This document shows, piece after piece, positions 1-55,770 of a stretch of 55,770 nucleotides of DNA. Position 1 is the stretch's first letter. Each line of letters starts with the position of its first letter. Source of the DNA: Candidatus Thorarchaeota archaeon (lineage in GTDB: Archaea; Asgardarchaeota; Thorarchaeia; Thorarchaeales; Thorarchaeaceae); the NCBI GenBank assembly GCA_020348985.1, contig CP070761.1:441980-497749 (forward strand), read 5' to 3'. The notes below the pieces were generated by a model that was not told the DNA's origin, searched no databases, and saw only the letters and a program-made list of their open reading frames with translations. The translations under genes and the position numbers were made by a program.

Positions 1-33
1 GAAGAAACAAGCAGCACAATGAGCAATAGATGA

Positions 34-109
34 TGGTAGCCCCGCCAGGATTCGAACCTGGGTCGTGGGGACCAAAACCCCAAATGTTGGACCACTGCAC
101 CACGGGGCT
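34..109 (-). tRNA. tRNA-Gln(TTG)
   Basis: Reverse complement folds as a cloverleaf: AGCCCCG acceptor, anticodon arm GGGG-TT-TTG-GT-CCCC, GGTTCGAATCC T-arm, encoded CCA. Confidence 0.95.
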
Positions 110-137
110 ATTACTGACTGGGAGTCTCTGAGAAGGC

Positions 138-452
138 CTATTGAGATATTCCGAAGGGAATTCCCTTCTCCAAGATCTCTTCGGGAATTCTCTCCTTCCA
201 TCTTTCTAGGAAGGCGACCTCCCACTTTCGCTGCTTCTCATCGAGTCTCATATCGTCGGGCAACATGCAGGTAATCCGGTCAATGACTGGATACCATCGA
301 CCACATCCACCACATGTAATGAGAGCCTCGTCGATCTCCTCGACATCATCATCATTAACACGCATGGTGTGCGAGTCGAAGACAGCAAGGTCCAACGGCC
401 CCTCACAGTCCTCAGCAGGGCACTTCAAGAGATCCATCAGCCAGCGCTTCAT
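138..452 (-). CDS. Trm112-family methyltransferase activator
   Basis: MKRWLMDLLKCP...EALITCGGCGRWYPVID..I.CMLP matches the Trm112 pattern. Confidence 0.85.
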   Translation of the reverse strand: MKRWLMDLLKCPAEDCEGPLDLAVFDSHTMRVNDDDVEEIDEALITCGGCGRWYPVIDRITCMLPDDMRLDEKQRKWEVAFLERWKERIPEEILEKGIPFGISQ

Positions 453-584
453 CTTCTACTCCGCCTATGGTCGGTCTATCGCCTCACGATGTGCGTTTAA
501 AAATGATTCCAAGCAATCGAGCGTTGTTTATCCGAAAGGCTAATTGGGGGACACGAACCGCACAAATCAAACCAACCGTACCGG

Positions 585-2003
585 GTGGTGGCGTCAATAG
601 AATTCAGTCATCCCTATCTACCAATAACCAGTGACTCCGAAAAGGAAATGCTCGAGGCCATTAACAAGGAGTCTCTGGAAGACCTCTTTTGCAATATCCC
701 TGAGGAGTTCAGACTCAAACATGAACTTGACCTACCTGAGTCTCATACAGAAATGGAAGTTGCAGCGAGGATTCGAGAGCTAGCTGGGAAGAACATGCCA
801 AGCACTTCAGGACGCGTTTTCCTAGGTGCAGGTGTAGGTATTCACTACATACCGGCTGTAGTATCATCCCTAGCATCAAGGTCTGAATTCCTGACGTCCT
901 ATACAAGCTATCAACCTGAGATCAGCCAAGGAATGCTTCAGACACTGTTTGAGTATCAGAGCTTCATGGCTGAACTGCTCGAGATTGACGTTGTAAACAG
1001 CAGCATGTATGACATGGCGACTGCTCTTGGAGAGGCCGCTAAAATGGCAACGCGCGTAAAGAAGGGACGGTCGAAATTCCTGGTTCCCGGCACGATCAAT
1101 CCGATCAATCTCAAGGTCTTACATACTTACACTGATCCAGTTGGTATCGAAGTAGAGCAAGTTGAGTATGACAGTAAAAGCGGTCTTCTTTCTTTGTCAG
1201 ATCTGGAATCCAAGCTCGACGACCAAGTTGCGGGAGTCTATGTTGAAAACCCAAGCTATCTCGGTTTCCTAGAAACCCAAGTAGACCAGATTGAAGAAGC
1301 TACTCATCAGGCAGGTGCTCTTTTGGTTGCTGGTGTGGATGTATTGTCACTTGGACTTATACGACCTCCCGGGGATTACAGTGCAGACATCGTCATAGGG
1401 GAAGGACAGGTTCTGGGCTCTCCAATAACATATGGTGGACCCTTGCTGGGCATCTTTGGCTGCATTGACGACATGAAGATAATCCGACAAATGCCGGGGC
1501 GCCTTGTAGGAATCACTCGTACTACTGATGAACCCCACGAGCAAGGCTTCGTTCTGACACTCAGCCCTAGGGAGCAGCACATCAGGCGGGAACGCGCTAC
1601 CAGCAACATTTGCTCCAACCAAGCGATTGCCGCCGTGACTGCAGCAATTTACATTGCTGTTATGGGTCCTGTCGGAATCCGCCAACTCAGTGAGACTATT
1701 GCGCTCAAATCGAACTACGCAGCCAAGATGATCGATGAGATACCTGGTGCCAAAGCTCCCTCAATCGGTTCTTCGTTCTGGAAGGAATTCGTTGTCACCT
1801 TTGAAAACAACACAACTGCTCATCACGTTCACAGTGAGCTTCTCAAGAAGGGCTTTCATGGTGGCAAGATCCTAACAAATGAGTTTCCACGCCTTGGTGA
1901 ATCAATGCTATTCTGTGTTACAGAGTTTCATTCCGAGGATGCAATAGTGGGAATGGCAGGTGCCTTGCGTGACATTCTAACCAACGGAGGTGGTGCCAAA
2001 TGA
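585..2003 (+). CDS. gcvPA: Glycine dehydrogenase (decarboxylating) subunit 1
   Basis: FLGAG, YTSYQPEISQG.LQ..FEYQ, PGRLVG, REQHIRRERATSNICSNQ motifs. Confidence 0.97.
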   Translation: MVASIEFSHPYLPITSDSEKEMLEAINKESLEDLFCNIPEEFRLKHELDLPESHTEMEVAARIRELAGKNMPSTSGRVFLGAGVGIHYIPAVVSSLASRSEFLTSYTSYQPEISQGMLQTLFEYQSFMAELLEIDVVNSSMYDMATALGEAAKMATRVKKGRSKFLVPGTINPINLKVLHTYTDPVGIEVEQVEYDSKSGLLSLSDLESKLDDQVAGVYVENPSYLGFLETQVDQIEEATHQAGALLVAGVDVLSLGLIRPPGDYSADIVIGEGQVLGSPITYGGPLLGIFGCIDDMKIIRQMPGRLVGITRTTDEPHEQGFVLTLSPREQHIRRERATSNICSNQAIAAVTAAIYIAVMGPVGIRQLSETIALKSNYAAKMIDEIPGAKAPSIGSSFWKEFVVTFENNTTAHHVHSELLKKGFHGGKILTNEFPRLGESMLFCVTEFHSEDAIVGMAGALRDILTNGGGAK

Positions 2004-3550
2004 AGCTGCCAGAATATCGCCAAGCTAAATGGAGGGAACCACTCCTGTTTGAGCGGTCTAAACAGGGAGTTTTGGGACATCTGGCTCCTCGTGTAAGTGA
2101 GAGTCTCCGGAAGTCAGTCGGTCCAGTTGGTTCCATTATTCCTTCTGAGTTGAGCAGGAAGCACGCTCCTAAGCTTCCGGAGGTTTCGGAAGTTCAGGCA
2201 GTGCGACACTATACCAGGCTTTCACAGATGAACTTCTCAGTCTCTTCAGGCACATACCCGCTCGGTAGCTGTACTATGAAGTACAATCCGATCGTTAATG
2301 ATCAGGCAGCCGGAAGCGACGGATTCGCTTGGCTTCATCCCTACCAGGATGTGTCTATGACACAGGGAGCGCTCGAGTTGATGTGGGAGCTTGAGCGATG
2401 GTTGGCAGAGATTACCGGAATGGATGCAACAACGCTTCAGCCATCTGCAGGAGCGCAGGGAGAGTTCACAGGAGTTCTCTTGATGAGAGAATACCATCGG
2501 AGCGTTAGCGGTGAATCAAATGGCAGGGACGAGATGTTGATTCCTGATGCCGCCCACGGTACTAATCCAGCGTCAGCCGCGATGGCAGGATACAAGGTTG
2601 TAGTTCTTCCCTCAAGCCAGGAAGGTCTCGTGGACACTGAGGCAGTGAAGAGCGTTGCTGGACCCAAAACGGCAGGACTCATGTTAACGAATCCCAATAC
2701 AATAGGGGTCTTTGAGAAGGATATCAAGGAGGTTTCGGGTATCGTTCATGATGCCGGCGGCCTTCTGTACTATGATGGCGCGAATTTCAATGCCATTATG
2801 GGGATAACACGGCCCGGAGACATGGGATTCGATGTTGTACATCTGAACCTACACAAGACCTTCTCCACTCCCCACGGCGGTGGTGGGCCTGGTGCGGGAC
2901 CTGTAGGAGTCAAAGACAAGCTAGCTGAATACCTTCCCATACCACGAGTTGTGAGGACCGACGAAGGCCTATTTGATCTCAGTTACGACTATCCCAATTC
3001 GATTGGCAAAGTTCACGGCTTCTATGGGAATTTTGGCGTTCTTGTGAGGGCATATACATTCATCTATGCACTAGGCAGACGGGGCTTAAGGCGTGCGTCG
3101 GAATCAGCAGTACTAAATGCCAATTACGTTGCTGAACATGTTTGTAGCATTCGTGGTTTGAGTCTGCCCTACTCTCAAGACGATCCCAGAATGCACGAAT
3201 GTGTCATCTCGGCGAAGCAGCTAGAAGAAGAAACAGGGGTCACAGCGATGGACATTGCAAAGCGACTCTTAGACTTTGGAATCCATGCACCCACAGTCTA
3301 CTTCCCTTTGATTGTCCCTGAGGCGTTGATGATCGAACCAACAGAGAGCGAATCAAGACAGGAGCTCGACTACTTCATTGAAGTGATGAATCAAATCTCA
3401 GACGAAGCCTACGAATCTCCTGATAAGGTCAAGAACGCTCCCTACTCAACGGCCTTCCGGCATCTTGATGAGTATCGAGCTGCTCATCCTAAGACGCTGG
3501 CATTATCGTGGCGCATGTACAATGAGAAATTTGCAGGTGATGATGATTGA
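2000..3550 (+). CDS. gcvPB: Glycine dehydrogenase (decarboxylating) subunit 2
   Basis: YPLGSCTMKYNP, AHGTNPASA, HLNLHKTFSTPHGGGGPG (PLP Lys); ATGA overlap with gcvPA. Confidence 0.97.
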   Translation: MKLPEYRQAKWREPLLFERSKQGVLGHLAPRVSESLRKSVGPVGSIIPSELSRKHAPKLPEVSEVQAVRHYTRLSQMNFSVSSGTYPLGSCTMKYNPIVNDQAAGSDGFAWLHPYQDVSMTQGALELMWELERWLAEITGMDATTLQPSAGAQGEFTGVLLMREYHRSVSGESNGRDEMLIPDAAHGTNPASAAMAGYKVVVLPSSQEGLVDTEAVKSVAGPKTAGLMLTNPNTIGVFEKDIKEVSGIVHDAGGLLYYDGANFNAIMGITRPGDMGFDVVHLNLHKTFSTPHGGGGPGAGPVGVKDKLAEYLPIPRVVRTDEGLFDLSYDYPNSIGKVHGFYGNFGVLVRAYTFIYALGRRGLRRASESAVLNANYVAEHVCSIRGLSLPYSQDDPRMHECVISAKQLEEETGVTAMDIAKRLLDFGIHAPTVYFPLIVPEALMIEPTESESRQELDYFIEVMNQISDEAYESPDKVKNAPYSTAFRHLDEYRAAHPKTLALSWRMYNEKFAGDDD

Positions 3551-3918
3551 AGCTTGAGAGAAACGTGAACTCGCACAAGATAGTCTTTGAAGCAAAAGAC
3601 ATCGGTAAGGACCTGCTCATTGCTATCTTTGGAGGAGATGAGCATCATATTGGCGGTGTGGCAATCGCCTATCCGACTGAAAGCCATTACCGAACTGCGA
3701 CAACCGTGAGCCTGAGCTCAATGGCGTTCCCTGGACACAAAGACTACGTTGTTGCCAACACTGCCGCAGAGAAGATCGCCAAGGCCCTAGAAACTCCCAC
3801 AGTTGTTGCAGTTGGTATTCACATTGACAATGCGCCATGGGAGACGATAGAGGCAGTCATCAAGGCAGTGGATGAGCTCGTTGACGAATTCATTGCGCAA
3901 TATGGAAAGCCTGAATAA
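3547..3918 (+). CDS. LpdD/PAC4-like small protein
   Basis: GGDEHHIGGVAIA...PGHKD...VAVGIHIDNA pattern recalled from LpdD-like proteins; overlaps the gcvPB stop. Confidence 0.6.
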   Translation: MKLERNVNSHKIVFEAKDIGKDLLIAIFGGDEHHIGGVAIAYPTESHYRTATTVSLSSMAFPGHKDYVVANTAAEKIAKALETPTVVAVGIHIDNAPWETIEAVIKAVDELVDEFIAQYGKPE

Positions 3919-3951
3919 CGTTTCCCAGAATGGGTTGGCGGGGTCAGCCAG

Positions 3952-4233
3952 TTGCGAATCCAATTCAAGTGCTTCGGTCCGATAAGAAGAGCCCTAGGTA
4001 CAAAGCTCCTAGATATCGAAGCTGAAGAGGGATCGACAGTCGGTGATATTGTTGATAAGGTCGTTGAGATGGGCGGAGAAGAGGTTCGTGATCTAGTCAA
4101 GCCTCAGGGCAGAATCAGTGGCAATCTCATCATTATGCTGAATCAAAAAGACGTAACCACTATTGGCGGTGTCACGACCATAGTCAAAGAGGGTGATACC
4201 GTTTCGCTTCTACCTCACGTCCAGGGTGGTTAG
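3952..4233 (+). CDS. MoaD/ThiS-family ubiquitin-like protein (SAMP)
   Basis: 93 aa beta-grasp pattern ending EGDTVSLLPHVQGG. Confidence 0.92.
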   Translation: MRIQFKCFGPIRRALGTKLLDIEAEEGSTVGDIVDKVVEMGGEEVRDLVKPQGRISGNLIIMLNQKDVTTIGGVTTIVKEGDTVSLLPHVQGG

Positions 4234-4239
4234 GCCGTC

Positions 4240-5529
4240 ATGAGTAGCACGTTCTATCTCGAAACCTATGGGTGCTCTTTGAACAAGGCCGACTCGGACA
4301 TCATTGTCGGTCGACTTCATGACATAGGCCTCTCGAGAAATGAAACCCCAAATGATGCAGATCTAATAATCGTCAACACTTGCGGTGTGAAGGAGCCTAC
4401 TGAGGACCGAGCAATACACCGAATTACAGAGCTCACTCAGATTGGCCGTCCTATAGTAGTCACTGGATGCCTTCCCAGAATATCATTGCCGCGCCTGAAG
4501 AGTGCAGTACCGTCTTTTGCAGCAATTCTCGGACCTCAGTCAATTGACTCTCTCGGCGCAGTCATTTTGCGAGTTCTCAAAGGTGAGAGGGGGATTATGC
4601 ATCTCGACTCTGATCAGAGCTCGAAACTGCAATTCTTTGAAGGACCTCCGGAAACCGTTGTATGTACTGTACCAATCTGTGAAGGTTGTCTCGGACACTG
4701 TACATATTGCGCCGTCAGAACTGCACGTGGCGAAGTGCGAAGCTATTCGATAGATGAGATAACGGAAGTTGTCCGCAGATGCACTCATCTTGGATATCGA
4801 GAGATAAGACTCACGTCACAAGACTCTGGAGCATTCGGGGCTGATTCTGGTGAGACATTGGTACAGCTTCTAAAGAGACTGGACACTATTCCAGGTGAAC
4901 ACATGTTCAGGCTGGGTATGTTCAACCCAGACCTTGTCATCGATTCCTTGTCGAGCATGCTGGATGTTATGAAGTCCAATCACTTCTTCCGTTTCTTTCA
5001 CGCACCACTACAATCCGGAAGTGACAGAGTCCTAGAATCCATGGGTCGCAAATACAGCCTGAACGAGTGGTTGCAGGTGGTTACCGACATAAGAGGGAGA
5101 TTCCCAGATTCCACGATTGCCACTGACATCATAGTTGGCTTCCCTGGCGAAACCGAAGATGATTTCGACCAGACTGTCGAACTCATCTCGAGAGTGCGAC
5201 CAGAGGTCGTCAATATCTCGAAATACGGCGACCGACCCGGAACCATCGCATCAAAGTCAAAGGACAAGGTGGACACCGAAGTCAAGAAGGACCGCAGTAG
5301 ACGATTATCTAGACTAGTCTGGGATCAGGCCACAGAGATGAACAAAGCTTGGATCGGGCGAGCAGTTGAGGTTCTTGTCACGGAAGGGGCTCCGAAGGGC
5401 GGATTACTTTGTAGAACCAAGTCCTACAAGCCAGTTATAGTCCATAGTGATCTGAATCTGGGGGAGACCTTAGAAGTCACAATATCATCTGCAGAAAAGA
5501 GTCATCTTACAGGAACTGTCAACCCCTAG
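4240..5529 (+). CDS. mtaB: tRNA t6A37 methylthiotransferase (MtaB/CDKAL1-type, MiaB-like radical SAM)
   Basis: ETYGCSLN, NTCGVK, VTGCL UPF0004 domain; GCLGHCTYC; TDIIVGFPGET; C-terminal TRAM. Confidence 0.9.
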   Translation: MSSTFYLETYGCSLNKADSDIIVGRLHDIGLSRNETPNDADLIIVNTCGVKEPTEDRAIHRITELTQIGRPIVVTGCLPRISLPRLKSAVPSFAAILGPQSIDSLGAVILRVLKGERGIMHLDSDQSSKLQFFEGPPETVVCTVPICEGCLGHCTYCAVRTARGEVRSYSIDEITEVVRRCTHLGYREIRLTSQDSGAFGADSGETLVQLLKRLDTIPGEHMFRLGMFNPDLVIDSLSSMLDVMKSNHFFRFFHAPLQSGSDRVLESMGRKYSLNEWLQVVTDIRGRFPDSTIATDIIVGFPGETEDDFDQTVELISRVRPEVVNISKYGDRPGTIASKSKDKVDTEVKKDRSRRLSRLVWDQATEMNKAWIGRAVEVLVTEGAPKGGLLCRTKSYKPVIVHSDLNLGETLEVTISSAEKSHLTGTVNP

Positions 5530-6529
5530 AACGGACTTCTATCTCAACAACCTGTCCAGTTTTCGCACTTTTCCTAGTTGCTTCGACAATCTCGAGGGCA
5601 GCGATTCCATCTTCGAGGCCTACTTGTGGTTTTTCACCGCTTTCTATGCATCCTAAGAAGTCACTAATCACTTCTCCAAGAGGCTCTCCATAGACTTTGA
5701 TTGTTGCACCCTTTTCATGTAGTCTAATCGTTCTGCTGTCAGCAGACGGTTCTTGATCAAGATCCTGAACTTTGATAATCTGTGCGAACAAATCGAGGCT
5801 TAGAGTTCCCTTTGTGCCTGAAACATCAAGATTTCTCCTCCTTCCTACGTACTGGCGTGACAGAAGAAACAAGTGTTCAGTACCATCTTCGAAGCTAATC
5901 ATGACCGTTCCAGCATTGAAGATGCCACCTTCACTATTGCCTTGAGCATACAGGCGCGCTCTCCCACTACTGATTCTGGCCATTATGTCGAAGTCATGAA
6001 CTCCAATGTCAACAAAGACATCTCCCAGAGCCGGGATTCGTTCAGGTTGGACAAAACCTCTCCGATCATGAATGACGGAACGAGGTGTGCCAATATCACC
6101 TGATTTGATGAGGCTAAGAGCTCTACTTAGAACTGGATTGTAGATCTCCGAATGCGAAATCACAGCAATGATGCCATTATCCTGAAGGGCTTCTGCGACT
6201 TTCTTTGCCTCCTCTAAGGTATCTGCCAATGGCTTTTCGATTAAGACTCCCTTTATGTTACCGAAGTTCTTTGCGATATCCTTCGCTATGTCGGCGTGCG
6301 TACTTGAAGGAGTAGAGATTATCACTCCATCCAAGTCAACCTCCGAAAGCATGGTTCGATAATCCTTGTATGCCTTCACGCCGTATTTCTTGGCTTCAGA
6401 TTCTGCTCGTGCTAAATCTTGGTCAGCGACTGCAACAAGCGCACGCACGCTGTTCAATACACGCGCATGAATACGGCCCATGTTTCCTGCCCCGATGATT
6501 CCTATCTTGGGAGTCGTCATCATCCTCAT
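5519..6529 (-). CDS. Gfo/Idh/MocA family oxidoreductase
   Basis: IGIIGAGNMGRIH, EKPLA, DIGVHDFD motifs; true start probably ~6520. Confidence 0.9.
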   Translation of the reverse strand: MRMMTTPKIGIIGAGNMGRIHARVLNSVRALVAVADQDLARAESEAKKYGVKAYKDYRTMLSEVDLDGVIISTPSSTHADIAKDIAKNFGNIKGVLIEKPLADTLEEAKKVAEALQDNGIIAVISHSEIYNPVLSRALSLIKSGDIGTPRSVIHDRRGFVQPERIPALGDVFVDIGVHDFDIMARISSGRARLYAQGNSEGGIFNAGTVMISFEDGTEHLFLLSRQYVGRRRNLDVSGTKGTLSLDLFAQIIKVQDLDQEPSADSRTIRLHEKGATIKVYGEPLGEVISDFLGCIESGEKPQVGLEDGIAALEIVEATRKSAKTGQVVEIEVRSRG

Positions 6530-6731
6530 CTCGTAGGGAATTAAGAAGCTCCCACAGTGCTAGGCCTTTATACATTGCCATTGTCATGCATTGAACTGCC
6601 TTAACGCGCTCTTGGACCAGGTTGCGTCCGTTCTGACTGCTTTTTTCCATCTGTCAACCAGCATTCTGTTGGAATGCGCCGTGGGTACCTTATATCGCTG
6701 AAGAAGCACCTAGTAACTGAAAGTACTGAAG

Positions 6732-6918
6732 GAAAGAGGAAACTTCCAGGGTCCTCCGGATGAGTGGGTTTAAGCAAGACCTCTCGATGCGCCTCCCTCC
6801 CAACTCGGCTCTCACCACCATCCACTGTATTGGAGGACCCATCCTTCTGGAACACTAACCCCTCTCTCATCCCCCGGCCAGCCTCTGTTCTATAGAGGTC
6901 GGCCGCCATGGTGGATGC
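6732..6918. ncRNA. Candidate structured ncRNA (two long hairpins) downstream of tRNA-Leu
   Basis: Inverted repeats TTCCAGGGTCCTCC/GGAGGACCC..CTGGAA, GGATGAGTGG/CCACCATCC and CGGCCAGCCTCT/AGAGGTCGGCCG in a non-coding gap. Confidence 0.45.
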
Positions 6919-6958
6919 CATTGCGATTTTGAGAAGAAGAACAGCATGTGAGAATGAG

Positions 6959-7046
6959 TGGTGCGGAGGGCGAGATTTGAACTCGCGAACACCTACGTGA
7001 CTAGGCCCTCAACCTAGCGCCTTTGGCCAGGCTTGGCAACCTCCGC
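6959..7046 (-). tRNA. tRNA-Leu(GAG)
   Basis: Anticodon arm CTAGG-TT-GAG-GG-CCTAG, long variable arm, encoded CCA. Confidence 0.95.
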
Positions 7047-7227
7047 ACGTCTAGATGTCGTCTTTAGGCTGTCAATACCACTCCGATTTCTATCCGGTGA
7101 TAAGGATTTCTGTATTTTCTAAGTTGAGAGTCATGCATATGATATTCTCCAGAGAATCACAGACAAGTCTCTGGGTCAAAACAATCCATCATATGAAACA
7201 CATATCAGCCACGGCTCTTAACGGGCA

Positions 7228-7908
7228 TTGGTGAAATGTTTGGCCATAACTATACGCTGTCTAGCACATGCAAGCTTTCAAATCAAGACAGAGACCCAGA
7301 ACATCTACATTGACCCTTCAACACAACATACGGATCTGAAGGAGAAGGATTTCGAGCCTGCAGATTTGATTCTTGTGACTCATCCCCATCAGGATCACTT
7401 CGACAAGAAACTCCTCAAGAAGATCCGTAAGTTAGGGAGCCCGATTATTGCACCTCCAAGTGTACGAGAACAGATGAAGGGTGGTGTGGTCTGGGATGTT
7501 GGGCCCGGACAGTTCATGCAGTTGAGCAGCGGAATCGACGTCAGGGCCGTTGACGCCTACAACATCAAGAGATTCCGACCGAATGGTGAACCTTTCCATC
7601 CCAAAGGCCAGGGTGTCGGCTATATTCTGAAGATTGAGGGTAAGAGAATCTACCACGCGGGGGACACCGATCTAATTCCGGAGATGGAGGGTTTATTCAA
7701 CATAGACGTTGCACTACTTCCCAGTGGTGACACCTACACAATGGACATCGCCGAAGCGTCGGAAGCCGCAACAATGATCAATCCAGAAGTGGCAATCCCG
7801 ATGCACCTCAAAGGATCAGACCCGGAGGTCTTCAAAAATAACGTCGAGGGCAAATCCTCGACAAAGGTTGTCATTCTTGGCGAAGGTGAAGAATACACAC
7901 TAGAGTGA
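7228..7908 (+). CDS. MBL-fold metallo-hydrolase (UlaG-like)
   Basis: HASF, IDP, THPHQDHFD, YHAGDT, IPMH motifs. Confidence 0.92.
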   Translation: MVKCLAITIRCLAHASFQIKTETQNIYIDPSTQHTDLKEKDFEPADLILVTHPHQDHFDKKLLKKIRKLGSPIIAPPSVREQMKGGVVWDVGPGQFMQLSSGIDVRAVDAYNIKRFRPNGEPFHPKGQGVGYILKIEGKRIYHAGDTDLIPEMEGLFNIDVALLPSGDTYTMDIAEASEAATMINPEVAIPMHLKGSDPEVFKNNVEGKSSTKVVILGEGEEYTLE

Positions 7909-8263
7909 ACAGAGCCCTTCTGTTAGAAAACGAAGTTGATTGACGCTTATCTTCCTAGTATGCTGGGAGATGTTGGAGAGATTAGTTCCTGAGAGATGCT
8001 GCAGGGACAAATACGCGGAGACTAGGAACATGCAGTTTCTGATATCGTCCTATCTCCCCGTAAGTTCAGAATTGAGTCGATAGCAAGGACTATCTAGTAG
8101 TTCCCGCGAGCCACTCAAAGAAAGCTGATTGCGCTCGCTTCTTCTTGTTCTTCTTTTGATTGCTTAGTTTCATTTTTCATACTTCCAGTCATGAAACTCC
8201 TTGTTGAGGCTAAAAGACGTTTAGGCAGCTGCACATGAATCTACACAAAGTAGTACATCATTC

Positions 8264-8422
8264 CTAGTCTTTAGCGTGCAGCTGGAAGCTTACTTCCATC
8301 GCATTATCAAACATTGACGAGCCAAGCCTAGATCTTTCAGGTGAACCAGGCAGCAGAACATACCGAGAAGTATCACCCTCCTTCAGATTGGGATGCGGAA
8401 CCTTGCCATCTAGGTTCCTCAT
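8264..8422 (-). pseudogene. Uridine phosphorylase N-terminal fragment
   Basis: PHPNLKEGDTSRYVLLPGSPER resembles the Udp N-terminus (LPGDPxR); stops after ~52 codons. Confidence 0.65.
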
Positions 8423-8487
8423 TACTCTTGAATGAGCCATGAACCAGAATGTGCCTATTTGCCACATAGACACTATGTGGCAAAGTA

Positions 8488-8563
<76 letters not shown>

Positions 8564-8641
8564 TTGGTCAAACGTGCCTCCAATGGTGACTGCTATAAAA
8601 CTTATCATGAACCCGGATTGAACCAACTGTGAGGCCTTCAT

Positions 8642-9634
8642 ATGAAACTCGGAGAGATGGGCGAACGAGCGTTTCTGTCCAGCATACGCGACTTTGTATC
8701 GGAGATAGAGGGAAGTGTCTTGGGATTCGATGAAGATGCTTCTGACTTCCCTTTGGATAAGGGCACCAGTCTTGTTGTCAATGTGGATACATTTGTTGGT
8801 TCAACCGATTGGCTACCTGGTATGACAGAGGCTCAAGTAGGAAGGAAGACCGCAGTCATGGCACTGAGTGACATTGTCGCCAAGGGGGCTAAGGCCAAGG
8901 CAACTATGCTCTCACTAAGTGTTCCTGCTGAATCCGAAGTAAAGAAGGCTGAGGAGCTGATTCGCGGTTTTTCCCAGTTTTGTCTGAAATCTGACGTTCC
9001 TTTCATCGGAGGAGATGTTGGCACTACCCCGGACACGGTTCTTACGGCAATCGCTCTCGGTATTGCAGAGTCGGAGAGAATCGTAACAAGAGGCGGCGCA
9101 AATGAGGGTGACACGATTGCAGTAACCTCGCCGTTCGGACTGACCTCGATAGCGTTCAAGATCTTGATTGACGGTCTGGGAGCCGAAGAATCACTGAGAA
9201 TGGAGGCTATCAAGGCTGCGTACAAACCTAGGATTGATTTTGGTCTTGTGGCGGCATTGTCCAAACAAGTTGCCGTGTCAAGCGCAATGGACAGTAGTGA
9301 TGGTCTTGGAATAACTCTCAACACAATGGCTTCACAATGCCAACTTGCTTTCGTCATAGACCACGTGCCCGCAGCGGAAGGAGTCGACGAATTCGCAAAG
9401 AAGAACCGTCTGAACCCTTTGGATCTAGTGATGCGAGGAGGAGAGGAGTTTGCGCTCGTCCTCACAATTCCTGAAAAGAAACTGGATGATGCATTACGCA
9501 TAGCCGAGAAAGAACAGGCCATCCTCATCCCTATCGGCACAGTTGTGAAGGGAGAGGGAGTTTCACTAAAGTCATCTGAAGGACTCATAGATATTTCAGC
9601 AGAAGGCTATGACAGCTTTAGGGAATGGCGCTGA
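8642..9634 (+). CDS. thiL: Thiamine-monophosphate kinase
   Basis: LSDIVAKGA, IGGD, AMDSSDGL, GGEEFALV motifs. Confidence 0.92.
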   Translation: MKLGEMGERAFLSSIRDFVSEIEGSVLGFDEDASDFPLDKGTSLVVNVDTFVGSTDWLPGMTEAQVGRKTAVMALSDIVAKGAKAKATMLSLSVPAESEVKKAEELIRGFSQFCLKSDVPFIGGDVGTTPDTVLTAIALGIAESERIVTRGGANEGDTIAVTSPFGLTSIAFKILIDGLGAEESLRMEAIKAAYKPRIDFGLVAALSKQVAVSSAMDSSDGLGITLNTMASQCQLAFVIDHVPAAEGVDEFAKKNRLNPLDLVMRGGEEFALVLTIPEKKLDDALRIAEKEQAILIPIGTVVKGEGVSLKSSEGLIDISAEGYDSFREWR

Positions 9635-11358
9635 TGGACCGTATCGTAATTGTCGACGGATATGTCGATGAACCTACTTGTCTCGGCGTTCCACCATACA
9701 TCAGCACATATCCCCGCTATATTTCCGGAGCCATCTGGACTCACTCCGTCGGCACAGAAGTCGTATACCAGACCATCGATCAAGTTCGGTCCTTCAAAGA
9801 GAGTGCATTCGACACGTGGGCCAGTGCAGACATGATATTGTTGATTGCAGGCATGATCGTGCCAGGGAAGTACACTGGCGGCAACCCGATATCGGTCAGA
9901 GAGGCTTATCGGTTCTTCTCGCAGGGTCGGATTGGGAACATTCCGAAGTTGCTCGTCGGTCCGTGGGGGCGACATGGATGCGGCTTGGAGGGTGGGAAGC
10001 TCGCCCTCAGTTCCGAAGTCCTGTCACCACCTTTTGACTACATTGTGTCAGGAGATCCGGAGGTAGTGATTGGGCTTCTGGCAAGCAGTGAGTGGAATCT
10101 TGAAGCTGTGGATTTGGGAGCTGTACGAGAGTCTTCGGAAACGATAGAAGAATACGCATTAAGAGGCACTCGTGTGGTAAAACAACATCCTGGTCACCGA
10201 CGTGGCTATCTGATCTGTGAGATTGAAACGTATCGCGGCTGTCCCAGGTACGTATCAGGGGGGTGCTCATTTTGCATCGAACCTCTTTCAGGTGAGCCGG
10301 AGGAACGAGCTCCGTCTGGAATCATCAAGGAAGTCGAGGCACTCTATAATCAAGGAGTTACTGCCTTCAGGATTGGACGACAGGCTGATCTTTTTACCTA
10401 TGGGTCGGACGAAATGGGAGTGGAGGAGTTTCCAACGCCAAATCCAGCTGTTATCGACAATCTGTTTGCCAAGATCCGTCACGTTGCTCCCAAACTGGAA
10501 GTGTTGCACATAGACAACGTCAATCCCGGGACGATAGCCAGACATGTTGAAGAGAGCAAGCTAGTGGCCAAGGCAATCATAAGACACCATACCCCTGGTG
10601 ATGTGGCGGCTTTGGGTGTAGAATCGGTGGACCCCGAAGTCATCCGCCGGAACAACCTGAAGGCAACAGAAGAAGAGGCTATGGCTGCCGTTCGGACATT
10701 GAACGAGGTCGGTGGAGATAGAACTGAGTGGGGAATTCCTCATCTGTTGCCTGGAATCAACCTTGTGTACGGACTCGATGGCGAAACCAGTCAGACTCTC
10801 GAATACAACTTCGCATTTCTACAGAAGATTGTTGACGAAGGGTTGACGCTTCGTCGCATCAACATCCGTCAGGTAATTGGCTATCAGGGAACCCGCATTT
10901 CTGGGAAGCAACGGTCCCGAATCAGGCGCCACGAATTCATCTCACACAAGGATGAGATACGCCAGAAGATCGACAAGACGATGATTGAGAGGGTCGCCCC
11001 AAAGGGGACAATTCTAAGGACTGCTTTCTTTGAACGTCATGAAGGCAAAACATCACTCTTGCGGCAATTGGGCTCATACCCTCTTCTATGCCACATGCCC
11101 AATTCTGAATACCAGTTCGAAAAGGCTGACGTATTCGTTGTTGACCATGGGCCTCGTTCATTGACTGTTCTCCCTTTTCCTCTCGATCTCTCATCGGCAA
11201 CTCTGGCTCAATTGAAGAGGATTCCAGGTTTCGGAGCAAAAAGAGCTCGTCGAATCAAGACAGGAGGTCCCTATCACAGTATCAAAGATCTGGAAGACGT
11301 ACTGGAGATGGAACTTCCTCAATGGCTGGAACACGTTCTAAAATTCGATGAGAAGTAA
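9625..11358 (+). CDS. Radical SAM protein with C-terminal helix-hairpin-helix (COG1031-like)
   Basis: DGYVDEPTCLGVPPY N-terminus, ETYRGCPRYVSGGCSFC, RRINIRQV, LKRIPGFGAKRA HhH. Confidence 0.88.
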   Translation: MALMDRIVIVDGYVDEPTCLGVPPYISTYPRYISGAIWTHSVGTEVVYQTIDQVRSFKESAFDTWASADMILLIAGMIVPGKYTGGNPISVREAYRFFSQGRIGNIPKLLVGPWGRHGCGLEGGKLALSSEVLSPPFDYIVSGDPEVVIGLLASSEWNLEAVDLGAVRESSETIEEYALRGTRVVKQHPGHRRGYLICEIETYRGCPRYVSGGCSFCIEPLSGEPEERAPSGIIKEVEALYNQGVTAFRIGRQADLFTYGSDEMGVEEFPTPNPAVIDNLFAKIRHVAPKLEVLHIDNVNPGTIARHVEESKLVAKAIIRHHTPGDVAALGVESVDPEVIRRNNLKATEEEAMAAVRTLNEVGGDRTEWGIPHLLPGINLVYGLDGETSQTLEYNFAFLQKIVDEGLTLRRINIRQVIGYQGTRISGKQRSRIRRHEFISHKDEIRQKIDKTMIERVAPKGTILRTAFFERHEGKTSLLRQLGSYPLLCHMPNSEYQFEKADVFVVDHGPRSLTVLPFPLDLSSATLAQLKRIPGFGAKRARRIKTGGPYHSIKDLEDVLEMELPQWLEHVLKFDEK

Positions 11359-11462
11359 TGGCGGGCCCGATGAGATTCGAACTCATGAACTCCAACTGAC
11401 TTCGAACCGCAGAGTACGGTTCCTAGAAGGCTGGCGCCCTATCCAGGCTAGGCAACGGGCCC
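11359..11462 (-). tRNA. tRNA-Arg(TCT) with 26-nt intron at 37/38 (intron ~11398-11423)
   Basis: CCAGC-CT-TCT-A[intron with GAACCG/CGGTTC stem]A-GTTGG; GGGCCCG acceptor; encoded CCA abuts the stop of the upstream CDS. Confidence 0.92.
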
Positions 11463-11574
11463 TACGACAGCGGTCAATCTTGTGTAGTCATAAAGCTTTC
11501 CGCCCGGTAGGTCAGCTCAGGGACTTGAAGCCAGACGAACAACCAATTTGTCAACAGAGCAAAGGAACAGAGAC

Positions 11575-11676
11575 GGGGGTCTGAAAGACCCCCTGGAGTT
11601 GGACGAGTGTGTGAAACCAAAGATGGTTCTCGTCCAACGGTGTAGGGTATTGGTCTGTATGAATACATCCTCCACC
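11575..11676. ncRNA. Candidate three-hairpin structured RNA/element
   Basis: GGGGGTCT-gaa-AGACCCCC; GTTGGACGAG..AACCA-aaga-TGGTT-CTCGTCCAAC; GGTG.AGG.GTATT..AATAC..CCT.CACC, back to back. Confidence 0.45.
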
Positions 11677-11684
11677 CGGGCCAA

Positions 11685-11921
11685 TCAAAGCACCACAAAT
11701 GAAGGAGGATACATTACGAAGTACTGAACTACTATCGCGAGAAGAATGCCGCTGAAAACAAGTCCTTTCCCTCTTTTCGTATTGGCTTCAGTGAACCAAA
11801 GTATTGCACCAGCAAGGATAACAATCACGGCTGACACTCTGCCAATGAAGATGAGAAACTCCCATATCTCAGCAAAGTAGCTTGCAATCATCGCCGCGAA
11901 GTCTGAGAGAGGGCTCAGCAT
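11685..11921 (-). CDS. Small two-TM membrane protein (VirB2/TrbC pilin-like pattern)
   Basis: Two hydrophobic helices joined by WFTEANTKRGKG; start chosen at Met21 of the listed ORF. Confidence 0.6.
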   Translation of the reverse strand: MLSPLSDFAAMIASYFAEIWEFLIFIGRVSAVIVILAGAILWFTEANTKRGKGLVFSGILLAIVVQYFVMYPPSFVVL

Positions 11922-11999
11922 TTCGATCACATGCACCTTCTTCACCGATACTGAACTGCTGCTGTAGCAATATAAACTCATGAAGGATTCTTGGCTCCT

Positions 12000-12782
12000 C
12001 TACTCACCCATGAGTCCTTCACAAAAAGCATGAATATTCTTTCCAAGATCCTCGTGATTGTAACCACCCTCTAGGATAGCATAACGTCGACCGTCGCAAT
12101 TCTGTTCAGCAAACTCGAACATTAGCTGTCCAATCTTTCCAAATGCTTCAGTCGTCAAGTTGCTTCCCCAGCACTTCTCGTATTGATCAAAGCCGGCCGA
12201 AGCAGCAATGATATCAACATCTGGGCTTGCATCCAATGATCGTTTGACATCCGCAAGGTATGCTTCATCGCCATGTCCCCTTGGATTGTGTATAGCAATT
12301 CCTTTGCGATGTCCTAGAATGTTGATATTTCCATCACCTTCATGCAAATCGAAGTCCAGAATGAAAGCGGACTCTATCTTCTTGTCTGCGAGAAGGTCAA
12401 GAAGCGAGATACAGACGTTGTTGTAGTAGCAGAAACCCCAGTAAGTGCCACGGGAGGCGTGATGTCCTGGTGGTCGCAGAAGTCCGAACGCCGGTTCTCC
12501 GCCTAGAGATATTCTGGCTGTCTGGATTGATCCGCCTGCAGCTAAGGCTGCCATCTCCGCAAGTAGATTCGAACGTATGTACTCACTGTCATGTTTGACC
12601 TCCCTCAACACATGAGGATCGTGCGCTCTGAGAATCTCTTCCCTGGTTGCCGGTCGTGCTTCTATGACCTCGTAATGCGAATAGCTCTCTAGAGTCTTGA
12701 AGGCACTGTCCAAGCGTCCTGGCGCCCCTGCAGGCGTGCCATCGTAGGACTCCTTCATCTTGGTATGAGTGACAACCTTCAC
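12000..12782 (-). CDS. Histone deacetylase family protein
   Basis: RPPGHHA, GFCYYNN, DFDLHEGDG, SAGFD, LEGGY motifs; likely GTG start at 12782. Confidence 0.93.
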   Translation of the reverse strand: MKVVTHTKMKESYDGTPAGAPGRLDSAFKTLESYSHYEVIEARPATREEILRAHDPHVLREVKHDSEYIRSNLLAEMAALAAGGSIQTARISLGGEPAFGLLRPPGHHASRGTYWGFCYYNNVCISLLDLLADKKIESAFILDFDLHEGDGNINILGHRKGIAIHNPRGHGDEAYLADVKRSLDASPDVDIIAASAGFDQYEKCWGSNLTTEAFGKIGQLMFEFAEQNCDGRRYAILEGGYNHEDLGKNIHAFCEGLMGE

Positions 12783-12923
12783 GTTTAGGAGTTGAAGCAT
12801 CGCACAATATCTGTGTATTGCAGCATGGGCACTGCCATACATCGACCGTTGGGAGATCTTTTGTGGAGAATCCCAGTGAATTGTCCAGCAATCCACTGGG
12901 ACTTGTTGTACACTCTTCGCTGT

Positions 12924-14252
12924 CTAGTTCTTCTTGCCCGATCCTGTTTCAGGAATGGCAAGACTACCCAAAGAATCTCTCATCAGTCCGTTGAAGTCGA
13001 AGCCCATCATTCTTGCCATCATCATCATTGGCAGAAGGACATTGGCAAAGACCTGAAATGCGCCAGCCCCGCCGGCACCCTCCTCTCCGTCCGCGCCTCC
13101 CATTCCACCGAACAGTGTCACATCACCTATGTCAATCTGCTCGTAGATGGCCGGCAGAATCTGGAGGAAATCTCTAGCAAAGGCCTGCGGGGAGTAGTCT
13201 CTCGCAGCCTCCAGGGTCTTTTTGATACCCTCGGCTTCTGCACTAGTGACCTTCAGGATCTTCTCGGCATCAGCCTCTGCGACAACACTAATTCTTTCTG
13301 CTTCAGCCCTGGCCTCTTGCAGAATGCGTTGTGCTTGCACTTCTACCTCTTGTTTGATCTTGCGTTGTTTCTCGGCTTCTGCTCCGAGTTTCGCTACCTC
13401 AAGATCCCTTTCGGCATCAACCTCAGCCTGTTGCTTCTCGTACCTCTTCTGCATCAAATCTTTCTGGAGCTCTATTTCAAGAACGCTCTGCTCACGTCTC
13501 TTCTCATCCTCCTGAATGGCTCTAAGCTGTTCCTGTTCCTGAACCCCAATTGCCCTATCTCGTTCGATTTCTTTTGCACGCACAACCTTAGTTCTCTCAA
13601 TATCCCGCGTTCCTGTTGCCTGCTCCGCCTCGATCAGGGCGATCTGAGCCAAACGATGCATTTCTGCTTCCCTTGGCTTTGACATGTCTCGTAGAAACGA
13701 CTCGTTTACGACAACGACGTCGACAAGCTCGACAGTGACAACCTTGAGACCCCATTCACTGACAATGTCAATCAGTTCTTTCTTGATGGCCTCGATAATC
13801 ACTTGTCGTTCTTCTAGGATTTCCTCAACAGCCAGCTGTGCACATGCAGTTCTGATGACCGACTCGATAATTGCAGTCAGGCGTTGAGGTATCTCCTTCC
13901 ACAACACATTGTTGATTGTGGCGATGGCATTCTCTGCCTGCCACTGAAGTACGGCACTCAACCTAATCTTCTGTTTTTCCTTCGATAGCACCGATTCTGC
14001 AGAGATGTTCAGCTGTTGAACTGTTCTGTCTACTGCTAGAATGCGGTCAAAGAAGGGAATTCTCACAACCATGCCGCCCTCACCCTGCTTGATGGCCTTA
14101 CCCCTGCGGAGATGTACATAGAAGACGTTCGGGTCAAAGATGCGAACATACTTTCTGATGTAAAACGCAAGGAGGATGACAATCAGAATCCCGAAGGAGC
14201 CGATTGCCAAAGCAGGATTCTGGGCGATTAAATCAAAGAAACTTTGAAGCAT
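12924..14252 (-). CDS. Flotillin/SPFH-domain protein
   Basis: N-terminal TM, SPFH domain, long EA-rich coiled coil (AEAEAE repeats). Confidence 0.9.
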   Translation of the reverse strand: MLQSFFDLIAQNPALAIGSFGILIVILLAFYIRKYVRIFDPNVFYVHLRRGKAIKQGEGGMVVRIPFFDRILAVDRTVQQLNISAESVLSKEKQKIRLSAVLQWQAENAIATINNVLWKEIPQRLTAIIESVIRTACAQLAVEEILEERQVIIEAIKKELIDIVSEWGLKVVTVELVDVVVVNESFLRDMSKPREAEMHRLAQIALIEAEQATGTRDIERTKVVRAKEIERDRAIGVQEQEQLRAIQEDEKRREQSVLEIELQKDLMQKRYEKQQAEVDAERDLEVAKLGAEAEKQRKIKQEVEVQAQRILQEARAEAERISVVAEADAEKILKVTSAEAEGIKKTLEAARDYSPQAFARDFLQILPAIYEQIDIGDVTLFGGMGGADGEEGAGGAGAFQVFANVLLPMMMMARMMGFDFNGLMRDSLGSLAIPETGSGKKN

Positions 14253-14517
14253 CTGTTGCTCTACTCACGACCTACATTTTCTGAGTGAATTGAGACTTTG
14301 AGAAGTTCGTGACGATTAGAGTGACTATCGTGCAACATTCCTAGATCCGACTGAGCATGCAAAATGATACATTTTCCTCTCACAATCTTTCAAATGAGAA
14401 AGATTCGATTGGCTCATCTGGCTCTATTCACGCAACCTCGGTACGAAGGTCTCTCCGAGTCCTTTCCTCTCGGAAGTCTCACACTCATGGTTAATTTGGA
14501 ATTCTGTTGATATAAAT

Positions 14518-15408
14518 CTAAGCAGCAATCTCTGAATTTCTGTCCTTCTTTCGTCCACTTTGTTTAGACTGACCCTTGGCAACCTCTTCTCTCGAGTCAA
14601 CATATACTAGCTTCTCGTTAGCGGACACAATGTAGAGTGGTGTACCCTTCTCATATACAATATCCTTCTTGAGTGAGCGAGCATGAAACCTACGCAACCC
14701 CATCTCTGTTTCAAGCCTGACTTCGCCAAAGTCATCTCTAATAGTAGTGGCTGCTTCAACTTTCCTTCCAACAATGTGGCGGGGGCGAATCAGAAACCCT
14801 GATTCAACAAACACCCGGCCCAGAAATGTGTGAACGCCGTACACTACCAAGAATACTCCAATCAAGTGGAAGCCAAGTTTCGCAAAGAAAGGCCAGAGTA
14901 GTCCTTCATAATAGACAACGCTACCGATGAATCCAAAGCTGACAAGACTTGTTCCAATCGTAACACCAAGTGGGGCCCCGCCCTTTGTTTCGAAGAATCC
15001 AGAGTGACTCTCAGTTTCAGTAATGACTCCAGGGTCAAAGCCCTCCTTGTAATCGTGTTCGTGTTCTACATGGCTGCCCACATCATGATCGACAGGATGA
15101 TGGAATTCTTTCTCGACGTCATGATCCACGTCGTGATCTGTATCATGTTCAATCTCATGTTCCACTCCATGATCGTAGGCATGATCGACATCATGATCCA
15201 CGTCATGGTCCATGTCATAATCCTTCTCAACTCCGTGGTCTGCCCCATGGTCATAGTCTTTCTCTACATCATGCTCTGTTCCATGATCAGACATTACGGA
15301 GAAAACCCGTCCAAGTATGAACATTCCAAAGGTGTAGAACAAACCAACAACCAGAATTCCCACTGAGACCTCCCTAAGCAAAGCTGCTACTGCGGCTAGT
15401 TCCTGCAT
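14518..15408 (-). CDS. NfeD/YqiJ-like membrane protein with His/Asp-rich repeat loop
   Basis: TM - (DHDV/EHDV)n - 2 TM - OB-like C-terminus (IVGRKVEAATTI..FGEVRL); upstream of flotillin. Confidence 0.75.
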   Translation of the reverse strand: MQELAAVAALLREVSVGILVVGLFYTFGMFILGRVFSVMSDHGTEHDVEKDYDHGADHGVEKDYDMDHDVDHDVDHAYDHGVEHEIEHDTDHDVDHDVEKEFHHPVDHDVGSHVEHEHDYKEGFDPGVITETESHSGFFETKGGAPLGVTIGTSLVSFGFIGSVVYYEGLLWPFFAKLGFHLIGVFLVVYGVHTFLGRVFVESGFLIRPRHIVGRKVEAATTIRDDFGEVRLETEMGLRRFHARSLKKDIVYEKGTPLYIVSANEKLVYVDSREEVAKGQSKQSGRKKDRNSEIAA

Positions 15409-15596
15409 TCCCTTATCCGCTGGCTCCTATCCAGTTCAGTCAGCGTTCGAAAGCGCTTACTCATGTTTACTTACGCGTTTGTTGATATAAAGCTGAGTAA
15501 CCAATCAATGCAAAACGAAAGGGATTGAGCAAACAGAGGTGCTATCCGTCTGCTCCAAACTCGAATGAAAGGTGGATGGGGCGAAGATTGTTCGCC

Positions 15597-15905
15597 CTAC
15601 CCGAAGAGACTTCCGAGTCCTGCAGTGAACTCTTCTTCCTCTTCCTTCTCTTCTTCCTTCTTCTCCTCTTTGGCCTCAGCTTTTGCTTCAGCTGCTGCTG
15701 CACCTGCTGGTGCTGCTACAGCCATTGGCATGGATGCACCTTTAAGGACCTCTTCAATGTCGACGTCCTTTAGGGCAGCGATTAGCGCCTTTATCCTGCC
15801 CTTGTCAGCCTTGACACCGGCCGCCTCTAGGACAGTTTCCATGCTTTTGGCGGTAACTTTCTGACCTGCCTTGTGGAGCAGAAGTGCGCCATATACGTAC
15901 TCCAT
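15597..15905 (-). CDS. rpl12: Ribosomal stalk protein P1/L12
   Basis: [11 protein letters not shown], Ala-rich hinge, EEEE..GLGSLFG tail. Confidence 0.97.
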
Positions 15906-15924
15906 AGTTTTTACCTCTAATTAC

Positions 15925-16941
15925 TCATCCAAATAGGCCGCCTATTCCCGCGACCGCTTCTTCGTCGTCCTCATCCTCTTCAGGTTCTTCTTCTGTTTCT
16001 GCTGGTTCAACAGCCTTGTCCTCAGTAACAGCTGCCGCAGCCGCGTGAACCTGTCCAAGGACCTCAGCTGGGATTGTCTCTGGATCCCGTTGGGCCAGAG
16101 CAGAAGCCAATGCAAATGCTTCACCGCTAGCCTTCGAAAGGAATTCAGGGAGCAAGTCTGGGGAGAAGAAGCTGATATTCAATGCAAGACTTCTAGCCTC
16201 TATTCCAGCCTTGGCAACCAACAACGCCATTGTCTCTTCAGTGGGATATCCTATGTTTATTGACAGATTTACTGCCAACTGATGACCTGCTACTACTTGA
16301 CCAAGAATCTCTTCAAGATCAATCTCAAAGCTGTCCGCAGTCAGAATCTCTCCCTCAGTGAAAGCGGCGATGAGCTTGAGCTGCAGTTCCATTGGCTCAA
16401 TGCCAAGCCGAGTCAGCATCTGAGCCATTGCATTGCTGATTGTTCCGCCTTCTTTGACCGCAACTACATCGTCTGTGATGTGGATTACTCCGCCTTTAAC
16501 TCTGGAAGGAATCTTCAGTGCTGCAAGTTCACTGATGAATGGACCTGGAGCTACACCAGTGTTCATAGCAGGCACCACGATATCTTTCGGAGATACCTGT
16601 CCTCCCTTGGCCGGTGCAGCAGCCTTGTTGTCACTCAAGAACTTGCTCAGCGTGAAAGGATCCTGATTACTGAAGATAAATGCCACAGGTCCTGTGACGA
16701 ACTCTGTGAGATCCTTTATTCCCTTCAACTTGGTCTGTTCAATCGCTCTAATCATCAGCGTGTTTCGGGCCATCCTTATAGTCGCAGAACCCCTGAGACT
16801 ATCCCTTATTCCATGAAGCTGCTTTGCACCTACACCCTCAACATTCACAAGCCCAACCATCTGGCTGTCTTCAATCTGAGATACAAGTGCTCCAACAGCG
16901 TCTATCTTCCATTGAGGTATCTTTCGTTCATAGACAGACAT
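15925..16941 (-). CDS. rpl10: Ribosomal protein uL10/P0
   Basis: PQWK, MARNTL, APAKGG, GIGGLFG tail. Confidence 0.97.
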   Translation of the reverse strand: MSVYERKIPQWKIDAVGALVSQIEDSQMVGLVNVEGVGAKQLHGIRDSLRGSATIRMARNTLMIRAIEQTKLKGIKDLTEFVTGPVAFIFSNQDPFTLSKFLSDNKAAAPAKGGQVSPKDIVVPAMNTGVAPGPFISELAALKIPSRVKGGVIHITDDVVAVKEGGTISNAMAQMLTRLGIEPMELQLKLIAAFTEGEILTADSFEIDLEEILGQVVAGHQLAVNLSINIGYPTEETMALLVAKAGIEARSLALNISFFSPDLLPEFLSKASGEAFALASALAQRDPETIPAEVLGQVHAAAAAVTEDKAVEPAETEEEPEEDEDDEEAVAGIGGLFG

Positions 16942-16946
16942 CTATG

Positions 16947-17603
16947 TCACCTCTTTACGACCACACTGGGTCCCATTGTCGTTTTGACAATCAGACTACC
17001 CACCTTGTCAAGAAATCCTTTGCCTTCGATGAAGGTCAAGATGGACTGAACATTGTCTGCAATCTCTTGATCTCCCATTCTGACATGCCCAACCTTGACA
17101 TGGAAAGTGGGGGTGTTTCTCATTCTGACTTTCACAGTTCGATGATATTGACTAACAACTGCACTCAAGTCTGCTTGTGGTGGGAAAGGCTTGGGCATCT
17201 TGCCTCTTGGACCAAGGGCTTGTCCAAGATACCGACCAACAAGTGGCATTGAATCAAGAGATGCAATGAAGAAGTCATGACGCTTCGCAAGTGCCTTCCT
17301 TTCTCTCTTTTCTTCACCAAGCTTTGGAATGTCATCCTTCGAGACAACAGTCTCAGCACCTGCAGCCTTTGCCTTATCGGCGAACTCTCCATCACCAAAA
17401 GCACATACCTTTGCCGGAGGAAACAGAATGTTGGGAAGTACGACCTCCTGGTTTAGCCTGTTCTCAGGCTTTGAAACGTCAAGCTCTTTCTTTCTGAAAT
17501 TGACCGAAAGATCGAAGCTCTGTTCAAACTTGATCTTCTTCTCGGTTCCCTTCGCTCTAGCTTCAGCAATTGCCTCCACGATTGAATCAAGACTGTAGGA
17601 CAT
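16947..17603 (-). CDS. rpl1: Ribosomal protein uL1
   Basis: FEQSFDL, LGPRGKMPKP, KTTMGP. Confidence 0.97.
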   Translation of the reverse strand: MSYSLDSIVEAIAEARAKGTEKKIKFEQSFDLSVNFRKKELDVSKPENRLNQEVVLPNILFPPAKVCAFGDGEFADKAKAAGAETVVSKDDIPKLGEEKRERKALAKRHDFFIASLDSMPLVGRYLGQALGPRGKMPKPFPPQADLSAVVSQYHRTVKVRMRNTPTFHVKVGHVRMGDQEIADNVQSILTFIEGKGFLDKVGSLIVKTTMGPSVVVKR

Positions 17604-17606
17604 CTT

Positions 17607-18110
17607 TTATGCCTCCCTCAACAGCCCTTCCAGCTGAGAATCCCACTTTCCTTCGCGGACCTCGGCCTGAAACTCCTTTGCGGACATGTCTTCGATTGTC
17701 ACGCCCATCGACACACATGTTCCTGCCACAGTCATGACAGCGGATTTCATTGTAACCGCAGAGAGGCTTGGTTCCTTCGCCATCGCAATTGTCTTCAACT
17801 GATCTACTGTGAGATTACCAATTATGGCAGTGTTTGGCTCTCCAGAGCCTTTTTCCTGCCCAATCTCCTTGAGGATGAGTGCACTGGTCGGTGGTGTACC
17901 AACTTCAACTTCGAACTCCTTCGTATCAGGATTGACGACTATCTTCACTGGCACTTTCAAACCAGAGAAAGGCTGAGTGACTTCATTGATTTTCGTGACT
18001 ACTTGGAAGATGTTGACACCAGTCGGACCTAGTGCAGGACCAATCGGCGGGCCACCGGAGGCCTTTCCACCCTCAACCATTGCCTCAACTATAACCTTCT
18101 GTGAACTCAT
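17607..18110 (-). CDS. rpl11: Ribosomal protein uL11
   Basis: GGKASGGPPIGPALGP, PPTSALI, GTCVSMGV. Confidence 0.97.
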   Translation of the reverse strand: MSSQKVIVEAMVEGGKASGGPPIGPALGPTGVNIFQVVTKINEVTQPFSGLKVPVKIVVNPDTKEFEVEVGTPPTSALILKEIGQEKGSGEPNTAIIGNLTVDQLKTIAMAKEPSLSAVTMKSAVMTVAGTCVSMGVTIEDMSAKEFQAEVREGKWDSQLEGLLREA

Positions 18111-18341
18111 CTCTAACACGACTCCTGATGCAGTACACTCGACGGACCCGCAGTCCCATCGGCTATGTCGACAGAAAGGACAGAAGTGTTGTTTAATCCT
18201 CTACAGTCTACTGCATTCTTTGTCACGTTTTTTCACCCCGGATACTTCGTCATGCGAACGTATCAGATTAAGGAGTAAACTGCTGCCACGAGAGTTCTGT
18301 TTTAAGGATTATGGCCTCGCTATCAGAATACGATGAAGGCA

Positions 18342-19031
18342 CTAGTCCTCGTAATCAGCACCACGTGCCCAGAATGAGTCCTCATCTAGCTCATCATCTT
18401 CCAGTCCAACCTCATCTTCATCGGTAATCTCATCGATTGGCTCTACGCGTCTCGCCTTCTCAACGATTTTCACGAAGTCAGCGTGAACGCGAATCGGTAT
18501 TGTGTGAGGACTGTCCAGTAGCTCAAGAATCAGCTCCTCCTTTGCAGTCTCCACCCTGCTGACTCTCGCACGTTCGCCTTTGAACGGACCCGAAATGATC
18601 TCGACAACGTCACCTTCCGCAACGCCCTCAACAGCTGGAGGCGGCGCTAAGAACTTGTCAATCTCCTCAAAGCTGACCTTGCCTCCGACTCTTCCCCGTA
18701 CATGGGGTACGCCGGAGATAGCTAGCTCAACATCACGGAACTCTAGAGTTTCAAGAAAGACATATCCTCTGAGGGTCTCTGGGACAAGAATGGCTTTCAC
18801 TCTTCCAAGCAACTGATTCTGAGAAATGAACTTGGGCTCGCCGCCCTTCTTCTTCTTCTCTTCCTTCTTCATATGGTCAAGAGTGGCTTCCTTGGAAGCG
18901 AATTGTTCAGCACAGTGTGGACATTCCCAAACATCAGTCTCACCAATGACTGCAGTTGTCACTAAGTCCGCTACTGACCTTTCCTGACTTATCGTGGTTC
19001 TAATTGCATAGATACTACTCTTAGGTGGCAC
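18342..19031 (-). CDS. spt5: Transcription elongation factor Spt5/NusG with Zn-finger-like insertion
   Basis: IYAIRTT..QE, LRGYVFLE (NGN), GDVVEIISGPFKGERARV (KOW); position between secE and rpl11. Confidence 0.93.
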   Translation of the reverse strand: MPPKSSIYAIRTTISQERSVADLVTTAVIGETDVWECPHCAEQFASKEATLDHMKKEEKKKKGGEPKFISQNQLLGRVKAILVPETLRGYVFLETLEFRDVELAISGVPHVRGRVGGKVSFEEIDKFLAPPPAVEGVAEGDVVEIISGPFKGERARVSRVETAKEELILELLDSPHTIPIRVHADFVKIVEKARRVEPIDEITDEDEVGLEDDELDEDSFWARGADYED

Positions 19032-19073
19032 TATTCCGCCCCCCTTGAAGACTCGACATAGCTGATGCTGTTA

Positions 19074-19253
19074 TTAGCCGCCCCAGCCACTTGTAATTAC
19101 GGTCATCAGATATTGGATTATGAAACTGAGCATTCCAACAGCGACCATGGCCAATAGACTAACTCTGGTGCTCATCCAAAGCTCAGTTCTCGAAGGCTTG
19201 GTGGCGAGCCTCAGGATACGTCTACTCTCTTTGATGAATTGGCTGATTCCCAT
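19074..19253 (-). CDS. secE: Protein translocase SecE/Sec61-gamma
   Basis: FIKESRRILRLATKPSRTE plus TM; ftsZ-secE-spt5 synteny. Confidence 0.92.
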   Translation of the reverse strand: MGISQFIKESRRILRLATKPSRTELWMSTRVSLLAMVAVGMLSFIIQYLMTVITSGWGG

Positions 19254-19354
19254 TAGGGCACACATCCCTGTCTGGAACTGCTTCAACAGCTTCCAATAAC
19301 GAGGCCAGTCTCCTTCAAACTGCTCTTAAAGCTTGCTGAGCAAACATAGACGTG

Positions 19355-29477: not shown

Positions 29478-30113
29478 ATGCCAACATTGACAGATGAACT
29501 AGTGAATGCCGTAGCAGATCTTCAAGAAGAAACGGCATTGAAACTGATCGAACAAAGATTGGAGACCGGCACAGATCCTATCGATATAATGAACAAGTGT
29601 AAAGAGGGCATGGCAATTGTGGGCCAGAGATTCGAAGAGAGTGAATACTTCCTTCCCGAACTCATCTTGTCCGGTGAGATATTCAAGAAGATAATGGACC
29701 TAGTTCTACCTAAGTTTGAGGGGAAACGTGATGAAACCGCGGGGAAGGTCTTGATTGGCACGGTGGAAGGCGATATCCACGATATTGGCAAGAACATCGT
29801 CATTTTCATGCTTCAGGCCAACGGGTTTGAAGTAGTCGACATTGGTGTTGACCAGACGCCTGAAATGTTTGTGGAGAAGATCAGAGAGATATCCCCCTCG
29901 GTTGTCGGCATGAGTGCTCTAATCACTACAGCGCATGCTGCCATGAAGAGGACAGTGGAAGCCATAACAGATGCAGGTCTCCGGGATACTATCAAGATAA
30001 TGATAGGTGGCGGACAGGTAAACCAGGATGTCCTGAACCTCGTGGGGGCAGATGCCTATGGTCAGGATGCATTTGAGGCCGTCGAGCTCTGCCGCAAGTG
30101 GATTGGTGGCTAG
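29478..30113 (+). CDS. Corrinoid (B12-binding) methyltransferase cognate protein
   Basis: GTVEGDIHDIGKNIV, GMSAL, MIGGG; 4-helix cap domain. Confidence 0.93.
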   Translation: MPTLTDELVNAVADLQEETALKLIEQRLETGTDPIDIMNKCKEGMAIVGQRFEESEYFLPELILSGEIFKKIMDLVLPKFEGKRDETAGKVLIGTVEGDIHDIGKNIVIFMLQANGFEVVDIGVDQTPEMFVEKIREISPSVVGMSALITTAHAAMKRTVEAITDAGLRDTIKIMIGGGQVNQDVLNLVGADAYGQDAFEAVELCRKWIGG

Positions 30114-31033
30114 AATATTGTATAGAGTGGGTGCATCTTCGATTTGGGTCTGATTCCGTACTGCCTTGCCTTGTAGGCTATGATCGCATCAGTCATGGCT
30201 ACACTGGGGAAGACAACCTTTGCTAGTCCTATGGGACCGTACAGCAGGAAGTCTGCCCCTGAGTGCTGCATAGCTGAGGTTGCAGCTGCTATGCAGACAT
30301 TCTTTGCTCTCTTTCCGAGCTCGCCAACACGGTCCCACTCCAATACCGCGTTTGACGGACCACCCCCTGCGACGAGTCCAAGCTCTTCCTTGACTAGACG
30401 AACCGCTTCTGCCGCTAGACCTATGCTTGGCACGTCGAGTACTGCTGTGTCAACCATGAGGTTTCCAATACCTGCCTCGCTCGCGACTTCGAGTAGACCT
30501 CTCTTTGCTTCGCTACCCCTCAGAAGATCAACACGGCCGTAGGGCCAGACTGCGCTCGCGTGATAGGCGAGTAGTACTGCGTGCTTTGCACCAAGATCGC
30601 GAAGAGACGAAATCTCATCATCTTTTGAATGGTCTGTGATGGAGTTGTAAACAACCCTTTCTATCAGGCCAATTTCAGCCGCATGTCTGTATCCCTCCAC
30701 TCTTACATCAGGCAAGGTACTGTCAACAAATATTGGCGCCTCGGTTACATCCGCAACAAAGTCTATTCGTTTCTTGATCGACGAAGCCGTCGAACCAACT
30801 ATGTCCACCATATGGGGCACGTTGGTCTTGTTCGACAGCTCTTCCTGTGTCTCAATCAATGATCTTGCCTTCTTCTTGTCGAAAGCCTCTTCGTTATCCT
30901 TGTCCACAATCTTGTGACCGTCGAAGAAGATGGAGCCAACTAGGACCGTCGGTAGCTCACCTAGCTGACCACCAATCTCAACATCTCCGACCTTCAACAC
31001 TGATTGCTCTCTTTCGAACTTCACAGCTAACAC
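30110..31033 (-). CDS. mtrH: Tetrahydromethanopterin S-methyltransferase subunit H-like
   Basis: IGGQLGELPTVLVGSIF..GHKIV, YNSI, GADFLLYGPI, HPL. Confidence 0.9.
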   Translation of the reverse strand: MLAVKFEREQSVLKVGDVEIGGQLGELPTVLVGSIFFDGHKIVDKDNEEAFDKKKARSLIETQEELSNKTNVPHMVDIVGSTASSIKKRIDFVADVTEAPIFVDSTLPDVRVEGYRHAAEIGLIERVVYNSITDHSKDDEISSLRDLGAKHAVLLAYHASAVWPYGRVDLLRGSEAKRGLLEVASEAGIGNLMVDTAVLDVPSIGLAAEAVRLVKEELGLVAGGGPSNAVLEWDRVGELGKRAKNVCIAAATSAMQHSGADFLLYGPIGLAKVVFPSVAMTDAIIAYKARQYGIRPKSKMHPLYTIF

Positions 31034-31230
31034 ACAGCCTAAATTTCCGTCTAGGGATGCCCGATTATCAACTGCCGGAAACCGTCTAAAGAATCTGCTC
31101 TAGGCGGACCATCCATTAATCAGAGCGCAATGCTTTTGTTAGGTCTATCTGACGTCCAGTCCAATCTCATACAATGTACTGTCAGTGCAGTGTCTGCTCC
31201 CTCACTGAACGTGCGACATGAGGCAACAAA

Positions 31231-33237
31231 ATGGAAACGCTATGGCATAATGGCATCCTCGTTCTGAGGTCTCCAGAACCACATGGTATTCACATACTAG
31301 TCAGGGGAAAAGAGGTATCGCTGACCCCGTTGCAGGAAGAGATGGCCATGGCGTGGGTGAGAAAGCTCGGAACACCCTATGTAGAAGATCCAGTGTTCAA
31401 ATCCAACTTCCTCAAAGACTTCAGCAAGGCTCTGGGAGTCAGGCCTGTTCTGACACTTGATGAAATCGATTTCAGTGTGGCCATCGACATAGTGGAAGAA
31501 GAACGTGCCCGTAAGGAGACAATGACGAAGGAGGAAAAGAAGGCGGCACGTGAGAAGCGGAAAGAAGAACGGGAGCGGCTGAAGGAGAAATATGGCTACG
31601 CTGAAGTTGATGGCGAAAGAATGGAGCTCGGGAATTATCAGACCGAGCCATCTGGGATATTCATGGGACGAGGCAAGCATCCATTAAGGGGACGCTGGAA
31701 GCAAGGAGCTTCTGAAAAGGACATCACTCTGAATCTAAGTCCCGATGCGCCAAGACCTGAAGGAGACTGGCTGGAGATCATTTGGGCTTCAGACACCATG
31801 TGGATTGCCAAGTGGACCGATGAGCTGACTGGAAAGACGAAATACATCTGGCTCCACGACAGTACCCCAATTAAGCAGCAACGAGAAGAGGACAAATTTG
31901 ACAAGGCGCGTCGCCTTGGTAGGAAAACTGAGGAGATTCGCGCTCACATCATGGACGGGCTCCAGTCAGCTGATGCAAAAAGAAGAATGATTGCAGCAGC
32001 CTGTTATCTCATTGATACGCTTAGCTTGCGAGTCGGTGATGAGAAGGATCCAGATGAAGCAGATACTGTAGGTGCCACTACTCTGCGAACAGATCACCTT
32101 ACCTTCGAAGGCGGGCGACTCATCTTCGACTTCCTCGGAAAAGATAGCGTCGCATGGCATAAGGAACTGGAACTGTCAGATGAGGTCTTTGCTGTCTTCC
32201 GCGAGCTGTACCACAAAGCAGTAGAAAGACTGGAATCCTTTGAGAGCAGGGGTAGTAGAAAGACCCGCGGGGACCCCAGGAAGCTTGCACAGATTTTTCC
32301 TTCAGTCCGGAGCACTGATGTCAACCGGTTTCTAAGCGAAGTTGATCGTGACCTGACAGCGAAAGTCTTCCGTACTTTTCATGCAACGAAGACAATGGAA
32401 GATGAACTGAAGAAGAAGCGTGTGAAGCGTGTAGATCCCGATTTCATCAAGAAGGCAGCTTTCAAGCGTGCCAATCTCGAAGTTGCGAGGGTCATGAACC
32501 ACACAAAACAGGCTCCGAAGGGCTGGCCAAGGACAGAAGAGAGGTACCAAGAACGCCTGAAGAAAGCCGACGCAAGGATTGCCAAAGCAAAGGACAACCT
32601 AGCTGCCAAGAGAAAACAGTTTCGTGCTCGAAAGAAGACAGAAACAAAGAACCTTGCCTCTCGTAAGGAGGTGGTCTTGCGACAAAGAGCTGCCGTAGAG
32701 AACAACATGCAGTCAGTGAGGTCTTGGCGGGAGCGTCGGGATAAGGCAAAAGCCGCATGGGACAGAGCTAGAGACCAAAAGCGGCGGATCAGAGCAAGTA
32801 GGCGAAAGGCCCAGATGACTAAGAAAGAACGCCTTGAAGATTCCCAAGAACGTATAGACCGCACAAGACTTGCTCTAGAAAGAGCCGAGGAAGGATTGAG
32901 ACGAGCACGTGAAAGACATGCCAAGAGCAAGGCTGCACTGGAAAAGAAACAGCTTCTATTGTCACAGTTCAGAGAGAAATCTGAGGAAAGACTGTCGAAG
33001 GCAAAAGCACCCGTGGACACTGCAATGGAACGTGTGAAGAACGCTGAACTAGCAAAGGAGAAGATCCGAACAGATTATCAGATTGCAGAGGAAAGTCGGA
33101 CTCTGAACCTCGGAACATCACTAAAGGCGTACATCCATCCTAGGGTTGTCTACAAATGGTGCCAACGAGTAGAATATGACTGGAGAAAGGTGTATCCTAA
33201 AACTCTCCAACGTAAGTTTGCGTGGGTTGAGAACTAA
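31231..33237 (+). CDS. top1: DNA topoisomerase IB (eukaryote-type)
   Basis: EPSGIFMGRGKHPLRG, KFDKAR, LRVGDEK, ADTVG, FDFLGKDS, TAKVFRT, NH, coiled-coil linker, LGTSLKAYIHPR. Confidence 0.95.
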   Translation: METLWHNGILVLRSPEPHGIHILVRGKEVSLTPLQEEMAMAWVRKLGTPYVEDPVFKSNFLKDFSKALGVRPVLTLDEIDFSVAIDIVEEERARKETMTKEEKKAAREKRKEERERLKEKYGYAEVDGERMELGNYQTEPSGIFMGRGKHPLRGRWKQGASEKDITLNLSPDAPRPEGDWLEIIWASDTMWIAKWTDELTGKTKYIWLHDSTPIKQQREEDKFDKARRLGRKTEEIRAHIMDGLQSADAKRRMIAAACYLIDTLSLRVGDEKDPDEADTVGATTLRTDHLTFEGGRLIFDFLGKDSVAWHKELELSDEVFAVFRELYHKAVERLESFESRGSRKTRGDPRKLAQIFPSVRSTDVNRFLSEVDRDLTAKVFRTFHATKTMEDELKKKRVKRVDPDFIKKAAFKRANLEVARVMNHTKQAPKGWPRTEERYQERLKKADARIAKAKDNLAAKRKQFRARKKTETKNLASRKEVVLRQRAAVENNMQSVRSWRERRDKAKAAWDRARDQKRRIRASRRKAQMTKKERLEDSQERIDRTRLALERAEEGLRRARERHAKSKAALEKKQLLLSQFREKSEERLSKAKAPVDTAMERVKNAELAKEKIRTDYQIAEESRTLNLGTSLKAYIHPRVVYKWCQRVEYDWRKVYPKTLQRKFAWVEN

Positions 33238-33255
33238 GGACAGAAAGTGGGGCAA

Positions 33256-33675
33256 TCACGAGACCATTCTCAGGATTAGTTCCTTGACTCTTCTTTCAAT
33301 TTCATCCCGTGTCTCACGGAAGACCAAAAGGGTCTCATCATAGGTTCCCTCGAATGCAGCTGGGTCTTCCAAAGGCCAGTGTTCCATCTGCTTAGCTCCT
33401 GGAAAGTGAGGACACGCCTGTCTCGCACTGTCGCAGACGGTCACGACAAGGTCGAATTTCTGCTCGGCGAAGATACTAACCTTCTTTGGGTGGAGGCCTT
33501 CAGTTGGAATTTCTCGCTCACTAAGAACCTCAACAGCAAAGGGATTGACACTACTCGAAATGTCGGTTCCTGCGCTAACCACTTCGAAGTCATCACCACC
33601 TAGATGTCGCAGTACTGCCTCAGACATCTGGCTTCTGGCAGAGTTGCCAGTACAGAGAAACAGAACTCGCTGCAT
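33256..33675 (-). CDS. arsC: Arsenate reductase / LMW protein-tyrosine phosphatase
   Basis: LFLCTGNSARSQMSE, VTVCD...CP, HW..EDP. Confidence 0.88.
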   Translation of the reverse strand: MQRVLFLCTGNSARSQMSEAVLRHLGGDDFEVVSAGTDISSSVNPFAVEVLSEREIPTEGLHPKKVSIFAEQKFDLVVTVCDSARQACPHFPGAKQMEHWPLEDPAAFEGTYDETLLVFRETRDEIERRVKELILRMVS

Positions 33676-33752
33676 GCGTGTCGCTAGACTGTCTCCCCTT
33701 TCAAGGATATGCATATGAAACAACGTATGGGATCGGTTGAGGGTTGCGTTAA

Positions 33753-34319
33753 CTATCGACTTCCCAACTTCTTCCCTAGCTGATACGCCTCATCCAACTT
33801 AGCCTGTGAGCTTGAAACATGTAGGTCTTCGTGGCTACCTTCGTTCAGAGAACAGAAGGTGATGACATTGAACTTGAATCTGAAGTGATCCTGTACTCGC
33901 TCGAAGAAGGAGACTATCGATTCATAGTGGTAGCGATATGTAAGAATCGCCACAAACTCCTTGTCTACGAAGTACTTCTCAGGGTTCATTGCGAGGGCTT
34001 CCATTCTATCCAACGCCGTCTTGAGCTGTCCAGTCAGATATCCCCAATAGCTTGGATTCGCCCAGACAACGATATCTGCATCGCCGAAAACGGAGTAAAT
34101 CTGTTGCATATCATCGTCGTCAATTACGCACTTGTTTCCTTCAGATGTCTGACATGACTCACATCCGCGGCAAGGTCGGATTTCCATCTCGTTCAGATAG
34201 AAATCCTTGACGTCCACATCTCCAGAATCTCTCAACCCTTTCACGAAGTGCTCGGCAAGAGTATCTGAGTTTCCTCCCCTTCTGGGACTTCCATGTAGTA
34301 CTATTGTACTCAGAGGCAT
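33753..34319 (-). CDS. Iron-sulfur flavoprotein (flavodoxin family)
   Basis: GSPRRGGNS, PCRGCESC..KC..DDM. Confidence 0.9.
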   Translation of the reverse strand: MPLSTIVLHGSPRRGGNSDTLAEHFVKGLRDSGDVDVKDFYLNEMEIRPCRGCESCQTSEGNKCVIDDDDMQQIYSVFGDADIVVWANPSYWGYLTGQLKTALDRMEALAMNPEKYFVDKEFVAILTYRYHYESIVSFFERVQDHFRFKFNVITFCSLNEGSHEDLHVSSSQAKLDEAYQLGKKLGSR

Positions 34320-34393
34320 AGAAGATCAGTCCTTGTTGAAATGCCGACAGTCAATTCAGGATAAGAGTGCTCATCAACGCAGTCAAGAAGAAG

Positions 34394-34419
34394 TGTTGTT
34401 TTCTAGGGGACTCGAATCT
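34394..34419 (-). repeat. Eroded copy of tRNA-Gly(GCC) 3' end (att-like)
   Basis: TGTTGTTTTCTAGGGGACTCGAATCT vs TGGTGCGCTCGCCGGGATTCGAACCC (16/26, no gaps, several C>T); both preceded by GAAGAA. Confidence 0.5.
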
Positions 34420-34440
34420 TAGTGAGTTCCTGATGATAGG

Positions 34441-35319
34441 TCAATGAGATTTGAAGAACTCAAACACTTTCCTTGATATATGGTCGAATTGCTCCCTTGT
34501 GGGAGAGTGAACTCCTTCTAAGCATTCAATTGAAGTCAAATTTCGGAACACTTCATTCGCACGAGGAATCACCTTCTTGGGTGGATACAAGATGTCTTCG
34601 CTTTGACAGAATACCATCGTTGGAGCCTCGAAAGATGACAGCTCTTCTACCGTCACAAGTCGAGGCGTAGGCACTCTTATTCTCAAATACTTCAAACTAG
34701 CCTCCAAGAATCGTAAAAGATTCTCATCAGGATCGGATATTATGGGGCTGATCGATTTCTGCAAACGAGTTCGATTTGGGAAAACTCTATAGATCATCCA
34801 AGGAATGAATAGCTTCCGAAGTATTGCTACCAAGGATCCATTCGCCAATCCTGAAGGCGAGACCAAAGCTAGCTTATCGATTCTTCTAGGACTAATCGCA
34901 GCTAGCCTGAGAGCGATACTTGCACTATAAGAGCCGCAGAATACTCTGGCAGAATCCAAATTTAGCCCGTCAAGCACATCAAGCAACCATTCACCATAGC
35001 TGTAGTCATTCATTGACAGACGCGTCTCAGCGCTTTTGCCAGGATGTCCTATTATGTCAACTGCAAATACACGAAACTGATTACAGAAAGAGATTACATT
35101 TCGTAGTGTATTGGGAGTGTATTCGTTCCCTCCATGTAACGCAATCACCGGAGGCGCCTCGTTTGGACCCGTAACAATGGCATGGGTCTGTCCAAAGCGT
35201 GTGTCAATCACTACATCTTCAAAATCAACTCCCAATTCTCTCACAGTTTCATCGTAGAGTTCAAGAATCATCTCCTTACCAAATAGACTCCTGTAGATTG
35301 TCTGTTCTTCTGCCATCAT
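34441..35319 (-). CDS. Alpha/beta hydrolase
   Basis: LHGG, AVDIIGHPGKS, CGSYS nucleophile elbow, C-terminal His. Confidence 0.88.
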   Translation of the reverse strand: MMAEEQTIYRSLFGKEMILELYDETVRELGVDFEDVVIDTRFGQTHAIVTGPNEAPPVIALHGGNEYTPNTLRNVISFCNQFRVFAVDIIGHPGKSAETRLSMNDYSYGEWLLDVLDGLNLDSARVFCGSYSASIALRLAAISPRRIDKLALVSPSGLANGSLVAILRKLFIPWMIYRVFPNRTRLQKSISPIISDPDENLLRFLEASLKYLRIRVPTPRLVTVEELSSFEAPTMVFCQSEDILYPPKKVIPRANEVFRNLTSIECLEGVHSPTREQFDHISRKVFEFFKSH

Positions 35320-35416
35320 ATGCCCTATGTTTGAAAACCCCAAGATCATAATCTAAAGATACCTTTGTACGCCATGGGGTATCGAGTTGAGAGGACAGCA
35401 AGAAAACTGGAAGAAA

Positions 35417-35524
35417 TGGTGCGCTCGCCGGGATTCGAACCCGGGCCGGATCCGTTCTACGGTTCCGAGGGATAAACCCCCGCACAATGGCAGGGATCCA
35501 TCATAGCCCCTAGACAACGAGCGC
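35417..35524 (-). tRNA. tRNA-Gly(GCC) with 33-nt intron at 37/38 (intron ~35455-35487)
   Basis: GCGCTCG acceptor, GATCC-CT-GCC-A[intron]C-GGATC, GGTTCGAATCC, encoded CCA. Confidence 0.92.
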
Positions 35525-35638
35525 CTGCGGACTCCCCCCGTTTGTGTGTGTTAAAAACCTTGCCAAAGAATCGAACATGAATGAGAGAAGTGAAATACCG
35601 GTCGGGACATAGTGAAGGGCACAACGGGACGCTTGCAT

Positions 35639-36712
35639 ATGTCCGAGGGTAATGAGGTACGAAAACGGCTGATTTGGATTGATTTGTCGAAGGGTGTAGG
35701 CATAGTCTTGGTCATCTTGGCTCATTCCACAGTAATTGAACCGTCTCTACCAACGATATTCATCAGCAACTTTGCAATCGCTTTGTTCTTCTTTCTAGGT
35801 GGGCTCACCTATAGCAGTGAGAGATACCGAAACAACCTCAGGTATTTCATTGTCTCACGAGGAAAGCAGTTCCTAATTCCCTACTTCGCTCTCTACATAA
35901 TTATCATGATTCTATTCGTTCCACTAGCATCAAATGTTGATACATACCTGACACCCGACCAGCTATTGTTTTGGTTTCTGTATGGTTCAGGTCCTCCAAA
36001 TCAAGCCACACATCTCTGGTTCCTTCCTGTGCTGTACTTCGGACTGGTCCTCTTCGTCTTGATTGACCGAGCTATGCATAGGTTTCCCCACGAAGCTCGC
36101 TGGATTCTTGTCGTTCTACTGCCTGCCATTGGTGTGGCAATCCGTGACTATTTCTTTCCTGTGCTTGTTCCCTGGCGTGTCAGCAGCATCTTGGTCGCTA
36201 CAGCTTTCTGCATCATAGGTCATGAAGTGAGTCGATATAGGGGTTTGAAAAGCTGGACTACTGGTTCAAAGGGACGTGATCTTGTTCTGTTCATAGTATG
36301 TTTTGTGATCGTCTTGCTGGTTTCGAACTACAATTGGCTGGTTGACTTCGCAGTCGACCGTCTTGGCACTTTCCCCCTACTGTATCTCGTCAGTGGTACT
36401 TTTGGTACAATCATGGTCTTCATTCTCTGTAGCACATTTGAAGACTCGGAAAATGCATCGAGAATCATACTTCCGTTTGGCACAGACTCACAGACAATCT
36501 ACGAAATCCATCCAGTCTTCTTCTACATCGTTCCTCCCTTGCTAGTGCTACTGGGATGGTCAGCCGCAGACATTGCAGCTAATCATGTCTTGCTTTGGCC
36601 CCTACGGTTTATCCCAGGTGTAGTACTCTCGTTGCTATTTGCAGTCTACATAGTATCCAAGAGTGATGCGATGAGCTTTATATTCACTGGAAAACGAGCG
36701 CCGAAGAAATGA
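35639..36712 (+). CDS. Acyltransferase family 3 membrane protein
   Basis: RLIWIDLSKGVGIVLVILAH, LFFFLGG, HLWFLPVL; multi-TM. Confidence 0.88.
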   Translation: MSEGNEVRKRLIWIDLSKGVGIVLVILAHSTVIEPSLPTIFISNFAIALFFFLGGLTYSSERYRNNLRYFIVSRGKQFLIPYFALYIIIMILFVPLASNVDTYLTPDQLLFWFLYGSGPPNQATHLWFLPVLYFGLVLFVLIDRAMHRFPHEARWILVVLLPAIGVAIRDYFFPVLVPWRVSSILVATAFCIIGHEVSRYRGLKSWTTGSKGRDLVLFIVCFVIVLLVSNYNWLVDFAVDRLGTFPLLYLVSGTFGTIMVFILCSTFEDSENASRIILPFGTDSQTIYEIHPVFFYIVPPLLVLLGWSAADIAANHVLLWPLRFIPGVVLSLLFAVYIVSKSDAMSFIFTGKRAPKK

Positions 36713-36739
36713 AGCGTGGCGCGATTACTCGAAGCGAGT

Positions 36740-37792
36740 CTAGAGAAGACCGGCAAGCTGCTTAATCTTGAGCACCCTGAATGTTGACTCGTAATCGATT
36801 GCACTTTGCTTCCTTCTTTCGTCTTCAAGCGCCATGTAGTTAGCCCCAACCCAATACCCCGACTGTCTCTCGGGAAGCCACTTTCGTGGAAACCTGTAGT
36901 GCCCATCATCAGTAACCTGTTCTTCAAGCACGTCCAGTGATTTCTGGAACCAGTTGCTCTCCCTTGCAGTCATGAACGGGGCCATCATTTCAAGACATAG
37001 CAACAATCGCGACATCTCGTTTTCAGTCGGAAATGATGAGAATCCCGGGACATGCACACTGGAGCCAATAGTGTAGGTCCTTTTCTCGTACTTCAAGTAC
37101 CCATAACCTGGTTTCAACCCCTGGTACTCCGGGCTCAGTATTGTGGCGATGACTCTCTCCGCCATTCGATTGTACTCATCCTTCTCGAAAATCCATTTCG
37201 AACTGGCTATCCCTCTTATGTCATGGACATATGGCAATCCTTGTTCGACATCGACATAGAACCGGGGGGACACGAGCCACTCTTTCTTGTTACCTTTAAC
37301 ATAGAATTCGTCAAAGTCCACAGTTTCAGCAAATTCGAGGGATCGTTCGAGCCGTTCAAGCATGACAGTCTTTACCGGTTTCGTGTCATCATATCCGGCA
37401 TAGGCCAAATAGGAAGCAACTAGAGGCATCGAAAAACCAGTCCCCGGGCCATCATCATCCGTTATGGACTCCTCGACTCTGTCAGAAAGCCAAGCTCTGA
37501 ATGGCAGCGTCTTTGTATCGAAGGCTTGGAGTCCTGCGTGGAGACCTAGCTGCACGAGTTTACCCATTACGTTTCCAAAGGCAACTGGCATGCTTGAGTG
37601 GAAGTTGTGAAATCCCATTCTCGGCTTTAGGAGTTCAAGCCACTTTGTCACAATTGGACTGTTGAATAGGTCCTCCAAGGCTTTGCTTACAAGTCCAATG
37701 TCAGTTTCTCCTAGAATCTCGACCATAGTCCTGAATCTGATTACTGGGCCTGCATTGTCAAGTAGCCACCATGGGAGGTCTGACCTAATCAT
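36740..37792 (-). CDS. Hypothetical protein (alpha-helical, prenyltransferase-fold-like)
   Basis: 350-aa ORF with WLL..AGPVIRFRT start; no firm motif. Confidence 0.6.
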   Translation of the reverse strand: MIRSDLPWWLLDNAGPVIRFRTMVEILGETDIGLVSKALEDLFNSPIVTKWLELLKPRMGFHNFHSSMPVAFGNVMGKLVQLGLHAGLQAFDTKTLPFRAWLSDRVEESITDDDGPGTGFSMPLVASYLAYAGYDDTKPVKTVMLERLERSLEFAETVDFDEFYVKGNKKEWLVSPRFYVDVEQGLPYVHDIRGIASSKWIFEKDEYNRMAERVIATILSPEYQGLKPGYGYLKYEKRTYTIGSSVHVPGFSSFPTENEMSRLLLCLEMMAPFMTARESNWFQKSLDVLEEQVTDDGHYRFPRKWLPERQSGYWVGANYMALEDERRKQSAIDYESTFRVLKIKQLAGLL

Positions 37793-37853
37793 ACCTCAAA
37801 TCAAGCAGCTTGCTTTTATCTTTCAATCGATTTCAAGTCATTGGGCCAGAGCA

Positions 37854-38558
37854 ATGAACCTGTCAGAGCTCAAGAAGGAGATAATCTACGAAATCTATGA
37901 CAATCGAATGCTGCTTACCTCGTCCCGTGATAGAAAGGAGGGGTGGACCTTGATATCAGGAATCTGGAGTCCATTCTATATCCAGCTCCGCGTCCTGAGT
38001 TCCTTTCCGAGAACGCTGGAGAAAGTCGGAACCGCCATGGCAACTATGCTTGAAGAACAAGCACCTCATGTGAACAAACTCGTTGGAGTTGCCTTTGCAG
38101 GTGTTCCCATAGCTACCTCCATCTCGCTAAAATCTGGTCTGCCTGCATGTCATACGCGCAAGCTGGTCGGTGTGAGAAGCGAGGAAGATCTCGAACAGGC
38201 CCTCGAGTCGTACGGACAGCATTCACTACTGGAGGGCATCGTGGAAGACGGCGACATACTATGTATTGTGGATGATCTGGTTACAGGTATGGAAACAAAA
38301 CTTGTCGCACGCAAACAGGTACTGACAGAGATTGAACGACAAGGCCTCAGCGAAGTCCAATGTGACGATGTTGCTGTAATTGTGAACCGTCAGCAAGGAG
38401 CCGCCTCAAAAGCGAAGGAACTTGGCCTAGGACTCCACTCTCTCATACGCTTCGTAGATGAGGGCATCCCACTGCTTCAGGGTCGTATGACCCCGGAGGA
38501 ACACAAGATGATTTCCGACTATCTCGCGGACCCCTCGAAATACCAACCCAGTAAATGA
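37854..38558 (+). CDS. pyrE: Orotate phosphoribosyltransferase-like protein
   Basis: WTLISGIWSPFYIQLR, GVAFAGVP, CIVDDLVTG PRPP loop, NRQQG. Confidence 0.75.
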   Translation: MNLSELKKEIIYEIYDNRMLLTSSRDRKEGWTLISGIWSPFYIQLRVLSSFPRTLEKVGTAMATMLEEQAPHVNKLVGVAFAGVPIATSISLKSGLPACHTRKLVGVRSEEDLEQALESYGQHSLLEGIVEDGDILCIVDDLVTGMETKLVARKQVLTEIERQGLSEVQCDDVAVIVNRQQGAASKAKELGLGLHSLIRFVDEGIPLLQGRMTPEEHKMISDYLADPSKYQPSK

Positions 38559-38580
38559 CTCAGGTCTGGATTTTTCTTAT

Positions 38581-39060
38581 ATGGGACCGATGCGGTTCCT
38601 GAAACAGATGAGCTTCGAATCTAACCCAATAAAACAGATGCTTAGAATAGCCCTCACAGCATGTGCCGACCACTATCAATTCTATCACAATGCTTCTTTG
38701 AAGTCCGAGGTCCCAGAAGTCAAAGCCTTGCTTTCGGTTCTGGCTGAGACCGAAGGAGAACTAATCGACAGAATTCGAGAGATGCTTGTGACTGGAGTTG
38801 TGGGGGCATTAGATGAGATATCTGTACTCGACGAAATGCCTATTCCAGATGAGAACCCCTTTGACCTTGAACGTGATAATACAGATCCGCGGATCTTCAT
38901 CTGCAATAGGGCTCTACGCACTGAACTCAAGTCATACACATTCTTTCTTTCAGTTGCAGCTAGGGCCAAATCAGAAGTGATTAGCCGGCTCTTCGAATAC
39001 TTCACGTTCATCAAAGTGACTCAGATAGAACGGATTCGCAGGGCCTGTGAAACCTTCTAG
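38581..39060 (+). CDS. Ferritin-like/rubrerythrin-fold hypothetical protein
   Basis: Two repeats of A...E..Y.FY/FF...A...S..V..LF; several metal ligands degenerate. Confidence 0.55.
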   Translation: MGPMRFLKQMSFESNPIKQMLRIALTACADHYQFYHNASLKSEVPEVKALLSVLAETEGELIDRIREMLVTGVVGALDEISVLDEMPIPDENPFDLERDNTDPRIFICNRALRTELKSYTFFLSVAARAKSEVISRLFEYFTFIKVTQIERIRRACETF

Positions 39061-39102
39061 ATTCTGTCTTCATCATTCTCTGCAATATGCACTCTACAAT
39101 CT

Positions 39103-39260
39103 CTTAGAACACGTGTTCTAAGTACATTTATTTTAATGACGCGCGAATTAAACAAATAAATAAAAACATTTATATTGAATTGATGTATATAACATACAGT
39201 TGGCCGGGAGGCCTTCAGAAGCGGTCCCAGCTCCACAGGTTCCACAGGAAGCCGAGGGGT
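39103..39260. promoter_or_regulatory. Perfect 20-bp palindrome + AT-rich tract + ORB-like motif
   Basis: CTTAGAACACGTGTTCTAAG (39103-39122), very AT-rich 39123-39198, GTTCCACAGGAAGCCGAGGGGT (39239-39260). Confidence 0.5.
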
Positions 39261-39281
39261 GAGGGGGCCGGAGACAGTGAG

Positions 39282-39674
39282 ATGGTGAAGATGAAGAATC
39301 CTGAAGAACCGGTCTTGGTTCCTCCAATCGAACTATATGACTACGATGAATTTAGAGAGCTTGCTAGAAGAGCTGCCATTCTGACATACTATCCTGATTA
39401 CTTTGTAAGTCCATTCATGGATGAGCAAAAGAAGATGAAACGTCTGACACTTCATGCAGTGGGTGTAATTGTCAATGGTCTGCCGATGACATTCCGTTTT
39501 GTCGTAAATGGTGACGACCTGCTAGACACTTCGAAAACGTGGGCAGATCAGACCGATGAAGTCGATCGTTTCCTATCTGGAGTTGTGGAGGAATTGGAGC
39601 GTGAGGGCATGCTAGTTCGAGGAACTCCAGAATCTGGTCCTAGTCTGGGCGAAGGACTACTCATGAGGCCATGA
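39282..39674 (+). CDS. Hypothetical protein
   Basis: Coding-like ORF; ATG at 39282 after a G-rich leader. Confidence 0.65.
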   Translation: MVKMKNPEEPVLVPPIELYDYDEFRELARRAAILTYYPDYFVSPFMDEQKKMKRLTLHAVGVIVNGLPMTFRFVVNGDDLLDTSKTWADQTDEVDRFLSGVVEELEREGMLVRGTPESGPSLGEGLLMRP

Positions 39675-39816
39675 TTCTCACCTAAGAAAGAACCCTGCAT
39701 CTATCCACCCAATCTCACTAGACTCCGAAAGTCAAAACTCACTGTCCAGTTTTCAGAGTCTCTGGCAACAACCAACACGATTATGTGTTTATGAGCCAAA
39801 TTCTATCTGACAAAGA

Positions 39817-40338
39817 TTGAATGACGTAGAGCCGGTTGAAGACATCGTACCCCGCATACTTCAGATGTATTCAGACAAGCCAAGAGGATGGCGTGTCTTG
39901 TCTACACCAAAAGGTGACATGTTAGTCCTTGGGCCCGATTCCGCCTTCCAATTGAAGCTCATTCCCCTTAATCCGAGTGAATTCACAGGCGCCGGAATGG
40001 AACTCTCTAAATCTTCTCGAGTACTTGACCAGATTCGGCGGTCTCCTGAGTTTGGTCTCAGACCGCTGTTCGATTCCGACATCGAGAAACTCCTGAGATC
40101 CATATCCACTCCCGACGGTGCGCTTCCCCATCTTCAATCCATAATCAAGAGAACTCCTCTTTCCCCCGTTGAGCTTGCTAGAACGGACACTACCCACCTG
40201 CTAACTGGGCCGGTTTTGACTCGGCCTGACTTCCACACCCTAAGCTCCGAAACTAAACGACTACAGCAGTCCTTGGAGAGAGAAGCCATGGAGACCTTCA
40301 GGCGACGATATCCAATGAGAGCTGGCATGTATTTCTGA
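39817..40338 (+). CDS. Hypothetical protein (probably conserved in archaea)
   Basis: GWRVL..FQLK..P.NP...G.G..FGLRP pattern. Confidence 0.65.
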   Translation: MNDVEPVEDIVPRILQMYSDKPRGWRVLSTPKGDMLVLGPDSAFQLKLIPLNPSEFTGAGMELSKSSRVLDQIRRSPEFGLRPLFDSDIEKLLRSISTPDGALPHLQSIIKRTPLSPVELARTDTTHLLTGPVLTRPDFHTLSSETKRLQQSLEREAMETFRRRYPMRAGMYF

Positions 40339-40398
40339 AAGCCATAGGGTACCCTTTTTGTCAAATTTGACGACTGGGGGGAAACAGACTAGAATCAG

Positions 40399-40475
40399 TG
40401 GTGGGCCGGGGGAGACTTGAACTCCCGACCACTGCACTGTCAATGCAGTATCATAGCCAACTAGACCACCGGCCC
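40399..40475 (-). tRNA. tRNA-Val(GAC)
   Basis: CTGCA-TT-GAC-AG-TGCAG, GGGCCGG acceptor, encoded CCA. Confidence 0.95.
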
Positions 40476-41004
40476 GGACAGGTCCTCAACCCACTGAGGA
40501 GAATTAAAAACATTGCCATCTATCAGCCAAGATGAACGAACATGGTAACACAGCGCAAGAATTGTTCGCGGTATGCATTGCTTACTGTGATTCAATTCGT
40601 ACTGTTCTTGATAATTCTCTCCTATGTGACAAATATGAGTCCTCTATGGCATTATGCCGTTTTGGCTGTACCTACAGTGGGTGCTATTGCTACTGCAACT
40701 GTTTACATGAATCGATGCGTCAAGAAGTCCAACTAGACCACCGGCCCAGTCAGGTCCTCAACCCACCTAAGAGAATTGAAATCGTTGCCATATATCTGCT
40801 AAGATGAATGAAAATGGAAGCAAAAAGCAAGAGGTGTTCGCAGTATAAACTGCTGACTGTAACTCAGTTCGCATTGTTCATGATACTCACCCCTTTCGTG
40901 ACCAACATGAGTCCATTATGGCATCAAGCTGTTAATGTTGCACCACTTGTTGGTGCCCTTGTTACGGCAATTCTGTACATGGATCGATGCGTCAAGAAGT
41001 CCAA
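40457..41004 (+). repeat. 272-bp tandem duplication including the tRNA-Val 5' end and a small ORF
   Basis: CCAACTAGACCACCGGCCC at 40457 and 40729; both units end ATCGATGCGTCAAGAAGTCCAA; junctions at 40457/40729/41001. Confidence 0.9.
40542..40736 (+). CDS. Small two-TM membrane protein, copy 1
   Basis: 64 aa; paralog of 40814-41026 with conserved CS.Y.LLTV.QF.LF, VTNMSPLWH, YM.RCVKKS. Confidence 0.75.
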   Translation: MVTQRKNCSRYALLTVIQFVLFLIILSYVTNMSPLWHYAVLAVPTVGAIATATVYMNRCVKKSN

Positions 41005-41026
41005 AAGCCTAGACGTAGAGAGATAG
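40814..41026 (+). CDS. Small two-TM membrane protein, copy 2
   Basis: Paralog of 40542-40736; frame preserved despite divergence. Confidence 0.75.
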   Translation: MEAKSKRCSQYKLLTVTQFALFMILTPFVTNMSPLWHQAVNVAPLVGALVTAILYMDRCVKKSKSLDVER

Positions 41027-42220
41027 TCCAGCTCGCGGATGCTTTCGAAGAATTCTCTTTACTAGAGCATTCCGCAGTGACCGGTAGGAATGAAGACCTG
41101 CGATCATTCTATACATTATTTCTCTAATGTGTTCATCATCATAGCCAAGACGGAGGATGGTTTCCATGTTCTTTTCGCTTTTGAACATCAGCTTCGCAAG
41201 ACTCTTTCCCACTTTCAAGTTGTCACCAAAATCTCTCTTCCAGTCCTTCTCATACATCCTAAGCAACCTAGGATCCTGTCTTTGGTTTGCCTGTTCTAGC
41301 GCTGTTGAGGCGTGAATGCCTGACATTACTGCCATTGACAGGCCTTCACCTGAAAAGGGACTTACAAACCCTGCAGCGTCTCCAACGATCAGTGTCCTGC
41401 CCAAGACAGTCTTCTTTGCCGCTCCAGAATAAGGAATGCGGGCGGACGTGTCAGAGATTATCTCTAGCTCGACTTCATTGTCCCTCTTGAACTGCTCTAA
41501 CCAATCAGTGAAGTGGCTACGCATGTTCTTAGCCAAATCTTGTCTGCATCCGGCGCCTAGACTCAATATAGACCTCTTCGGAAAACACCAGATGTATCCA
41601 TGAGGGACTTTGCCGAAGTAGATGTGAAGAGCAACACCGTCCTTATCGAAGGGCACACCGCAGATTCTCTCGACGGTCTCTTCACCGACTTCGGCTTCAA
41701 CCTCTATGCAAACAGCAGCAGAATCCTTCTTCCATCCATCGTAGAACCCGATCTCTTTGGCAACAGTGCTATTGATTCCGTCTGCACCGACAAGATACTT
41801 GGCTGAGATTGATTCGCCCTGTGATGTTGTGACAGTGACTCCATTCGAATCCTGAAGAGCTTTATCGATTCTGACGTCTTCCCGCACTTCTGCACCTGCA
41901 TCACGAGCTTTTCGTAGGAGCAAGTCATCAAATTCACTTCTCATGACCATGCATCCCGATTTCTCATCTTGAGTCGTGTCTACCATTAAGCCAGATGGAG
42001 AAAAGAGGTGATGGCCGTATACCTCTCGTTGGACGACTTCGTCAATACTGAAGTCGAGAGTATGTCGTACAAGCTCGATGACTCCCCCTGCACAAGGTTT
42101 AGCTCTCGGGAAGGTCTCTTTGTCCACCAGTAGAATACTGAGACCACTCTGTGCTACTCCTCTGGCAGTTGTTGATCCCGCGGGTCCGCCGCCGACTATT
42201 ATGACGTCGTAGTCTGGCAT
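41009..42220 (-). CDS. Geranylgeranyl reductase family FAD-dependent oxidoreductase
   Basis: VGGGPAGS, KPCAGG, GADG, YIWCFPK, GDAAGFVSPFSGEG. Confidence 0.92.
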   Translation of the reverse strand: MPDYDVIIVGGGPAGSTTARGVAQSGLSILLVDKETFPRAKPCAGGVIELVRHTLDFSIDEVVQREVYGHHLFSPSGLMVDTTQDEKSGCMVMRSEFDDLLLRKARDAGAEVREDVRIDKALQDSNGVTVTTSQGESISAKYLVGADGINSTVAKEIGFYDGWKKDSAAVCIEVEAEVGEETVERICGVPFDKDGVALHIYFGKVPHGYIWCFPKRSILSLGAGCRQDLAKNMRSHFTDWLEQFKRDNEVELEIISDTSARIPYSGAAKKTVLGRTLIVGDAAGFVSPFSGEGLSMAVMSGIHASTALEQANQRQDPRLLRMYEKDWKRDFGDNLKVGKSLAKLMFKSEKNMETILRLGYDDEHIREIMYRMIAGLHSYRSLRNALVKRILRKHPRAGLSLYV

Positions 42221-42287
42221 AATGCTCCCTCGGAAAATGGACTAGTCGAAATCAGATTCGCGTTCCGATATTAGTAGGTTGCTCCCT

Positions 42288-42737
42288 CTAAAGTCCTGTT
42301 GAACCGAACCCGTCTTCGCCTCTCTCGGTGTCTTCTAGGGTATCGGAGGCGACGAACTCGACCTTTGGAACTGACCTAACGGCCAATTGAGCAATTCGCA
42401 TTCCCTTTTCTACCTTGAATGATTTCTCGCCATGATTGATCAGTATGACTTTGACCTCGCCCCGATAACCACTATCGATAGTTCCAGGAGTGTTGAGAGT
42501 CGTGATACCTTCACGCATTGCAAGACCACTTCTAGGTCTGACCTGTCCTTCGAATCCTTTTGGGATCTCCATGGCCAGGCCTGTAGAAATCGGTTTGCGC
42601 ATCCCTGGCTGCAACTCACAATCAACAGCTGAGAACAAATCAAAGGCCACATCGCCTTCTTTGGCTTTTCTTGGAAGAACTGCATCAGGCGAAAGCCGCT
42701 TTACACGAACGGTGACGGTATCGTTTCCCATGGTCAC
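42288..42737 (-). CDS. dut: dUTP diphosphatase (trimeric)
   Basis: AFDL, RPRSGLA, GTIDSGYRGE, RIAQL, RGEDGFGSTG. Confidence 0.96.
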   Translation of the reverse strand: MTMGNDTVTVRVKRLSPDAVLPRKAKEGDVAFDLFSAVDCELQPGMRKPISTGLAMEIPKGFEGQVRPRSGLAMREGITTLNTPGTIDSGYRGEVKVILINHGEKSFKVEKGMRIAQLAVRSVPKVEFVASDTLEDTERGEDGFGSTGL

Positions 42738-42942
42738 TACAAACCTATCGCCATGTGTGGCGATGCGCTAGAAATAGTATATGGTCATTGGAACTTCAGA
42801 AAGCAAGTTCTATCAAACCAAGGCCAAGACATTCTCTTTTGGCAAGTAACACCCTGAAACTTTTAAGGAGGATGAACAACCAACCTGAAACCATTCTGAG
42901 TAAGGCCGAAAATCCACATACAAACAGAATGCAGATCTTCGG

Positions 42943-43443
42943 GTGAGTATTTTGGCAACACCGATACAACTTCTCATTGGATTCATGAATTGGCTGCATC
43001 TCATCGCAACAGTAGCATGGTTTGGAGGACTGACTGTAAATGTCCTAATCCTCATGCCATCTATGCAAGCTACTCTAGATCCCCCTACAGCCGGAAAACT
43101 TCTGAACACATACATGGGTCGATTCCGACGATTAGTGTACGTAAGTATCCTAGTTCTTGTTCTCACTGGTGCCGCAATTGCTTGGATAATGAACCCAGCA
43201 TACCTCGAACTCTCAAGTGAGTGGTCCATAATTATGGCAATCAAACATGTGATCGTTGCAATAGCTATCATTGCTACTCTATACAGCTTTGAGATATTGG
43301 CACCAAAAGTGGCAAGGCTGGCAGCACAGGGTCCCTCTCCCGAGCTAGCAAAGCTGCAGCAAATACAAATGACAGCTGCGAGAGTTGCTTTCATTGTAGC
43401 ATTGCTGATTCTGCTGTTGACTGGAATTCAGACAGCACTTTGA
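42943..43443 (+). CDS. CopD/DUF4149-like four-TM membrane protein
   Basis: WLHLIATVAWFGG, LVLTG, K-containing TM3. Confidence 0.75.
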   Translation: MSILATPIQLLIGFMNWLHLIATVAWFGGLTVNVLILMPSMQATLDPPTAGKLLNTYMGRFRRLVYVSILVLVLTGAAIAWIMNPAYLELSSEWSIIMAIKHVIVAIAIIATLYSFEILAPKVARLAAQGPSPELAKLQQIQMTAARVAFIVALLILLLTGIQTAL

Positions 43444-43470
43444 TTTGCAGGCAACTTCATCAAATGTAAA

Positions 43471-43496
43471 TCGTGCCACGGTTGAGAATTGAACAC
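43471..43496 (-). repeat. Degenerate copy of tRNA-Phe 3' end (att-like)
   Basis: TCGTGCCACGGTTGAGAATTGAACAC vs TGGTGCCGCGGGTGTGATTTGAACAC at 43979 (21/26, no gaps). Confidence 0.8.
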
Positions 43497-43560
43497 GATA
43501 GCAATAATCGCGTCAAATGTGATAAGCGGGAATGGCGAATCCAGCCATTCCCAATTGACT

Positions 43561-43899
43561 TCAGACACGACTCAGATAATCCTCTCGGGGAGGACTGAAA
43601 GCCTCGATAAGAACTGCAGGGTCATCTCCTAGAGCATCAAAGCTGTGAGGCGCTTTTGGAGGTATCCAGAATGAAGTCCCTGTCTCAATCTCTCTGGATT
43701 CATTATTGATGTGCAGAATGCCTTTCCCCTCCAATAGGTAGCCCATTTGCTCATGAGGATGTGAATGAGGAGGTGTTGGAATTCCTGGCTCGATGGTTAG
43801 TTTCATCATCATAGCGTTTTCGCCAACAATGAGAATGACTCCGTGTCTTCCCTTTACGGTTTCAAGCTTAGGTGCTTCGTGAGCTTTCACAATGCGCAT
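43561..43899 (-). CDS. Cupin domain protein
   Basis: HSHPHEQMGY..EG, IPPKAPH, FSPPREDY; start MRIVK (the listed longer ORF runs into tRNA-Phe). Confidence 0.92.
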   Translation of the reverse strand: MRIVKAHEAPKLETVKGRHGVILIVGENAMMMKLTIEPGIPTPPHSHPHEQMGYLLEGKGILHINNESREIETGTSFWIPPKAPHSFDALGDDPAVLIEAFSPPREDYLSRV

Positions 43900-43978
43900 T
43901 ATAACCAAGTCCACATTATTTGAAGGGTCTATTGAGGCGTTTATTGAGTTTGGCCGTATAGAAACTAGAAGTTTGGAA

Positions 43979-44055
43979 TGGTGCCGCGGGTGTGATTTGA
44001 ACACACGACAACACGGTCTTCAGCCGTGCGATCTCCCTGGCTAATCTACCGCGGC
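43979..44055 (-). tRNA. tRNA-Phe(GAA)
   Basis: CACGG-CT-GAA-GA-CCGTG, GCCGCGG acceptor, encoded CCA. Confidence 0.95.
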
Positions 44056-44112
44056 TCGGCTGAGAATGCCTACCGTCCGGCTGCTGATATAAAGATAGCG
44101 CAGTGCCCATGT

Positions 44113-44631
44113 CTACTTAATCTTGTAATTCATGAAGCTCGCGATGACCGCTGAGAGGATGGCGGCAATATTGACTGCAAGCGGATAGATGAAGAGAGAA
44201 TCAATGAACGCAAGAGTCGCCAACCATGACGGCACGTTTGTGGATTCAGCCACACCAAACGGCACAAAGTAAATTGCAAAGAAGACGCACGTCAGCAGCC
44301 CAACGCCCGCAAAAGCTGGCATATCTTCAGAAGATCTCGCAAACGAGGAGAGCTTCGAAATCCAATTCGATTTGGCTCTCTGACGTCTTCTGATCTTCTT
44401 TCTCGAGACTATGAATGACCAACGATACATTGCCTCTGCAATTATGACGTACGCTCCACCAAGGACCGCAGTGGCACCAAGAGCAACGATAAACTGAAGC
44501 TCAGCACTCAGAACTTGGACGTAGGTCTGTGCATGCCAAAGGATTGGTATCTGAGCGAACCCTGCCAACCCAACGAAGATGAGAATGAGTCCGGGTTTGC
44601 TGCCGCGTCTCCACCATACTGCTAGGCTCAT
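44113..44631 (-). CDS. Hypothetical membrane protein
   Basis: Four hydrophobic segments with a basic loop. Confidence 0.7.
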   Translation of the reverse strand: MSLAVWWRRGSKPGLILIFVGLAGFAQIPILWHAQTYVQVLSAELQFIVALGATAVLGGAYVIIAEAMYRWSFIVSRKKIRRRQRAKSNWISKLSSFARSSEDMPAFAGVGLLTCVFFAIYFVPFGVAESTNVPSWLATLAFIDSLFIYPLAVNIAAILSAVIASFMNYKIK

Positions 44632-44703
44632 GGAAATCCACCTGGTCTGTAGAATGGTCCAGCAGACCTGAGGTTCGCACTTTAAGGTTTTGGAACTGGT
44701 TAG

Positions 44704-45282
44704 CTATGCTGGCCTCTTTTTAGCCTCAATGCGAAACCAATACCTGTTCCCTTCTGCTCTGACCAGGTCAAACCCGATTCGAGAGAGAACGAGAGACACA
44801 GTATCGAGTGTCTGATCTTGCTTACCAGCCACACCGTACCCGGTTTTGGAAACCTCACCATCAGGAAATTCAAAAACAGTCTCCATTATGTGTCGATTTT
44901 CAGTAGTTGTGATGTTGCTTGCCATGATTGAAAGAAGGCCGTCCTTCTTCATGGTTCGATGAGCCTGCCTCAATAGTCTCTCCTTGTCTTCCCAGTTACT
45001 GACATAACCCAGCATAAACCAAGCTGTCACCGTTTCGAAAGATGCGTCCTTAATACAGAGATACCTGCCATCTGCTAGTACCCATTGCGATTCAGGTGCA
45101 TGTATCTGAGCCTCCAATATCTCATTTGGATTCAAATCGACTGCACAAACTCTAGAACCTTCAATACGGGACACAAGCCCTTCACATCCGCCTCCAATGT
45201 CTAGAATTGGGTCATTACCTGGTATCCTTTCAAGTCTTATCTCTTGAACTGGAGTTCGAAACACTGAGCGCTTGCTGACCAA
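44704..45282 (-). CDS. Class I SAM-dependent methyltransferase
   Basis: ILDIGGGCEG, AVD, ADGR.L...DASFE, MKKDG. Confidence 0.85.
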   Translation of the reverse strand: MVSKRSVFRTPVQEIRLERIPGNDPILDIGGGCEGLVSRIEGSRVCAVDLNPNEILEAQIHAPESQWVLADGRYLCIKDASFETVTAWFMLGYVSNWEDKERLLRQAHRTMKKDGLLSIMASNITTTENRHIMETVFEFPDGEVSKTGYGVAGKQDQTLDTVSLVLSRIGFDLVRAEGNRYWFRIEAKKRPA

Positions 45283-45413
45283 CTTGGTTGTATGCCCCCT
45301 TTGTCATCTGATTATTGTGACACGAGCACATATGATTGTCGAGGAGATCAGGAGATCGATGTCATGATAGGATATATCTATGCTAATACTGTGAACCGCC
45401 TGACTGCCGTGAG

Positions 45414-46502
45414 TTGGTGAGACTTGTGCCAAGAATCGTTTCGGTTTCCACTGAGATCGCGCGGACGAGGCTCGTCAACGAGGATTTTGTCACAACATAT
45501 GGACGAGAACCTGTTGTAAGGTTCCACGTAATTGTGCGCGTCAAATCGGATACCGGAATCATTGGGATTGGCGAAGCATGTCCTCTTCCGTTCACTCCTG
45601 ACGATGACCATGAACGAATTAGGCATGCAATTGACAATGACCTGGGTCCACTTCTGGTCGGAGAAGACCCATTTGATCTTGGAGCAATCCATGGAAAGAT
45701 GAACCGCATTCCTTTGCCTGGAAAGACTGCACTCGCAGGAATTGACATTGCAGTCTATGACTTGATCGGCAAGACCCGTGGGGTTCCAGTCTATGAAATC
45801 CTTGGAGGAACGAAACGTGAAAGCGTTGAAGTTGCGTCTGCTCTGGGAATTGGTTCCCTTTCATTCATTGTGAAGAGCGCTGAAGAGAAACTGGCTAAGG
45901 GAGCAAAGGCAATCAAAATCAAAGTGGGTATCGACATTGACAAGGATATAGAGACCATGAAGGCTGTCAGGGATGCTGTAGGTGACTTGATCAAGATTCG
46001 CGCAGATGCGAACACGGGCTATTCCCTCAAGGCAGCCACAAGGGTGTTAAGAGCGGCTGAACGGATAGGACTCGAGTATCTCGAGCAGCCTCTTGCGGCG
46101 AATGATTATGACGGACTTGCTCATCTTCGGAAGAACAGCAGTGTTCCAATAATGGCTGACGAGTCGCTGCAGACGGTAGAGGATGCAAGAAGACTCATTG
46201 AGCATGAGGCAGTAGACCTCTTCGGTCTGAAGCTCATCAAGCATGGCGGAATATATCCCACTAGGACAATATCCACTTTGGCAGAAGAGAATGGGATTGA
46301 ATGCGTTCTGATTAGTCCTTGGGAGACACAAATTGGTGTGGCCGCAGGAGTTCATCTCATAATCTCATCTTCAAACTTCAATCATCCTCATGAGACCGGA
46401 ATTCGTGAGCTGAAGAATGACCCAATACAGGGTCTCAAAGAAGAAATGGGAATCATCCAACCACCTACTGGTTCAGGACTTGGAGTATCTTTCAAGAATT
46501 AA
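45414..46502 (+). CDS. Enolase-superfamily (MR/MLE) enzyme, dipeptide epimerase-like
   Basis: GIGEA, GIDIAVYDLIGK, KIKVG, DAN, EQP, ADES, K..K.GG. Confidence 0.85.
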   Translation: MVRLVPRIVSVSTEIARTRLVNEDFVTTYGREPVVRFHVIVRVKSDTGIIGIGEACPLPFTPDDDHERIRHAIDNDLGPLLVGEDPFDLGAIHGKMNRIPLPGKTALAGIDIAVYDLIGKTRGVPVYEILGGTKRESVEVASALGIGSLSFIVKSAEEKLAKGAKAIKIKVGIDIDKDIETMKAVRDAVGDLIKIRADANTGYSLKAATRVLRAAERIGLEYLEQPLAANDYDGLAHLRKNSSVPIMADESLQTVEDARRLIEHEAVDLFGLKLIKHGGIYPTRTISTLAEENGIECVLISPWETQIGVAAGVHLIISSSNFNHPHETGIRELKNDPIQGLKEEMGIIQPPTGSGLGVSFKN

Positions 46503-46558
46503 GGAACAGATTGACAAGTCTTATGTCAGACTAACACACTCTAGCCGATGAGAAGTAG

Positions 46559-47110
46559 ATGGACGAGTTCAGACACGAAACGACTCTGAAAGATGGCACT
46601 CTCGTCCTAATTCGCTTATATGAACCAGGAGACTCCGAAGAAATCTATGCGGGGCTCAGGAGGCTTTCCGATAGCACGACATATCTCAGATTCATGACAT
46701 GTTTGAACAGTCTCCCCAACGAACGCTTGCTCGAACTCAAGAAGATTGATCATGATCATCACCTGGCCATCTGTGCATTCGACTTGAGTAAAGACCCAAT
46801 GGTTGGTATGGGCATTGCACGCTATGTAAGAATGGAAAGTGACTCTCTGATTGCAGAAGCAGCAGTTACCATTCTTGATGAGTATCAAAACAAAGGTCTT
46901 GGAACTGAACTCCTCTACATTCTGACGAAGCTCGCTAGTCAAAAAGGCGTGACTCATCTGAGGGCGCACGTCTTATCAACCAACAAACCGATACTAGCTA
47001 TTGCCAGAAAAGTTGGAAGTAAGATCAGTCACTACGAAGGCCAAGTTCTTCAGGTTGATTGGCCAGTAGATGAGGCCTTGGAAACGTTCATCCGCGCAAG
47101 AGGAAGCTGA
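46559..47110 (+). CDS. GNAT acetyltransferase
   Basis: TLKDG..V.IR, AEAAVTILDEYQNKGLG, VL.TN. Confidence 0.88.
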   Translation: MDEFRHETTLKDGTLVLIRLYEPGDSEEIYAGLRRLSDSTTYLRFMTCLNSLPNERLLELKKIDHDHHLAICAFDLSKDPMVGMGIARYVRMESDSLIAEAAVTILDEYQNKGLGTELLYILTKLASQKGVTHLRAHVLSTNKPILAIARKVGSKISHYEGQVLQVDWPVDEALETFIRARGS

Positions 47111-47117
47111 ATAGACC

Positions 47118-47774
47118 ATGACTCAGGATGAACCTATTGCCACAGAAACACAAACCGTCTATTGTGGAATTCACGCAAGGTATCATGGTAGAGATGCGAG
47201 ATGGTTTGCAACGATTTCTTTTGCGACTATGCTGATGGCTTACATAGCAATGGCTGGTTCTTCTATCAGTTACTTAGGCCTTACCTTCGACATTGGCACA
47301 TTGATAGGTCTAGGTCCATTTGTCCTCACAGAATCGATGATCATGATTCCGATTCACTTTCTCGTCTCGATGCTCTTCTTTGCGGGAGGAATCGAATGGT
47401 ATGTTCTGTGCAGACACTGCCCCTGCTATGAGCACTCGGGAAAGGAACATGGAAACGACAAGAGATTCTACTGTCTTGCCAACTGGGGAAGTCCCAAGCT
47501 GTTCAAGTACGATCCATCTCCAGTCAGCCGCGCAGGCCAAGCAATCTTCTTGATATGGGGGATTGGCTACGCGTTCTTGTTTCCACTAATCTACCTCTGG
47601 GACCGTCTTGACTGGCTCCTTGCGTACTTGATTGTCACCTTCGCATTCTTGGCCACACTGCGGCATTGGGCCTGCTCGAGTTGCCCCAACTTCGGATGTC
47701 CCCTGAACCATGTCCCCAGTGAGAACAGAGAGGAGTTCATGAAGAAGCTTGAGTCCGGAGAAATCTACACATAA
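47118..47774 (+). CDS. Cys-motif membrane protein, unknown function
   Basis: Four TM with LCRHCPCY and CSSCPNFGCPLN motifs. Confidence 0.75.
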   Translation: MTQDEPIATETQTVYCGIHARYHGRDARWFATISFATMLMAYIAMAGSSISYLGLTFDIGTLIGLGPFVLTESMIMIPIHFLVSMLFFAGGIEWYVLCRHCPCYEHSGKEHGNDKRFYCLANWGSPKLFKYDPSPVSRAGQAIFLIWGIGYAFLFPLIYLWDRLDWLLAYLIVTFAFLATLRHWACSSCPNFGCPLNHVPSENREEFMKKLESGEIYT

Positions 47775-47841
47775 CACGACGAGTTTCGCGCCTATGCTTG
47801 CTCAGTAACTACGACTTAACTATCAGCACTTCAGGTGAGGC

Positions 47842-48981
47842 ATGATTTCAATGGAGATCAGTCTTCTTCCACCTGAGAACATTGTAAGTGTTGCAAGAGA
47901 GATTGAGTCAGTTACAGACCAAACGTTTGTCGAATCCGACTTTCTCCTACGTGCTTTCAAAGTAGTGAACACGTCATCAGAGAGGGTTCAAATCAATTGC
48001 TACAGATTCAACTTCAAAGCAAAGGGGAAGGTTCAGAATGTGGTTCTTCATCCCGAAGATGCAGTTGCCAAGAGTGCATCGGGAGTCTCTAGTATCATAG
48101 GACAGCTCACAAGAGAGGGACCCAAACGAAAGAAGATTCAGCAACGAGACAACTTCCATCGCCTAATGGGGACAGATGCTTTCTGGGTGGCCAATCAAGT
48201 ATCCTCAAGCAACATACTCAGTCCACAACAAGAGACTGGATTACTGAGTAAACGCTTCAGAGTTCTTGCGGACGCTCCCATCGATGAGCTATTGATTGAA
48301 GTCGACTATATGGAGAACGGCAAGCCTGGACAGACATCAGTCACAATACCAGTCATGAAGAAGGAAAAACGAGAGGACTACATATTTCCCGTGAAAGGAC
48401 AATGGCTTGTCACGTGGAATTGGGTTGGTCTTGATTCTCACAGAGAAGCGTACTCTCAGGAATTCGCCTTTGATCTTATCAAAATGGGCGAGGGTCCTTT
48501 AGAAGAAGGTGCAGAAACGCTAAACTCAGAGGATCCATGTTATGGTGAAGACATTCTTGCAATCGCAGATGGCCGTGTAACAAGCTGTTTTGATGGAATT
48601 CCCGACAATCCTGCGGTTGGCGTACATCTACCTGTAGAACAAATCAGAGAAATCATCGACACGTACGAGAGCTCTCTTCCAGCCGGGGCTGGGAATCACG
48701 TCGTTCTTCAACACAGCTCTGGGGAGTGCTCATTCTATGCACACATGATTCCCGGAAGTCTCATGGTGAAGGAAGGAGACAAAGTCAAGCAGGGACAGGT
48801 GATAGGTCGTGTGGGAAACTCTGGCAACTCCGATGGTCCACATCTTCACTTTCATCTAATGGACGGCCCTGATTACTTCACTTCGAGGGGTTTGCCGTGC
48901 CATTTCACCAATGTACGTAACCTATACGGGGAATCGTTAGAGATTGTGGACGTAGATAATTCGCCGGTTTGGGCGGAATAG
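47842..48981 (+). CDS. M23-family metallopeptidase
   Basis: H...Q.FAFD, GNHV, YAHM, V..GD.V..GQ.IG.VGNSGNS.GPHLHF. Confidence 0.9.
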   Translation: MISMEISLLPPENIVSVAREIESVTDQTFVESDFLLRAFKVVNTSSERVQINCYRFNFKAKGKVQNVVLHPEDAVAKSASGVSSIIGQLTREGPKRKKIQQRDNFHRLMGTDAFWVANQVSSSNILSPQQETGLLSKRFRVLADAPIDELLIEVDYMENGKPGQTSVTIPVMKKEKREDYIFPVKGQWLVTWNWVGLDSHREAYSQEFAFDLIKMGEGPLEEGAETLNSEDPCYGEDILAIADGRVTSCFDGIPDNPAVGVHLPVEQIREIIDTYESSLPAGAGNHVVLQHSSGECSFYAHMIPGSLMVKEGDKVKQGQVIGRVGNSGNSDGPHLHFHLMDGPDYFTSRGLPCHFTNVRNLYGESLEIVDVDNSPVWAE

Positions 48982-49128
48982 ACTAGATCCGATTTCGCAG
49001 TCTCCTTTCCCCCTCTCTGTCACACACAATCAAGGCAATTAAAATACCGGTGTGAAAGTTCGAATCGCTCCAGTAAACAGGAGTAGATTGAGATCTTCAG
49101 CATCTTCCATATTCTAGCGATTTGCGGA

Positions 49129-49704
49129 ATGCTCAGCCCAATCATCTACACAGTGATGTGGATTCTTGGAGGCATCTTGCAGGAAGATTACAGCCATGTT
49201 CGAGATGACGTCAGTTCTCTCCTTGCAGTAGATGCCCCCAACAAACAGCTCTTTGACAAGTTCCTCATCACTTCTAGCGTTCTGTTATTCGTTTTCTATA
49301 GTGGATTACACTGGGGTGTTAACAACGGAGAAGGATCAATAGTTGGCCCAGTTCTATTCTTGACCAGTTCAATCCTAGGAATTCTCGTTGCTCTCTTCTT
49401 CCCTCTTGATGCTGGCGGTGAGATTGTCACCACTCGAGGAAAGATGCATCTTGTTCTTGTAATGATAAGTGGGATATTGACAATTGCAGGGATGGTCGCT
49501 TTGTGGTTCCGCCTGGAGTCAGTAGCGGACTGGAGTGCTTTTGCTTCGTTCTCATTGATAACATCAATAGTGGCACTGATTCTTGTCGTATTCTCCGGGA
49601 TTTCCGTGAAAACCAACTTCATGGGTCTAGTTGAGAGAGTTGCCGTCAGTACCTACCAGGTATACTACTTCGTTCTAGCCTTGATGGTGTTCCTATTCAA
49701 TTAG
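49129..49704 (+). CDS. DUF998-like membrane protein
   Basis: YSHVRDDVSSL, FP.D, H, GL.ER pattern; multi-TM. Confidence 0.75.
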   Translation: MLSPIIYTVMWILGGILQEDYSHVRDDVSSLLAVDAPNKQLFDKFLITSSVLLFVFYSGLHWGVNNGEGSIVGPVLFLTSSILGILVALFFPLDAGGEIVTTRGKMHLVLVMISGILTIAGMVALWFRLESVADWSAFASFSLITSIVALILVVFSGISVKTNFMGLVERVAVSTYQVYYFVLALMVFLFN

Positions 49705-50143
49705 AATCAGTATGACTCGAAGTCTGGATGGACTCCTCAAGGCGCGGCAATAGCATTGAAGCAAGCAGGAAGCCGCTCAGAGAGAATGCTAGGCCCAGTG
49801 GTGCGGCAATGTACCGGAGTGCTAAATCAATGAATCCAATTATGAACGCATAGATGGAAGGAGCAATCGCTAGCGTGTACATAAGGATGGCCGGACCGAC
49901 TAGGTCTTCCAATTCTGCCTTTTTACTGAAGAAACGATAGACTAGGTAGACAAGTAGAATCTCAATAGGCATCAGAAACAGCATCACCCACGAAAGAAGA
50001 AACGGTCCTGTAGCTTCTGGGAACTCGGATTCAGGGATTATCATAATGATGAACGGCAGCACAATCGCCCAGCCAAGAAAACCAACCCCTATGATTCTGG
50101 CTTTCCGAAGAGGTGGCCCGCTATCATTCTCCAACGAATTCAC
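49697..50143 (-). CDS. Hypothetical membrane protein
   Basis: Four TM segments. Confidence 0.7.
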   Translation of the reverse strand: MNSLENDSGPPLRKARIIGVGFLGWAIVLPFIIMIIPESEFPEATGPFLLSWVMLFLMPIEILLVYLVYRFFSKKAELEDLVGPAILMYTLAIAPSIYAFIIGFIDLALRYIAAPLGLAFSLSGFLLASMLLPRLEESIQTSSHTDSN

Positions 50144-50228
50144 TCCACACCCTACTACTCATGGCTGCCTGTTCTTAAGAGCCTATTCTTGCACTTCAAG
50201 CGCTATCGTGCAGACGAAGAATGAGAAG

Positions 50229-50256
50229 TCCAGAGTCGAGCGAGATTTGGTCTCGC
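50229..50256 (-). repeat. tRNA-3'-end-like repeat, unit 5 (most eroded)
   Basis: TCC-A-GAGTCGA-GCGAG-ATTTGGT-CTCGC keeps the 5-bp T-stem/7-nt loop geometry of the other units. Confidence 0.55.
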
Positions 50257-50309
50257 AGCTTTCTCTTCAAAAGCCATTCAACTCCTGATGAGACTCATGT
50301 TGAATTTCG

Positions 50310-51068
50310 CTATTGTCCTCTTCTTCTGAAATGAAGAACCAATACTATCAAGAAGAGGACTGGTAAGCCAATGACCAAGGTGGAAATAATCCCTCCTAAA
50401 TCATCACTGATTGGACCTGCAAGTAGGGGGCCGATGTTGGTGCCATTCAATGTCTCCAAAACTGAAACTTCCATTAAGGATACCCTACGTTGAGTTTCAA
50501 TCCTGAGTACAATCCCTGTTTCTTGATCATAGTAGCGATTCATCTGGTTACCAACCGAATAGGAATTCTCGGTCATCCAGCAGCTTCGAGGTGAGGAAAG
50601 ACAGTCGAATTCAAGAGGATTGGTTGATGAGGCGTACGCATTCCTTTCGTACATTGAATTGATTGGCGTACTCTCATTGGTTTCTGGTGAAATCCAAAAT
50701 GCAGTCTTCTCACCTATCGGATATCCTTCAATCTTAGTGCCGTTTGAGTAATAGGCGTCTTGGATCTCGCAAGTGTCCTTGTCGATTATAAGTGTTCCAC
50801 CGCCAGGCACAATGTCAAACAATTCAGTTGTGGTATTGAAGAATAGTCCATGGGACTGCACTTCTATCTCAACCAAGCTCCCCTCGACAGTCGTTATCTC
50901 CCATCGTAATTCATGAGTTTCTCCGTTGGAATACTCTTGTTTGTATTGGGCGAATGATCCAATCCCAAGGAAACCAGGCATGCTTGTCTGATCTAGTGCA
51001 AGCTGATAAACCGGAAGAACAAGCGCAAAAGAGCAGACTAGCGCCAAGGAAAGTGAACGTATAGACAT
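50310..51068 (-). CDS. Secreted, C-terminally membrane-anchored hypothetical protein
   Basis: Signal peptide MSIRSLSLALV.., YDQETGIVL motif, NxT sequons, C-terminal TM + RRR. Confidence 0.75.
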   Translation of the reverse strand: MSIRSLSLALVCSFALVLPVYQLALDQTSMPGFLGIGSFAQYKQEYSNGETHELRWEITTVEGSLVEIEVQSHGLFFNTTTELFDIVPGGGTLIIDKDTCEIQDAYYSNGTKIEGYPIGEKTAFWISPETNESTPINSMYERNAYASSTNPLEFDCLSSPRSCWMTENSYSVGNQMNRYYDQETGIVLRIETQRRVSLMEVSVLETLNGTNIGPLLAGPISDDLGGIISTLVIGLPVLFLIVLVLHFRRRGQ

Positions 51069-51125
51069 CCTACTATCAGGATATACTAGATGAGAAGCGG
51101 AAAAAGAGTTTCGAGATTGTAAGAG

Positions 51126-51153
51126 TGGTGGGCCGGGAGCGGTTTGAACATGT
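51126..51153 (-). repeat. tRNA-3'-end-like repeat, unit 4
   Basis: TGG-T-GGGCCGG-GAGCG-GTTTGAA-C; no anticodon or D arm follows. Confidence 0.8.
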
Positions 51154-51348
51154 GACCCCCTTTCAGCCACTTCAATCTTGATTAACGCCCCGCGCAACAT
51201 TTGCCCAAGTTGCGGGACTCTACAACATCTTCAGGGCGCATCTGGCGAATTCGAGCAAGTTCTTGGCAGTGCTTTAGACGGTGAGACTGATACTCAAAGT
51301 TCTTTAACCAGAGATTGTGGACCGCTCCATTGAGGACTGTTAACAATC

Positions 51349-52629
51349 TTGTCAGAGGTCCACCGAGAACCAATTGAGACAATTGAGTCAAGTCCGAATC
51401 ACGAGGGAAACGTACTAACCGTACTTAATCTATCATTGGTTACATTCCTAGTGCTCCTTGGCTTGAGCATGGTGGCTCCAATCCTCCCCACCTACGCTGA
51501 GAGCTTTGAGGTTTCGTATACACTCGTTGGTTTTGTGGTTTCATCTTTTGCCGTGACAAGAATGATCCTAGACATGCCAGCAGGACTCCTCTCAAGAAGA
51601 TATGACAAGAAGAAGATCATGATATCCGGCCTGCTTCTAATAGTATCATCATCTTTTCTGGCTGGTTTCGCACCCAACTACCTAACCTTGGTGATTGCTC
51701 GGATGTTGGAAGGTGCTGGTTCGGCTCTGTACGTAACAACAGCCACAGTCTTCCTTGCTCAAATATCTGGAGAAGAGAAGAGGGGGCAGTGGATGAGCCT
51801 CTATATGGGAATGTTACTTCTTGGAGCCATCTTCGGACCCACTTTTGGTGGTATTATTGCCGATACCTATGATATTCGGGCCCCGTTCTTTGCCTATGCA
51901 ATCATTACAGGTCTGGGTGTGATTCCAACTTTGACCTTGCCTAGGGTGGTTAATACCGCAAGTGTGGCGCCATCTCTTAATCCGAAAGAAGTCCTGCACG
52001 ATATGCGGGTAGTCCTATCCAATCCCTCGTTTCTCTTTGTTACATTTGCAGTCTTCACGACGTTTTTCTTGCGAACAGGAGTGAGAACAACACTTGTGCC
52101 TCTGTTTGCTGCCAACAATCTTGGTTTGAACGCAAGCGCTATTGGCTGGGTTCTTACGGTTGGAGGAATAACAACCGCATTCACAATTGTGCCAATGGGA
52201 AGCATTTCTGATAGGATTGGCAGGAAGATACCTTTGGCGCTTTGTCTTGTCCTTACTGCAGTGACTACTCTACTGATTCCCTTTTCCATTGACCTATTGA
52301 CTTTGTCAGCTGTACTAGGGGTGTATGGGGCAGTCATTGGTCTATCAGGACCTAGTGCGGCCTATGTAACAGACCTATCGCCACAAGACAAGCTGGAAAT
52401 ATCCATGGGATTGTACCGAATGATCAGTGACTTCGGGTTTGTAGTTGGACCTCTCCTGCTTGGCTTCCTTGCAGACATAACCGCCACTCCTGTGGCTGGA
52501 GATCCGCACTCAGGTCTCATTGGCATGATACCCTTTGTAGTAGCTGCAGTTATCCTCGTTACTGCATTCATTGTACTTCTCAGAGCTGATGATCCTATTA
52601 GACGAAGGAATCAGGCTCCTATGATATGA
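51349..52629 (+). CDS. MFS transporter
   Basis: 12 TM, GLLSRRYDKK and GSISDRIGRK motif A. Confidence 0.93.
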   Translation: MSEVHREPIETIESSPNHEGNVLTVLNLSLVTFLVLLGLSMVAPILPTYAESFEVSYTLVGFVVSSFAVTRMILDMPAGLLSRRYDKKKIMISGLLLIVSSSFLAGFAPNYLTLVIARMLEGAGSALYVTTATVFLAQISGEEKRGQWMSLYMGMLLLGAIFGPTFGGIIADTYDIRAPFFAYAIITGLGVIPTLTLPRVVNTASVAPSLNPKEVLHDMRVVLSNPSFLFVTFAVFTTFFLRTGVRTTLVPLFAANNLGLNASAIGWVLTVGGITTAFTIVPMGSISDRIGRKIPLALCLVLTAVTTLLIPFSIDLLTLSAVLGVYGAVIGLSGPSAAYVTDLSPQDKLEISMGLYRMISDFGFVVGPLLLGFLADITATPVAGDPHSGLIGMIPFVVAAVILVTAFIVLLRADDPIRRRNQAPMI

Positions 52630-52656
52630 GCCTATCATGCCCTCAGGAAAAAGGAA

Positions 52657-52684
52657 TGGTGGGCCTACTGAGATAGAAACTCTC
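52657..52684 (-). repeat. tRNA-3'-end-like repeat, unit 3
   Basis: TGG-T-GGGCCTA-CTGAG-ATAGAAA-CTC. Confidence 0.7.
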
Positions 52685-52779
52685 ACCCTCCTCACTGTTT
52701 CTACGAATTACTCAATTGTTCTGGATGATGGTTTTTCACATAAGATAGTTTAATCTACAGTTCAAGAAGCTTGCTCTCG

Positions 52780-54096
52780 ATGTCATCTACAAAGATTGTT
52801 GTAATTGGTGCTGGAAGTCTATCTTTTGGTCTAGGAACTTGCGGAAGCATATTCAATTCTGATATTCTAGAAGGAGCTCACGTGACTCTCCACGATATAA
52901 ACGCGGAGAATCTGGAATTGGCAAGAGAAGCATGTCAAGCAAAGATCGATCACGACGATCTGAATTTCACGTTAGAATCTACAACCAAACGTGAAGAAGC
53001 TCTCAGGGGAGCAGACTTCGTAATCAACTCCATCGAAGTAGGACCAAGATTCTACTGGTGGGAGTTGGATATGAAGATCCCATGGAAGTATGGAAGCTCT
53101 CAAGTTTTCGGAGAGAACGGGGGGCCTGGAGGGATGTTCCATTCACTGCGCGTAGTTCCACCTATACTTGACATTTGTAGAGATATCAACCAAATCTGTC
53201 CCGATGCTATTCTCATAAACTACTCCAATCCTATGTCTAGAATCCTCTTGTCAATCAAAAGAGAATATCCTGATCTAAGGGTAGTTGGTCTTTGTCACGA
53301 AATTGCTCTCGCTCAGGATCTTCTTCCGAAGATTCTGAAAGTCCCTTTTGATAAGATGAACTTGTGGTGTGGAGGATTGAATCACATGGGGGCGATAATC
53401 AAAGCAAGACATAAGGACGACAATGAGGATCTAATCCCTGAAATTCAACGAAGAGGCGTCAAATTCCTGAATAGATGGAGATGGAGCCTAAAATCAAGAT
53501 TGGTGTTTCCCGTTGATTTGACAATCTACATTCTGGAGAAATTCGGATTCATGCCGTATACTACTGATTCTCATTATGGTGAGTATATTGGATGGGCAAG
53601 AGAAGTTGTCAATATGAGAGGTATCAAGAATTTCTACTCTGTCTATCGAAAATACCTTTGGTTCAAAGGACTGCAGATTCGCTTCAGTATTAGAAGGAAA
53701 AGAGGACACAAATTGGTGAAACCCGATCATGAACGAGCAATTCCAATAATAGAAGGCATCCTTTCAGATAGCAATCATCATGAGTTGTCAGTGAATCTTC
53801 CAAATGATGGTATAATCTCTAATCTTCCTAAAGATTCGATTATTGAGTGCCCAGCAATCGTCAATAAATCAGGAGTACAAGGGATAGCTCTTGGAGATTA
53901 TCCAGAACCACTTGTTGATCTACTTAGAGAAGAAATCGGTGTTCAAGATTTGGTTGTAAAAGCCATACTCAACAATTCTAGAGATTATGCCGTGCAAGCT
54001 CTTCAGGCAGATCCAAATTTCCCATGTAAACACCTCATCAATGCATTTCTTGATGAAATGCTAGAGCTTCAAAAAGAATGGGTTACTCTAGCATAG
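52780..54096 (+). CDS. Family 4 glycoside hydrolase (NAD+-dependent alpha-galactosidase/glucosidase)
   Basis: IGAGS, GADFVI, ENGGPGG, NYSNP, GLCH, GLNH. Confidence 0.92.
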   Translation: MSSTKIVVIGAGSLSFGLGTCGSIFNSDILEGAHVTLHDINAENLELAREACQAKIDHDDLNFTLESTTKREEALRGADFVINSIEVGPRFYWWELDMKIPWKYGSSQVFGENGGPGGMFHSLRVVPPILDICRDINQICPDAILINYSNPMSRILLSIKREYPDLRVVGLCHEIALAQDLLPKILKVPFDKMNLWCGGLNHMGAIIKARHKDDNEDLIPEIQRRGVKFLNRWRWSLKSRLVFPVDLTIYILEKFGFMPYTTDSHYGEYIGWAREVVNMRGIKNFYSVYRKYLWFKGLQIRFSIRRKRGHKLVKPDHERAIPIIEGILSDSNHHELSVNLPNDGIISNLPKDSIIECPAIVNKSGVQGIALGDYPEPLVDLLREEIGVQDLVVKAILNNSRDYAVQALQADPNFPCKHLINAFLDEMLELQKEWVTLA

Positions 54097-54123
54097 GAGA
54101 ATCATTGTTGAAATAGGGACAAA

Positions 54124-54151
54124 TGTTGGACCGGGCGAGATTCGAACTTGA
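54124..54151 (-). repeat. tRNA-3'-end-like repeat, unit 2
   Basis: TGT-T-GGACCGG-GCGAG-ATTCGAA-CTT. Confidence 0.85.
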
Positions 54152-54250
54152 GATCTCTTCTGTCTGAATGACCTATGAAACATTTGAACGAATGACTATT
54201 AACCGATTTAGGACTCTAGAACGTCTATCGACTATAGACGAGGGGCTTAC

Positions 54251-55678
54251 TTGAAGAGAAGACGCGAATTGCTCGTGACCACATTAGTTGTTCTCGCGGC
54301 TTTGCTGGCCTCTCTTCTGCTTTTCGTTTCACAGGGATTCTGGAATCAGCAAACCAATGACGCACCCGACACTATCATTCACAACGGCGAAATCATCACT
54401 ATGGAACAGTCGCCTGCACAAGTTCAGGCGCTAGCCATCCGGGGAGAGTCTATTCTCGCTATTGGTGATGAGAGTGACATCCTCGCGATGGGAGGTCCAA
54501 GCACACACTTCATCGACCTTGGAGGAAGGACACTTCTACCGGGATTCATTGACTCCCATTCTCATCATATCGGTGACCGGAACTATGTGAACCAATCGAC
54601 TCCAGAGGAAGCGATTGAAAGTGTGCTGAGCTCTGGATGGACCAGTATTTCCGAGCTGTTTGTAAATCAAGACCGCTTGGATGAGCTGAGAACGCTAGAC
54701 GAAGAGGAAAACCTTCGCATTCGTGTTAATGCCTATCTTCCTTTGAGCTGGCAATTCGAAAGATTCGGAGATTGGTATGAAGCCTATCAACCCGGACAGG
54801 AATTCAGTTCGAAGCTGCGGATAGCGGGAGTGAAGATCTTCATGGACAGCTGGTTTACTGACTGGTTACATTATTTCGACCAGATCGAACTGGAGTCGCT
54901 AGTGCAAGAAGCTCATGACGCAGGCTATCAGATTGCCATTCATAGTGTCGTAGAGAATGCTACAGATATAGTCCTGGACACACTTGAAGCGGTGTTGGGA
55001 GGGGAATCGAACCAGCTCTATCGTCACCGCATCGAACATCTTGTCTTGCTCAGAGACGACCAAATCGATAGAATGGGCAGTCTTGGGATTATTGCCTCGT
55101 TCCAACTTCCTTGGTTCAATTCAGATTGGATAGAAGCTCAGTCTTTTCCATATCTACAAGATTATTCGCATCTTGCAGGAAGATGGCGAGATATTGTTCA
55201 AGCAGGAATACCCTCACTCGGGAGTACTGACTTTCCTTGGAATCTGGGAGAAGTAAGGTCTGCTATGAGAACTCTCTCCATGGCCGTCACTAGGATCGGT
55301 CTACAAGAGCTTACTCCCCTCGATTGGATGTTGAATCAAACACTCAGCGTCGAGCAAGCCCTACGGATTATGACAATAGATGCTGCCTATGGTACGTTTC
55401 AGGAAGACGTGAAAGGAAGCATCAGGGTTGGGAAGCTCGCAGATTTCGTTGTTCTCTCTGATAATCCACTGACAGTTCCTGAAAGCAGTCTGGCTAACAT
55501 AGAGGTGCTAATGACAATAGTTGGAGGGGTCGCGGAATATACCGCCCCGGGACAGCAGTTTCTATCTACTGTCTACGTGGGCGCCAGCAGCCAAACAGTA
55601 GTAGGATCAGGCCAAATAATCAAGATGGAGATGGTGGACCGGACGAGATTTGAACTCGCTACTACTTGGACAGGTTAA
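54251..55678 (+). CDS. YtcJ-like amidohydrolase with N-terminal signal/TM
   Basis: PGFIDSHSH, KIFMD, IH, RIEH, GSTDFP, GSI.VGKLADFVVL. Confidence 0.9.
   Translation: MKRRRELLVTTLVVLAALLASLLLFVSQGFWNQQTNDAPDTIIHNGEIITMEQSPAQVQALAIRGESILAIGDESDILAMGGPSTHFIDLGGRTLLPGFIDSHSHHIGDRNYVNQSTPEEAIESVLSSGWTSISELFVNQDRLDELRTLDEEENLRIRVNAYLPLSWQFERFGDWYEAYQPGQEFSSKLRIAGVKIFMDSWFTDWLHYFDQIELESLVQEAHDAGYQIAIHSVVENATDIVLDTLEAVLGGESNQLYRHRIEHLVLLRDDQIDRMGSLGIIASFQLPWFNSDWIEAQSFPYLQDYSHLAGRWRDIVQAGIPSLGSTDFPWNLGEVRSAMRTLSMAVTRIGLQELTPLDWMLNQTLSVEQALRIMTIDAAYGTFQEDVKGSIRVGKLADFVVLSDNPLTVPESSLANIEVLMTIVGGVAEYTAPGQQFLSTVYVGASSQTVVGSGQIIKMEMVDRTRFELATTWTG
55632..55659 (-). repeat. tRNA-3'-end-like repeat, unit 1 (best preserved)
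   Basis: TGG-T-GGACCGG-ACGAG-ATTTGAA-CTCGC = GCGAGTTCAAATCTCGTCCGGTCCACCA on the minus strand; the rest of a tRNA is absent. Confidence 0.88.
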
Positions 55679-55770
55679 GATCCAGATCTAAGCCAGTTCT
55701 TGGGATTTCGTCGAATCCGATTTCGAGCTTGGTTCGGATACGTGTCAAGGCAGATCTTAAGAAAACGAGC

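What the first reader, a model, noticed from the sequence alone, without database searches (positions are those of the whole stretch)
50229..55659. Integron-like array of single-gene cassettes separated by tRNA 3'-end repeats, with no integrase in the window
Seen: five co-oriented ~28-nt repeats at 50229, 51126, 52657, 54124 and 55632. Each is the minus-strand T-arm + acceptor 3' strand + NCCA of a tRNA (consensus about GCGAG-TTCRAAT-CTCGC-CCGGYCC-A-CCA), and none has an anticodon or D arm. Exactly one unrelated accessory gene lies between each pair (secreted protein, MFS, GH4, amidohydrolase), in mixed orientation. The repeats are broadly best preserved at the right and most eroded at the left. 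Established: tyrosine integrases insert at tRNA 3' ends and leave such duplications, but normally around large elements that carry their own integrase. Inference: serial capture of small non-autonomous gene cassettes at one tRNA lying just beyond the right edge, pushing older cassettes leftward, i.e. an integron-like system that uses tRNA fragments instead of attC. The CCGGTCC strand of units 1-2 has T at position 70, the G3:U70 tRNA-Ala signature.
Basis: partly seen in the sequence, partly recalled or inferred. Interest (0 to 1): 0.92.

Follow-up and report, generated by a model that had tools for sequence, protein, structure and literature searches.

The report
tRNA-fragment-bounded gene cassette array, Thorarchaeota
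The last 10 kb of this Asgard (Thor-) archaeon contig is a variable island behind the alanine tRNA(GGC) gene, built of one-gene modules that are each bounded by a spare copy of the tRNA's 3' end and that related archaea carry in other orders, with no recombinase gene found, so it works like an integron built on another principle.

Summary
The repeats are real. By a profile of this genome's own tRNA 3' ends, units at 55632, 54124 and 51126 score 37, 27 and 20 bits (no shuffle reached 20). 52657 is marginal (8 bits). 50229 keeps only a T-arm-like hairpin. One gene lies between each pair.

The genome is a Thorarchaeota MAG and the window is a whole contig. In relatives the same place, between tRNA-Ala(GGC) and a methyltransferase gene next to tRNA-Phe, holds 89 bp, 1.1 kb, about 6.7 kb or about 34 kb. 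The longer islands are cut by up to 13 tRNA-Ala fragments.

The amidohydrolase module (54124-55659) recurs in over 20 genomes and metagenome contigs. It is bracketed by fragments in at least 15 of the 21 metagenome contigs, has at least 9 different neighbours on each side, and its homology stops at the fragments. Near-identical contigs differ by exactly one module.

No tyrosine, SSV-type or serine recombinase, Cas1, IS110 or HUH enzyme is in the MAG or near any array examined.

Serial capture at a tRNA is supported. Membership in integrons is not. The enzyme is unknown. The tRNA itself is not assembled here, and unit 51126 looks Pro(CGG)-derived. This scan noted the same phenomenon earlier in other Thorarchaeota genomes.

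The parts
55632..55659 (-). U5: tRNA-Ala 3' fragment (T arm, acceptor 3' strand, A, CCA)
   Evidence: 37.1 bits. It is 27/28 identical to the genome's tRNA-Ala 3' ends. The upstream sequence is not tRNA-like.
54124..54151 (-). U4: tRNA-Ala 3' fragment with CCA changed to ACA. The 5' T-stem strand is not complementary.
   Evidence: 27.2 bits. It is the left limit of the amidohydrolase homology block in 7 other loci.
54163..54189 (-). U4': decayed second fragment carried inside the amidohydrolase module, just before its conserved AT-rich promoter-like region
   Evidence: It aligns with an intact fragment in G007 and with equally decayed copies in G049 and G007.
52657..52684 (-). U3: eroded fragment (TAGGCCC-A-CCA)
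   Evidence: 8.3 bits. Shuffles give 0.03 such hits per region. It lies 28 nt after the MFS stop codon.
51126..51153 (-). U2: tRNA 3' fragment from the T loop to CCA, acceptor CCGGCCC, closer to tRNA-Pro(CGG) than to tRNA-Ala
   Evidence: 20.4 bits. It matches the tRNA-Pro(CGG) 3' end of relatives 21/24.
50229..50256 (-). U1: T-arm-like hairpin only. Doubtful unit.
   Evidence: 0.9 bits. The hairpin matches the Ala T arm 15/17, and there is no acceptor strand or CCA.
54251..55678 (+). Amidohydrolase gene (module U4..U5). Its last codons run through the complement of U5.
   Evidence: Pfam Amidohydro_3, E 7e-50. The homology block in 20 other loci is bounded at 54115-54184 and 55629-55657.
52771..54096 (+). 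Family 4 glycoside hydrolase gene (module U3..U4)
   Evidence: Pfam Glyco_hydro_4 and Glyco_hydro_4C. The homologue in G024 lies on a different contig from the MFS homologue, and the block covers 52779-54084 only.
51349..52629 (+). MFS transporter gene (module U2..U3)
   Evidence: Pfam MFS_1, E 5e-60. Gene-sized homology blocks occur in 8 relatives.
50310..51200 (-). Predicted secreted or membrane-anchored protein (module U1..U2). The real start is probably the Met before the signal peptide, near 51068.
   Evidence: ORF and translation. No Pfam match.
45283..50228 (.). Older part of the same island without recognisable fragments. It holds an enolase-superfamily enzyme, a GNAT, an unknown protein, an M23 peptidase, DUF998 and a 148-aa membrane protein.
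   Evidence: It lies between the conserved methyltransferase gene and U1. This space is 89 bp in G021. The M23 and 148-aa families recur inside arrays of other genomes.
44113..45282 (-). Conserved chromosomal flank of the island (172-aa protein and methyltransferase), next to tRNA-Phe at 43979-44055
   Evidence: Homologues lie between tRNA-Phe and tRNA-Ala(GGC) in G001, G021, G016 and G020.
55660..55770 (.). Start of a further module. The contig ends here.
   Evidence: It has no similarity to tRNA, and 100 N follow in the MAG. Homology with other amidohydrolase loci stops at U5.

Best explanation
Window 45283-55770 is the variable island that Thorarchaeota keep directly behind the 3' end of tRNA-Ala(GGC). 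It consists of stacked modules of mostly one gene. Each module has its own promoter region and ends in a copy of the tRNA's 3' part, about 23-45 nt, sometimes with the tRNA's intron. The copies are the products of recombination inside tRNA-derived sequence. A circular or flanked module carrying such a piece recombines with the tRNA, or with any earlier copy, so the tRNA stays whole and one more partial copy is left behind. The same reaction between two copies removes or swaps modules.

Shown: the hot spot, the empty site, the module boundaries at the fragments, module gain and loss between near-identical genomes, and the lack of any known recombinase gene in cis.

Inferred: the enzyme. I favour an unidentified site-specific recombinase acting in trans (about 45%). 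Next comes host homologous recombination on the short conserved repeats (about 30%), and the remainder goes to the other rivals below and to mechanisms not considered. Fragments carrying foreign T-arm alleles leave only about 10-14 nt of perfect identity with the local tRNA. Fragment 5' ends pile up in the T loop and the anticodon loop, as at classical tRNA att sites.
For: 1. Hot spot with an empty site. The order DEAD helicase, PUA protein, tRNA-Ala(GGC), [island], methyltransferase, 172-aa gene, tRNA-Phe is conserved. The island measures 89 bp in G021, 1.1 kb (one GH114 gene) in G001 of the same genus, about 6.7 kb in G016, at least 10.4 kb here and about 34 kb in G020.
2. Arrays are family-wide. 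All 61 genomes match the Ala 3' pattern, many with 10-20 copies, against none for the reversed pattern in all but one genome, which has a single match. Co-oriented fragments, headed by the intact tRNA where the contig reaches it, occur in G016, G020, G070, G049, G024, G007, G066, G056, G065, G067, G072 and G005.
3. Module structure. In 65 intervals the median length is 1238 bp, and 40 hold one ORF.
4. Modularity of the amidohydrolase unit. It is bracketed by fragments in at least 15 of 21 metagenome contigs, and it recurs in the arrays of several MAGs. Its homology to the window stops at U4 and U5 in 20 loci, with at least 9 different left and 10 different right neighbours.
5. Recent events. 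L078 and L079 are 99.9% identical over 2787 nt and part inside the tRNA piece. L081/L082 and L083 differ by exactly one module plus one fragment.
6. The same habit occurs at other tRNAs of this MAG. A perfect 34-nt repeat lies around one gene at tRNA-His, a perfect 43-nt repeat lies around one gene at C1:1795320, and there are fragments behind tRNA-Ser, tRNA-Phe and tRNA-Gly.
7. No recombinase in cis. PF00589, PF16795, PF00239, PF01867, PF01548 and PF01797 are all absent from the MAG. The array-rich genomes G007, G049, G067, G072 and G066 lack PF00589. The 13 tyrosine-recombinase loci of relatives that I examined have no tRNA or fragment within 8 kb.
8. Fragment 5' ends are enriched in the T loop (positions 53-57) and at the anticodon loop or intron.
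Against: - The intact tRNA-Ala(GGC) is not in this MAG (86% complete). At its expected place on another contig there is only a decayed 5' relic. The link of this particular array to a live tRNA therefore rests on synteny.
- Fragment 5' ends are spread over many positions rather than forming one sharp site.
- Some arrays carry only the local tRNA allele (G049 CCCAG, G066 TTCACAT), which would also fit homology-dependent exchange or gene conversion.
- Many different anchor genes would need many site specificities.
- No circular or empty-site junction was seen in public data for this locus.
- A Pro-type fragment (U2) inside an Ala island is not explained by simple serial insertion at one tRNA.
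Confidence: 0.55

Rival explanations
1. The exchange runs by host homologous recombination with no dedicated enzyme. The tRNA-derived repeats of 25-75 nt are the only sequences shared between arrays of different lineages. Imported DNA flanked by two repeats replaces or adds modules by double crossover. Circles looped out between two repeats re-enter by single crossover. Only 3'-terminal pieces persist, because other insertions would break the tRNA.
For: No recombinase of six families is present in the MAG or near the arrays. Fragment 5' ends are broadly distributed. Some arrays hold only the local allele of the T arm or T loop. Breakpoints between near-identical contigs fall anywhere within the shared tRNA piece. 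Earlier scan notes report the same architecture behind rRNA, RNase P RNA and a protein gene, which are other highly conserved sequences (not tested here).
Against: Arrays in G020 and G070 mix T-arm alleles (CTCGC, CTCAC, CTCGG, CTCGA). Perfect identity with the local tRNA is then often only about 10-14 nt, which is short for RadA-type recombination. Fragment ends are enriched in the two loops, as at integrase att sites. Direct repeats this close together would also be lost quickly by the same process.
Confidence: 0.3
2. The units are leftovers of ordinary large integrase-bearing islands or proviruses that inserted one after another at the tRNA and were then whittled down by deletion to one gene each.
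For: This is the classical origin of partial tRNA repeats in islands (tycheposon preprint 10.1101/2020.12.28.424599; Alteromonas, PMC4898812). G020 and G005 do carry a 10-12-kb element with a TraG-like ATPase next to the tRNA.
Against: Perfect 34- and 43-nt repeats surround single genes, so these insertions are recent and cannot have been whittled down. 40 of 65 intervals hold exactly one ORF. The same one-gene module recurs with the same limits in more than 20 contexts. No integrase remnants appear in any array ORF scanned.
Confidence: 0.08
3. The tRNA-like pieces are kept for a function of their own, such as transcription terminators or insulators, RNA processing signals, or 3' halves of split tRNA genes, and are not recombination scars.
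For: A T-rich tract follows CCA in most copies. Thorarchaeal tRNA-Ala(GGC) genes carry up to three introns, at the same loops where fragments begin.
Against: Copies decay with distance from the tRNA and lose CCA or T-stem pairing. No 5' halves or complementary leader sequences were found. Fragments lie on either strand relative to the neighbouring genes. An empty site exists in G021.
Confidence: 0.04
4. Chance matches or assembly chimeras formed at short repeats.
For: U1 alone is within chance by the profile.
Against: No shuffle reached the scores of U2, U4 or U5. Independent short contigs from other runs and studies bridge U1, U2, U3 and U5. The same architecture occurs in dozens of independent assemblies.
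Confidence: 0.01

Closest known systems
tRNA-targeted integrative elements with tandem accretion, including tycheposons of Prochlorococcus (bioRxiv 10.1101/2020.12.28.424599; sublocation classes of Williams 2002, from my own knowledge)
   Same: Insertion occurs in the 3' part of a tRNA gene. Partial tRNA copies act as boundaries. Newer units sit next to the tRNA and older ones further in. tRNA-Ala(GGC) is among the tycheposon targets. Cargo consists of accessory metabolic and defence genes.
   Different: Those elements carry their own tyrosine or serine recombinase next to the tRNA and are several kb long. Here the units are about 1.2 kb with one gene, and no recombinase is found in the arrays or, in many genomes, anywhere.
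Additive flexible genomic islands at tRNA and tmRNA genes (Alteromonas; PMC4898812)
   Same: [quoted passage not shown]
   Different: They are bacterial. The repeats are occasional rather than bounding nearly every gene, and the mechanism there is attributed to illegitimate or site-directed recombination without a defined array grammar. Here there are up to 13 fragments in 25 kb.
Integrons, including sedentary chromosomal arrays and integrase-less attC clusters (own knowledge)
   Same: Arrays of mostly single-ORF cassettes, each ending in a recombination site. Cassettes are reshuffled among genomes. One docking site lies at the head of the array.
   Different: There is no IntI and no attC, and the site is a tRNA 3' end. 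Cassette genes show no common orientation and have their own promoter regions, and there is no common Pc promoter.
Non-autonomous att-flanked elements mobilised in trans (CIMEs of streptococcal ICEs; own knowledge)
   Same: The DNA is bounded by att repeats, has no integrase of its own, and is thought to use a recombinase supplied from elsewhere.
   Different: CIMEs are decay products that coexist with a related ICE supplying the integrase. No such helper was found here.
Casposons (own knowledge)
   Same: Archaeal elements that insert at tRNA 3' ends, sometimes in tandem.
   Different: They need Cas1 and have terminal inverted repeats and 14-15-bp target duplications. Cas1 is absent from this MAG, and the repeats here are 23-45 nt or longer with no inverted ends.

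Membership tests
Integron | intI tyrosine recombinase gene next to the docking site | tested here: not met
   No PF00589 match in the MAG. None lies near the arrays of relatives.
Integron | attC sites (imperfect palindromes recognised as folded single strands) at cassette ends | tested here: not met
   The boundaries are tRNA 3' ends. Many lack the 5' T-stem strand, so they do not form even the T-arm hairpin.
Integron | Mostly promoterless, co-oriented cassettes read from a common promoter | tested here: not met
   Orientation is 52 opposite to 49 same. A conserved AT-rich upstream region travels with the amidohydrolase module.
Integron | Array of small, mostly single-ORF cassettes that are exchanged as units | tested here: met
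   Median length is 1238 bp, and 40 of 65 intervals hold one ORF. The amidohydrolase module occurs in more than 20 contexts with fixed limits.
tRNA-integrating genomic island or integrative element (tyrosine integrase type) | Direct repeat of the tRNA 3' part at the far end of the inserted DNA, with the tRNA kept intact | tested here: met
   Perfect 34- and 43-nt repeats occur in this MAG. Arrays in relatives are headed by the intact tRNA-Ala(GGC).
tRNA-integrating genomic island or integrative element (tyrosine integrase type) | Element-encoded integrase beside an att site | tested here: not met
tRNA-integrating genomic island or integrative element (tyrosine integrase type) | Empty site in some relatives at the same tRNA | tested here: met
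   In G021, 89 bp separate tRNA-Ala(GGC) from the methyltransferase gene.
tRNA-integrating genomic island or integrative element (tyrosine integrase type) | Intact target tRNA at the head of this particular island | tested here: inconclusive
   The contig ends 111 nt after U5. The MAG has no tRNA-Ala(GGC), and there is a 5' relic on the flank contig.
Casposon | Cas1 casposase, terminal inverted repeats and a 14-15-bp target duplication | tested here: not met
   No PF01867 match. The repeats are 23-45 nt or longer, and no inverted ends were seen.
Split or trans-spliced tRNA genes | Separate 5' and 3' halves with complementary leader sequences that form a bulge-helix-bulge | tested here: not met
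   No 5' half of tRNA-Ala(GGC) exists apart from one decayed relic. Fragments lose CCA and T-stem pairing.

The most novel reading that the evidence does not exclude
Thorarchaeota possess a general gene-capture platform that needs no cis-encoded integrase. The 3' ends of conserved genes serve as docking sites where one-gene modules are added, removed and traded between lineages. The anchors shown here are the tRNA genes for Ala, His, Ser, Phe, Gly and Pro. Earlier scan notes add rRNA and RNase P RNA genes. The reaction would be carried out either by a recombinase family not yet recognised or by an unusually permissive host recombination system. A further possibility is that the same events swap tRNA 3' halves and seed or remove the multiple introns of these tRNA genes, whose positions (D loop, 37/38, 53/54) coincide with where fragments begin.
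Probability: 0.35. Interest if true: 0.85.

Novelty: new variant of a known kind. Interest (0 to 1): 0.68.

Why it matters
Asgard archaea are the closest known relatives of eukaryotes and have large, gene-rich genomes with much imported DNA. How they take up and sort new genes is poorly understood.

This locus, with its many relatives, shows a concrete and very regular route. One-gene modules for transport, sugar and amide metabolism, surface proteins and defence nucleases dock behind a tRNA gene and are exchanged at tRNA-derived joints.

If a new recombinase is behind it, that enzyme would be a new family with a short, well-defined target. If host recombination alone does it, the arrays show how conserved RNA genes can act as universal landing pads for gene flow between diverged lineages.

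The arrays also explain why Thorarchaeota MAGs break at tRNA genes and why their tRNA sets look incomplete.

Tried and rejected
- Rfam at E up to 10 on 49500-55770 gave no partial tRNA hit, only noise. Short fragments are below that model's reach, so I used a weight matrix instead.
- Public reads: only short Logan contigs at about 8x were available. There was no joint across a module and no circle junction. Single contigs part from the window exactly at the CCA ends of U4 (run X4) and U5 (run X1), but their extent is unknown. I do not count this as evidence for or against mobility.
- The first metagenome scan with the single amidohydrolase protein found nothing. The scan with an alignment worked.
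- Candidate integrases in the 10-kb element next to the tRNA in G020. The 420-aa protein beside the distal fragment has no Pfam, PHROG or PDB match and only one relative in 5.8 billion proteins, so it is an orphan and not a widespread enzyme. The 904-aa protein abutting the tRNA also has no match.
- tRNA-primed reverse transcription would put genes convergent with the fragment's CCA end, as three of the four in the window are. I rejected it because orientation across arrays is random (52:49) and many fragments keep the intron.
- Tyrosine recombinases of relatives as helpers: 13 loci were examined with up to 8 kb of flank on each side, and none lies near a tRNA or fragment.
- A single sharp crossover position: fragment 5' ends are enriched in the loops but spread out, so this test did not separate site-specific from homologous recombination.
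- Extending the contig: the window is a whole contig bounded by N spacers.

Full report
**What the window is.**
- The window is one entire contig of a metagenome-assembled genome. It sits at C1:441980-497749 in a concatenation whose contigs are joined by 100 N.
- The MAG is 3.16 Mb, 48% G+C, 86% complete and 5% contaminated.
- Its tRNA genes all encode CCA and many carry introns.
- The nearest public records with the same genes are labelled Candidatus Thorarchaeota, which are Asgard archaea.
- The contig cannot be extended, because it ends 111 nt to the right of the last repeat.

**The observation.**
- I built a 28-nt weight matrix (T arm, acceptor 3' strand, discriminator, CCA) from the 33 CCA-ending tRNA genes that ARAGORN finds in this genome.
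- On the minus strand the five units score 37.1 (55632), 27.2 (54124), 8.3 (52657), 20.4 (51126) and 0.9 bits (50229).
- In 500 Markov shuffles of the region nothing reached 20 bits, and hits of 8 bits or more appeared 0.03 times per shuffle.
- In the whole genome only 53 positions on both strands reach 12 bits, and most are true tRNA genes.
- U5 is 27/28 identical to the 3' end of the genome's tRNA-Ala genes. It has the same CTCGT T-stem allele as the tRNA-Ala(GGC) of relative G016.
- U4 is 24/28, with CCA mutated to ACA.
- U3 is marginal but sits in the expected gap and orientation.
- U1 keeps only a T-arm-like hairpin (15/17) and nothing of the acceptor end, so I treat it as doubtful.
- U2 has the acceptor strand CCGGCCC. 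It matches the 3' end of tRNA-Pro(CGG) of relatives (21/24) slightly better than tRNA-Ala (19/24).
- None of the units continues into an anticodon or D arm.
- Exactly one gene lies in each interval: a predicted secreted or membrane protein with no Pfam match, an MFS transporter, a family 4 glycoside hydrolase and an Amidohydro_3 enzyme. One is on the minus strand and three on the plus strand.
- Short contigs from independent public runs bridge U1, U2, U3 and U5.

**Where the island sits.**
- Relatives of the same family share the gene order DEAD-box helicase, PUA protein, small ribosomal-like protein, tRNA-Ala(GGC), variable island, methyltransferase, 172-aa protein, tRNA-Phe.
- In the window the methyltransferase (44704-45282), the 172-aa gene (44113-44631) and tRNA-Phe (43979-44055) are present in that order. 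Everything from 45283 to the contig end occupies the island's place.
- The island is 89 bp in G021 (an empty site) and 1.1 kb with one GH114 gene in G001 of the same genus.
- It is about 6.7 kb in G016, at least 10.4 kb here, and about 34 kb in G020.
- In G020, at least 13 co-oriented tRNA-Ala fragments follow the intact tRNA after a 10-kb element.
- In this MAG, however, no tRNA-Ala(GGC) is assembled.
- The conserved upstream flank lies on another contig (C1:2183437-2192801). At the place where relatives have the tRNA, that contig holds only a decayed 5' relic (GGGCAGGTGAATCAGCCGGGT, 17/21). A beta-helix protein gene and the contig end follow.
- Whether a live tRNA heads this island is therefore open.

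**A family-wide architecture.**
- A 24-nt pattern for the tRNA-Ala 3' end, allowing three mismatches, hits all 61 family genomes searched. Many have 10-20 hits where three tRNA-Ala genes are expected. The reversed control pattern hits nothing, apart from a single match in one genome.
- Fetching the clusters shows rows of co-oriented fragments 0.3-4.6 kb apart in at least twelve genomes, headed by tRNA-Ala(GGC) wherever the contig reaches it.
- Several MAG contigs start or stop exactly at the tRNA, as expected if the repeats break assemblies.
- Over 65 intervals the median is 1238 bp, and 40 contain a single ORF of 80 aa or more. Gene orientation relative to the fragments is random (52 opposite, 49 same).
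- Cargo is accessory.
  - Here it is transport, sugar and amide hydrolysis, and surface proteins.
  - In G020 it is NucS-like and HNH nucleases, two Schlafen/AlbA_2 proteins, AbiV, a UvrD helicase, a PLD nuclease, a deaminase and a beta-lactamase-fold protein.
- The same habit is seen at other tRNAs of this very MAG.
  - A perfect 34-nt repeat surrounds one beta-helix protein gene behind tRNA-His.
  - A perfect 43-nt repeat surrounds one membrane-protein gene at C1:1795320.
  - There is a fragment 3.7 kb behind tRNA-Ser(GCT).
  - Inside the window, a cupin gene lies between tRNA-Phe and a Phe-type fragment (43471-43498).
  - Also inside the window, one ORF lies between tRNA-Gly(TCC) and a Gly-type fragment (28891-28918).

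**The intervals are exchangeable modules.**
- Each of the window's genes has homologues in relatives, and the DNA similarity is confined to that gene's interval.
- The amidohydrolase unit is the best documented.
  - An alignment-based scan of metagenome contigs returned 21 loci. In at least 15 of them the gene is bracketed by two minus-strand tRNA-Ala fragments, one about 100 nt before its start and one at its stop codon.
  - BLASTN blocks against the window begin at 54115-54184 and end at 55629-55657 in 20 loci. None runs on into the GH4 gene or past U5.
  - The neighbours differ, with at least nine different families or genes on the left and ten on the right. In some contigs the unit is the first one next to the intact tRNA.
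  - A decayed inner fragment (U4', about 54163-54189) and a conserved AT-rich upstream region travel with the unit in three genera.
- There are recent events.
  - Contigs L078 and L079 are 99.9% identical over 2787 nt and diverge inside the tRNA-derived piece. One holds the intact, intron-bearing tRNA and the other an intron-less fragment that starts in the anticodon loop.
  - Contigs L081/L082 and L083 (93-97% identical) differ by exactly one 770-nt module plus one fragment in the middle of the array.
- The order in an array is therefore not a simple record of age.

**Anatomy of the joints.**
- The fragments end at CCA and are followed by a T-rich tract.
- Their 5' ends vary. Many begin within the T loop or at the junction of T stem and T loop (positions 53-57). 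Others begin in the variable region. A sizeable class begins in the anticodon loop and includes, or lacks, the canonical intron.
- Intron-bearing and intron-less fragments occur in one array, and so do different T-arm alleles. Modules therefore bring tRNA pieces from different lineages.
- In two arrays all copies carry the rare local allele.
- In relatives, tRNA-Ala(GGC) itself has up to three introns, in the D loop, at 37/38 and at 53/54. These are the same loops where fragments begin.

**The missing enzyme.**
- The MAG has no match to tyrosine recombinases (PF00589), SSV-type integrases (PF16795), serine recombinases (PF00239), Cas1 (PF01867), IS110 DEDD transposases (PF01548) or Y1 HUH transposases (PF01797). 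The control genomes respond to each of these searches.
- In the family, only 16 of 41 genomes have any PF00589 match.
- The array-rich genomes G007, G049, G067, G072 and G066 have none.
- The 13 recombinase loci that I fetched have no tRNA or fragment within 8 kb.
- No ORF scanned in the arrays resembles a recombinase.

**How it most likely works.**
- Shown: a hot spot at the 3' end of tRNA-Ala(GGC), modules bounded by tRNA-derived copies, and gain, loss and exchange of modules with breakpoints inside those copies.
- Inferred: a module carrying a tRNA 3' piece recombines with the tRNA or an existing copy. This regenerates a whole tRNA and leaves one more partial copy. Recombination between two copies loops modules out again.
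- For the catalyst I favour an unrecognised site-specific recombinase supplied in trans (about 45%).
  - Mixed T-arm alleles leave only about 10-14 nt of perfect identity.
  - The fragment ends concentrate in the two loops that classical tRNA-targeting integrases use.
- Host homologous recombination on the short repeats is a serious rival (about 30%).
  - It is supported by the total lack of recombinase genes, by the spread of fragment ends and by allele-uniform arrays.
  - According to earlier notes of this scan, which I did not test, the same architecture also occurs behind rRNA, RNase P RNA and a protein gene in other Thorarchaeota.
- Decay of ordinary large islands is unlikely, because perfect repeats enclose single genes and the same one-gene unit recurs with fixed limits.
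- A function of the fragments as RNAs or signals is unlikely, because they erode and an empty site exists.

**Comparison with what is known.**
- Partial tRNA repeats that mark successive insertions are well known.
  - They are described for tycheposons and genomic islands of Prochlorococcus, where tRNA-Ala(GGC) is one of the targets.
  - They are also described for additive flexible genomic islands of Alteromonas.
- What differs here is the grain and the regularity: about 1.2-kb, mostly one-gene units, with up to 13 fragments in 25 kb. The absence of any integrase in cis, and in many whole genomes, also differs, as does the setting in Asgard archaea with multi-intron tRNA genes.
- It works like an integron in that it has a docking site and an array of exchangeable single-gene cassettes. 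It fails the defining features of an integron: there is no IntI, no attC and no common orientation or promoter.
- I found no paper describing these arrays in Asgard archaea in the library searched.
- Earlier notes of this scan describe the same phenomenon on other Thorarchaeota DNA. This window is a further, independent instance. It adds the empty site, the metagenome-wide contexts of one module and the recent single-module differences.

**Verdict.**
- The parts that do not hold are the single-tRNA origin of all units, the strict age order and the presence of the intact tRNA in this assembly.
- I class it as a new variant of a known kind, tRNA-anchored additive islands, with an open and potentially new mechanism.

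Noticed in passing
window 43471-44055: A single cupin gene (about 43561-43896, minus strand) lies between tRNA-Phe (43979-44055) and a decayed Phe-type 3' fragment (43471-43498, 16.9 bits). This is a one-gene module behind a second tRNA in the same window.
   Followed up: partly
window 27909-28918: tRNA-Gly(TCC) at 27909-27983 is followed by one 314-aa ORF and a Gly-type 3' fragment at 28891-28918 (12.4 bits; 17/19 from the T loop to CCA).
   Followed up: no
G000 C1:248999-250507 (L025) and C1:1795292-1796251 (L026): A perfect 34-nt direct repeat of the tRNA-His 3' end encloses 1.4 kb with one NosD/beta-helix surface protein gene. A perfect 43-nt repeat of another tRNA-like 3' end encloses 0.9 kb with one membrane protein gene. 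Both look like recent insertions with no integrase.
   Followed up: partly
G000 C1:2191700-2192801 (L098:5000-6102): At the place where relatives have tRNA-Ala(GGC), after the conserved helicase-PUA flank, this MAG has only a decayed 5' relic (GGGCAGGTGAATCAGCCGGGT, 17/21). A beta-helix protein gene and the contig end follow. No tRNA-Ala(GGC) is assembled anywhere in the MAG.
   Followed up: partly
L011:6674-6870, L012:8371-8510, L040:5965-6110, L071:1250-1395 (relatives): tRNA-Ala(GGC) of Thorarchaeota carries up to three introns (D loop, 37/38 and T arm 53/54), and ARAGORN and Rfam miss several of these genes. The intron positions coincide with the places where array fragments begin. Fragments with and without the 37/38 intron coexist in one array, so module exchange may swap tRNA 3' halves and their introns.
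   Followed up: partly
L012 (G002:C34), L078, L069 (G072:C110): In some genomes an intact tRNA-Ala(GGC) lies in inverted orientation 3 kb from a long fragment, or two intact-looking copies face each other. This suggests inversions or incoming elements that bring their own tRNA copy.
   Followed up: no
window 55632-55678: The last 15 codons of the amidohydrolase ORF are read from the complement of tRNA fragment U5 (...MVDRTRFELATTWTG). Homologues in other genomes also end in W-W-T-G, encoded by TGGTGGACCGG.
   Followed up: partly
window 49378-49421: Depth in public contig sets jumps about 4- to 20-fold over this short stretch inside the DUF998 gene, with loose ends on both sides in all four runs. 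This suggests a short sequence shared with many other loci or organisms.
   Followed up: no
L100, L101, L099 (G016:C47, G049:C19, G016:C25): tRNA-Pro(CGG) genes of three relatives' contigs lie exactly at contig ends. This is consistent with repeat arrays behind that tRNA as well.
   Followed up: no
L021:5416-15288 (G020:C140), L074 (G005:C21), L012:6041-8362 (G002): A 10-12-kb element with a TraG-like ATPase, a beta-helix protein and a 770-900-aa protein of no known family abutting the tRNA's CCA end sits directly next to tRNA-Ala(GGC) in two genera. It has no recognisable integrase.
   Followed up: partly
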